DNA of 64,000 nucleotides from Podarcis bocagei (taxonomy: Eukaryota): NCBI GenBank assembly GCA_964188305.1, contig OZ076894.1; one strand, 5' to 3'. The position numbers and the translations under genes were made by a program. The notes under the pieces were generated by a model. It searched no databases. It worked only from the letters and a program-made list of their open reading frames with translations, and was not told where the DNA came from. This document shows, piece after piece, positions 1-64,000 of this stretch; within the stretch, counting starts at the first letter, position 1; the number at the start of each line of letters is the position of its first letter.

Positions 1-172
1 TTGCAGTTCTGAAAGCAGGTGTCTTAAATCAATTTAGTTTGTGAAACAGAAAACATAATATATGGAATCTAAATAGTGCACTTGTGTGTGTGTTTTATAG
101 AGGTCAACAGAGCGTACGGTACATTTCTCGCAATATGCCATCATTTTGGGTCTGCAATCTTGGGATTCTTAC

Positions 173-452
173 AAGTATTCTTGTGTGGTAGATGAATCTT
201 CTGGCAGCGCATGAGATTTCCCTGAGAATTCAGCTTCCACTCGCTCCTTGTGTGCTTGTCGTAGGAGTTCTGTAATGGATAGTTCCGCCTCACCTCTAGG
301 TGTGCCGTCATGCAAGGGTGAGTAACTCACAGAAATGTCTTCCTCAGAGACAAGGGGAGGGTGATCTGATGGCTCACTGTCTTTAGAAAAAGAATGCTCT
401 TCTTCCTTCTTATCTCTTGTGCTGTACAGATCTTCACGGAGTGCAGAAAAAC
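173..452 (-). CDS. ANK2: ANK2 C-terminal regulatory-domain exon (GFSALREDLYS...SSTTQEY)
   Basis: 280 nt, acceptor gctgtag, donor CTT|gtaaga, phase 1-2; the gene continues left of the window. Confidence 0.9.
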
Positions 453-547
453 CTACAGCAAGGTAAAAACAATTATCTGGTCTTCCCATGTAAAGTGGGA
501 TGGTTTGCTCAGTTTACATCTACCTGCAGATTTGTGGTGGTGCTGAG

Positions 548-934
548 TAGGGAGAGGCAAATCTGTCAGTTTTGGTTTCTCTCTGTTTCTTGTTTTTCCA
601 ATCTTAAATTCTATGCATTTCCACATCAGCTTGCAAATTTTTTTTAAAAAATGCTCCTGAAAATTCATCATTATTTTAGTGCAAATTTCTCCATTACATG
701 AATTTTTTGCCTAATATACATATTTCTGCAAAGCAATTTTCCCCAATATTTGCATTTTAATGCACACTTTACCCTCATACAAATTACTTGGCTGGAGAAC
801 CGTACTGCATAATTTGCAGAAGTGTGAATTTCAAAGGATCGCTGTGTTTCACTTTTGTGTATTGGTTTGGAATAAACAAAGTAGGAAGGTTCATCTTGAA
901 GTGTGAACTGAATCGAATTTCTCCCACTTCCTTA
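548..934. mobile_element. Old non-autonomous DNA-transposon-like repeat (TAGGG...CCTA-like ends), same family as 61192-61614
   Basis: Collinear similarity to 61192-61614 (catttccacatcag, aaaattcatc, ttacttggctg, aatttctccc). Confidence 0.55.
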
Positions 935-987
935 GGTTTCATGTAGAGGCACCACACACACCAACGCATACATAAATGTCTGCTGAC

Positions 988-1215
988 ATAGAGCGTAGAA
1001 CCATCGAGTTGGAGGGGGCTTCAGGGGCCAACCCCCAGCTTGATCCAGATAGCCTGGAGCTGGAACATCCACAGGACATTACTCTTTAGCTTCTGTTTGA
1101 AGAACTCCAGTGAAGAAGAGCCCACCACCCCTCAAGGTAATTGTCCCCATTGCTTAACTACTCTTACCATCAGGCAACTTCCACAGACAGCAACCTGAAC
1201 AGTTTTCCTTCCAGT
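988..1215 (-). mobile_element. CR1-type LINE 3' fragment
   Basis: Reverse-complement CR1 tail (catagag...gagttggagggg...ccaacccc) followed by a ctccagtgaag...cccaccacc...tcttacc segment typical of CR1 3' ends. Confidence 0.6.
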
Positions 1216-1786
1216 TAAACATAATCCCGTTTGTGCTGTATATTGATATTTTAGGGTTTCATTATCCTACACATGCCTCCTCCTAAGCTTAGCATTAAAA
1301 GCATTTAGAGATGATTCCAACATGCATGCAGACATCTTGACACTCACAGAATGACTCACACCTTGAGTGTCTAAGCTGCTAATACTGAAAAGCATCATTG
1401 TTGATGTAATGTGCTCTGTATGAATGCTCCGTCTTTGGGTGCCTCCAGATTGTCCCTATCTTGTGGGAGGGATTCAAGCATATATCAGAAATTTAGATTT
1501 AAAAGGCGCTGTTGCCCTAGTGCAGCAAATGCACTTAAAAAAAATAATCTGCCATCTTGAGGGTTGGTAAGCGACAGGGAAATGCATTGAAAAGTGTGGA
1601 ATAAACAAACACCCCACAAGCAAAACAGGATGAGTAATCAACAAAGACTATCTATAATCTAACCACTGCCTAATTTTTGTGCAAGCAAATCAGGTTGAAT
1701 TCTCAATAAGCAGGGCTTTGATGGTTGTGTCATCAATGCCGACAACTTATTAAACAGTGAGCAGAGATGTGTGACTTCACCCTTAC

Positions 1787-1927
1787 CTTCACTATGATCC
1801 AGTCCTATTGTCTGTTCAATTTCTGCATAGGTGCGATTATGGTCTCGGGATGTTTCCATGGTGTTCTCCATGAGATGAACAATATCCATACGATTTATTT
1901 TTGTAAGACACTCAGTAAGGCTTGAAT
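1787..1927 (-). CDS. ANK2: ANK2 death-domain exon 3 ([23 protein letters not shown]...LDHSE)
   Basis: 141 nt, acceptor atcacag, donor GAAG|gtaagg. Confidence 0.94.
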
Positions 1928-2642
1928 CTGTGATACAGAAGAGACCAGACTTTTTTTGAGCTGTGTGTGCTCTTTTCCCTGTCCTCCAGATTCACACAGC
2001 AAAAGAGTATAATTCAGAAGTCTGCATTAACACCTTGAATTTGGAGATGAATGATGAAAATATATGCATTTTTCTTCTGTCCGCCCTGACGTTATCCCCA
2101 AACACTTGGAAAGTTAGGCTACTTACCTATAACTCAAGGGTGTCCACCTATAAAAGTTCAAAGAGGCTTGCTACATCTGCTGACCAGCAGTTACAGCAAC
2201 CCCCTTTGAGGTCCTGCCTGCAGAGCAAAAATGTCCATTTACAGGTGAGGTTTGAATCCAAATTGTGCCTGCAAATGGACTTTATTGGGGGTCACTGGCA
2301 GCTGGCAGCTCCTCACCCTGCTGTGAGTGGTGCTGTGTCATAAATTTCTCCTATGCTTTTTGTCTGCCATTCTCATCAATTTATTGAGGGCAGGGGAATG
2401 CCTCTCTTACGAAGACATTTTTTGCATAGCTCAAGGGCAAACCAGGGCCATTCAGTTCCTTCACAACAGCTGTGAGAATGTCAACCAAAGATGTCAGCAC
2501 TGGCAGTGGGGAAAGAGGGTGGAAATGTGGGACTGTACTGCCACTTTCCCCTTTGTATTATGCATGTGAATTCTTGTCAGTGTTGCACTTCACTAGGCTC
2601 CTTTGCCAAGAAAATGAAGGTATCTACTAAAACTGAGCATAC

Positions 2643-2774
2643 CAGTAGCATGTTTCCCATCACGTTCCAGCCAATATTTCAGCAGTGCGTGACTCTGGTC
2701 CTGCAGTGAATTAGGATTCTCAATTCGGATCTGATGAATTTGTTCCTCTGTGAAATCCAGTTCTCTTGCTAGCT
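2643..2774 (-). CDS. ANK2: ANK2 death-domain exon 2 ([44 protein letters not shown])
   Basis: 132 nt, acceptor ttttcag, donor CTG|gtatgc; read manually. Confidence 0.95.
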
Positions 2775-2934
2775 CTGAAAATGCACATTATTAAAATAAT
2801 TTCAAACAGTCACACATTTCCTTTTAAATACTTAACACCTATTTTAAGTGCATTTAACATTTACCTGGGAGCAAAGCCTGATAAAAACAATGAGACTTAC
2901 TTCTGAGTAGATATTTATAAGGTTAAGCCATTAT

Positions 2935-3188
2935 AGAAGAAGAAGAAGAAGAGTTTGGATTTGATATCCTGCCTTTCACTCCCTTTAAGGAGTCTCAAAG
3001 CGGCTAACATTCTCCTTTCCCTTCTTTCCCCACAACAAACACTCTGTGAGGTGAGTGGGGCTGAGAGACTTCAGAGAAGTGTGACTGGCCCAAGGTCACC
3101 CAGCAGCTGCATGTGGAGGAGCGGAGACGCGAACCCGGTTCCCCAGATTACGAGGCTACCACTCTTAACCACTACACCACACTGGCTC
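2935..3188 (-). mobile_element. Young tRNA-derived SINE (Squam3/POM-like), full length, (CTT)n tail
   Basis: Minus strand begins GAGCCAGTGTGGTGTAGTGGTTAAGAG (A box) and GGTTCGCGTC (B-box-like); near-identical to 48250-48497 and 62828-63089. Confidence 0.85.
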
Positions 3189-4172
3189 CAACCAGTGTAG
3201 GGTTAAGCAGTAGCCCCAGAAATGTAGCATTCTGGGAGCAGGCTGGAGGAAGCCTTGAATCTGTTGAAGCCAAAGCCCCTTCTTTTTCCTGAGATACCTC
3301 AGAATATGCCATGCTGCAACTGAATTCAAAGGGTCAAATATCCATCCTATTCCCTGAAAAACCTGTGGGGATTTTGAAGATGGGATGGCATCACCCACCA
3401 CTTCACTTTCCCTCTCTGTCCCACTTAAATTTAATCTGTTAGGCTTCATTCTTATGCCTGCTTTCTGAGAGGAAGCCCTATTGACTCAATAAAACTTACC
3501 TCTGAGTAGATATGTCTAGAATTGTTTGGTGCATCCTTGCTAATTACCTGCCTTTCTTGTGAAACCAATATCCTTCAGTGTATTACCTAGGGACTATCTG
3601 TAGCTTCAACTACATGTAGGGTATTAGCTATTTTCATTCACATTTGTCACATCTCAGCTTCAGTTTAGAGGAAACAGAAGCTATATGTGGTTTTCTTCTC
3701 CAGGGCCAGTCCAACCATTAGGTAGAATAAGGCAGTTGCTTTAAGCTGATTTGGTACATCACAAAAGGGAAGCAAATTGTTAATGATTTGAGCTTTGGAT
3801 GTCATGCTGTATACCTTGGGTGGATGAGAACCATCTGCTGTTCTGCCTCAAAAAGCCAAATGTGTTGCTCTTCACTCAAAAAACAAAAGTGGCCATACAG
3901 GGATTACTTTTACTATCCAGCACCTGTATTCTGGCAGCCATTTTGGATCAAAATCTCAGTATGTTCTCTGTGTTAAGAATTCACACAATGCTTTTCCTGA
4001 GCATGTAGGAATAACTTAAGTAAAATCTGTAATAAAACATGCCAGTCGGATCTACAGCTACTGTCCCTGGTAGGCAGCTGTAATTCAAGTTGGTGTCTCA
4101 ACACATAGGGAAGAAGAGCTAGAAGTTTCATTTCCCTAAGATGGTTGTGATCTCAACCACATTAGAGCTTAC

Positions 4173-4247
4173 CTGTCCAGCTGAATCCAAGGTGATCAGC
4201 GATATGTGCCAGTCTTTCCTCTATCCTTTCTTGATCATCCTGTTGAT
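4173..4247 (-). CDS. ANK2: ANK2 death-domain exon 1 ([25 protein letters not shown])
   Basis: 75 nt, acceptor gctttag, donor CAG|gtaagc. Confidence 0.95.
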
Positions 4248-5205
4248 CTAAAGCAAGGTCAAATAGGACAGGTTTTTGTTTTGTTTTTAAGGCAAAACTG
4301 ATCTGCCTCAGGGGGAGAGACTCCATAAAATAAGGCCAGTGTTTAACAGTGTCTGCTTTCAAAGGAAACCAAAGCTCTTGGTATGTAACTAGAATGGAAA
4401 TATTTGAATACAAAGCACTTTATTTAAAATGCCTGCTTAATTGAGTATGGTATTGGAGGCTTTGGAAAACACTGTCCTCAATTTTATTTTGGAGCTCATA
4501 ACTCCTAAACATTTAAAATAAAACAGAACAAAGGGAGAGATAAATAATTTGCTGGAGCGGGAAATATGTTTTTTCATGCCTCCTTAAAGCAATGGCAAAT
4601 GGCCATTAAACTCATATTTGCAAAATTAGGTGATGTATCCGAAACTTCATTTCAAACATTAAGAGCATCATATTTTTTAAGTTGCACTGCTTACAACCAT
4701 CAAAAAGATTTCCAGATCATGATATCTGTGCAGCATTAGTATTTAGCAGTATTAAGTTTGTTTGTTTTTTTGCTAGAACATGTTGCATTCCTAGCTCTTT
4801 ACAAAGAAGGCATGCAAAAGCAAGTGCACACTTTTTCTCAGCGATATTTGCACCAAAGCAGCAAGAATTAATAACCCCAACAGCCAATCTGATACCAGCA
4901 GAGTTTGAGTTTTTGTTTTCCTGTGTGTGCATTTGAAGTCATAGTCTCTACAGCTCAAAATTCAGTTACCATATTTTCCTCTTATTGCTCCTCAGTGCTA
5001 TTATAGGACGTTCTTTTTTAAAAAATGGATCTAAACATTGGGCATTAAATTTAACATAAATCCAGTGCACCACCTTCCATTAGTAAATGGTGCCAAGCAA
5101 AAGTACAACAACAATAAAAGGGTTGGAGGTTTTTTTAAGGCACTAATAACTTTGCTTTTGGCACAGCTATATGGAGTTGCATATCCTGAATTATAGTAAT
5201 CTTAC

Positions 5206-5214
5206 CTGGTTCAT
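5206..5214 (-). CDS. ANK2: Candidate ANK2 9-nt microexon ATGAACCAG (x-E-P)
   Basis: Acceptor acttttgacacag, donor CAG|gtaaga, symmetric phase 1-1 matching the flanking exons. Confidence 0.6.
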
Positions 5215-5635
5215 CTGTGTCAAAAGTAATTCATGGCAAAGTGATTCAATTATAGTGAAGAGAATCCAAAAACTAAAACTTGCGTGGTCAGCTGTATTAG
5301 AAGCGAAATAATAATGCTCTAAATTTGTTAGTTAAACAACATGAACAAATGTTGTTTTTGCAAAAAAGACTATATTGCTATGTTTTATCCTTTGCGTAAG
5401 CATTTGCAGTGTGCAATCTTGAGATTGTTTCAGGGATAGTAAAATACATACATGACATAAAACAAAACAAACAGAGCTTACACAAAACACATTGACAACC
5501 ACAGGAAGCTTTAAAAAGGAGACACACAAACCACACACAAAAAAAAGCAAGGGGGAAAGAAGGGAAGAAACAACAACCAAAGAATTGCGATTCATGACAT
5601 GCGTAGCAAAGGGAATCCCAATGGCTGGCAAATAC

Positions 5636-8600
5636 CTTCAACATGGTCAGGGACATTTTCATCAGGAATACGCTCAATCAGAGTCTCAATAGACTCATCC
5701 CAAATGGGCCTGGTGTCAAAGATGTCCTCGGCAACTGACTGCTGGGTCTCAATGGATGGCACATTTTCAATAACTGAAACTTCTAGGGCGCTACTACTTT
5801 CATCATCTGAAACTAATTCTTGTTCTTTCTCTGACTGAGTAAGTCTATCCACTAATTTGGAAGCTTCATCGCTAATCTCTTCAAAGAACTCTATGGAGTT
5901 TTTGTAAAGGTCAAAAAAATGTTCCTTACTTTCTTTAGTGGGACTAACAGCACTGCGGGAAGCTGAGGCGCTTCTGTTCTTAACGGGCAACCGCGAAGGA
6001 AATATCTTTGGTCGTGAAGTCATCTGCTCGTCTGATTCTACCTCAAGCTTCATCTCACCCACCCTCTCTCTGGTCTCTGCTTCGGCCTCAGCATAGCTTC
6101 TAGCTTTGACTGAACGCTTAGCCTTTGAGTCCACGGAGGCACTTTCATCAGATTCAGATTTGCTCCTAACGTCTTGTTTCGCAGGTTGCTTGCATGTTTT
6201 GTCAAGAGCTTTAGCTGACTCTGGCTTCCAGACAGATGTCTCTGTATACAAACACTCCTGTTCAACTCTTTGGAAAACTGCTTTGACTGGAATCTTAGAC
6301 TTTGGTTTGGACGGGTCATCCTCCGATTCCTCTAGGGCCTCAACAAAGCTATCTGAAGGAAGGCTCTCAAGCTCTGATTGTTGCAATGAGTGGGATGCAG
6401 CGGGAGTTGTCCTAATGGGAATTTTGGATTTGCTTTCAGAAGGCACACTTTCCATGATGGCAGTAGGGATTTCAATCACAGATTTCTGCTCCTCTGGTGA
6501 GGAGTCTGGGGAATCGTCTTCCTGCTCAGCATACACCGACCTAGTGACTGTTGAAAAATCTAACTGTACATCAATCACAGTCTGCTCGGGAGAGACAGGG
6601 CAAGGCACCTGGGAGCTGTCAAACATGTCTTCAGTATCAGCTCTAGGGAAGAAGTCATCATCATCAGAAGGAGCAGTTTCTTTCTTTGGTGACTTTGAAG
6701 AGGCTGAAATGCCCATTTTAATAGGGATTCTAGATTTAATATCCCCTTTTGTGGTGTAGAAACCACTGGCCTCATCCTCTGATACAGACGTGAGTGAGCC
6801 TTTTATAGGCATCTCTGCTTCATCTAGTTCAGAAGACACAAATGGAACTGGGGGTTGCTCTTGCTGGAGAGATTCCAGGCCTTCGGCTTCTCTCATTTCT
6901 TCAGATAAGGACACATCTTCCTGAGACTGCTCTCCCATTTGGAAAAAGTGTAAGTTTTCATCAGAATAATTCCTCTTGGTCATGTCAATGGCACCACTCC
7001 TTGTCATTTCAAACAATTTCCCTTCCTGGAAAAGAAAGGGGTTTTGTTCACTGGTAGGCGTCCCTTCTTCTGTAGGAGTCCTGGCTGGTGTCGTGTCAGG
7101 TGTGGTGCCTTGTGATCTCCTGTCTACCATCAAGCCAAATATCCTTTGTTCTTCCTCTTTCACCCGAGCCTCAAAAGCATCATCATCTTCACGTATTTGA
7201 CTCCACTTGTCAGAATCCACATCTGTCCTGGTTATGATCACTTGGTTGATTATTTTCTCAGCTTCATCTCTGATATCTTGTAGAGCAGCTTCATCTAGTG
7301 ACGTGGCCTCTGATGTTGAAGTTGATTGTTTCTGAAAGATGCCCACATGTTTGGATTCTAACTCCATATAGATATCTTCTGAGGTCTGAACCTCAGAACC
7401 TACAGATGCTGGTGTACAAAGGGAACTGGTCAGTGCAATTTCCTCACTGAAGGTAGTTTCTACCTCAGCAGAATGATGAACCCCAGATGACTGGTCTGTT
7501 GTCATCCTTAAACCAGTTCCTGAACTAATTTCAGTGCTAGTAAAAAAGTGCTGTGAAGGGACATTTTCATAAGGACTTGTTATAGGCAGAGCACTGCTTT
7601 CATCAACATCATCTGCATTCCTTTCAGGGTCACCCTTTTGGGTTGTTTGAGGCGAATGGTCTGCAGAGTGTTCTACACTACAAAAATCCCTTTGTGCCAT
7701 CTCAACAATGTTGTTAGTTTCAGCCAAATCACTTCCCGAAGGGGAGTGAACAGGTGAAACAACAGTAGCCAATTCATCATTTGGGGATTTACAGCAATGA
7801 GAGGAGCCAGGGATACAGGAGCCCCCTCTGGTTCCCATGGCGACCATGTCTCTGGGTGTTACCTCCTCAGATGCTCCACCATCTTTCTCAGAATCATCCT
7901 GGTTGTGAGACGCCGCTGAGGTTTCATATAACTCAGCTATTTTGGGGGCGTCACCACCCACAGAATGGTAGAATGCCTCCTCAGGCTGCATCATGGGGCC
8001 ATTAGGGCTAGCCGTGTCACTCTCATCAGTGCTGTAGCACTTAGACTCGCTAGCTTGTGCTATGATGCTAGTATCTGAGGCAAGAGAGGTATCACCAGAC
8101 ATTTTGGTTTCCTCTGTTGGCTTATCTGATTCTGTGTTATCCTCTTCGGTACCAAATTCATGCTGCTTGGATTCAATAGGCTGAAACCCTGTTTCTTCAG
8201 GACTAGAACTGGAATCCCTATGACAAAGATGAGGTGAAGGAGGCTGCACCCTAATTACAGGCTCCATCAGCAGCCCAGAGTCAGCCTCCTTTTTCAGCTT
8301 TGTTAATTCTGGCTCACTTTCTGAAGAGGAAGAAGTCTTTCTAGATTCAGCTGCAGAAGTGAGTACAGTAGGTACGCCATCATCTTCTACAGCCGTTGAG
8401 GGTGCAAATTCAAGTTCAGACGCAGCTTCCAAATCAGAAGCTGAAGCAGCATCTTCTTGTTTGGGGTCCTTTCTATAGTCCCGCTTCTGCTTTGCTTCCT
8501 GTTCCAGCTCATCAAACATTTTGACTTTAGTCACCATTTTAAACATCTCTTCTTCTGGTGTGAACCTCCTCGTCGGCTCACCTTCGGGGTCATCTTCTGG

Positions 8601-11600
8601 CTCTTCGCTGACTTCAGGAATCACAGCTGACTTGGGTATGTTTGAGAGCATTTGCGAATCTGTTGTCTTGGGTGTGATTTCATAGCTAATTTCTTCAGAG
8701 CTGGGAGTCTCGGGTGAAAGAGGGCTTTTACCTGAGCTTTCCATAAGAGAGGTTTGCTCTAAACTGTCATCTTCAGCACTGCCATCGGGGTCACGTAAAA
8801 GTCTAGATCGCACAGGTGTCAGCTCTGGGAAGTTTTCTGCTTTGGCAAAGGCAGCCTGCATGGGACCAGGTCCTGGAGGGAAGCCAGTCTTTGTTTTCTG
8901 TTCTACGGGGCTGCTTTCAAGAGAATCACGGCAGGGGGATTCTTTGGTAGGACTAGGCTCAAGGGAATCGGGTGTTTTACGGGAGGAATTATCTTCCAGT
9001 ACTGGGCTTGCTTCTAATGAATCTTTATGGCTTATAGCTAAGGATTCATCTGCAACTGGGCTAAGACCTTCACTGTCTTGGCTAGGAAGTGAAAGCTCCA
9101 GTCCTCTACTAATGGCATGGTGCTCAAAGGATGCCTGATCCTCTTTCTCTAAAATAGTATCATGCACTTCAGATAACTTAGTTAAATGTCCTTGAGATAA
9201 CTCATCCCTGACAGCATCCTTATCAATCAATGTTGAGCTAGAATCTGTACATTTGCCTATCTCTTCTTTGGAGGTTGTAACTTCTACTTCTTCTGACAAA
9301 CGAGGAGAGAGGGACTCTGAGCCGATTATAACTTTTATGTCTTTGTCAGCAACAGTCCTTTCACTTTTTGTTGGAGAAAGTCCCTTTGGTGAATGTGCCT
9401 CTGCTGCTCTCTGCACTGTACTGGCTAATTCTGTTTCTTCCATCTGGTCAGCAGTTTCTGTTTTCTTTGGTGAAAAAGAGAGGCTCTCGGGGCTTGTTTC
9501 TGGAGTTTCGGCCAATCCCTCATGCTTATAACTTTCCTCAGAGCTGATCTGAGGGGTCCCATCGAGCAGGCTACCAACTGGAGAATCTGCTATGCCTTCA
9601 TGTTTAAGGCTTTCTGAGCTGCCATCCAGAGCACCACTTTGCAAGGAGAGAGCGGGCAAAAAACCATCTTTCACATATTCTGATGGAAATGTAACATTGA
9701 ATGGACTGGTCAGTACTTGATCTAAGTGAAGCTCACCTTCCTCGGTAATTGAAATGTGCCGGAACTGTTGGTATTTATCATTCTCCTCAAGCTCTTCCTT
9801 TATGACATCAGTAAAATCTGTGGACGTCTTTCTGTCTGGGCTGATTTGAAGGTCAGTATCCCCTTGGTCATCAAATGTCAGGGTCACACCCTTTGCATTG
9901 TCATCATCAGTTGCTGGAACATCTTTTTCTGCAGTTTTACTACTCTGCTGCTTTGTCTGCTGCATGGCTAAATCTTTTTTCAGAGTACCCTGTGCCTCTT
10001 TCTTAGATTGCAAGCCTGCCTCTGCCTGAGGTTCCTGGCTCTTTTTAGCTTTTGGACTATCTTTTTTGTGTGTGTCTCTTTGTGTCATTGCCTGCTTCTT
10101 TTCAGTGTCTGCCTGAGCAGCTCCTTTCTTAGCCGGCTCTTTCTCAGAGACCTGCTGTTTCTGTTTCACAGACTTATGCTCAAAAAGTCCAGCCTTATGC
10201 TTCGATGGATCTTGACCTGACTGGAAGGCTTTCATCAGTTCACGAACAGACATCGTTTCTTCAAGTCTCTCTGTTTTAGAAGAAGGAGAAACAGGTGGCT
10301 TCTTGGTTGTGGGAGAAACAGGTGGCTTCTTAGATGTGGGAGAAACGGGTGGCTTTTTAGATGTGGGAGAAACAGCTGGCTTCTTAGTTGTGGGAGAAAC
10401 AGCTGGCTTCTTAGTAGAGGGAGAGGAGAGTTTTGAAGCAGAGGGGGAAGCTGCAGTCTTTGAGGCAGAGGGAGAAGCAGGAATCTTTGAGGCAGAGGAG
10501 GAGGCTGCAGTCTTTGAGGCAGAGGGAGAAGCTGGTGTTTTTGAGGCAGAAGGGGAAGCTGGCGTTTTTGAGGCAGAGGGGGAAGCTGGGGTCTTTGAGG
10601 CAGAGGGAGAAGATGGGGGTTTCGCTTTGTAAATAATTTTTTTAGGCTGCGATAGCTTTGCAACAGACTTCTCGGTTGCCCCTTCTTTTCCTGGGGTGCG
10701 AACAGGCAATTTTGAACGTCCTTTCTGCTCATCTTCCACTCTCTTCTGAAGGGCTTTCACTTTATCTTTGATTGAGCCAATAGGAGTTTCTTCTATAACA
10801 GGAGACACAGCTGTTGCCTTGGAAGGCTCTGCAGGGGCTAACCCGACCTCTTCATCTATAGACTCATCTGAGCTGAACTTTGTTAGTCCTGAATGTTCTT
10901 TCTTTCCTTTGGTTTCTTCATCCTTTGGCTTTTGTTTATCTTTTAATTTCTTCCTAACTGGTTTTTTAATTTCCAAGGTAGGTTTTTGCTGGACCTGCTT
11001 CTTCTCTTGGCTTCCCCCACCTTTTTCAGAGCCCCTGCTTACAACCACAGCTTCAAATCTCTCTTCTACTATGTCTTCTTGTAATGTCTTAGGCCGCATT
11101 TCATTAAGTGACATGTAATCTTTTAGATCTTGGCTGAGATGATCGATCATTCCCGCCATGTCTTTCTTTTCTTTCTCTGTTTTCCCTTTGCCTATTCTAG
11201 TTTCTGTGCAAACAGGCTCGGTAACTTCCAGCGGAGCATTCTGCTTAGCCTCTTCTATTTCTTCATCGCTTACAAGGACCCATTCTTCTTCCGCCAGCTC
11301 TTTCTCAGAACTGGATCTTTGAAGAACTGGCCCTTCTTTTGGACAGCTTCCACTTCTCAGGATTTCGTTCACTTTTTCCAAATCCTCCTTAACTCTTTCC
11401 ACAATCTCAAATGGTTCTCCAGGTTCTTCATCGGCAGCTTTCACAAGGTCCTTCACCTTAATGGAGCCTGACTTTTCAGCTGAGTCTGTGGTCAAGATGG
11501 CACTCATTTTAATCAAATCTTGTTTCATCTCAGAGACTTCAGATAGCAAGTCTGGGCTGGCTAGGACAGGGACTTCATTGACAAGGTGACTTTTCAGGAC

Positions 11601-11632
11601 AGATGTTTCTGTAGATTCTGTTTCATCATCAT
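5636..11632 (-). CDS. ANK2: ANK2 giant alternative exon (giant/440-kDa ankyrin-B), 5997 nt = 1999 codons
   Basis: Lies within the 2060-aa ORF. Acceptor tttgcatcaaag|AT GAT, donor GAAG|gtattt, symmetric phase 1-1. Conserved blocks: EEEWVLVSDEEIEEA, MSVRELMKAFQSG, FQEGKLFEMTRSGAIDMTKR. Confidence 0.96.
10268..10623 (-). repeat. Coding minisatellite in the giant exon: about 13 units, mostly 27 nt (TPASPSASK / PPVSPTSKK)
   Basis: 27-nt periodicity visible in the DNA (e.g. tttgaggcagagggagaagctggtgtt) and 9-aa periodicity in the ORF. Confidence 0.93.
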
Positions 11633-13103
11633 CTTTGATGCAAATGGGGAAAAACATTGGAAATAAATGGAAATCGAAAATAGAGATTGAAAAAATGTAA
11701 TCAGGACTGAAATGACTGTCTTTGATTGCAGCGGTAGGAGGGTCAACAAAACTGTCTGGGTATGGTGGATCCACAAATCTGAGGGTGGAAAAAAAAGCAA
11801 AGCAAAGCTAACGGGGGGAAAACTGAAAAGGAAAGTGGGCAGGAAATAACTTGCTTAGTTTTCGCAGTACAGCACACACACACATACAACACCAAAGCTT
11901 TTTATCAACCAAGGACACTAGAAAAACAAAAGTGGGCAAGAAAAAGAAACAGTGGAATTTACACAAAGATAGGCATCTCAAGATTGTCCAGATGTTACAG
12001 ATCAATGTTCAAATAAAAACAGAGAACAAAGGTGTGGGGGTGGGGGGAGATTGTTAAGTTGGTTGGAAGTTGATCTCCTCAAAGAGAAAGCCAGTGGTAG
12101 CAAACTTCAGAACCAAAATTAGGTAAACGGTTGTAAACTTTTGTTTAAGAACCAAAGTTAGAAGTTGTGTATTTACATTTAATTCTGAGATAATCTAGAG
12201 TAAATGAAATGCATTGATATCTGAGGCAGCTGCAAACCGGCATTTCATCTAAGGGGAATCTTACATTCAGATGGTGACACAGACACACACAGGCTTTTAT
12301 TTCAAGAGGAATGGTCCTTTCCTTGGAACATCCTCATTATTCAAACAAATGGAGGGGAAATCAAGGGAAAGAGATGATGATGATGATAATATAAAAAAGT
12401 GGGAAGGGAAATTTTAAATAGTGACTAGCTCAACAGAGAATTCATAGGTTAGGGGGGAATGTAATGCATGGCAACCAAAAACATTCATACAGGGCACATA
12501 CACACACACAGACACAAATAGACACAGTACATATACATATATATGTAAGCCAAGTTATTTCCATGCAAAGCAAAGCTGTTGCATACATTGCAGGGTAAGT
12601 ATCCTTACAATAAAATAAAAGGAAAAAAGACACCAACAAAACTTAAGATGGTTATAAATGAAAAAGGCTTAAAATCATATGCAACATACTATGGTGAAGT
12701 ATTGTCCCCACCCCCACTATTAACATATAAAGCATCAGGAATATGTTTACAGTAAAACTTACTTCAGAGTAATATGTCTCCCCTCCCCCATATTTGTTCA
12801 GGGGTTTTGTGTGAACGAAAGCATTTTAAAATTTCTTATCATTTAGGAACACAAACGCGTGGAATTGGTTAAACTTTGAGACTATATGATATTGTAACTT
12901 GACCAAAAGGCCAAGAAATGAGCATCATGGAGAAGAAAAGCAGAGCAGAGGAGGAGCCCAACTAGAGAGGAGGTAAACACAGAGGAACCCGACCCAAGGC
13001 AGCCTGCAATTCTGCATGAAAAGATTTATTTAATGATGTATTTTAAGAATGTTTACCTCCCATTCTTCTGCTGAAAAGTAGCTTCCAGTGTAACTTCCTG
13101 ATC

Positions 13104-13408
13104 ATTTGAGGTCCAGCTCCGAGGGCCTGGCAGTTCCCTCACTGCAAGAAGTGAAGTTACAGGGAACAGAGGGCCTTCTCGGTAGTGGCGCCCGCCCTGT
13201 GGAACGCCCTCCCATCAGATGTAAAGGAAATAAAGAACTATACAACTCTCTGAAGATACCTGAAGGCAGCCCTATATTGGGAAGTTTTAAATGTTTGATG
13301 TTTTATTATACTTTTAGTTATTTTAGTTGGAGGCCACCCAGAGTTGCTGGGGCAACCCCATCAGATGGGCGGGGTATAAGTAATTTTGTTTTCATTTATT
13401 TATTATTA
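13104..13408 (+). mobile_element. L2-type LINE 3' fragment
   Basis: agggccttctcggtagtggcgcccgccctgtggaacgccctccc (RAFSVVAPALWNALP, L2 ORF2 C-terminus), then 3' UTR and (TTA)n tail. Confidence 0.75.
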
Positions 13409-14802
13409 ACAGAAGTCATTTTACAAAACAGTTAATTATTTAAGAATGTAACAATCTCTTTTTTAATTTATACTTCTTACTTCCCTTAGCCACGGACTTC
13501 GACTGTGCCCAGTGGAAGAATGGGGCTGCCTTGCACAGCTCCCACCTAGACCAAACCACTATGGCCTGGAAACTGCCTTTGGCAATTCAGCACTGCCTGG
13601 TGACCTTTCTTGGGTGAGTTTTTAGGGTGAACTAGGGAGAGAACTTCTACTCCAGGGCTATAGGTTCAAGTCCCTGCCTGGACTCATGGCAGTGTTTTCC
13701 TTCCCTGCCCTTCCAGGCTTCTGAAAAAGCAGCTGTTTCTTTTACTGCATGTTTCTAGCTGCTGGCTGATGGGGCCATGAAAGAATTTCACTTGCCTGTG
13801 TCAATGGCTGTTTAGTTCCAGAATTTTTGCCTCCCTTATAGCAAATGTTAATTGTTTCATTTTTCATTTTCGTGTCAGGAACTCTGGCCCAACTAACTGA
13901 GGACTGGCACTGGGCAGGGGCCACAGCATTAGGGCAAGTGGGGTGCTACATGCTCCACCTACAGGGTGAGTATGGCCTTATGGGCCCAATGGCTCACTTC
14001 CACTCAGTTTGCACTCTGCAGTATCTTCCATAGCTTCTGGTTCATGAAAGCAGACAACATGAGTGGCGTAAGCTGGCTGTTTCCCCAAACTGACCTTCCA
14101 GCAACTGGGTTGAAAAGTATCACTGGTAGCAGGGCTGCCAAGTTGTTTTGGTCCTTTGCCCATGCTGTGATCTCCCTGGAAGCTGTAATTTAGTGAACTT
14201 GTGACCTGATTTTACCCCAACACTTGTTGCCATCATTCCCCTTCCTGTCCTGCTCCACTTCCAACTACAGGTATAATCAATAATAGCTAGCGACAATGTC
14301 CCAATACATAATGATGCTTTTTGAAATACTTCACCAAAGTAAGAGAGGGTAAATGGATTATGGAACTTTGTTACTTAAAACAGTATCACTTTTATACACA
14401 GGGACATGCATATTGCATGTAAATAATTTAATGAAGGTAGTTTATAGAAGCTGAATCTTTAAAGGTGATACTGTAATTAACTTATAAAATGCAATGACTT
14501 TATGTGAACATACATACAAAATAAAAAATGAAATAAAATATGGGGATTTATACAAGCCTAACAGCAATAGCAGGAGTCACCAGGGGAATGTCAAAAGGAA
14601 AGTGAATGCTTAGATGAACTGTCTTAGTACTTTTATTTTAATTATTAGTAACATATTAAATAACATCTAAAAGCTAAAAGCTAAATTTACATTATTATAT
14701 CATTCTTTAAAAAATTAATATCATCAGTGGCAATTAGAATTTGCACACTCTCTTATGCTTAACTTAATGATTAGACAAATAACATTTTTATTACAATCTT
14801 AC

Positions 14803-14824
14803 GTTTTTCTGATGTCATGTCAGT
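14803..14824 (-). CDS. ANK2: ANK2 22-nt exon (TDMTSEK + C)
   Basis: Acceptor tctctttcag, donor AAC|gtaaga, phase 0-1; joins either the giant exon or the death-domain exon in frame. Confidence 0.9.
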
Positions 14825-15967
14825 CTGAAAGAGAACACAGAGTGAAATGGTTACAGCACTTTGAGTCACAACAACCAGTGAGAAATATCACCTAGAACAC
14901 CAGCTAATTTACCATTGAAGCCTGTAGGTCAATCCTAAATGCACTTTCTTGGAAGTAAAACCCACTGGAATCAATTGGCGTTCCTTCCTGATAAGTATTG
15001 CAACTTAACTGGTTGTCCAGACAAGCTGAATTCTAATAAGAGCTAGCAATGCCTTTAAGCCACTGATGAACCTTGGTAATTAGTTCCTACTTTTATCATA
15101 TAAACTAAATTGTTAATTTGTTGCATTTAGGCTCTAAGTTGGAATTTACACAGAAAGATCACTGAGCAGGACAGGGAGAAACAGTAAAGAAGGTGGAAGT
15201 GGTAAGCAGGTTATTCGTATCTAGACTTGCGAAAGTGCAAGAACAATATACTGGCACATTTGTTAGTAAAAAAGTAGGAGCCACATACATAGCTTGAGAT
15301 GTCCTAAGATGCCTTTGTTATCACAGTAGGTGTCTAAGGTTCTATTACCTTGTGGAAATTCTTTGGAGGGAGAGGGCAATATTTAGCTTGGGGGGGGGAA
15401 TAGAAAATACAGTTCTATTATAATACTCATCCCCACCTTTCTAAATTTTAAAGTGCAAGGTGAGATGGAGATAATAAATTTTGGCTAAAACAAAAACGTG
15501 GAAGGAATAGAGAGGAGGGAGGAGTGCACAAACCTAAGGCTCATTCACATAATAGGTTAGCATCGCATCTGAATGAGTTTTGGTATGTAGTGTATCACTG
15601 CACTGATTTCTGCAACATCCAACATTTTTTTAAAAAAATGAACTTCATATTTATTTCTGCATCTAAACAGTTCTGATTTTTATTTTTAAAAAATCAATTT
15701 CATTTATTTATTTTTAAATGCATTTATAAAAACTGACTCCGATTCTCAAATAAAAATTTAAAAGATCACATGTACTGTGTTTTTATCTCCCCCCCCCCCT
15801 GCTGCAGCTCTTTGCAATTTGAAAAGTTGCTCCTCAGAGTTTGAGGACTCTGGAGCCATGAGTGAGCGCATTGCAGCGAGACTTGGTGAACCTCCACATG
15901 CATACCCAAGGGAATTTTGATTTTGGTCACAAGGGTTTATACAGTACTGATCTATTAGCAAGATTAC

Positions 15968-16000
15968 CTCTTCTTCCTGTTCTTGATCTGATTCTGATTC
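15968..16000 (-). CDS. ANK2: ANK2 33-nt exon (ESESDQEQEEE)
   Basis: Acceptor ctgaaag, donor GAG|gtaatc, phase 0-0; matches ankyrin-B sequence. Confidence 0.9.
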
Positions 16001-17314
16001 CTTTCAGCCCAATATGCCATGCAAGAAAAGAGAAAAACAGAGCAGGAAAAGATAGGATGCAGTTAAAGGAAAAGAATGATTTCTGGTCATATTCAATTGG
16101 CAAGAGTACAAAACGAACACAATTTCTGCACTTTTTCCTAAGGAGGAAAAAAAGGGAACAAGAGAATGAGTTCATTATTTTTTTTAAGCTGGGGACTTAA
16201 GATAATTAAAAAGTGGGAAGCTGTTTGGATATTTTAGGCTCTTGCTTGATTTTTATTACTGCATTTCAAAGAAGCCAAGATACTATTTCTCAACCACCAA
16301 GCCTGACCCTAGTATGCAAGATTGGACCTGCCATTTGCCATGCTGGCTCAGGCAGTGGATTGGGAGAGGCAGCAGATTGTGAACCTCCATTCACCACCTG
16401 TAGGGCTGCCCCCACCATCACTACTGTTGGCTGCTTGGCATGTCCTGTCTCCTGATCTGCTACTGCCCCATATATTTTTCTGAGGAATGTCACTGAATTG
16501 CTGTGACAACAGCAAATACTGTTGAAAACAAGCAGATACTCTCCAGGGCAATGCTACGCTGCTACCCCCAAAAAGTGAAGAGGTGGCAGTGGAGTTCTTG
16601 TGCCAACCCTGAAAATACATGGTTGGAATGTCAAAGAAAATGTAACATAGTTTGCATGTGTTAATTGTTCTCTCTTCATATTTGATTTTTCAAGCTTAAA
16701 TCTGTAATATTTCAAATTCCAATGAAAGTGAGAAGACAGACATCGTGCACATGAGACCTCTGTTCTATGCATTTAATTGCTTATGTGCATGACTTACCTA
16801 TGAACGGCTGGAGGCACAAATAAACTGAAGATCACAGATCAACTTGGAATGGGCAGGAAGGTGACATATATGAGAACCCAGACTCTAAAGTGCCTTTGCA
16901 GTCTTTCTCCTCCAGCACTACACTTCTGTCTGAGCAAACTACTAGGCTTAATGCTCAAGAAATAGGCAAAGTATCATATGATGGGTTCTTTTGGTGTTGG
17001 CTCTTTGGATAGATATAATCCCCAGTATTATATGATGCTGCTGAGCCAATTCAAGGCCATGGTGTGAGAGCCACCCATCTAGAGAATACTCTATAATTAA
17101 TGCACCCTCTATATTAGGGGTGAGGAACCTATGGCCTTACAGATGATGTTCCAACTGCCATCCACTCCATCCAGCACAGCCAATAGGAGGAGATGTTGAC
17201 ACATAAGCCACTCCATGTAGTTTGTGCAAAACAAAGCCAGGGATTAGGAGCTCTGAAATTTCAGTGTGCCAGCTAGTATGTGAGCAAAGATCTTTTCATT
17301 GTATTATGCAGTAC

Positions 17315-17437
17315 CTTTGTGTAATTTGGCAATGTGATATTCAGATTGCAGATGGCTTGATGTACGAGGCCTCTAGAAGATTTAGGCTCCTTCATAAATG
17401 ACAAGCGCCCACAAGGTTCTTGTGTTGTGTCTCGGAC
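17315..17437 (-). CDS. ANK2: ANK2 UPA exon ([41 protein letters not shown])
   Basis: 123 nt, acceptor gcactag, donor AAG|gtactg. Confidence 0.95.
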
Positions 17438-17560
17438 CTAGTGCAAAAAGCAAAGCAAAACACACACAATGCTACAGCTTAAAGAGATATAAAATACTAC
17501 AGAGACAAAATTATAAAATATTTATGATGCAAATGTATTAAATGTACGGATTAAGACATA

Positions 17561-17742
17561 CAGTCATACCTCGGGTTATGAACGCTGCGGGTTGCGCGTT
17601 TTGGGGTTGCGGACCGCTTGCACATGCGCAGAAGCACCGAATTGCGTCACGTGTGCGCAGACACAGCACTTAAGGCTACGAATGCTGCGAGTTGTGAACA
17701 TGCCTCCTGCACAGATCACGTTCGCAACCAGAGGTATGACAG
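17561..17742. mobile_element. Tc1/mariner (Tigger-like) MITE
   Basis: TIRs CAGTCATACCTCGGGTT / AACCAGAGGTATGACAG, TA on both sides. Confidence 0.8.
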
Positions 17743-18187
17743 TACCTAAGTAAAGTTCTATTTAACCACTGCCACTAAACCCTGCTTAAAGAAACTTTAA
17801 TATTTCTGCCTTAAAGTGAAAATGTTGAATCTCCAAAGGGAGATCTAAAGCCAGAGGACAGATATCAACATTTTTATAGATCTTTGGTTTTAATTTGAAA
17901 CATGGTGAATGTTCAGGCAACTACTCCCACCCCACCCACCCCGATTTGCCGTTTTTCATTCCATTGCATAAAATGCCGAAGCTCTGATGCACATCTAGGT
18001 GCGCAAAAGGGGGTAAAGTAGACCACTGCCCTTGAAATGCAGTTCATCAGCTTTGGTGCTATTATTAAAATAGTTAAAGAATGGTGGTTTCTGGCTGTAT
18101 ATGGATGGGCTGTTTCTGCTTGTTGAATATTCTGAATAGTCGCCACCAAATAAAATGAAAGTTTAGATATGGACTTGTATCTATTAC

Positions 18188-18313
18188 CTTGACAAACAGT
18201 GGAAGTCTATTTTCTTTGAAGGCATAAAAACTGAATATGTGATGTTGGCCGCTCTTCGTTAGTGGTACTAGATTCCCAAAGCAGTCCACGTAGATGGGCT
18301 TTCCTTCTAGTAC
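18188..18313 (-). CDS. ANK2: ANK2 UPA exon ([42 protein letters not shown])
   Basis: 126 nt, acceptor tatgtag, donor AAG|gtaata. Confidence 0.95.
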
Positions 18314-19013
18314 CTACATATGGTTGATAAGGAACAAAATATAATAAAAGTAAGTATCATGGAAATGTAGAAGAGAGTTCATTATTACCTTTATTCAATT
18401 CCTAGAATGCACTGATCCACTGGCTGGGATTGAAAGAAATGGAAGTTCATATGAGGGGCCACAGATTCCACAGCCCTCTAGAACCACCACTTTGCTAAAT
18501 AGCAATAAAGCATTTTAGGAGATGACAGCTGGCCCTCTAGTACTATATAGTATAGCAGAAAATCTTGTAGGCAAACAAGGAAGATAAAAGATATTTCCCC
18601 TGCTTAAAATCCATAACTGAACAGAACTATGGCTGTTCTAGGTTGGGAAGAATTCCTCTTAGAGGGTGGAGATAGGTGCCACATATTGTTTCAGATCCCA
18701 ACCTGGACAATGTACTATATATGTGATTGTATTTGCCATTAAACAAAATTGCAGGGGGACTTGATCTGCAGCAGGAACATGGCATAGAAATGGTGGTGGA
18801 GAGAGAAGGATTAACCCTTTTTCCTTCGACCATTTCCTCTTCAAAGCTGCTATTTGCACCTATGGCAAATAGATTTTCCTCCCATAGCAAAAGCAGCTTT
18901 CCACCCATGGCAGGGGTGGGAAGCATGTCAAGGAAAAACAAGACACAAGTAGGAAAGGTTCAATTCCACCCTCTTCCATACAAATGTTTTAATCTGGACA
19001 GGGAGTCCCTGTA

Positions 19014-19254
19014 CAGTGGTACCTCGGTTTACTAACTTAATCCGTTCTGGAAGTCCGTTCTTAAACCTAAACCGTTCTGAAACCGAGGTGCGCTTTTGCT
19101 AATGAGGCCTCCCGCTGCCGGTGCCCTTCCACCGTTTGGATTCTGTTCTTAGACCGAGGTAAAGTTCTCAAATCGGGACACTACTTTTGGTTTTGCGGAG
19201 TTTGTAAACCGAATTGTTCCTAAACAGGACTGTTCTTAAACTGAGGTAACACTG
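19014..19254. mobile_element. Tc1/mariner (Tigger-like) MITE
   Basis: TIRs CAGTGGTACCTCGGTTTA / TAAACTGAGGTAACACTG, TA target duplication. Confidence 0.82.
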
Positions 19255-19651
19255 TAGTTCCTTTTCTTCTCAATAAAAAGAAATATCTGCATGTGTTCTA
19301 ACATTTTTGTTAGGTATTTTAATATCTGTATATGTTTCGTACCCCATCCTGGTATCTGTATAGATTAAGGGTGGGCTATAAAATATTCCTAATAAACAAA
19401 CAAGCAAGCAAGCAAGCAAGCAGATAAAGAAAATACAGTTATGTCCATTTTTAATCCTACACAGAATACACCAATTGAAATCAATGGGTATCCTTGGAGA
19501 GTGACTTAGCTGGATATTACCCATATTAAGATTTAAAATGAGAGATTTTCTTTTTCTTTCTACATACAAAAGGAAATTAAGACAATGGTTTTAAAAGTAC
19601 ATGTACAAAAATGTCAATGAAGGAATTCATTTTGCATGTTTAATACCATAC

Positions 19652-19880
19652 CTCTACATCTCTGCTTCGGGCAACTTCAGCAAAGTTTTCTTGCTGTTCT
19701 AGCGTTTTATCCACTTTATCATCCGTCATGCAGAAACATCTTAATCGGGCTTCTATAGGATCGTGTGATTTGGCAAACACTACAAATTTGGCCATGTAGG
19801 GCACACAAATAATCTCTCTGTATACTTGGGAAGCAAACGTAACAGATTCCTGTATCTGTCGACAGTCTATCAACCAAAAC
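19652..19880 (-). CDS. ANK2: ANK2 ZU5B/UPA exon ([15 protein letters not shown]...VARSRDVE)
   Basis: 229 nt, acceptor tttgcag, donor GAG|gtatgg. Confidence 0.95.
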
Positions 19881-20402
19881 CTGCAAATAAACAAACATGG
19901 AAAACTGTTGCATAGTTAAGTCTAACATAACATACACACAAGTTCAGAATTTGGAAAATACATCCAGAAATCACACTAGTATTGATTTCAAATAACTTGT
20001 GCATTAGCTTGAAATAAACAAATTCTTAATGGGGAAAAATCATCTAGATTCTGCATTGGGTGTGGCCCAAGCCTGAATGTAATTTGAAATGGATCTCTAC
20101 TGATTCCCAGATTACTAAAATGCATTGGAACAGTCATTTTCAGCTGGGATATGAACTGGGATATGTACACAGTCCCTTCACCCCCTTTGCAGTGCACAGG
20201 TGATCAAACCAGGAAATCTCTAATTAACCACAGTTTCTCCTTTTGTCCACATTAGGATACCATGGCTACCAGCTTCAGAACAGATATTAAAACAACTTTA
20301 GACTCTTCAGACTCCAGAATTAATCATACTCTATTTTAGGGTCAGGCCAGGGGATGGATTACACATTGCAAACACTACAATGCCAGAATTAGCACATTAG
20401 CA

Positions 20403-20832
20403 CAATACCTTAAGGACTTCCTGTCTCCATACAAACCTACCTAGACCCTGCACTTGTTATCTGAGGCTCTTTGCTATGTCTCTCCTCCCCAAGAGGTTTA
20501 GAGGGTGGCAACACAAGAACGGGCCTTTTCTGTGGTAGCTCCCTGTCTAAGAAAGGCTCTCCTCAGAGAGGCTTGTCTGGTGCCATCATTACGTATCTTT
20601 AGGCACCAGGCAAAAATATACCTCTTTACCCATGCCTTTGGCCATTAATCTATGGCCTGTTAAAGCTGAGGGACGACGACTTATGATTATTTTATTATTA
20701 TGCTATCTATTACTATGCTTTTCATTATGTTTTTACTATTATGCCCCATAAAATGTGATCTTAATGTTGTACACTGCCCTGGGATCTTTGATAAAGTATA
20801 TAAATCAAATAAGTAAATAATGATAAATAAAA
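20403..20832 (+). mobile_element. L2-type LINE 3' fragment, diverged
   Basis: cgggccttttctgtggtagctccc (RAFSVVAP) motif, upstream YLKDFLSPY-like segment, (TAAA)n tail. Confidence 0.7.
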
Positions 20833-20939
20833 CTTTAGTGGGGTACTTGTGTCCAATTAATAAGTAATCAAGCTGAAAATATAGTGCCGAAACACTTAAA
20901 TACAGTTTAAAGAAAATATACTATTCTGGACAGTGGTAC

Positions 20940-21036
20940 CTGGCAGATACGTTTGTGGTGAAGGAAACACATTCATTGACAAAAGTTAATGGTGTTGTTC
21001 CTGTGATGTCTTCCCACTGAGCAGGTGTTGTTCCAC
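20940..21036 (-). CDS. ANK2: ANK2 ZU5B exon ([33 protein letters not shown])
   Basis: 97 nt, acceptor gtttcag, donor CAG|gtacca. Confidence 0.95.
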
Positions 21037-21135
21037 CTGAAACAATTGAGGACAAAGAGAAAAAATGTTCAGCAATCCTACAAGAAGTCAATGGCCTGGT
21101 TGTCATGACGTAGTAAGCCAAAGTATGGCTTAGTG

Positions 21136-21271
21136 CAGGCATCCCCAAACTCAGCCCTCCAGCTGTTTTGGGACTATAATTCCCACCGTCCCTGACCACT
21201 AGTCCTGTTAGCTAGGGATGGTGGGAATTGTAGTCCCAAAACATCTGGAGGGCCGAGTTTGGGTATGCCTG
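21136..21271. mobile_element. hAT-superfamily palindromic MITE with intact 8-bp TSD
   Basis: TIR CAGGCATCCCCAAACTC / GAGTTTGGGTATGCCTG; TSD GCTTAGTG at 21128-21135 and 21272-21279. Confidence 0.9.
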
Positions 21272-21649
21272 GCTTAGTGAGACCACAAGAACAGGAGAGG
21301 AGCTGACAGCCAATTTGCATCTCCAGAGTCCTCCTTACTCCTGCAACGAGTGACTCCAAGATTTGGCACAGCATTTCACTTGAATCTGAGCTTGTGGTGA
21401 AGCTCTAACTTTACAAGCTGTAGCCAAGGTCTGTTCTGGGGTGTTGCTCAGGGTTAATAACTTGATATTAAAGTAAAATTAATTCACACCCACATTCTTT
21501 TGGTACCAAAATGCAAAATCTTATTTCAGCTATAAACTATGGAGGTCATTATTTCCACTTTGCAAATATAGGCTAAGCAAGAGCTTTCAATGACTTCTCT
21601 ACGACATCAACATACAATGCCACCCTTCTTAATGGACCCATCAGTGCAT

Positions 21650-21793
21650 TTAGAATCATACAACTGTAGAGTTGGAAGGGACCATGAGAGTCATCTAGCC
21701 CAACTCGGTGCAATAGAGGGATTTTTTTACCCAACATGGGGCTTGAATCCACAACTTGGAGATTAAGAGAATTATGCTCTACCGACTGAACTA
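21650..21793 (-). mobile_element. Short tRNA-headed SINE with CR1-type tail
   Basis: Minus strand TAGTTCAGTCGGTAGAGCA (A box) and GATTCAAGCCCC (B box), then cccttccaactctacag...tgattcta CR1 tail. Confidence 0.7.
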
Positions 21794-21818
21794 TTCAAGT
21801 TACTTCTTATGAGCTTAC

Positions 21819-22023
21819 CTGTTATGCTGCATAGTAGTCTTAGAGTGGGTGCATCACCCCCATATCCATTAATCATCAGATCACTAGAGGCTTTAGGAAC
21901 AGGAATAGTCATTGTTATTGGCTTATGGAATTTTCTTCTCCTGGGTTCCAATGTGACAATAGGGCTGAATGTGGCTTTGTTGCCTAAAATCTTCTTTACA
22001 AGCTCATTGTGCATAGGTTGAGC
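21819..22023 (-). CDS. ANK2: ANK2 ZU5B exon ([36 protein letters not shown]...LLCSIT)
   Basis: 205 nt, acceptor ggttag, donor CAG|gtaagc. Confidence 0.95.
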
Positions 22024-22364
22024 CTAACCAAAGACATGCACAAAACAAAAGTCTTAATTATTGGTATCTGAACAATCATAACAACATCCTCTTCTTCTCC
22101 ACAGTGGCCAACCGGATGCCCTGGCAGGTCTACAATCAGGACATAAACGCAACAATCTTTCACTTTTGCTCACAAGTGACTGGTCTGCTGTCTTTGTTTC
22201 TGGCAGTAGCATATATTCATCATCATTCATTGCCATTGGGCAATGTCTTCTATGAATTTGACTATATATTTAAAGCTCTATAAATCTGATTACCCATTGC
22301 ACATTCCACGTGCCTCAATTAATTACAATTCTATTTTCTGCTTACTCCTGTCTTCTATCCCTGA

Positions 22365-23260
22365 TTTATTTATTCATTTAAATATTTATAAACCACACTT
22401 TCATAAAAGTACATGTCAGTGTACATCATACAAGAATTACAACAATGAAACGATTAATAAAAGCATCCATAAATACTGGCCAGTGATTTCAAAGGGCTAT
22501 CTAAATAACATAATTTATAGTAAAGACAGGGATGATTCTTCAGGCTGGGAGCTCCACGGGACCCCTACTGGCAGGGATTTCCACAGCCTGCCATACTCAG
22601 TCCCTTCAAAGGCCAACCAAACCTCAGGGGCATGGGGAAACACAATGCATCAAAGGATTTCAGTGATTGACATGGTGTATTATGGTCCTTAAAGTACTTG
22701 CAATCCAAGTTGCTTAAGGCTTTGTGAATTAGCACTAGGGACCTTGAGCCTCACCTGATGGCAAATTCGCAAGTGCTGTCAGCATGCTGCCAGTAGCCTG
22801 CTCCTGCATTCTGTACTAGCTTCAGTTTTCAGACCAACTACAGGGGTAGCCCCACATAGAGCATGTTACAGTAATCAAGTCTTGAGGTTATCAATGCATG
22901 GACCACTTTGGTAAGGCTATTACGGTCTTGTTAAGGAATGCAATTAATGGGTTAATACTCTATGAGCCAGCAGACATGACTCAATGTACCTGCAGGCATC
23001 TTGAGATTCTCTTATCTGTGTTACTGGACAGATTTGACAAGTATCTTTGTGTATAAAAGGGCTACAGCCTGCTGTGTGGGTTGTGGTAGGAGACTGCAAG
23101 AATTGCGGAAGGCTGTCTGTTGGAACTATGGATTTGAGTGAAGACTTTTTGAAGAGATTTTGGACCTCCAGTGATAGAGATGGCTCAAGATGTACCTTGC
23201 ACACCTGTTCCTTCAGAGGGACTTCAACTCCAACCAGAACAGACAATTGCTATTAGTGCT
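22365..23260 (-). mobile_element. Degraded L2 LINE fragment (ORF2 C-terminal part and 3' end)
   Basis: ORF 22944..23246 begins VLVGVEVPLKEQVCKVHLEPSLSLEVQ, resembling the L2 ORF2 segment LDGVxLPLKEQVRSLGVxLDPSLSLExQ; (TAAA)n tail at about 22365 on the minus strand; boundaries approximate. Confidence 0.6.
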
Positions 23261-23662
23261 AAAGGCTGCTCCCAGTGCAAATATCCCTGGGAATAATAGA
23301 TTACCAAGCCTTCTATGTCCTTAGAGAGGTTGCCACAGAGGTCCTGGGGAAACCCAAGCTCCTTCTGCGAATTCTCTGATGAATCTTCAAGCCCATTCAA
23401 AGATGGGATGAGGTCACCATTCTCTAGCAAGCAGATGAGTGACAAATTGGACACAGCTTTATATTTTTACATAATTCGTCTGGGAATCATAAAGTGCTTT
23501 ATGAACATTTAACTAATCAGTCCTTTCATCATAACCTCAAAGCATTCAATGCAAGTTCACAAAGCCTACCACTTCCAATTTATTTGTAAATTAGACCAGA
23601 AATATGGAACTCTAATCACAGTTGTGAAAAGAGGTTAATTGGAGGAAATGGAAGTTAAATTA

Positions 23663-24413
23663 CCGTATTTTTCGCCCTATAAGACGCACTTTTCCCCCTC
23701 CAAAAATGAAGGGGAAATGTGGGTGCGTCTTATGGGGCGAATGCAGGCTTTCGCTGAAGCCTGGAGAGCGAGAGCGGTAGGTGCGCACCGACCCCTCTCG
23801 CTCTCCAGGCTTCGCGGACCTCTCCCCAAGCAGCGGGAATGCTCCCGCTGCTTGGGGAGAGTTGCCGGCATCCCGAAGCCTGCGCGCGCTGATCCCAGCG
23901 CCGGCAGGCTTCGCGGATCTCTCCGCAAGCAGCGGGAACGTTCCCGCTGCTTGGGGAGAGTTGCAGGCATCCCGAAGCCTGCGCGCGCTGATCCCAGCGC
24001 CTGCAGGCTTCGCGGATCTCTCCGCAAGCAGCGGGAACGTTCCCGCTGCTTGGGGAGAGTTGCAGGCATCCCGAAGCCTGCCCGCGCTGATCCCAGCGCC
24101 GGCAGGCTTCGCGGATCTCTCCGCAAGCAGCGGGAACGTTCCCGCTGCTTGGGGAGAGTTGCAGGCATCCCGAAGCCTGCCCGCGCTGATCCCAGCGCGT
24201 GCAGGCTTCGCGGATCTCTCCGCAAGCAGCGGGAACCACCGCTGGGCTCCCACGGCTTGCAGAGAGCTGCCTGTTTGCGGGCTGGGGTCGGGGGAAGCTC
24301 GGGCTGCCCCAGCCCCGCGCCTGGGGGGGAAATAATTTTTTTCCTTTATTTCCCCCCCCAAAAAACTAGGTGCGTCTTATGGGCCGGAGCGTCTTATGGG
24401 GCGCAAAATACGG
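23663..24413. mobile_element. Young Tc1/mariner-superfamily (Tc2/pogo-like) non-autonomous element with internal tandem array
   Basis: TIRs CCGTATTTTTCGCCCTATAAGACGC / GCGTCTTATGGGGCGCAAAATACGG, TA flanks, CpG-rich, no transposase. Confidence 0.88.
23806..24235. repeat. 99-bp tandem repeat (about 4.3 units) inside the MITE
   Basis: Unit start caggcttcgcgg at 23806, 23905, 24004, 24103, 24202. Confidence 0.95.
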
Positions 24414-25438
24414 TACTTGCTAAATGTAGACTGACAGAGTCATAGTTAGTGAACTCACAACTTTTATTCATCTGCTTTAAACTCAAAATATCTTTAATTT
24501 ACTGTGGCAGTCTTTTAGATAAAGCAATATTTGCAATGAAACTGTTCAGTAGCTTCTGTTATTATTTTCTCTGAATAAAATAGATACCATTCCAGCCAGC
24601 TCCATGCACCCAGCTCATTCCTTTACTCCTACTTCTCTTCTCCTTTAGCATAAGTGGGAATGCATAGCTGGAAACGTTAGTTAACCATTGCTTCCTGTTA
24701 TGTGTAAAGCAAGAACTATGCTTAGCAGCTTCCAAATAAACCAGCATTCAAATCTAACTTTAAACATGGCTCCATTTCCTAGTTTATTTGGAAGCCATTA
24801 AGCAGTACCTCAGTTATGTCATAACAAGAAGCAATTGTTAACAGTGGCTTCTGGGCTGGTTTCCCTGCTCAAGTGAAGGTAGGTGCAAAGGAACTGTTGC
24901 AGATTCATTGAGTACATGCATATCGTGGTTTATAAAGGCAGGAATCGTTTGTGTAAAGATAACCAGCGGCCTCCAGAGAAATGAGGGTTGTTTCTGAAAT
25001 TCTGAATTACCTACTGTGACTTCTCAAATGGGAGCCAATGCTTTAGTAATTCTCCATTGATGTTGCTTTTTTATTTCCAAATTTTGTACAGAATAGTGTG
25101 CAAGCATAGTAAAACACTGCCAAATGGATACCAGTCAGTGTGCACATCTGCAAAAAGAATCTAAACGCAATCATATGTGTGATTGCATCAATGTGGTTTT
25201 TTGTTTGTTTGTTTTGTAAAGTTTTACCAATGTGCATGTCTGTTCTGATTAACTGTAGGAAGGAACCAGAGGTTCAGAAATAGTTTTATTAATTCTTCTA
25301 GCTACTGGAATTCAGGGGGGAGTGACATACAGGAAAGAGAACCCAGAGAAATAATTAAAAATTGAATGAAGAAACTCCTTTCGTCAACAGAAATGCTGCC
25401 AGTTAGATAATGTAAAGCCTTGTCCTCATTTCTCTTAC

Positions 25439-25650
25439 CTGCAGACCAACACGAATTCGCTTGGTTAGTGCTCCCTCTGGAAAGACAGCCTGCACTTGAG
25501 GTACTACTGTACTGCTTAGCACACCACCCTCGGGTCCAATGAGGTTACTGTCTTGTTTGACTCGGGACACCACTGCAAAGTACTGTGGGAAGTCCCGAGT
25601 GATGATACGACAAATGCGTTTCTTCTCCAGCTCTTCTGGTGTGTCAAGGA
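25439..25650 (-). CDS. ANK2: ANK2 ZU5A/ZU5B exon ([30 protein letters not shown]...KRIRVGLQ)
   Basis: 212 nt, acceptor tttacttag, donor CAG|gtaaga. Confidence 0.95.
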
Positions 25651-26512
25651 CTAAGTAAAAAGAGACCATAGTTAAACCATAATTATTTTCTACAGTAAAC
25701 ATTATATATATATAATGGTCAATGACTTTTCAGATCGTGCATTGACCAGCCAAAGTAAACCCTCAAAGCTATAAAATTCAAAAGTTACTTCATGCTACTC
25801 CTAATGGCCAGTTTTCAACCCAACCCAACACCTACTTCACTAATTTTCTAGAGTTTAGATGTCTCTATGACTACAGAAAGATTTGTGAACTCTACATTCA
25901 GACTATGTTCATCTTCCTTATTTGCCACTATGGCCTTACTATTGAATGTAAATGTGGTTGGCAGAAGACCACACAATGTGTTAGGATTGCTATTAAAGGG
26001 TTTCTTCAGATTTTTGCAGTTTTGTCCAGAATAACAAATCTGTATCATAAAAACTTCATGTCACTTGGATACGCCAATAGATCTTTCACTTAGTGCAGGG
26101 AGATTTGACCACAAATTTGCAAAAATGGGGAAATATTAGTGAGAATTCACAAAGCTGCTGGTAAATGTGTTTGTCTTACCCATGAGTCATTTTAAACTGT
26201 TCTGACTTACAGAAAGAAGGCAAACGCCACAAGTTTTGATGTTCTATTTGTCTTTTCTACTTGTTCCATCATATGCCAGGTTAACAGACCGAATGGTCTT
26301 GCACACAAATATTCATTGGCCACATGGCATTGTACATGTCAGCTCGGTGGAGAGTTAGCCACACAGAAACTACATATAGCAAATATGCATAGCAAATGCA
26401 TGCAGTAATCTATTTGTGGTTGCAGAATAATGTTTTTATTTATTTTTTAAGTTCATTATCATTTCCTTTCTGTGGCTTTCAGACTTTTCTCATTTCTTAG
26501 CACACTGTGTAC

Positions 26513-26667
26513 CTTCATCCATCCCGTTTAGGATTTCATTCAGCTCATCCTCTGTAAATTCACAGAAATGCTCCTTCCAGTTGTCTCCATTCTCACTGCG
26601 CAGGATCACCAGCTCCCTTTCTTTACCACGTAGAGCCGCAAAGTGAGGAATCTCAACAATCACAGGC
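26513..26667 (-). CDS. ANK2: ANK2 ZU5A exon ([27 protein letters not shown]...NGMDE)
   Basis: 155 nt, acceptor taatag, donor GAAG|gtacac. Confidence 0.95.
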
Positions 26668-27796
26668 CTATTACAGCAACACAGCACGTTAAAGGACTGT
26701 GCCAAATGGGCAGCAAATCAATACAAGTTTTCTCAGTCTGTTACAAAGTGACCTGGAATACGGCCGGCTTCTTTGCCATTCCTGGATACGATCCTGAAAA
26801 AAGCATACTAGAACCACTTTGGCATTATATAGCTTGTTGTTAGGACCAGTGAGAAATGTACTCCCACTTTTTTATATATATAAATAAAAATCACACAGCA
26901 TCTATGGTACTTGCCAAAGCAGTAGGGGCTGGCATTGGGGCTGTAGAATTATAAACTGGAATGAATAAAGCCCACACATTTGAAACTTGTTTTGATGTGT
27001 GGAATCCTGTGCAATCACATTTATCATGCAGAATCTACTGTTATCTATGTATATACATATATGGACACATTAAAGAAAAAATATGATTTATAGGAGAATA
27101 CAAATCTATTTAAGAAACAGGCCACATCTGTCATCAATCTGCATTGATTTTATATTGGCTCTTTGTTTCAGTTGACATTTTCCAGACTCCTAATTTATAG
27201 TGAAAATGCCCAAATGATTATTCTATATTAATCTACAAGCGCAAAATCAAATTTCTGCTCATTGTGTCCATATTGTATATATGTTTCATCATAACTTGTG
27301 TTTCCCATTTTTGCAAAAACTATAAATACATTTGTGTATCAATAGTCTCACAATAATAACTGAATTACATAGGCCATCTTGTATATATCATGCTAAGTTC
27401 TATGTTATATCCAATATATAACATATCACCGTTGTGTTGGTGACAATAGAGGCAAAATATTGTACAGTAGATTCCTACAGTTCCAGTCCAGGTTGCTTTG
27501 CGACAGACGTCAAGCACACAACAGCTATAACAACTGTTACATTTCACAGCTAGGAAGTTCTCATGCTAAATCATAAGTGGAGTTCAAGGAACTTTAAGAA
27601 AAGGTACAAACATATCACCAAAACAAAAACCACATACCACAAGGGCTGGAAAATGGTCCACTAAAGGTTAGGTAAATACAGAATTTAAAATCATAGAAAG
27701 GGACAATGTCATGGGCACAATGACATAAAAATAATATTGCAGAAGGAGAAGAATGGGAAGGCCAGCATCCATCAATTTGTTTTAAGTCTCTCCTAC

Positions 27797-27895
27797 CCAA
27801 GAAATTTGGTCCCTGGAGGCCCCAGCTGAAGGATTCGGCTGACCAAACTTTCTCCCTCATTAAGTGGGGGAGGAGCCGTAGGCAGGTGAAGTTTA
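27797..27895 (-). CDS. ANK2: ANK2 alternative 99-nt ZU5A exon (KLHLPTAPPPLNEGESLVSRILQLGPPGTKFLG)
   Basis: Acceptor tactcag, donor TGG|gtagga, symmetric phase 2-2; matches the ankyrin-B insert as I recall it. Confidence 0.9.
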
Positions 27896-29523
27896 CTGAG
27901 TACATCCAAAGCAGCAGTGAAAGAAAGAAAATAAATAAGCTTTTATGTATTTTGTTTTCCAGAACCCCAGTGCACTGTCTGCTCAAGAGTGGAATTAGGC
28001 TGTACACTGAACAGGTTTCTGCCTTGATTTGTTTAGGTATGCCCCACTGATCCTGATAATTCATAAAAAGAGCTCCCCAGAATTTTGCAACCTTATCTTG
28101 TCCTCAGTAGGTTCAGTGGTATGCTAGCCTTGCTTCTAATATTAATGGGAGCAAGATCCAGTCTTCAGGACTTATGAGCAAATGAATTAATGTAAGGCTT
28201 GGCTTGGCAGGAAGTGTTCAGTGACTTTGATTTCACTGCCAGGACGCCACTCAGGAAAGTGCCAGCGGTGTAAGACGTGCCCTTGAGAAATGGTATGTAA
28301 ACTCTTAGTACATGTGAGTTTCCATAGACATTCCCCACTAGGCTGAAAGGGTGGGGGGGAAACCAAAAGTTGTTGAGTTTACTGTGAGTGTATTGGAAGG
28401 AGGAGAAACAGGTAGATAGAGGAAGAGAAGAACTGAAAATACAAAATGTGACAGCAAAGGCTTTCCTTAGTTTGGGTTTGATGCTTTTCTTTAAATAATT
28501 TTCTAGTATTGAAGGGCGCTTTTGTAAACCCTAAAAGCGACCCCTTTATCACAGATGTGCATCTACCCATCTTTTCAGACTTAGGAATCTTCTAGTTCCT
28601 CTATTGAAACGCAGCAACAACAAAATAATGAGTTAAATGGTTGATGGTTTTTCCTCCTATGCTGCATTCTAGAGATACATCCCATTCTTTCCCCAAACCC
28701 CATTCTCCAGAACTAAATGTTAGTTAAGACAACTGGCTGAAAGTCTAGGGACTACAGGGCCTTAAATTTGCTTCACGCTGGATTTACGCTGTTCCTTTGA
28801 CATCTTCATCCTTTTATCCATTTTCAGCTGAAGCCATTCGCTCTAAGCAGAGGGGGTTTCCTTTGATCATCCATTTTTGGATGCCACCATTGGTAAGGGA
28901 AATTGCTGATAAAATAAAAGTGTTGAAAACTGCTGGTTTCAGCAGAAAATTGCTAAAACAAGTGCAGCACATCTGATCTTTCTGTGGGGTACTGCAGTAG
29001 AAGGAATAAAATGCAGCCCCAGAAAAATCATAGGTTTGTGCTTCCCAGGCAGTCCCAATTACTGAGAAAATATCCACTGAGAGAACACAAGTCCCCCTTG
29101 AAAGCAGCTTTAGCTTTTCTTGCATCTTTCAATAGATGTTATATTTACATTTGCAACATTTGTGCTATTTTCATTTTACCCTTAAAAGCGAATATGTAAT
29201 TAATTGACTGCAATCACGAAACGATTTGTGCTTTAAAAGCCCAGCGTGGATTAAACAGACTTATTCCAGGAAGCACACTAAACCTTGAGTTGTAGCTACT
29301 GGTGCTTTAAATAAGGGGAAAAAACAAAACAAGCTAATTGAATTATTGCTGGCCTAACAGTGTTGCGCTTTTCACTGCAGAGCCCATCAGCATAAAATAA
29401 ATCAGACACAACATTTTCACTTTGAGCACTGAAGTGCTGAGCCACCCCAGAGTAGATCACAAAACGAAACCATCTTTGTCATGTTTTTTAAAATTATCTT
29501 GGATAATTAAAAAAAATTCTTAC

Positions 29524-29748
29524 CCAAGAAACTGAGCACCAGAAGGCCCAACTTCAATTAAACGGCTAGCCAGGCCTTCTCCTTCCACCATTGGAGGCAT
29601 TGTGGCCAGTCTATGACGTTTGACCAACCGGCAGGTAACTCGTGTTGGAGCAGTGCACTTCCGGGGTGGAATAATTATTCGAAGTCCATTGTGTCTGCAA
29701 CCCCGCATAGCACCACCTCGAGCATCCACCATAAAACTGACGAGGAAA
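29524..29748 (-). CDS. ANK2: ANK2 ZU5A exon ([19 protein letters not shown]...GPSGAQFLG), spectrin-binding DAR motif
   Basis: 225 nt, acceptor ttttcag, donor TGG|gtaaga, phase 2-2. Confidence 0.96.
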
Positions 29749-32075
29749 CTGAAAATTGGGAGAAATAATGCAATCTGATTTGGAAGTCAATCATAATGTT
29801 CGTTACTAAATGTCCATTCTTACTGGCCTGTGTCAACTAAAATTATGTGCTGTGTGCTACCCTATATCCACAGCTTTAGATATTAATTGCAATGAAGTAG
29901 GTGTGACTATTACTGTATCTCTTTTCAGTAATAATATAAATAGTAATCAGACCTAAGAAGATAACATATATGTAAACACATGACAGTTAAGAGAAATGCA
30001 GAGAGACATGATGTGTATTCCTCAGCCTGTAAATATCTCATTTCAACGGGTTGCGTTATGCAACTGCCCACAAAATTGCAGTCATGGTTGGCTGTGCTGG
30101 TTTGTATATGTCCATCAGAAACATAGTAAAATAAGATTAGGAATAACACTGAATACAAATAGTATTTGGATACATAACAGATACTGTAAATACGAAGTCC
30201 ATTTCAATTTTTGTAGATTTTGTATCTGGTGATTGAAATGAGTAAAGATTCTAGGACAGCAGGCCAGATCCTTATCTGAACCTAGCCTTGTGGGCCAAAT
30301 CTGACAGTAGGCAGGGTCCATTTGACATCTCAGTGATGCCATGCCAGCTGATTGAGAACTCTGAAGTCCCTAAACTGTTGGACTTCAAACCAACATGCAG
30401 AGCTTGCGAAGAGTCTGATGTTTTCACTTTACCACCTCTCAGCTAATAGGTGGTAGAGGCAAGGCCAGCTTTCTACTGGAGTTGGCCATGTGAGAAAGTT
30501 CCCTGCAGGGAGCTGACTCGCACACCCTTTCTGGCAGGCTTTGGTTTTACTGCACATCAGCTGATGGAGGGCAGAGCTGGAGCCTGCCTTGCCAATGCAC
30601 AATCAGGTCCACACTTTAAGTTGTGCATTGGCAGCGGTGTCTCTACCTGTCCCCACACTGAAGTTGCATATGATGCCAGATGTGGGGTGGTGGCACGATT
30701 CAGGGGAAATGGCCTTGCAGGCTATATTTGAACCCCTGGCAGGCAAAATGGGGCCAGAGGGTGCATAAGACCTATAAGACCTTGATTTGTTTTCTTAAAA
30801 ACTATGAATGAAAGCAAGCAAATTGCTGGTATTCTTTAACAGCTGGCAAGATCCCCACCAAACGATTAAGGAAATGTGACCATAAAATGGGCTAAAATTG
30901 GAGAGAAAATGCCAACACTATTTTCCCTTCCCAGTTTTCTCTAATGTTGCTTCCCCTTGTTTCCTGCTTTCTCCCATCCTCAGTCCCTTGAAGCAAAATT
31001 GCATCCTTTAATACCTTATACAAATGTTTATCAAATACAATACATCACTCTTCACAATCAGAACCTTTCCCCAGTGAGATCTACATGCAGTTATAACAAC
31101 CCTCCAAGCTAATGGGTGATAATTAGGAGACACGATTCGCCATCCTGAAGCATGCCATGCGCCCTACACCTTCCCTATTTCACCTCTCTAAGGCTGTCAA
31201 TACTTTTTCCAAGCAGGGTTCTTGCCCCTCAACATCCTCATGAAAAGGAAATGAGACATTATGGAACTTCCAGCTACAGCGACAGAGATTGTTTCACCTT
31301 CCGAATTTTCATTTTTTGTGTACATCTCTTAAAAACACACACACACAAAGTTGGCAACTCTACTTCCTACAGAGAGTGCAATTCAGTGTGGTGATTCTGC
31401 CAAATTGTTTGTATGCCTCTGGTCTAAATGTGCAAATGTGCTATTTCTTTAGAGATGGAGCTTCTTGGTTTTAACAGGATAATGACATAATTCGGGATGC
31501 TATTTACACACATTCTCTCTGAGCTGTTTCAGTTAGATAGCATTGAATCTTGAGTTTCAGTTTCCCTCCTACCAGCACTTATGGGTTGATTTTTCCTTTC
31601 TTAATTCAAAGGTATAATTGATGTACTTGTTTTCATAATAATTTAATATGTAAATATATTATTCTTTCTAAGAGTAAAACATTATTCTGGGGTATGTGTC
31701 ATAGGCCAGATGATGCAATGAAAATTGCAGACATTCTGGTTCTCTGGTTCTTCCTAAACATTCTCTTTGGAGTGATCCCTAAACATTTCAGAATAATTTC
31801 TAAAAGGTCACACTTTATATGCACTAATATAAATATAATTCATAATAATTTATTATATGCAACCAATTTTCATAAAGGCATGGAATATCACTTTTGGATA
31901 GAAGGATAAATAATTATTTTCAACAACTCAACCCTACATCTAAAAATGATATAAACAGCAGGAAGGGTCATGCACAACTTTTCAGGGAGGTTTAATTTCA
32001 AATGCACAGAACTTGCTTTCATCTGTAAACCTCTGCTCCTACAAGAAAAGAAGCTATATCAAATATGATAGTACA

Positions 32076-32077
<2 letters not shown>

Positions 32078-32158
<81 letters not shown>
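32078..32158. repeat. Compound microsatellite (CT)n(CA)n
   Basis: Directly visible. Confidence 0.95.
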
Positions 32159-32160
<2 letters not shown>

Positions 32161-33641
32161 GCTTATCCAGTTGGCCCCTTCTGCTCCCATGACATAACAG
32201 AAAGACTGTCCATGGAGATATGGTAGCAAAAAACTTGCAGAGCTGTACTCATAGTAGGCAACGGGAAGGTTGCGGCATCTATGGATAATTATGAATTGGA
32301 TGTTGATGTTTGCATAGCATCCAGCTAGAGGTCAGAAGAGGCTAGACACTGCTTTTAGCCCACTTCTCATTCTTCCTTCTTACATACTACCAGCCCAGAG
32401 GATGATCCTGGTGGTTAGCTTTCTCCTCCTTAGTTTCAGCATTGCCTTTGTAGAACTCAACAGGGGGGAGGATGGGGAGAAAACTAGAATTTGTTGGATC
32501 TGGCTGCCATCGCCTCTAGCAACTGCCTTCTGTCCTACCAGCCCCAGTAGGCTGGGAGTCCTATAGTCACACCAGAGCAAATGAAACTATGGTTGTAGTC
32601 TTTTTACTAATGAAAACAGGCAAAAGAGACAGCATGCTACACACAAAGCATTCAGATATGCTGGTACATTTGAATTAGTTGGTTAAACAGGCAGGCAGAC
32701 ATGCTTCTCATCACCCAGCTGGGAACAACAGCCCTCAATAGACTACATCCACCACAGCCTCACACAGGAGGTCTTCAAATTGTGATTACCATTTGATGCA
32801 GGGAAACAAGGAGATAGCAGCAGACAGTTAGTCACAGTGAGGAATATTAGATACAAAACAGCTTGATCAGGTTGCTTCAGCATTTTTATCAAGTTTGCAA
32901 ATAATAATAATGCAGCAAAATAGTTGTGCTGCATTTTAGTGGGACAGCAAAAAACTAAGAGACCAATCAAACGCCTACTTAAAATTAGTGGGCATGTTTC
33001 TCCTTGCATGAAGGCTACTGAATAGAATTCAAAATGTTCTTTGAGAAAGTAAGGACAGATTTTCTCTCGATAAAGGGAGAAATGCATTTAGTTATGCATG
33101 ATAACGTTCCTTAAACTTCAAATGATGTATGCATTTTTAATTACATGAAGGATTTCAACTCAAGACTTGATGGCTCCAGGCATCTGCAATATGGTTACAA
33201 CACACTATGCATCTGAATTTATTGAAGAAAATCTGAAATAGAGCTAACGATTTGTAATGCACAATTCTAATTGTAGACTGAATTTTGTTCATGTAAAAAT
33301 ATTGCAAGCCTAAGGACTGCTTTTAAATTTCTCCAGTTACTTTCGGTATCCAATTAATAATTGCTTACAATATTTTTGTGAGGCTGGGAGTGTGGGAGAA
33401 AAGGACTGTATATGACAAGATTTTGGAGGTTTCTTGCGGGGAGACAATGTATTTCCTTTGTACTCTTCAAAATGTAGGCTGCTAACATATTCAACAGACA
33501 GGCAGAAATCTTTCTCCTATACTAAGCAATGAATGGCATCAATGCACCAGAGCATCCTGAAGTGAATAAACGAAAAGGATGACAGAAGAAGGAAGGCAAA
33601 AGGAAGGCAAGTATTAAAAATGAAATTATATATAAGTTCAC

Positions 33642-33677
33642 CTGCTGTTGTCATGGTCAAAACATGGAGATGAGCGG
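33642..33677 (-). CDS. ANK2: ANK2 alternative 36-nt exon (RSSPCFDHDNSS) just before ZU5A
   Basis: Acceptor ttttgttttgctactgttgcag, donor CAG|gtgaac, symmetric phase 2-2, open frame. Confidence 0.8.
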
Positions 33678-34152
33678 CTGCAACAGTAGCAAAACAAAAA
33701 AAGAGTGGATGAATAAATGAAATAAAAGGAGGAAGAGAAGCTGTTTTAACCTACAAATGGAGAGATGTAAAGTGAATATGTAAACACAGATTACAGAGAG
33801 AATATATATATATATATATAGGTGCAAAGATGAATGAAACAGGATGTCCCTCTCTGATCTCTGCTGATTGGGGGGGGGGACTCAAGTCCTCATTGCAAAT
33901 TTATTCCACCTCCAAAAAATATGGAGGCCACACAGAAACACTTGCCTGTATCAGTGTTCCAGGCAGCTCCATATGTGTGCAGACTCTGTGTGCCAGATGT
34001 ATAAATAGCAGGGAACAGTTATGCTTTAATGCATCTAGTTCATGGGCAACTGCATATGGAAATAGCCTCTTCAACGGTGTATCTTCCATATGATACAGTT
34101 AAGAGCTTTTCAGTGGTCTCCATATGGCAGGCTATAAAGCTTTAATCCAAAG

Positions 34153-34275
34153 GTAGCCAACATGGTGCCTTCCAAATGTTATCGGATTATAATTCCCATT
34201 ATAACTAGCCACTGGCTATGCTGGTTGGGAGTTACTTCAACTATATTGAGAAGGCAACACACTGGCTACCCCTGT
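34153..34275. mobile_element. Old hAT-type palindromic MITE (related to 21136-21271)
   Basis: ggtagccaa...ttccaaatgtt...attataattccc...gaaggcaacacactggctacccctg; inverted ends; boundaries approximate. Confidence 0.55.
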
Positions 34276-37200
34276 TTTAATCAGTCATCAGGTACTTGGA
34301 ATGGACAAATGAGTTCTCTAGAGAAGGTTTTTTTTCCATGGGCTAAAATAAACCAACAACAGCTGCAGCACAAATTGGGTGTCAAACTCCTAACACTGAA
34401 CATAGCACCACACAATTCTGAATTCACTGCACAATCCTATGTATATATACTCAGAAGTAAGCAACACAATTGGGCTTATTTCCAGGAAAACACTATAGCA
34501 TCACAGTCTTGGTTATATATCATTGAAATTTAATTCTACTGAGAAATCGTTAACATTAAATGCATTGAGCATTGATGTCAGTAATGTATTGTTATGATAG
34601 ACCCATCTTCACTCTTAGCTGCCTTTTTTCATTCCTGCCTCCCTGAAAAAAACACCTGTTGATTATCGTTGAATTGGCCAGTATAGGCCCATTTCCATTC
34701 TGATTTCCAGATTAACATATTTGACATTAATTATATTCTTTATTTTTTCAAGTTGTTCACATGTTCATATTAGGGTTCATTTTTGTTTATTTTTCTGACT
34801 TATGTTCCTTGTTTCCAATTTCTTATCCTATCTGCTTCAAAATTGATGCATTCATTGCCATAGTTCCCTTGTCCGTGATTATGAGGGGAAATTGCATCTT
34901 GTTATTTTCAAGGATATGAAACTGCTGTTCATAAGAAGCTTTTTTAAAAAATAAAAAACTTTATTGTAGGAAGTTTAGAAATACTTTATTAAAGGAACAG
35001 CACAGAAATACTATTTGGTTTAGAAATACTTTAAAAGCTTATATGTAATTTTATTTTTATTTAAAGAGCTTCCAGCTGCTAGGTCCTGTTTCCACTGCTG
35101 TTTGTGAGAATACCATACTGGGTTAAAAATAAATAAATCAGTTACCTTGTTAGCAGTGATCCAATCTCCTTTTTTGAAGACAGGCAGCTAAGAATGATAA
35201 CTCTAATTATTTATCAACTTTATGCACCAGTGCTACATTCCCTCCATAATCCTCCCACCTCCATCAAAAATGAGATAAATTTGGGAAATTATCATGGGAA
35301 TTACAATATCCTGAGTTTCACAATTGAATATCTTTCAGAAATATTATTCACTAATTGGTATTGGCCATGAGAATAATGGAGAACCAAAACCTTAGATTAT
35401 CTGTGTGAACACTCATAGTAAGAATCAAACGGTATAAAAAACAACAACCTACCATGCAGTCCAGCCCGCACTGACAAAGGAGACTTACCCAACCAATATA
35501 GTTCAATTTAATCTGTACAATCTAGCGGACCATTCAGATGTTTCCCTGTAGAAGTGTGTTGAGGAGATACAGATTGTGTGGGCAAAGCCTATGCATGAAG
35601 AGCTTGTACTCCCATAGGCTCTGTGCAGATAACACAATCAATGCGTGGATACTGGGTGTCAGGGGTAGCAGGTGAGATCCCAATTCATCCTTCACAAATT
35701 AATTACATGAAGATATGTTTTCTAAACAAGCTTTAGGGCCTTCCCCTTTAGTCTAGTGCTCTGTTTCAGGCATGAACTTCAGAGCTTCTCCATTTCATTA
35801 GAAGTAGCCAATTTATACCTGCATTCTCTTCCTTTGTGGAATAAATGAATGCATTTTTTGCAGGCACACATACATACGTTCTCTGTGCACTGAGGTAGTT
35901 ACATGGAGAAGCTCTGAAAACGGAATACATCATATGCTGATACTTATTCACAGAGTAAACTTAATTGAACTCCATATATTTTTGCCTATTGCATTTATCT
36001 TTTGCTTCCAAGTTTAAAAAAAAAAATCTAGCTGATATTGTGCCATCATTTTACCAAGCACACAGCTGGTTGCCAGTATACATCAGTTCTGATGTAAAAA
36101 CCATCTGTTCATTCCAGTCTTTTTCTTCCTCTTGCCACTCTTTCTAAATGCATCCAAACTGTTGATAGATATAACCCTGTTCAAAATTTGACACTATCAA
36201 ATTGTATTTTGTAATCTAAGGTATAATACTGAAAGACCCAGCTCTTCGAAGTACCATAACATCAAATTAAGATAATTGATAATGAAACTATGTTATTAAG
36301 AACATTATATTTGCCAGATTGCTTAAATGGGTGTGGTGCTGGTATCCCTTCTCTCTTGACATTTTCCATGTCCTACAGATTCTAGCTCTAGTCAATTGTT
36401 CTTCACATCTAGGTGATGCAGGAGTTCCAATCTTGTGGAAACATGTGTGGGCATTTACGCATGCATAGGCTCTTGATATGCACATGGCAAGTGATGTGCA
36501 AGACATTGGGGGTGGAGTCAGCTGTGTACTCTCATTGCCCTGTTTAATCAAAAGCAGCTTATACATGACTGAATAGAATTTTTATGGTTCATTGTCTCTT
36601 GAAGCCTTCCCCTCTAAACTGATGAAGGCCTCCTGAAAGCAGCTAAGAACTGTGATTGTCAATTTTATCCATTATTACAAGTATAAGAAACTGTAAAACT
36701 GGATGCCAAAACTGCACCTTTCCAAAGGTACTGACATTCAGTGGCTCAATTGGGTATTTTGTGGACTTTACACTTTAGATGTAATGTATATTCTCCTCTT
36801 ATTTTGAAATGTAGTAATCCATTACTGTTGAGTCTGAGAGTCCTCCTGTCAATTATGCTGAGTGAAGCCCTTGACTTCTGCCCCAAAGTCCCACATGAAA
36901 GCACCACTGATATTTGCTTCAAGTGGTAATATCTTCAATAGAAAATGGTCATACAAGGACTGAGCCTTAACCTGCTGAAATCTGGACTCCCAGTGATTTC
37001 AAGATTCAACATTATATTCAAGAGCTTTAGGTCTGGCTTAGGGCATGTCCACATTACCAATTTGTATTTGTTTCAAACAAGTTTAACCACCATTGCTTCA
37101 AAGAAATTTGTTGGGATCTGCAAAAAAATATTTTTCATTGACTGTTGAAGTCACAAATTATTTGGGGTGTGGAGTCGTAATGCTACAAAATGGCTTCAAT

Positions 37201-37351
37201 ATGAAGTGTAATGGGGTCCTTTAATCTGAATGGTTAGAACTTTTGCATTGAAACAATAACACAGGAAAATGCACATCCAAAATAAGCATTAGTTCAAGCT
37301 GATGAGATTCTAATTATTATCTTCCTTTGTCTTCTGTTGTGTATTACTTAC

Positions 37352-37455
37352 CCAGAATGAACGGGGCTAGCAGAGAGAGTGACATTGTCCAGGTTGTCAG
37401 GGCTCCAGCTTAAGCGATAGGAATTTCTCTCACCTTCTTTGGCCAATGTGGATAC
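37352..37455 (-). CDS. ANK2: ANK2 linker exon ([35 protein letters not shown])
   Basis: 104 nt, acceptor atttcaag, donor TGG|gtaagt, phase 0-2. Confidence 0.93.
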
Positions 37456-38628
37456 CTTGAAATGCAAATAAATTTAACTTTTATGTTTTTGTACCTTTGT
37501 TCTTCTCTTTATTTACAACACTGAACCAACCCAAACCAATGTTTTCTATGCCTCTGATGGAGTCGGTTCACAAAAAGCTATAAAATGAAAGTGAAAAAGG
37601 TCATGTGTGTAATTTAGTTAACGACCAACTAAATATACTTCTGAGTTATTTATATATCAAGCTCTACTCTGGAATCACTGTGGCAGCATTTAATTGCTCC
37701 TAAATGATTCCAGCCCAAAGGATTGTCATCCAACTAAGTTATAGTCAGAGTAAACTCAGTGAAATCAACTAACATAACTTGAGTCCATAGATTTAACTGG
37801 GTCTATGCCGAGTATGCCTTAACTGGATACACCCCTGTAGCTTCTACCACTAAAAAGTGGCTACATAAAACAAGTTATCAATTGCTGAAATGGTGGAACA
37901 TGCTCAAATTGTCCAAATATGAGAACAAAAAAGAAATATATAAATATTTGAACTACATTTTTTACCATTTATTAATTTTGGGGGAAATCAAAACAACCTA
38001 GATTTGCCTCACCGTGTCCTAATGTTTCTTGTGCCAGTACTATTTCCTCTGTCAGTTAATTTCTGTCAGAAAATTATAGAACCTGGATATACAAGACTTA
38101 TAGTCATTCCTCTCTTTAGACATGTATATTACTTCAGCTGTGAAGCACATAGATAATATTTATCTTCTCAGAACAGTGTATATACCTCAATTGGGATAAA
38201 TGTGATTGCAAAGGACACTGACCCCCACCAAAAAAAAACACAGCTATTCAGAGAATGCACTTTCAAATAGTGTGTCTTATGAAGCAGTTATCTGCCTTAT
38301 ACTAAGTGGAAAATAATCTCTGTCCTCATTTGGAAAACCTAAGCAGCTGATGAAATAAAACTGCCAAAAATTGGGTGAAACTTTGCTGTAGATGTATTTA
38401 AGCATTTCTTTCATGCTACCTTTTTTTGCTGACAGCCATAAAACAGTATTGTGAATGATACAGAGGGAAATTATTCAGCTAGACAACATTATAAAATCAG
38501 GCAAGACCCAAGAAACACAGAGCAGTTGACAGTTCACCCAAACAGTGACAATGCATAAAAGACAATTAAGAATGGCAACATTAAAGTTACCAGTTTGAGA
38601 GGTTTGCAAAGCTACCATAACATCTCAC

Positions 38629-38731
38629 CTGGTGGCTGGGAATAACAACCGTGTCATCAATCATGGCGCTGTCTCTCAAGTAGGAGGCGTGGCTCAGAGT
38701 ATGGGACCTGTCTGAACTGAAGGATCGTAGG
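38629..38731 (-). CDS. ANK2: ANK2 linker exon ([35 protein letters not shown])
   Basis: 103 nt, acceptor ctaccag, donor CAG|gtgaga, phase 2-0; possible internal in-frame acceptor giving a start at 38716. Confidence 0.93.
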
Positions 38732-39717
38732 CTGGTAGGTTGGCAACATTATCAGCAGTTGAGATGGTGTTGTGAAGATGGGATTGTGGGCAGAGCAAAG
38801 GAGTGAAGAAAGCATGCTATTAGCAAATAGAGTGCAACTTCCAGGGGGATGATTTAAGCACTCCAATAAAACCCTCCACTCTTCCTCCCCCCCCCCAACT
38901 TTTCTTCTCTTTTCTCAAAAACATTGGAATCCAACAGAATCCCATCTGTTCAATCTACAGTATGGAAATAGTTTGAAGTAGTGACCCTGTGGCTTAATGG
39001 TTCCCCTTATTCTTAAAAGTAACAAGCAACCCATTCCATCGTTCTTTGTCCTGTTGAAATATATATATTTCACTCATAATTTTAAGGGAATTCTTCAGGA
39101 AGGAAAAAAATGAAGTAAGTTCCTCTGACAAGCAACAGTGTGCTACTTAGTCCCCTGGAAGGTACACAGAAGGTAGCCAGCCATATGCTCTTTTCATAGT
39201 GCACAATTCTGCCTTTATATACCAGCAGAATTTATAAACAAGCAAAAACAAAACAAAACATTGTCACCTTTACGCCACCTTTATATGCACAACATATAAA
39301 ATCATTTGCAGTAGCAATGATAGATGCAAAGCAAAATAAGCTACTTTCGTACATCAACTAATGGCTTAATTGAACTAACTGCTATCGCCTCAAATATCAA
39401 AATGCAAACATACTAAGCTACATGGAGTTTCGGCTATAATTATGTACCTCAAATATTGATTAAGAAACTTAAATCACTGAAACTATTACCAAGCTATAGT
39501 TCATATATTTGTATTTTGTGCGCAATACTTAATATGTTTCCAGTTGCCTAGTAACATAATAATGTTAGGAATGAATTAAGATTGAAGAAACAGTTGAGTA
39601 GCAACATTTATTTACACAGCACATTTTACTACCTCAGTGTTAACTATTAATGGATATTAAACTTATAAATAATGGAAAAAAATATTTCCCATCATTAGTA
39701 CATAAGTATATGTAGCT

Positions 39718-39720
<3 letters not shown>

Positions 39721-39770
<50 letters not shown>
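39721..39770. repeat. (TA)25 microsatellite
   Basis: Directly visible. Confidence 0.95.
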
Positions 39771-39775
<5 letters not shown>

Positions 39776-41557
39776 TGATATGTTCTTAATAGTTCTTATA
39801 TTGTGATCTGTGGTTGCAATTCTGCATGCAATGACATGTACAGAAATCCTGTCAGTTTTGATTGGATTAAACTGAACTGAACTGATTTCAGCCGATTGAT
39901 TGATTTCAAGCAATGGCTTTCCAGGGACCCTAGCTTTCCTCCCATGAGCAGAACAGAGTTCACAGAAGAGGGTTTTAGTGCTTGGGGAATTTTTGGGAAT
40001 GGCATAGGCTATAGTGCAAAGGGCTGCTGATGGAGAAAAACAGCAGAGAAGCAACTTAGGATCCAAGTCAATGTCATCAGGACATTTCAGCTCTAAAACT
40101 GTATGAATATCTTCTAGTCACATTTTAACTGCTGAGGTATGATATGCAATGGAATCCTAAACATGCTTACAACACATGTGCCTCTGTGTTAAAAGGGAGT
40201 TAGTCCCCAAATTTGCAAAGGCTGGTAATAGCAACCCTGCATTTTTTAATAAACCTCGGAAGTGACAATAGCATAATAACTGTTACGTGTGTATCATTTA
40301 TAACTGAAGGAAGTTGAGCTAAGTCAAGTTGTGGGGTGAGTTTTAAATTAAAAACAAATAGAACTGTTCCTTTAAAAAACAATGTAAGTGTTAAATAAGT
40401 GGATAATATCACGTCTGTTTTGGCCACGAAAACTTGGTCCTCAGAAAAATTGCTTGGCCTTCATTCAATTTTATCCTTTCTTTTAAAAAAACAAAAACTT
40501 CAGTAGCAAACCCCATTCTTTATAAATTATTGAAGCATCTGGAGCACCAAGATGCAAGGTTGGCAAAGGACCCAAAATGATGCTTTGTTAATTGAACGTT
40601 ACAATAGTTAACATCATCCAATCAACCAGACGTATGTAAGGCTGAAATTACTACAGGCCTTTAAAGATGTTACTTGGTTTTTCTCTGGTGGTTGCAAACC
40701 ACAACAACTGTAATTCATTCAGGTTCCTATCTGGATCATGGGTCTTGGTTATGCATATACCCCATTTGTGCAAAATATGGACTTTAGCCATTGATGGCTG
40801 TACAAAGTAAACAAAAATTAATGATAAATCAGGGGTCAAAATACCCCATTGACATTTTCAGGCAGATATCAACATACTGTTGTCTTTAGCTACCTATGAA
40901 AAGCAAAATGTAATTTATTTCAGATATGCTATTGAGGTATCTTAAGTAAAGCTGACCTGACAAAAAGAAACTCAAGGCTGTTGATCATAAACAGATGCTA
41001 TCCATTAATTTCACGCTATCCTCAGCCACACCAATTATTTATCAAGGCTTTTCTTCTCCTGATACCTTTTGTACTTTCTAACACTGAGTTAGTGATTCAT
41101 AGACTCTCACATAAAAGGACCCAGGAGCAGTGAGACTAGGACCTCCAGGGCATTTACTCATACTTGTCAGAGACTGGTTTTCTTCTTGTATGTCTTATTG
41201 AGCAAAGTCAGGTACAAGCAGTTCTTTCTATCTATTGTAATAGCTATATATAATTGAAAATGGGCAGCATGTTAACTTTGTTATCTTTCTGAAATCAGTA
41301 TGTGTCTTGTTTTTTAAGCCTGCCTTCAACTGGCAGCATTGCACATGCCGCAAAATAATGAGTTAAGATTTTGGTTGAGATCATCGTTAATTGCAACCAC
41401 AATGGTATTTTAGTTGTTCCTTCAAAACTGACCAACTGTAATAAACAAAACCTTCAAAATCCTCCAGCACATCTACAGCATGGATGCGGGTATTTAATGA
41501 CAGATGCCACAAAGGAGCACTGAAGAGAACATCATTTTCATGCTGTATAATACCTAC

Positions 41558-41569
41558 CTGGGCACAGTG
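41558..41569 (-). CDS. ANK2: ANK2 12-nt microexon CACTGTGCCCAG (S-TVP-S)
   Basis: Long pyrimidine tract, then tgctttcattag acceptor; donor CAG|gtaggt; symmetric phase 2-2. Confidence 0.8.
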
Positions 41570-42143
41570 CTAATGAAAGCATACAAAGAGGGGAGAGAGA
41601 AATAATAAACATGGAACATGATTGTGAAAGAAAAACCATGATTGTGAAAGAAAAACCAGAGGATCTAAAGCTGAGCTTCTTAAAATAAGTCAGTTCCATA
41701 AGCCTGGGCTGGCTAATAGAAGGAAGAAGGTACGTTTCCCATAGCACAAAGCAATGGCACAACCACTGCATTGCATAGGCTTTCTTTATTGCAATGAAGA
41801 TCCATATATTTAAGCTAACAACATCATATGTTTAGTGTTTTTAATATTCAGATGGAACATCTCTGTACCTTTCATTTTCACGTGAGCTGTGATTAGGGTA
41901 TTTGGCTGAAATCTGAGGGGGGGGGAGCTTTATGTACACATTTCAAGCCACTTCTCCCTCAGTAAATATTCTTCCTCAGTAAATATTCTTCTGTGAATCT
42001 ACAAGGTAGGCATTCTCCATGCCCACCAAGCCTCTGGGCCTTGAAAGTGTCCTAAAATTCATCCACATACTGTACTGGGTGTTTATTCAGCAAAAATACT
42101 ATAGATGTGTTAGAAAAATAGAACATTCTTGGTGCAGTAGTAC

Positions 42144-42288
42144 CTGTCAGATCGGCCTCCTTCCAGGCTGTACCTCAGGTAGTTCATACCATCTAAGAAC
42201 TGGCTGCTGGGTAAGGAATCGTCGCCTAATTCTTTCAGATCTTCCGGTCTAAGATATTCTCCCCCATCTCCTGTCATTGTGTCGTCAC
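42144..42288 (-). CDS. ANK2: ANK2 linker exon ([48 protein letters not shown])
   Basis: 145 nt, acceptor tctcaag, donor CAG|gtacta, phase 1-2. Confidence 0.95.
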
Positions 42289-42843
42289 CTTGAGACAAAA
42301 CACATACAAATTCACAAGATCAATAAACTAATGAAGCCCTACAGCACTGGAAAAGTATGGTCACATATTAGGTGGATCACCTCAAACACAAACAAACAAA
42401 ACAGGGAACATTATCCTCATTCCTGAAGCACAGCAAGCACAAGCTGTTAATACACACTAAGAAAACACTGGCAGATTAAGTGGGATGATATCAATTTAAG
42501 TGTTTTTTTTTAAAAAAAACATCAACAGCACCTCACGTTGAATCAGTCTTTTGTCCTTTGCCATTATACATACTGTTGGCTGAACTAATTTTACTTTTGT
42601 TCCTTTTTTCCACTTAGTTTCTTGGACACAGCTGGCCTCTGACAGAAACTGCTTCCACATGAGACATTAAAATTTGACTTTGAGCCCCTATTGCACTATT
42701 ATGTGCCATATGAGAATGTCATTAATGTGGGACAGAATGTAGAAAAGAAACAGAAATATATATTCTAGCCAACAGAGAGTTTATATTGGCACTATACTCT
42801 CATTTTCAGAAAAGCTCAATTAAGTATCAGATGTGAACAGAGA

Positions 42844-42997
42844 AAGCTGCCTAATGTTTGGATCAGGCTATTTGCCCATTTAACTCAGTATTGTCTACTC
42901 ATACTGGCAGCAGAGGTCTTTCCCATCAGCTCCTACCTGATCCTTTTAAATGGAACTGACAATGACTGCACCTGGGACCTTCTGCATGCAAAGCAAG
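42844..42997 (-). mobile_element. Degraded tRNA-derived SINE (Squam2-like), same family as 45520-45696
   Basis: Minus strand gctttgcatgcagaaggtcccagg head and ctgccag...tagacaatactgag body. Confidence 0.55.
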
Positions 42998-43698
42998 GAA
43001 GAAACAGCATATATAAAATCTGGTGGGGAATATATGTATATATAAAGATGGGGGGGGGGAGAGAGCTTGTGCAAATGGAAGACCTTCTCTGGACCTGTGG
43101 TGGGGAGCATTTTTCTTTTGCAGTGATCTTCCACTAAGACAGAAACAGGCCTTTTATGAACTGTGAAAATGTTTGGATCCAAGCAAGCGTAAGTTCTGGA
43201 TCTTAATTCAAACTTTGTAAGGCACAAAGGCAAAACTGACTTTCAGATTACTTTCAAAATAATAATAAAAAGTGTTACATTAAGCATTCCAACCATAACA
43301 GAAAATGGTTCACATTCATTATGAGGCAATGATGCATTGGATCCAGACTTAGTCATGCGTAGAGCAGACCCAGTGAAATTTGTCTTAAGTTTGTCCATTC
43401 CAAACATGAATGAATCCGAGTCAAACCCTATGACTACACATTATTCACCTTGAACCAGCAGCATCTAGTAATGACTGCTGACCTAACAGTCTTGCACCGA
43501 ACCAATGAACCAGACACTCTCTCTATAAACACAGTTACCATGAGAAAGAGTGAAGACGTATCTGTTCTGATGATGCTCACACGGAAAAGCAGATCAGAAA
43601 CTGGGGGATGTATTCCTTTTTAAAGGAATCCATACTCTTGTATCCTCCTCTCTCCAGGTACTTTTCACTTAAACTTAAATCATGTCAGGGATTTATAA

Positions 43699-43836
43699 CA
43701 GGAAAGGGGAGCCTGTGACCCTCTGGACATTCTTGGGCTCCAACTCCCATCAGCCCCAGTCATCATGGCCAATGGTCAGGGATGATGGAAGATGTAGTTC
43801 AACAACACCTGGAGGGTCACAGGTTTGCCATCCCTG
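43699..43836. mobile_element. Old hAT-type palindromic MITE
   Basis: cctgtgaccctc...caactcccatcagccc...gggatgatggaagatgtag...ctggagggtcacagg inverted arms. Confidence 0.6.
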
Positions 43837-45013
43837 GTTTGGCGTGTTATTCTTTGTGCTTATCTTTGTAACCATAGCTACTTCAGGGTATTATATTGCC
43901 TCTTTGACCAGCCATGCTGTCTAGACCCAAATAATTGCCAGTTAAGTGATTACAGATGGGCATCACATTATGTCAGCCACACACAGCTCCCAGAGGCTCT
44001 AATGGAACTGTCGGCAACTGAACCGCTAAAATGGAAATACTGAACATCTGTCCCTGCTGAGTCGTGAGAGCAGCAGCATACAAAAAACGTATTCTTGCAA
44101 TCGTCTGATGGAGGGAGGAATACAGGAACAACATCCCCCTCCTGAAATAAAGGCAAACACTGGGGCATTTTGCTGGAATATTTAGAAACCTGTTTCAGTG
44201 GTAATGGCAGGTAAAGCATCCACTACATTAAAGAAGCCTTTCTGCAGGAGCTACATATTCAACATATTTCACTATATTCATCGCTTTTTTGAACAACCTG
44301 GTAGGTGGCCATATGCCAATATAGAGACTACCTAGTTAAACTCTGCAAAAATCCTTAACTTTCCTCTAAGAAGAATTTTCAAGGCCTTGAACAAACATAT
44401 TGGGTTATTGAAATACATTGGGGTAGAGCATTCTTTCTTAACATGAATCTGAAACTTTTAGTATTCTATCAAAACTGCATTCTACACAGCATAACATGAT
44501 TTCAAATAAGAACTTGACATTTTATTCTAAAGAGGAAGCCATCTTGAGGAACGACATACAGTGAAGAAAAATCACCATCATTGTTTCTTAATATTTATCT
44601 CCCTCTTAATGAATCCTAATGCCCTAGGAGGGCACAATACTTAGTTAACTTACAACAATACAACCATACAAAACTAGCAGCTAAATAGTAAGATCACAGA
44701 AGGTAATTTTATCGTTCCAATATACTTTATTTAAATCTGAATTTGTAGAACATGAACTGTGTCTTAAATCTTCTTAAAAGGCAGAACTAACCATCCAGAG
44801 AGCCAGCTACAAAATTAAGGCTCCGTTTTAGGGGCCAGGGTGGGCAAAACTGAAATCATGCAGAGACCCACACACAAATTCACTGGCATAGATCAGAGTT
44901 AGGCATTCCAGAAACACGTGTCTTGGTTTCAGAAAAGAGGTGGGACAGTAAACAATTAAACAATAAAATAAAAATGGTTTTGTGCCTCACTCTAAGAACT
45001 CTTAACACTGTAC

Positions 45014-45070
45014 CTGCATCACTAAAGGCATCCTCATCAGTGAAATGATCATAGTCAGAGTGTTTAAAAG
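45014..45070 (-). CDS. ANK2: ANK2 alternative cassette exon in the linker (AFKHSDYDHFTDEDAFSDA)
   Basis: 57 nt, symmetric phase 1-1, acceptor ttatgcag, donor CAG|gtacag, open frame, acidic like the flanking linker. Confidence 0.75.
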
Positions 45071-45519
45071 CTGCATAACACATAAGTTAAATTTCAGGAA
45101 CAGGGTCAAAAGGGAGCAACTAATGGCATATGGTAGACTGGGAAGAAATGTCATTACCTTGCAACCAAGAGAAAACCAAAATTATTTAAAATAAACATGG
45201 AGGGGGTGAGAGAGCAGTATATATACTGAACAACAGGAGGAGGATTAGAGAAAATCAAAGTAATTCTTCACATGGTAGATCAGTCTAGGGGCCAACACTG
45301 GATGAATCACTGGAGATTCATGATCTGATCCTCCTACCTTCAAATTTCTCTTTAAAAGCAGTCATTTGATGAGTAGCCCTTTCACCTCTGGCGTTTTCCA
45401 AATACAAATAATGTGCTCTGCTCACCCAGCTATTTGCTCCAATGGAGAAAATATACAGGTACACATGTGCTTATCGTAACAGGGCAAACAGCAGCTGCAA
45501 GATGGTAGGGAGGGCTAAA

Positions 45520-45696
45520 CTGAGACCTCCCAAGAAATGAGATTGGTCCATCTAACTCAGTATGATCCACGTGGACTGGCCAAGACTCCTCAATGTTTTC
45601 CACAGGACTGTTTCCTAATTCTACCTGAAGATGCCAAGGACTGAACCTGGAACCTTTTGCAATCAAACCACATACATTATCACTTAGCTATGGCCC
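45520..45696 (-). mobile_element. Degraded tRNA-derived SINE (Squam2-like)
   Basis: Minus strand GGGCCATAGCTAAGTG (A box) and CCAGGTTCAGTCC (B box), then ggcatcttcaggtag. Confidence 0.6.
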
Positions 45697-45798
45697 ATCT
45701 TCATCTAATCACAAATCTTTAATGTCTCTTATATTTGATGCTAACATATCTTTTTAATAAATAAATAAATAAGCAAGCATTTGTACATTTGTTTTTTA

Positions 45799-45866
45799 GC
45801 ATAGAATCATAGAGTTGGAAGAGACCACAAGGGCCATCGAGTCCAACTCCCTGCCAAGCAGGAAAT
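45799..45866 (-). mobile_element. Very short CR1 3' terminus
   Basis: catagaatcatagagttggaagagaccacaagggccatcgagtccaactcc = reverse-complement CR1 (ATTCTATG)n tail. Confidence 0.7.
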
Positions 45867-45989
45867 ATGGTTTTATGGTTTTTTTCAATCTTTTGAATTA
45901 GCCACTTTAAGTAATGTGATAGTTTCTTAAATCCAAAGTTCAGTATATATTATAACCAGTCTGGCTCATGTGGTTTGTGATCAGCTTAC

Positions 45990-46062
45990 CTTCCTCATCA
46001 GACACATCCAAGACTTCAGTCATAGTTTCAGGTACATTGAGCTTGTGTTTCTCAGTTACAGT
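45990..46062 (-). CDS. ANK2: ANK2 linker exon ([24 protein letters not shown])
   Basis: 73 nt, acceptor ttttccag, donor GAAG|gtaagc, phase 0-1. Confidence 0.95.
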
Positions 46063-47177
46063 CTGGAAAAGAGAGAGACAAAGAGACATCAGTAAACAGG
46101 TTAAATAGTGGAAAACAAAAAACAAACAAACTGCTAAATATAAAAAAAATGAAAACACCCAGGCTTTCTCATAGTATTTTTCAGTTAAATCACATTTCAG
46201 TCTCACTCTGACATTCGAATCATGTTCTGTAGTTCTCATGGTTTTTCCCCCTCCACAAAAGATGTCATTTCCTTTTATTGCTACAGAAAATTTGGTCATG
46301 TGCTGTAATGAGCAGCAGTTTCCTCTAGCAACTGATTTTGCATTTTAAAATGCTTTTAGCAGATTTGTTAATTGATATACATGCAAAACATATTCAACCC
46401 TTTTGAGGCAGGATGAGTTCTAAAAACACATTAGGTAACGTCTACAGAAAGAAGTTAAAGGATGCATATGGAACTTGTTAAAGCTGTAAAAACCCTTAGA
46501 AATGAAGCTTTGAACGATGCAAAATATTCAAATTGAAAAAAGATGCGAACTCTGAGCAACATGTCTGATGAACCTACACCTAAAATAGTAACTTTATTAC
46601 TTTCTCATGTTTTACCAGTATATTTCTATTAGCATTTTATTCATGTATTTGTTTCTTAAAGCTTGTAAAATTACAATTTGTAAAAATTCAGAATAATTCT
46701 GTTTTGTGATTTAAGCATACAGATTAATATTTAATTCTTGCTAAGAAAACCAGCCACAGTAGCTTATGGAAAGACAAAATAAGTTGAGTTGAACGTTGAG
46801 ACATTACCAGAAGAAAGTATTAGAGGGAAGCATATGAGGGTTGTATTTGGCCAAGTCATACCCATGGCAGACCCATCAAAATCAGTTGAATTGAATAACT
46901 TAATCCAGAAATTTTCATGGGTCTATTCTGAGCATAATTTAGTTGAATATAACATATAAAAATAAATAGGTTTTCAACAAAAATCTCATAAAAATGTAGT
47001 TCATCATTTAAAACTGAAACCAAGATTTAAAAGGTGAAAAACTAATATGACTGTGAGAAATCTTAAGTGATAGACTAGACAACAACTGACATAGACAGCA
47101 CCAGAGGAGGGCAGTGTAGCAATGTCCCCCTAGGTAAGCAGTGTGCACACATACACACACATTGCTCTATTGAAATT

Positions 47178-47183
47178 TTATTA

Positions 47184-47247
<64 letters not shown>
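47178..47247. repeat. (TTA)n microsatellite
   Basis: Directly visible; source of the poly-Ile ORF. Confidence 0.95.
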
Positions 47248-48249
47248 GAATCATACACATCAAATTAAAATAAATCCATTTAAAATTAGCATATTTATTT
47301 GAAAGGTAACAAAACAAAAACAAAACAAATCATTAACATACAAATATCCTGTCCACTGCCCAATGTGCTCAAAACCAGAGCATATTGTTGGTTTTCTGTA
47401 TTTCTTTAAATATAAATGTTCTATAAATATCAACGTTCTCATCACAGCCAAACATGAATCATGTTGAATCATGATGGCATCCAATATAAGGACAAATTCA
47501 TTTGGGTGTGGATAACAGGCCTCAAATTACTCTCTTGTAGTGAAGACATGAGGAGTGAAAGCACAAGCTGATACCCAGTGTTAATGTTAATGTTTTTAAT
47601 ATTAACTGATTTAAGAGACTAGTGATTCTTCTTTTTTCCTTTGCATGCATTAGTGATTCAATTTATTGCACTTATATGCTTCAGCTGAATCTCAAAGCAG
47701 CTTACAAACAGTAACAACGGCAGCAATAAACATAACAGAACATCAGTGCAAAACATCACAATTACAATACCTGGGGTCAAATAAAAGTTGGCGTTACCAA
47801 ATCATATACAATCTTTAACAAATCAACAATTATAAGTACTTATAAACTATACAACAAGACTAATGAAACACACAAACTGCTTCAGTAACCATTATCCCTA
47901 CTCAATGTATTAAATGCAGAGAGCCCAGCATCTTGAGAGGAACTTGATGAAATAAGAATACCTAGAAGCACTTCCATACTATAACAAACACTTTCCCCAA
48001 ATCACATAATGTCGTTCTTGTGGGCAATAGCCCTACTGCTGTAACTCAAACCTACAAACTCATAAAGAGACTGAGGAAAAATACCCCCGTCCTTGGGACT
48101 GCATGCTATCACCAAGAAGTGCCACCAAGAAGTACCACCTAAGAACATGGGACAAGTCTTTTGGATCAGGTCCACGGCCCATCTATTCCAGCATCCAGTT
48201 CTCACAGTGGCCAGCCGGATGCCTGTGAGAAACCGGCAACCAAGATCTG

Positions 48250-48497
48250 AGAAGAAGAAGAGTTTGGATTTGATATCCCGCCTTTCACTCCCTTTAAAGA
48301 GTCTCAAAGCGGCTAACATTCTCCTTTCCCTTCCTCCCCCACAACAAACACTCTGTGAGGTGAGTGGGGCTGAGAGACTTCAAAGAAGTATGACTGGCCC
48401 AAGGTCACGCAGCAGCTGCAAGTGGAGGAGCGGAGACTCAAACCCGGTTCCCCAGATTACGAGACTACCGCTCTTAACCACTACACCACACTGGCTC
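48250..48497 (-). mobile_element. Young tRNA-derived SINE (Squam3/POM-like), nested in an older CR1-type 3' fragment (about 48141-48605)
   Basis: Near-identical to 2935-3188; flanks aagaacat...ggcccatct...cagcatcc and ccagcaactagtattcagaagcat...catggctagtagc. Confidence 0.85.
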
Positions 48498-50039
48498 TCA
48501 GTGAGCATGAGAGCCCTGTCCCTTTCTGTGACTTCCAGCAACTAGTATTCAGAAGCATAATCCCTCCAACACCAGAGGCAGAGTAGAGCCATCATGGCTA
48601 GTAGCAACCCCCCCCCCAAAAAAAAAACACACCATACCCCAGTAGCAATCCAAACAATTGAAGGGAACAATATCCTTTTACAAAACTATGGGCCAGGTGA
48701 GCAGCAATCGGCAGCAGGCACAGCCCATCATTCTTCCCAACGGTTCTGCTCAACAGCTCAACAATGCTTAAAAGTCACATGCCCTTTCTTTTGTAAAACC
48801 AGAAAGTTTCTTCTTCATTAGAAAGGTCAGACAACAGCGGGAAATCAAAGCCTGCCGAGATAGATTAAATGCACACTGCAGGGCATATGTTTCCAACATC
48901 TCTCTTTTCAGCAGCAAAGAAATGAGTTAGCAACTACATTCAAAGAAGGAAAGCCTGCTGATGGAATGATACTGCCTAAAAGCAGAAAGAAAGTAAAATG
49001 CATACTTGCAAAGTGATATGTGGTATAGTGGGAAGTAGCATGTTTGAGTTTTCTGGGGTTTTCTGAGTAAAAGCAAAGATGAAGTGGACCTTCTGTTCTC
49101 AAATAGAAAATGGCCTGGGCAATAATATGAATACTCAAGCTCAGACAATATCTGAGCTGTTCTCTTAACATTGCTGGTTGAATACAGAGGAAGATTATCT
49201 GGAACTGTCAGAAGCTGTGTGGACTGTCCTACTAATCACATGATGGATTAGTATTTGGGGGTTTTGGGTCAGTATGAAATTTTTTAAGCTTTACTCCTCA
49301 AAACAGTAGGGATAACAAATTTGTTCATGGTGGCATACATTCACCATGTAAACTTTACCATCACAGGGGTTTGTAGCTGCTTCATAAAGATGGCAGCCTA
49401 TCCAGTTATCTCCACCACATATTTCTTTTACTGCCACTGCTGGCTTGAGATTTATTTTTCATTGGATTTCCCTCCTAACTTCAGAACTAGCCTCTCCTAG
49501 AGGGTGTTACCATATTTATTTTCTTAAAATAGGCTCTCTAATAGTACAGTCAATAGCAACTTGCCCAGTGGGGTGGAAGGGCAACCATAGCATCCTGGCA
49601 GGTGTGTTGTTGCTGTTTACAGGGAAGGAGAGAGGGAGGGGTGATTGGCACAGAACAGAACTCTGCAATACTATTACCAGCAGCTGCAGTTATCACAGCA
49701 ATCATTAATGACTGAGTCTTATGAACAGATAGAGTCATTCTTCTTTTGCAGTTTGTTTGGGGTTTTGCCATGCCCAGTTCAAGTCTTTCTACTGCCTACA
49801 TCTCATTAATAACCCATAGCTCACTCTATTTATAATTCCCAACAAACCATTTTGATTATATCTTTATCAGAACATAACATCTGAGACTTACTGTAATCCT
49901 GCATTGCAAAAACAAAATTGCTTTCACTCACACATCTGGACATTCTTCCAGTTCCAGAACCAATCCTCAGTTTAATGGGAATTGCTGAAATCTATGTACT
50001 ACTCTGATGTTTAAGTTCTTGAGTCCCTTGCACGGGATT

Positions 50040-50248
50040 GGGGTTAGAATGTCGGAACAGGATCTGGGAGACCAGGGTTCAAATCCCCACTCCACTATGA
50101 AGCTCACTGAGTGACCTTGGGTCAGTCCCTGCCTCTCAGCCTAACCAACCTTGGAGGGTAGAGGATTAAATGAGGAGGGGGAGAACCATGTATGGCACCT
50201 TGAGCTTCTCAGAGGAAAAATGTGAGCTATAAAAGCAAATAAAGAAAA
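50040..50248 (+). mobile_element. Older MIR/Ther1-related SINE (Squam3-like)
   Basis: ggttaga (A box part), gggttcaaatcccc (B box), gtgaccttgggtcagtc core, A-rich tail. Confidence 0.7.
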
Positions 50249-51945
50249 TGTCTAATGCATACTTGCAAAAACAATATGACTGACTAAAGATTCTAGGTTG
50301 ACATTACACAAATGCACAAAAAGTGTAAGGTCCCTGCATACTCTGGAAATGGAAATCGGATCAATGTAAAAAAAGATATATGAACTATGCATCAATATAT
50401 CAAAGTACAAAATAAAAAATGAGTTACAAAGGTTCTAAATAAATATATAACAATAGATGCACACTATGCATACTGTAGTCAATAAGTTAGGAGACATGTC
50501 CTTTTATGAATAGGACAAGGAATGTTGCTTAAGGAACAGCCCTCTAGTTGTCAGTAGGGTGCATGCACTCTCAGTGTGCACTCATGGCAAAAAGCCTGGC
50601 TTTGAACATGCCTCATACAGGCATGTTCCCTTGCAGCTACTACACTTCTTGTGCCATTTGTACACTAGGGGTCCTTTGGGAAACGATACATAGCCAAGTC
50701 TCAGGTTTACTGATTTTCTGCTTGGTCTCTATAACACACTAGAAAGGTATCTCATGTTCTTTTAGATAAGCAAACCACAGACAAGCAGAGACAAAAAGTG
50801 CAGAAAAAGTCTAACTGTAGATACTTCAGCACTAAATTAGGATACCTTCAGCACTCAGTTAGCAATGGATGCATATGCACTTCATGGGCTAGGCATGCCA
50901 GTTCTAAGCAGGCCAAAGGTGGAAGTGCAATCATGAGACTCAGGATTCCAGTACCTGAAGGAGACCTTTCCTGGAATTGTCCTGCCTCTTAAGATCTGAA
51001 TGAGATGCTCTTTCTGATTTCTTACATCCAAAGCTGGTAGCACAAGAACAGACCCTCTCTGTGGCCATTTGGCTGGTGCCTATGCTGTTATCCTTCTGTA
51101 GTTGGCAAACAACTCTGCTGTGTGGAGATTTTATGGACCTGTCTGAAGTTTTTGTGTGGTTTATGCATTTTAATTGGTTCTATCTGTTCCTCATGTGCAT
51201 TATTATGATATATATTGTTACCTGCCCTGAGGTCAAGGGTGAGAGAGGACAGGAAAAATCTCCTAAATAAATGAAGTATCTTCTAATGGCATTATAGCTA
51301 ATTTGAATTCAACCAAGACCCATTAAGCCTGACGTGAGAGCGAATTTTCCTGTTCAAAGTTAAAGCAGATGAATATGACTCACAGTTTTACATCATGGTA
51401 ATTTGGGGTATGTTCAACCCAGTTAAACAAGACAATTTTAAATATTTTAGTCTCATGAACTTCACCAAATAGCAGCAGGGTTTAAATTCAAGGATTCTGC
51501 CGTAAGTAACTTGTGGACAAAAATGACAAAGTAGCACAAAGTTTAGCAACAACCAAATAAAGTGGTGAGCAGCAGGCACCTGCACTCATTTACAGTGTTT
51601 AAGTCTCATTCTGCAGCATCAGAAAGGGCAGAAAAAAAATAAATAGCCAAGAACATGGAACTCAAAATGAGGACTTGGCATGGCATCCAGTTGGATATTT
51701 TGGAGATGCAAGACATACAAGCTACACAAGACCATCTTAATATATTTTATGGTATGTATAAATAAATCTACATTTCCACAGCTAGAAGTCCATGGGTACT
51801 GTCTACAAAAACTGAAAAATAATTGCTACATTTCAATTATACTTCTAAAATGATAAAATAAGAAAGGAAAAACAGAATCAAAAATAACTAAGAACAGAAA
51901 TGCCCCTCTGAATAAAGAATGGAAGATAAGGCTGGTGATACTCAC

Positions 51946-52044
51946 AGTTGTGGTGGTAATCACTTCCTCAGTTACAACCTTTAATGTATCAACCACTGAG
52001 ATATATCCCAGACGCTTAGCAATTGCTAAAGCAGTGTTGCCATT
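51946..52044 (-). CDS. ANK2: ANK2 exon, last ankyrin repeat and linker start ([33 protein letters not shown])
   Basis: 99 nt, acceptor tcctttcag, donor ACT|gtgagt. Confidence 0.95.
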
Positions 52045-54083
52045 CTGAAAGGAGAAAAGAGGGAGAGAAGGAGAAGGAGAGGGAGAGGGAGAGGGAGGAT
52101 TATGATATGAACCAATGAGATCACACCCTGCACTGAATGAGCCAGCATTTCCATCCAAAACAAGGCATTCGCTTAGGAAAATCAGTGTGCTTTACTGTTA
52201 AATCTGAATCTCTCTTTGCAACTTTGCTCAGACTACAGCCCCAATTGCCATGGTAACAAAACACACAGAACATCTGCCTGTTACACTTAATAAAAATCTA
52301 CTGCTTTTAATGGTTTAACCCACAACTTTCTATATTACACTTTATAAAATCTGGCTTTGCTACAACTCCTGATTAATTTTACCAAACATGTTTTTAATTG
52401 AGAATAACTTGATTAATAAATAGCTTAAGAGGCTCCACTTAAAAAATAGAAAGATGAGATGATTCATGCAAATGGTGCAACAGGAAAAAAAAACCTAGGC
52501 AAGGCAAAACAAATCAGAGACCGTATTTAAAATTCAATATACAAATGCCACTGCCAACAGGATGCCCTCCAGATGTTGTTGAACTACAGCTCCCTTAATC
52601 CCTGGTGGGAATTGTAGCCCAACAGCATATGAAGGAAACCACACTGGCTATCCCTAGACTGGGGGGATAGAATATTCAGCAATTATATGCTTCAATTTCT
52701 ATTTGGGTGAACAAAATATATTTAATCCAAAAGTAGCACCACTAATTTGTGTTATGTTTGGGGCTGTACCAAATGTCCTTCAATTTCAGTTTTCAGGGGT
52801 TAAGTAGTATTTTCAGGGAGAATGTGAAATATTTCCTAGGAAAATCTAAACTGTGCAAACACTTGCCATCTGAGAATACTTACACACACCCACTCAGTGC
52901 AGTTTCAGCACCAAATTTTGATTTCTCATATGTTGATTTTTGGCTGGAGGAGCTTCTAGACTGTTGCTATTTTCAGCTAAAATTTAATCATACACCAACA
53001 AATTTGGGCTGTGCCATTATTGTTGACTGACAAGTCTTGCACATCAACCCGTTTCCCCTAAAGATTGGAGTTTTTTGCGATAAGGAGGGTGACTGGAAAA
53101 TGTAGTGGGATGACACTTAATTTGGTGCAACACGAACCTCCCCGCAAAGAGAAAGCTTTTCTATTCTATGTGAGAAATGACTGCGTGAACAAGGCACTGT
53201 TTCATCTCAGTTCTAGTCAGGCTACACAGAAAGCCAATTTGCCCTCTGGGGGTTTGTGGGACTGCTGTGCCGGGCCTCAACTGCCACCCACCTTCTGATC
53301 AGATAAGTAGCCATTCTTAACCTGAGAAGCCATGGTTTCCAATGTCAACCATCTTCTGAAGTTGCACACCTTCCTATATGAGCACCAGTTCCTGGGGGCT
53401 GACCCCTTTTGCCCCCTCAAATATTTTTGGGTGGGAGCTTTCCCCCCCCCCATGTCCAAAAAGCACAGAGGTGAAGCATGGAGCCAAGCGCAGCACAGCA
53501 CAGCTCCAATGGCCAGCTCCTTCTCTTTCTCCTCCTGCCACGGAGGTGAAAGAGGATCAAAGCAACTTCCTGCTTGTGGTGGCACCAGGAGGAGCCACCA
53601 ACCATTGAGATTCTGCCCCAGCTCCTCCTGACATCCTGATGTCAGGTGCATGACGTTGCGTCCCCTTCCCCCATCGCCCTTGCAAGCTGGTCCCTCTGTC
53701 TCCCTTCATGTTCCTCTGAAACTCTTTGAAGGAACAGATTTCAGAACTGATCCCATCAATCAGGCCCCATCCTCTTTTGAATAGAATACAGTCTTCAGGT
53801 TGTCTTGACATTACACTTTCACTGAGTCTAACCTTTAGTCACACACTGGGGGAACGTGGCTATCAGTGAAATTACACCATACTCTTATTCTTTGAGGAAA
53901 CGGATACACGCTATTGTGTCACAGCCAATCAGGAAACAATCTAAGATAACAAATTAGGCCCTACTCTTTCCCTATGCTGGATGGTATGGTGGGTGCTTTA
54001 TTATCATTAGCCTAAAACACAGAACCAGAAAGAGAAAACTACACCATGAAATGAAGGAAACAGTGTGGCAATACCATGCTTAC

Positions 54084-54182
54084 CGCAGTGATTGCATTTG
54101 GTTTGGCCCCATGTTGGAGAAGAACATTGATGATGTGTGTGTGACCTTGCTGAGCAGCTTGATGCAGAGGAGTGTACCCATT
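54084..54182 (-). CDS. ANK2: ANK2 exon, ankyrin repeat ([33 protein letters not shown])
   Basis: 99 nt, acceptor ctacag, donor GCG|gtaagc. Confidence 0.95.
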
Positions 54183-56038
54183 CTGTAGTTAGTGGTAGTT
54201 CACACATTTAGGGGAGGGAAAAACAGCAACATCAATATATATATTTGCATATTCCCTAGATTATTTTAATGAAGGTATAACTCATAATTGCTGGCAACCT
54301 TGCAATCATATCTGTTTGGATATTGCAATTTTCATTATTAATATATTTTATAGAAAAGTATTCTTTCACCATTAATAACTAAAGGCAAGTAATAGCTACC
54401 AGATTTATATTAAGGTTTAGAAAAAGGGAGGTGGCGAGAAATTAATCAATGGGCCAAAGCTTATAGGACAAAGCAGTTATTAAGTAAAGACTAGTGATGC
54501 CATGGAAGTTTGTGAAGTTTTTATATTCTTTAAAACTGTTCACAACTTCCCCTCCATGCTTTTCTATGGGCTAGTCACTGGAAGAGAAGTATGAGCAATA
54601 CATCACACAAACCCTTGTTGATCATCCAATTGATTTATTTTTCTTGGAGATTTCAGAGTGTAATATAGCAGATCCATGAAGAAAAAGCTAACACAGGCTT
54701 CAAAGTAAACTAACTTTTGGTTAGAAATTCATTTTTCCATTTGCTTTTCTTATATGCCGCCTATATTTCCTAAAGAAGGCTTGTGTTCTAAAAGCAACTT
54801 CAGCTAAATATAACACTGGGTGAGACAGAACATTTAGAGACAGAGGCAATGCCACAACATTTTCAATCCAGCCATTCTTAAGGCCACACAGTAAACTACT
54901 GAAATGGAATTTTTCAGAAAGGGGGGAGAAGTTATTACAGTAAAACAGCAAACTATAAAACTCTTCTTGCTAATAACACATCACGTGCCAAACTTAACTG
55001 AATGTCTTGGATGCAATTTAAAGAGAAGTATATTCAAAATTGGTGCATCTTATCTTTTATGTTTCCATATAGCAGAGGACATTTTAAAACAAAACAAAAC
55101 CCCAACCCCTTTCCAGACTAACTGGCAGCCAGATGTATGGATTCACTCAGTTAAAAGAGCAGCTTCCTTTTGCTAGATTTTCAAAGTATGTATCTATCTC
55201 TTAGAAGCATGGGAACGAGGTGTTCTTTTTCCTATAGAGGGACTTCAAAACTTTCAGCTGCAGAATGCAACTTAAAAAAAAACTGCACTTATGCTGAAAG
55301 CCAGTTGGAAAGTAAAGGAAAGAATTAGGAAGGGGTAGAAACAGCAGTTAAGGTTCACTGCTTGCCCCCACATGGCTGCATTGTGGGACAAAGGCCATGC
55401 AAGTCAACTGAACTTCTTATCTTGTCCAGAGGGTTGTCAGAGAGTTCTGTCATTCTTGCATCAGGCCACTAGATTTCTTTGCTGGGTTCAGAGGAAGGGG
55501 CTTCCCTCCTCTGGTAGTCCAGAGATTTCCATGCTAGGAGCAGAGGAGGGCAGAATGTTCCATTCATTTCCTGCCGACCTGCTCAGTCGTCCTGCTCAGA
55601 CCTGCACACAATTCCTTATCAGCTATGGCTTATATACAAGACCACTCTAAAACTTGTATTCATCATTGATGAAGGTATGCCTGAACCAAGATGTGTTTCA
55701 GAAAAATCACATCAAAGCACAAGTCTCTGGATCATTATTCTGCTTCCATTTTATAACAAAATAATCTAAAAATTGAAATCCACATGAGTGATCATCTGTG
55801 TCTGCTTCTCATACGTGCACATGTGTCCCTAGTCCACAAACAAATTATTAATGGTTCTCAGCTTGGCTTACTGAGTACTGCATTGCAATTTTGACCAAAC
55901 TTGCTACAGTCGATGAGAACCACATTCTGCTTTCAGCATACTTCCCTGGAACAGTTAAAATACGAAGTGCAAATTGCCATCACATGTTTGCAAAGCAGCA
56001 AAGGGGAGGGGGAGAGGAAATTATGAACAAATGTTTAC

Positions 56039-56137
56039 CTTTGTCTTTGCATTGACGTTAGCTCCCTGCTTCAGGAGAAAGTTGACCATCTTGATGTTCC
56101 CATAGTGACAAGCCACTATTAATGGACTGTAACCCAG
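56039..56137 (-). CDS. ANK2: ANK2 exon, ankyrin repeat ([33 protein letters not shown])
   Basis: 99 nt, acceptor tttgtag, donor AAG|gtaaac. Confidence 0.95.
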
Positions 56138-56236
56138 CTACAAATAAAAAGCAACCCAAAAAACCACAAAAAATAAGTAGTGAATATGATATCACACTGG
56201 AAATTTATTTTATCATCTTGGAAGTTACTGATATAC

Positions 56237-56335
56237 CTTGGTCTGGGCATCTTTGTTTGCCCCATGTTTTATCAGGATATCTGCTACATTCACTTTATCT
56301 TCTTGAGCTGCCAAATGTAAAGATGTCAATCCACT
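56237..56335 (-). CDS. ANK2: ANK2 exon, ankyrin repeat ([33 protein letters not shown])
   Basis: 99 nt, acceptor tttacag, donor AAG|gtatat. Confidence 0.95.
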
Positions 56336-57230
56336 CTGTAAATTAAATATAAACAGTCCTTTATTGTATTATAGATACAGGAGTATTTGCAACAGCTGAA
56401 CCTTCTGAAACAGTATCAGCAGCAACCAAACATAAAGCTTATTACCACAGTCAAGCCTCAGGCATACAAAGGCATGCATGGCAGTAGCTATGTCTTCATT
56501 GAAGAGAAGATGTCTTCTCACCATGAACATCCTGACGCTGTGAACTAGTGCTACCAGGGGGCCTGAATCCCATCAATGGAAGGAATCTTAATCACTTACA
56601 AGTCAGAAAGACTGCCAGCTATCATTCTGTCTATCACATCCGCCATGACTAGATTTAATTCTAGGAAGCTCACTCACAGCCAATCCCCAGTTATGGCCCA
56701 ACATGAAAGAGCAGCAAGTGCAGATCTGAAGAAGATGAATGCCAAAGGTAGAGTTGGATATCATGAGAGACCTGATAGCTCTGAATGCTATGGCCAGGGG
56801 CCTCATACACATATTGAACAGGAACATCCTATGAGGACAATGAGCAAATGTCCATCACAAGCCTTTGGGGCCTTTCTCTCAGGAATGAACGAAATTTTCC
56901 AAGAACAGATCTCCCTACACAACTGACCAACTCCCACAGTCATGCCAACAACATCGCAGCACCAACATAATAAATGCATGAAAAACTCCTCTGTTATTCT
57001 ATAGGCAGAGAACCAGGCCATGAGAACTGCCTAAGTACGGGACCAAAAACCAAGCAAGTAAGTGTTTTAGAAAGCTTCTACTATCCAGATTTTATTGGGA
57101 TAGAAACATATTTATCTGTTGCTGCATATTCAACATACAATAATATTTTTCTGTTAACTGTGTCACAATACTATCCCTTCTTTCATTTTCTAGATAGCAT
57201 TAGGGTTTTCCATTAACAAGAAGGCATTAC

Positions 57231-57428
57231 CTTTGTGGCCACATGGATATTAGCTCCTTTCTCCAAGAGTAAGTTCACCAGGTCAGCATGACCTTCCTGA
57301 GAGGCCAGGTGAAGTGGAGTCACTCCTTGTTTGGTCAAAATATTGGTCTCTGCTCCATAGTTCAGCAGGGTTGTGGCTATTTGCATCTGATTCTTCTTAG
57401 CAGCAATATGCAGAGGGGTATATCCATT
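57231..57428 (-). CDS. ANK2: ANK2 exon, two ankyrin repeats ([18 protein letters not shown]...[10 protein letters not shown])
   Basis: 198 nt, acceptor tttttag, donor AAG|gtaatg. Confidence 0.95.
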
Positions 57429-57865
57429 CTAAAAACCAGTTGCTTTGAATTAATATGTAATGTCTGCTTTCTTTCACAATAAATATCAATGCACTATTTC
57501 TCCAGAAAACGACCATTCTTTTCTTACTTTTACTGAGTCTAAATCTTCCACCTAAGGGAGGAATATTCTTCAGCAAGCAAGAAATCAGCCTGGGATTCTT
57601 GTGTCAGATCACAGCAGCATGGGATATTTTTGTGACACCAGTCAGTAGTGAAATCCTCAAAGGTTTGCACATTATTCAAGAACAGGACCATGCAATGGCT
57701 TTTCTTAAATCCTGTCAGTCCCTGGAGATTCCCCCCAAAAGCTTAAAGGTCTACTTCTGTTAGACAGTATGCAATTTTAATGCAACTATTTCATAGATAA
57801 AAACAGATAAGCATCACCTATACTGTCAGAACTCCAAGGAAACATTCTGGAATAGGAAATCTCAC

Positions 57866-57964
57866 CTTAGCAGTAGCATGGGGGGAAGAACCTTTCTCCA
57901 GCAACAGTAGGGCCACCTTCTGGTTGTCGTAATGAGCAGCAACATGGAGGGGGGTGAGGCCATT
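57866..57964 (-). CDS. ANK2: ANK2 exon, ankyrin repeat ([33 protein letters not shown])
   Basis: 99 nt, acceptor tttccag, donor AAG|gtgaga. Confidence 0.95.
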
Positions 57965-59288
57965 CTGGAAAGGGTGGGTTTATGTTATGGCATTTAGTGA
58001 TGGTTAGCTCTGCTTCAAGCTACCGTTACATTACAAAAAAAAATATGTTAAATAAGAAGCGATTGACTGATAACAGCACAACATAAACATCGAACTCAGG
58101 GTGAATTATTTTCATATTAGAAAAGTTGCTTAGGAACAGAAAGGGCATTAAAGAAATCATTAGTTAAGGGGCTTTGCTTTGAAAGGGGATAGGCTATTAA
58201 GAATTAATTTAAATTGTCCTAGTTTATATATTTTACAACTTTAACAACACTATTATGCCCTGTAGGCTAATGAGGCTCAAATATGAATTACAGAATGGAG
58301 TAAAACAAAATAATTCAGTCTTACCAACAGAATCATTTGTCAAGTTCGGGGGGGGGGGGACTTGATCCATATAACTGTACTTTTATCCTACCACACTCAC
58401 TACTGAGAAGTCAATGTGGAATTACATGTTTATGTAATCAGAACAAAAATTTACATTACAGAGAACATGAACTCTGCTGAAAATGGTAGCCCTATCAAGT
58501 TCTCTCCCACCTGCTGTGTGCTATCTAATTCAACTTGCTGTGATATCATTCCCTGCCACTATTGCACATAATTAGCTGTAGCTGGCAGAGAAACATGGAG
58601 AAGCTTTACCTACAGATATTGTGGAGTGTGAGTAGGAAATTTGACTTAGGACCAGCAGTGCTGGCAAGAAACCAAAACTTTTACAATAAGATTGTGCAAA
58701 GTGTTCCATATGCATAATTAGACAGTGCTAAGATGCACGCATGAAATCTGCTTGAAGGTTATTACATCTCCGATAACTGCTTTATGTATTTGGATAGATT
58801 TGACTTAGTTTATATGGAGTTAGATACTATTGATTAAAAGTTTTTTTTAAAAAAATAATTTCAGAACTATGGATATCATTCTTGCTAAAAAAATTAACCT
58901 CTATCCAGCTACTTTCTGCTGTATTTAATTCCTGCCCTGAGTCTCTTAACCATTTTCCCATATAAGTTCCTGATTTGTTGCCCAATTCTACAATTATGGA
59001 ATAAAATTTGTCTGTCAACTGCATGTCATTAATTAACTAATATAATATTTCAGATTTGTTTTCTGCAATGCTAATGATATTTCAGTGTTTGTTAACCACA
59101 CTCCTGCGCATACAAGTCCTTTTTGGTGTCAAAAATTAATTTATGACACTCTTGGGATCATCAGTTGCATTTTATTTATATTAATATATAAACAAACTAA
59201 TATATAAATAAAATCTACTTCTAATAGCTGCAATGGAAAATTATTAACAGTATTGACTGGAAAAGGAAATTCAGACACTGATTCCTAC

Positions 59289-59387
59289 CTTTCCAGATGA
59301 ATCAGGAGATGCACGGCGCTGCAGCAGGAGTTTCGCCACATCAATGCTTCCATATTTAGCTGCCACATGCAGTGGTGTGAATCCTTT
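59289..59387 (-). CDS. ANK2: ANK2 exon, ankyrin repeat ([33 protein letters not shown])
   Basis: 99 nt, acceptor tttttag, donor AAG|gtagga; read manually, not in ORF track. Confidence 0.95.
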
Positions 59388-59762
59388 CTAAAAATGTACA
59401 GGTGGAAAAAACCAAAAACATTAATATAATCTTAATTACTTGGTTTTAAAGAATAATCCCTACATATTCTCAATGCAATAACTGCTTAGCCCTCAAATTA
59501 AAATCAAATTTTATCATTAAAGGAACTGAAAAAAGAATTAATCATAACTTCCCAAGGGTCCAAAGCATATTTCCCAACTTGCTAAGTATTTCCACCCCTA
59601 AAAGGAAATATCCCATGCAGGCACTATGTCTGCTAACTTTCAGGTGCTAAGTGAAACAGTTTTATTTCAGGAGGCCTTTGCACCATCAATGTTGTTCTAA
59701 TGTTCTAACCTGAAGTTTAATTTATATTTTGAAATTTGCATATTGTAGGTTTCAGTTTTTTG

Positions 59763-59897
59763 NNNNNNNNNNNNNNNNNNNNNNNNNNNNNNNNNNNNNN
59801 NNNNNNNNNNNNNNNNNNNNNNNNNNNNNNNNNNNNNNNNNNNNNNNNNNNNNNNNNNNNNNNNNNNNNNNNNNNNNNNNNNNNNNNNNNNNNNNNN
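59763..59897. other. Assembly gap (135 N), intronic
   Basis: Run of N; the flanking exons join without a missing repeat (..LATK|KGFTP..). Confidence 0.98.
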
Positions 59898-61191
59898 ACA
59901 CAACTTACAAAATTAAGACATCCCACTTACCAAATACATGTTGAAAGGCAGGGCATGTTGAAAGGCAGGGTGTGTGTGTTGAGTGTGTGTATACTGTATA
60001 TATGCAGTATCTGACATGCAGTATCTGTACATGCATTCAATTTTGCTATGAGATATTCCTTCTCAGCAACTGCCTTCACAGTACCCCCTGACTGTTTCCT
60101 AAATTCCCAGGAGTCTGAAAAAAGCAATTTGTGGATTTGGTAATAGGAATTGTAGGTCAAAATTCTCTGCATTATCAGCAGGTTCCTGTACACAATTCTC
60201 ATGTCAGCTTTGAAGGTGTGTGGACTATTGATAAACTTGAACTCATGTCATATCTTCAAAATGTCTTCACTTCTTTTAACTGGTGTAAAACCATTTCACC
60301 TCCAATTTCCGTACTGGGTGGCGCATCCTCTTTTGTAACAACCCATATTCTTTACTAGGGAGCAATGAATGCAGCTATTTAAATAACTCATCAGGTCTAA
60401 ATCAAGCAACTCTTTAAGAATTAATCATCTGAATACAAGTCACACACACGTTCACCCCATGTATTTTAGCTGTCTTAATAATCATCTGCCTGTGATCAAA
60501 TACCTCTTGCTCCGAATCACTGTGCCAGTTTCGGGAAACCGGCACTTAGAAAGTGATATGCTAAGGTGAATAAGGTAATATGGCAATGGTAGCTCTATCA
60601 GATATCACTCAGTTTATGCACATACTGTATTAAATGTATTATAAACTGCTTTTACTTTACAGTGCTTACAAGCAGGTTTCCTCAAGCTGGTGCCCTCCAT
60701 ACTTTTTTGGATTCCAACTCATGACCACTGAAACGTCTGGAAGAAAGACTGCTTTGGAGAATTTACTTTAGTCTAACTCAGGAGTGGCGCTGCAGACTCA
60801 CTCTCTCAATGCCAACACCATTACTACTTACCTGAGTGGTGAGTGGGCATGGTAGTAGTGAGATCAGGACTGTGCTGGCACAACAACAATGGAGGCAATG
60901 AACTCTATCCATTGGTGTGCCTGGGCATCCTTGATCTGACTACTGCCTTGCCCTGTCCAGAGAAGCAGTGACACTGGTGTCAGGAGGACACCGCTCCACT
61001 GTGCCAGCCACTTCTAACTTAACTATAGCTCTACTATTATTCATATTTAGAGATGTACAAATCAGGCTACTTCTGGTTCATGTCACTCTTGTATTCACAA
61101 ATAAGCCCTTGCTATCCCATTTCCACTTTTTCTGCATTTTTTCAGAACCTGCATGAAAATTTACTTTTAAATGTACCTTTCTTCTCAATAT

Positions 61192-61614
61192 TTGGGATGA
61201 ATTAATCTATCAATCTCAGTTTCTCCCTGTTTCTGATTTTTCCATCTTCAGTTTCCTACATTTCCACATCAGTTTGTGTGTGCTTTTTAAAGAAAATAAG
61301 ATCCTCAAGAAAATTCATCTGAATTTTAACGTGAATTTCTTCCAATACACACAAAAAAAATTACAAAGCATATTTCCCCTAATAATAAAGCATTTCGTAT
61401 GTTACTTTCACTAATATATATGCATTTTAATGTACACTTATTTTAGTACATGAAGTTTTGTACACATTACTTGGCTGAAGAACTGCATTGCAAAATTCTG
61501 AGAACTGGAATTTTGAAGATTGGCTGTGTTTTGGTTCATATATTGTTTTGGAAGGTGTAAATTGGGTAGCTTTGGTCTTAAATGAAATGGAATTTAATTT
61601 CTCCCCCATCCCTA
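61192..61614. mobile_element. Old non-autonomous DNA-transposon-like repeat, same family as 548-934
   Basis: Ends gggatg...catcccta; collinear with 548-934. Confidence 0.55.
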
Positions 61615-62044
61615 CTCAAAATACACATTTATAAATATATTCTGATACTAAGAATTTTCTGAGAGTAAGACCCATTGACCTCAATCAATCTTCCCTCTGA
61701 GTAGACACCAAGCGCTTCATCAAATCCTCATCTTTCCTCATCAGGTCTCTCTATCTATTGTATAGGAATAAGGATGCTTGCTTAATTTGATGGTTGTGAA
61801 TTTTGATATGACCTGACCTGCTCTATACCTTTCAGATGATTGCAACTTGTAGAACTGTGCTGTCAGTTCCAATCTGGAAGGTGTGCATCACGTCAGTTCA
61901 TATCAGAATTCACAGCAGTCAAATTAAGCAAGCACCCTTATTCCCGATCTACAGAGAGAGACTTGATGAAAACTTAATGGAAGTTCAATACTAGCATTAG
62001 CCAGCTCACTATTAGACTGTTTGTACCAAAACTTCAGATTTTAC

Positions 62045-62242
62045 CTTGGTAGCCAAAGAGTGTGCTGCACCTGCTTCCAAAAGAACTGATGCTACATCAA
62101 CTTGACCTTCTCGGGCAGAGATGTGCAGCGGTGTATACCCATTAGTAGTTGCTGCATCTGGGTGTGCCATGTGTTGCAGTAACAGCTGGACAATTTCTGT
62201 TTTACCCAAGCGAGAGGCAATATGCAATGGAGTCTGTTCCTC
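62045..62242 (-). CDS. ANK2: ANK2 exon, two ankyrin repeats ([14 protein letters not shown]...[10 protein letters not shown])
   Basis: 198 nt, acceptor ttgtag, donor AAG|gtaaaa, TPLH motifs. Confidence 0.95.
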
Positions 62243-62502
62243 CTACAACTCAAAGAAGGACAGAAGTTAGAGTGGGACTGTTGTTATTAAAGATGAAGCC
62301 TCATTTCCCCCAGTTTCAAATAATTATTCTAGATGTGTTCAAAAGGTAGATACATACGGAATGTTTTCTCCACTACAAATAAATCTACAAAATCACCCAA
62401 GGGCTGGGAGTGGGGGGCAGGGGGACGACCTGTAGATAGCACACTCAGAAACTCTTCTGCTTTTGTAATAAAGTGCAGAGGCAGATATATGAAAACACCT
62501 AC

Positions 62503-62601
62503 CCTTGCTCGGGCATCAACTAGTGCACCATTCCTCAGGAGGCAGCGCACCACTTCCACCTGTCCTGCACGAGCAGCCATATGCAATGCAGTCTCACCAC
62601 G
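62503..62601 (-). CDS. ANK2: ANK2 exon, one ankyrin repeat ([33 protein letters not shown])
   Basis: 99 nt, acceptor tttttccag, donor AGG|gtaggt, phase 0-0. Confidence 0.95.
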
Positions 62602-62827
62602 CTGGAAAAAACAAACCCCAGATTTTTTAATGTGTTAGCCACCCGAATGAAAACCTTATTAGTTTCATTCATACTGGTCAATGTTCAGTGCAATGGAAGC
62701 AAAGCCTCTACTCCTAATATCCAAAATGTCACTAATGCAAAGCTAGTCAGAACGTAAGAAAACTATGCTGGATTTGGCCAATGGCCCATCTAGTTCAGCA
62801 TCCTGTTCTTCCATTGGTCAACCAGAT

Positions 62828-63089
62828 GAAGAAGAAGAAGAAGAAGAAGAAGAGTTTGGATTTGATATCCCGCCTTTCACTCCCCTTCAGGAGTCTCAAA
62901 GTGGCTAACATTCTCCTTTCCCTTCCTCCCCCACAACAAACACTCTGTGAGGTGAGTGGGGCTGAGAGACTTCAAAGAAGTGTGACTAGCCCAAGGTCAC
63001 CCAGCAGCTGCATGTGGAGGAGCAGAGATGCGAACCCAGTTCCCCAGATTACAAGACTACCGCTCTTAACCACTACACCACACTGGCTC
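62828..63089 (-). mobile_element. Young tRNA-derived SINE (Squam3/POM-like) with longer (CTT)n tail, nested in an older CR1-type 3' fragment (about 62750-63190)
   Basis: Near-identical to the other two copies; flanks ggccaatggcccatctagttcagcatcctgttc and ccagcaattggtatt...ccatggaggcaga. Confidence 0.85.
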
Positions 63090-63345
63090 CCAATGCCTGC
63101 AGAAAGTCTGCAACATGAGTGCAAGAGCTCTGTGATCTCCAGCAATTGGTATTTGGCGGCAATGCCTCTGACCATGGAGGCAGACTATGAGTGAATATCC
63201 TCCTAGTGGTGCAGCAATAAAAGTGCTAGCACATTTGCAAAGCTAAGAAAGATCCAATATGGTTTCAAATTGGATGGGTGACCATGCACTGAGATTCCTG
63301 CATTGCATGGGGTTACACTAGATAACCCTCAGGGTCCCTTCCAAC

Positions 63346-63487
63346 CAGTGCTTTTTTCTAGAAAAATAGGTGCTGGTACTCACCATGAAGTTGTTACAGT
63401 AAGTGTCACAATTTTTAACAACAACCACAACCAAAAACAGTGCCTGTACTGCGTACCCTTGAGTTCCCCCTGGAAAAACCCCCACTG
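63346..63487. mobile_element. Probable hAT-type MITE
   Basis: Imperfect TIRs cagtgcttttttctag / ctggaaaaacccccactg. Confidence 0.5.
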
Positions 63488-64000
63488 CTTTCAGCTATGA
63501 TTCCATTTAGCAATTCCTCCTAAAATGCCACTGTTGAGCATGTCTTTGAGAGCCATATATCTAGAAACAAGAGGCTAGATTAATCTTCACCAATGGGGGG
63601 GCACTATCCCTCCAGCCAGAGAACCTGGCGGTGCTGTACTTGGACTTATGATGACATCACTGAAGACCCAGAAGGAGGATAGGGGTGGTTGGGCCCCTTT
63701 AATCGAAGCAGCTCCTTTCTGCTTTGGGACTAACACTTAGGATGCACCTATTGCTGCTTTTATATAGGGCTCAGTTTGCTCCTTGCTGAAGTAACACTGA
63801 AGTGCTATGTTTCTAGAGCACAGCCTGAGCCCTGATTCAGTGGGAACCCTTCCCCTCACCTTGAACTAGCACATTTTGCCCAGTATCTAGCCTGAATCTC
63901 ACCCTATACCCAGCCTGAGTTCTGCTTTGCCTCACGCATCACCATCTCAATGATGTCTCTGCCAGCAGACCAAATAGGATGGAGATGTGGACAGGAGAGG

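Follow-up and report, generated by a model that had tools for sequence, protein, structure and literature searches.

The giant ankyrin-B of mammals carries 15 imperfect 12-residue repeats that together with the BG-box form a bipartite microtubule-binding motif (Chen et al. 2020, J Cell Biol, PMC7401806). Experiments define this 12-residue module as the microtubule-binding site through which the autism-linked protein restrains axon branching. It was described as confined to therian mammals and kept there by selection, with one repeat each in birds, amphibians and fish (PMC7401806), and high-avidity microtubule coupling with suppression of axon branching was proposed as a mammalian invention. 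In a window of 64,000 nucleotides from the lizard Podarcis bocagei we find a tandem array with a period of nine residues at the corresponding position, which raises the questions of whether the array is genuine, whether it descends from the 12-residue repeats and what it might do. The explanation that we consider likely as a whole is a coding squamate array, independent of the mammalian one, that would raise microtubule avidity together with the BG-box. Non-mammals were reported to lack the repeat module (PMC7401806), whereas here a 9-residue array is found in all squamates sampled; a literature search for giant ankyrin with reptile or squamate returned nothing relevant.

A genuine coding array in the ANK2 giant exon

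By tblastn, residues 1490-3484 of Zootoca vivipara ankyrin-2 (P0238) align to the exon as a single block at 95.8% identity, and the order of the ANK2 exons is recovered in the window, with ZU5/UPA-region exons 17-30 kb upstream and death-domain exons 0.2-4.2 kb downstream. The top protein matches are the ankyrin-2 proteins of Lacerta agilis (92%) and Podarcis muralis (98%), followed by those of other squamates. This orthology and exon order bear out the identification of the gene as ANK2 and of the exon as the giant neuron-specific one, made in an earlier, sequence-only reading. The array lies inside an uninterrupted open frame of 2060 codons (Table 1). Indirect support for transcription of the exon in this species comes from annotated RefSeq-type models in relatives and from one run guessed to be RNA. 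A Pfam scan of the giant exon matched no domain or family, which is uninformative because this is expected for a disordered insert.

Table 1. Features of the ANK2 giant exon and its repeat array in the window
Feature	Coordinates	Strand	ORF residues	Basis or remark
ANK2 giant (neuron-specific) exon	5637..11636	-		ORF list and tblastn; open frame 5592-11774
Type-A sub-array, 7 units of 9 aa (xxxSPSASK)	10431..10619	-	386-448	Translation and TRF
Hinge LSSPSTKK, 8 aa	10407..10430	-	449-456	Translation
Type-B sub-array, 4 units of 9 aa (PxVSPTxKK)	10299..10406	-	457-492	Translation and TRF
Terminal unit PPVSPSSKTER	10266..10298	-	493-503	Sole unit with KTER
BG-box, 34 residues from LEETMSVRELMKAF on	10164..10265	-		Second half of the published bipartite microtubule-binding motif

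Translation of the minus strand places the array at exactly 10266-10619, a small correction to the 10268-10623 given before, and reproduces the 13 units, two sub-families and 8-residue hinge of the sequence-only reading. The type-A units are, in order, PPSSPSASK, TPASPSASK three times, TAASSSASK, IPASPSASK and TAASPSASK; the type-B units are PAVSPTTKK, PAVSPTSKK, PPVSPTSKK and PPVSPTTKK. The five type-B units counted earlier are obtained if the terminal unit is included, and four without it; the restriction of the KTER ending to the last unit was confirmed. The array proper is rich in Ser/Thr-Pro and has no acidic residues outside that last unit, in agreement with its previous description as basic and SP-rich. 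Residue 503 closes the last repeat, and the BG-box, by definition the 34 residues adjoining that repeat (PMC7401806), begins at 504. The array thus abuts the BG-box directly on its N-terminal side, where it had been said to lie and where mammals carry their 12-residue repeats. The BG-box core does not vary among aligned sequences from lizard, snake, turtle, bird and mammal; Logan protein P0022, a mammalian protein with a carnivore-like array, served as a single alignment row.

Tandem Repeats Finder (TRF) recovered the expected period of 27 nucleotides in two arrays, one for the type-B sub-array at 10285-10424 (5.2 copies, 91% matches, score 217) and one for the type-A sub-array at 10428-10616 (7.0 copies, 83% matches, score 252). 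By comparison, 200 codon-preserving shuffles of the whole giant exon gave a best score of 58 and a mean of 26. An assembly artefact, a concern raised at the outset, is ruled out by Logan contigs from four runs of four studies, which cross 10266-10619 with point substitutions only and no indel; the approximately 25 squamate models agree. These data confirm a genuine coding tandem array in the ANK2 giant exon.

Distribution across vertebrates

In gene models, both sub-arrays and the hinge are present in all of the approximately 25 squamates sampled, from geckos to snakes (4 geckos, 1 amphisbaenian, 3 lacertids, 5 iguanians, 2 anguimorphs, 1 cordylid and 9 snakes), and in every one a hinge of the form L-S-S-(S)-P-x-x-K-K separates the sub-arrays. 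This shared architecture rules out a lacertid-specific origin; what had been taken for a peculiarity of a lizard lineage belongs to the whole of Squamata, geckos included.

A single unit is found in more than 10 turtles, many birds, Xenopus and Rhinophrynus, and a single or degenerate one in sturgeon, manta and hagfish. The fish, frog and hagfish outgroups came from a search of 50%-identity representatives, which added no further reptiles. Within the sample, 12-residue arrays are confined to mammals, with approximately 15 units in eutherians, 16-17 in marsupials and 8 in platypus. A 27-nucleotide period is not the general vertebrate state. Turtles, birds and frogs have the counterpart of the terminal squamate unit as their only copy, and in mammals it stands last in the array. 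Tuatara and crocodilians were absent from the matches of protein searches spanning lengths of 1133-6267 residues; given that turtles ranked within the match lists, a tuatara model with this region should have surfaced too.

Other lineages have enlarged neighbouring sequence. Xenopus laevis has amplified a module of approximately 47 residues upstream in the BG-box region, and a percomorph fish one of approximately 138 residues that includes the BG-box. The BG-box and its surroundings look like an amplification hotspot, with different pieces enlarged in different vertebrate lineages.

Comparison with the mammalian module

The squamate array resembles the mammalian module in gene, exon and position, in its V-S-P-S/T-x-K core, in a comparable number of units and in a terminal unit PPVSP(S/T)SKTER. 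The earlier view that the 9-mer lacks the E-[K/R]-H part of the repeat is upheld, since it matches positions 2-10 of the 12-mer: E11, R12 and H1 are dropped, and S5-P6 and K9 are kept in every type-B unit. In mammals, mutation of E11-R12 had no effect and mutation of P3, S5 and K9 abolished binding (PMC7401806); the squamate unit drops the Glu-Arg pair found dispensable by mutagenesis, plus the preceding His.

The two arrays also differ in several respects. The squamate period is 9 residues (27 nucleotides) as against 12 (36 nucleotides). The Glu/Asp-Lys/Arg pair that marks positions 11-12 of the mammalian unit is absent from the squamate units, as is His, and T-E-R occurs in the terminal unit alone; lacking the pair, the squamate units have no acidic residues. 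The division into two sub-families with a hinge is also particular to squamates. Ser-Pro and Lys stand at the mammalian spacing in all 5 type-B and terminal units, with Pro3 in 3 of 5. Position 3 is Ala in many squamate units, among them the PAVSP units, and the full P3-S5-K9 triad is found in only 3 of the 13 window units. Type-A units keep the Pro and Ser, with the Lys one residue further from the Ser than in mammals. Type-B units have about double the mammalian charge density.

Bulk properties were computed for the segment bounded by KLPVR and EETMSV. Squamates have a net charge of +19 to +25 there and mammals one of +20, versus +5 to +6 in birds and turtles, and the same segment holds 10-17, 14-16 and 1-2 Ser/Thr-Pro sites, respectively. 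In the window it comprises 144 residues with a net charge of +23, a pI of 10.73 and 16 such sites; a pI of 10.6 was reported for the human repeats (PMC7401806). Squamate and mammalian arrays converge in these properties, at a net charge of about +20, a pI of about 10.7 and a similar number of Ser/Thr-Pro sites.

Selection, homogenisation and copy number

Of the 9 array substitutions seen among close relatives, 7 were synonymous, versus 6 of 13 in the flanks, and a snake pair gave synonymous to non-synonymous counts of 9:5 and 10:20, respectively, all small numbers. Pooled, the still small counts were 16:7 in the array and 16:27 in the flanks (Fisher p = 0.019). Simple arithmetic corrected for synonymous-site content gave a crude dN/dS of approximately 0.18 in the array and 0.45 in the flanks. 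The array therefore bears a signature of purifying selection, shown on small counts.

The three identical TPASPSASK units use different codons. Type-A units have a mean pairwise nucleotide identity of 0.83, falling to 0.66 at third positions, and type-B units one of 0.90. Concerted evolution, as proposed from the sequence, holds in part. In two lizards the type-B units share species-specific codons, with identities of 0.90-0.93 within and 0.83 between species, but snake units are diverged (0.74-0.76 within species) and positionally orthologous, and the snake array is therefore frozen; in all nine snakes the two anchors enclose exactly 123 residues. A recent homogenisation of the entire set of units is ruled out by third-position identities of 0.66-0.71 and by the positionally orthologous snake units.

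Copy number differs between genera, with 3-8 type-A and 3-6 type-B units. The suggestion of polymorphism within a species found no support among the four runs and possible support in Anolis sagrei, two records of which differ by exactly one unit.

Origin and proposed function

The simplest history, we infer, is that the squamate and mammalian arrays are two independent expansions. For the squamate array the most likely place of origin is the stem of squamates or of lepidosaurs, where the first 27 nucleotides (PPVSPSSKT) of a single ancestral unit beside the BG-box would have been duplicated in tandem. Duplication of these 27 nucleotides only would leave E-R after the last copy alone, and the terminal unit PPVSPSSKTER would represent the ancestral single unit. 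The array would then have split into TPASPSASK-like and PPVSPTxKK-like sub-families with a fixed hinge between them, and the mammalian '15R' module would stem from a separate 36-nucleotide expansion. Once formed, the putatively disordered, strongly basic array would act as a multivalent partner of the BG-box and make giant ankyrin-B bind axonal microtubules more avidly, and proline-directed phosphorylation of its many Ser/Thr-Pro sites could weaken this binding. Microtubule binding and its phospho-regulation are proposed by analogy: binding is known for the mammalian module and, in this different lineage, predicted from the sequence. In mammals, binding and bundling increase with repeat number, 5 repeats being weak and 10 and 15 strong; the BG-box binds microtubules alone and gives 16-fold more avidity; an analogy with tau was drawn for the repeats; and phosphorylation is not mentioned in the text (PMC7401806). 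Set against a mammalian-type module of at least 10 strongly basic repeats, the window array has 13 units and a charge of +23. Counting type-B units alone would give approximately 5 repeats, the number that binds weakly in mammals.

The sequence-only reading had the array remodelled and re-expanded from a 12-residue one, and on such a history an ancestral amniote 12-residue array was shortened and re-expanded in squamates and lost secondarily in turtles and birds. The shared position beside the BG-box, the common core and the similar totals (10-14 units in squamates, 8-17 in mammals) would fit this. We nevertheless hold it to be quite improbable. In frogs, sturgeon, manta and hagfish there is one unit or no clear one, which makes the single copy the ancestral state at least as far as the amniote stem; groups with a single unit branch between or outside squamates and mammals, at odds with common descent of the two arrays. 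Such a history also calls for one gain, one loss and an altered period where two gains would do, and leaves it unaccounted for that no squamate unit except the terminal one keeps T-E-R or H and that nothing in mammals corresponds to the type-A units. Expansion from one unit is likelier because turtles, birds, frogs, sturgeon, manta and hagfish have just that; independent origin is here an argument from parsimony, on a sample without tuatara and crocodilians.

Whatever its origin, the array might be neutral low-complexity sequence, generated by replication slippage in a disordered linker, tolerated and unused. The presumed disorder and lack of Pfam domains of the exon, the variation in copy number between genera and possibly within Anolis sagrei, and the amplification of other parts of the same region in other lineages agree with this, but we find it unlikely given that the order of A units, hinge, B units and terminal unit is kept in all squamates sampled at a constant unit length of 9 residues, that the snake array does not vary in length or order among pythons, boas, colubrids, elapids and vipers, that synonymous changes are in excess in the array relative to the flanks and that the same peptide is written with different codons. 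An array that is functional without binding microtubules, serving like KSP/SPKK repeat proteins as a platform of proline-directed phosphorylation for WW, Pin1 or 14-3-3 partners or as a basic stretch that binds acidic membrane lipids, could draw on the 16 Ser/Thr-Pro sites in 144 residues, on the net charge of +23 and on the incomplete P3-S5-K9 triad of most units. Its fusion to the BG-box, itself a microtubule binder, a bulk charge and Ser/Thr-Pro count equal to those of the mammalian microtubule-binding module, and the lack of any pointer here to a specific alternative partner make this very unlikely.

Returning to the reading of an independent microtubule-binding array, its broader form, on which we are evenly divided, is that a single basic unit beside the BG-box was turned, independently in squamates and in mammals, into a module of more than 10 units, equal in net charge and Ser/Thr-Pro load; high-avidity microtubule coupling and, with it, the suppression of axon branching would in that case no longer count as mammalian inventions. 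An array conserved in all squamates sampled and built independently at the same spot would be a natural replicate of the mammalian module. With another period and the same charge and Ser/Thr-Pro content, it can separate repeat number and charge from the exact 12-mer, and it questions the link between the repeat module and mammal-specific brain wiring.

Disordered, lysine-rich and Ser-Pro-rich arrays occur elsewhere in the axon, in the KSP repeats of neurofilament H/M and MAP1B and the basic repeats of tau. Like these, the squamate array consists of short, tandem, basic Ser-Pro-rich units in an axonal cytoskeletal protein, an analogy from general knowledge; unlike it, those arrays belong to other proteins, and there is no sequence relationship. 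A closer counterpart is the single 12-residue unit with BG-box found in giant ankyrin-G and in the giant ankyrin-B of birds, turtles, amphibians and fish. The squamate terminal unit and BG-box are essentially identical to this arrangement, probably the ancestral state, and squamates have 9-13 further units upstream.

The array lies in the giant neuron-specific exon of ANK2, in agreement with the sequence-only reading, which had assigned it to giant ankyrin-B. A tblastn search of the window with full-length Zootoca ankyrin-2 located the successive exons of ANK2, on the minus strand. In a word-index search the best matches were Lacerta agilis ankyrin-2 (92% over 351 queried residues) and Podarcis muralis ankyrin-2 (98% over the part contained in its model), and further matches were to other squamates. 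The window is of lacertid origin, probably near Podarcis. No Pfam domain was found in the open frame. An ANK2 intron also holds a tandem array of 99-nt period (23806-24236, 4.4 copies), which has the top TRF score of the window, 792.

ANK2 exons and repeat features of the window
Feature	Position	Strand	Details
ANK-repeat exons	52-62 kb	minus	tblastn, Zootoca ankyrin-2
ZU5/UPA-region exons	17-30 kb	minus	tblastn, Zootoca ankyrin-2
Giant exon open frame	5592-11774	minus	2060 codons
Giant-exon block	5637-11636	minus	2004 residues; tblastn, 95.8% identity to Zootoca ankyrin-2
Whole array	10266-10619	minus	ORF translation
Type-A sub-array		minus	7 x 9 residues, xxxSPSASK; translation
Hinge		minus	8 residues, LSSPSTKK; translation
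Type-B sub-array		minus	4 x 9 residues, PxVSPTxKK; translation
Terminal unit		minus	PPVSPSSKTER; translation
TRF array, period 27	10285-10424		5.2 copies, 91% matches, score 217
TRF array, period 27	10428-10616		7.0 copies, 83% matches, score 252
Death-domain exons	0.2-4.2 kb	minus	tblastn, Zootoca ankyrin-2

The minus-strand translation continues after KKIIYKAK with the type-A units, the hinge, the type-B units and the terminal unit, directly followed by LEETMSVRELMKAF. The array limits, 10266-10619, are essentially those first proposed (10268-10623), and the original observation is confirmed. The two period-27 arrays adjoin each other, and their scores compare with a best of 58 when the surrounding exon was shuffled 200 times with codons preserved, placing the periodicity far above a composition effect. 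The entire array is also crossed by Logan contigs of four runs, drawn from four studies and four coded organisms (one an independent sample of the best-matching organism). These contigs show only point substitutions, without insertions or deletions, which rules out an assembly artefact. A gecko-like Logan contig (L002:1-290, SRR13336339) starts inside the type-A sub-array; short-read assemblies can thus break in the repeat, and copy numbers from fragmentary assemblies need care.

Phylogenetic distribution

We compared the segment between the invariant anchors RSKLPVR (upstream) and EETMSVRELM (downstream) in all named matches. Every squamate sampled has a common plan of type-A units (3-8), a hinge L-S-S-(S)-P-x-x-K-K, type-B units (3-6) and a terminal KTER unit. 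The sample covered geckos (Sphaerodactylus, Paroedura, Heteronotia, Eublepharis), an amphisbaenian (Rhineura), a cordylid (Hemicordylus), lacertids (Lacerta, Zootoca and the window), iguanians (two Anolis species, Sceloporus, Phrynosoma, Pogona), anguimorphs (Varanus, Elgaria) and nine snakes, from python and boa through elapids and a viper. A single unit, for example PPVSPSAKTER, is present in more than 10 turtles, many birds, Xenopus and Rhinophrynus, and one degenerate unit in sturgeon, manta and hagfish; tuatara and crocodilians were absent from the protein collections searched. In mammals all units are of 12 residues, numbering ~15 in eutherians, 16-17 in marsupials and 8 in platypus. A 27-nt period is therefore not the general vertebrate state, and the contrast first drawn with mammals was right, but its attribution to "this lineage" was too narrow.

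The platypus ankyrin-2 (P0276, Ornithorhynchus anatinus) carries its tandem 12-residue units, HPPASPSAKTDR ... HQPVSPAGKTER, in the ~100 residues before its BG-box. Monotremes were reported to be without the repeat module (PMC7401806); by this observation the mammalian array would instead predate the monotreme/therian split. In ankyrin-2 of the bat Myotis daubentonii (P0121) the 12-residue array has diverged unusually far: Asp-Arg often stands for Glu-Lys and there are Pro/Ala replacements, and the protein forms a separate 50%-identity cluster by itself.

Origin of the 9-residue array

The array had been read as a lineage-specific remodelling of a 12-residue array. Judged from sequence comparison, the squamate-wide array probably arose independently, since lineages that fall between squamates and mammals, or outside both, have a single copy. 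An ancestral amniote 12-residue array, lost in turtles and birds and altered in period in squamates, explains the data less well, as it costs three events against two for independent expansions. The unit structure fits independent expansion. PPVSPTxKK corresponds to positions 2-10 of the 12-mer, and no internal squamate unit keeps the His or T-E-R. If the 27 nt encoding PPVSPSSKT were duplicated, E-R would remain behind the last copy alone, matching the observed array. The first type-A unit, PPSSPSASK, stands where the turtle single unit begins (KAQ-PPVSPSAK), so that both array ends resemble the old unit. The tuatara/squamate divergence is placed at ~250 million years ago by PMC7393497.

Repeat dynamics and selection

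Concerted evolution, as first proposed, is consistent with the lizard type-B units and not with snakes. Type-B nucleotide identity is 0.90 in the window and 0.93 in an unrelated lizard contig (L001), against 0.83 between the two species, and all type-B units of a species share its own codons (e.g. Ser TCT vs TCA, Ala GCT vs GCG), which suggests that the units were homogenised or re-amplified in each lineage. In two snakes, unit identity within a species is only 0.74-0.76 and units are orthologous position by position; exactly 123 residues separate the anchors in 9/9 snakes, where the array is frozen. Among window units, third-position identity stands at 0.66 (type A) and 0.71 (type B). Compared with Lacerta and Zootoca, the window carries one extra TPASPSASK unit, and its three identical copies are encoded by different codons and so are not very recent. 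Two Anolis sagrei records (P0003, P0233) differ by exactly one type-A unit, APASPSSTK, which may reflect either a genuine length allele or a difference in assembly. No array length difference was found among the four runs aligned to the window, although contigs hide rare alleles.

Among close relatives, counted on Logan contigs crossing the array, 7/9 array substitutions were synonymous (the others Val>Ile and Ala>Ser), against 6/13 in the flanks. Between two snakes, synonymous and non-synonymous codon differences numbered 9 and 5 in the array and 10 and 20 in the flanks. Pooled, the ratios were 16:7 and 16:27 (Fisher p = 0.019). A crude arithmetic correction for synonymous-site content (0.30 in the array, 0.21 in the flanks) gives dN/dS of ~0.18 and ~0.45. 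This pattern, from small counts, argues against a neutral slippage product.

Comparison with the mammalian module

In human giant ankyrin-B, 15 imperfect repeats of 12 residues and the 34-residue BG-box behind them form a bipartite microtubule-binding motif (Chen et al. 2020, PMC7401806). In that study binding and bundling rose with repeat number (5 weak, 10 and 15 strong) and avidity was 16-fold higher with the BG-box. Replacing Glu11-Arg12 by Ala-Gly throughout the repeats had little effect; mutating Pro3, Ser5 and Lys9 abolished binding and axon-branching suppression. It reports just a single repeat in giant ankyrin-G and in bird, amphibian and fish giant ankyrin-B, and does not mention reptiles. 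A full-text literature search combining giant ankyrin with squamate or reptile terms returned nothing relevant. No account of the squamate array turned up in the open literature, and its presence conflicts with the published claim that vertebrates other than mammals have no repeat module.

Between the anchors, squamates have a net charge of +19 to +25 and 10-17 S/T-P sites, close to mammals (+20; 14-16) and unlike birds and turtles (+5 to +6; 1-2). The pI of the window's segment is 10.73, compared with 10.6 for the human repeats (PMC7401806). Relative to the 12-mer, the squamate unit lacks His1 and the Glu-Arg pair, dispensable by mutagenesis. All type-B units keep Ser-Pro and Lys spaced as in mammals. 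Given these matches, the array most likely works as in mammals, with predicted microtubule binding. It would pair with the BG-box as a disordered, multivalent polybasic stretch and make giant ankyrin-B bind axonal microtubules with higher avidity, with S/T-P sites as putative phosphorylation switches. Some features call for caution: Pro3 is Ala in 2/5 of the window's type-B and terminal units, and in type-A units Lys lies one residue further from Ser. If type-B units alone were active, their count would be ~5, the weak-binding number in the human protein. The squamate array offers a ready natural experiment on a well-characterised, disease-relevant microtubule-binding module.

Other amplifications occur near the BG-box. 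In Xenopus laevis ankyrin-2 isoform X8 (P0261), an upstream module with IGSIKDKVKALQ is present in nine copies of ~47-residue period (residues ~1836-2290) while the PPLSPSVKTER unit remains single; here the region was amplified differently. Some teleosts carry tandem repeats of the BG-box module itself, with BG-box-like cores at a ~138-residue period, seven in P0308 (Siniperca chuatsi ankyrin-2-like) and four in P0153.
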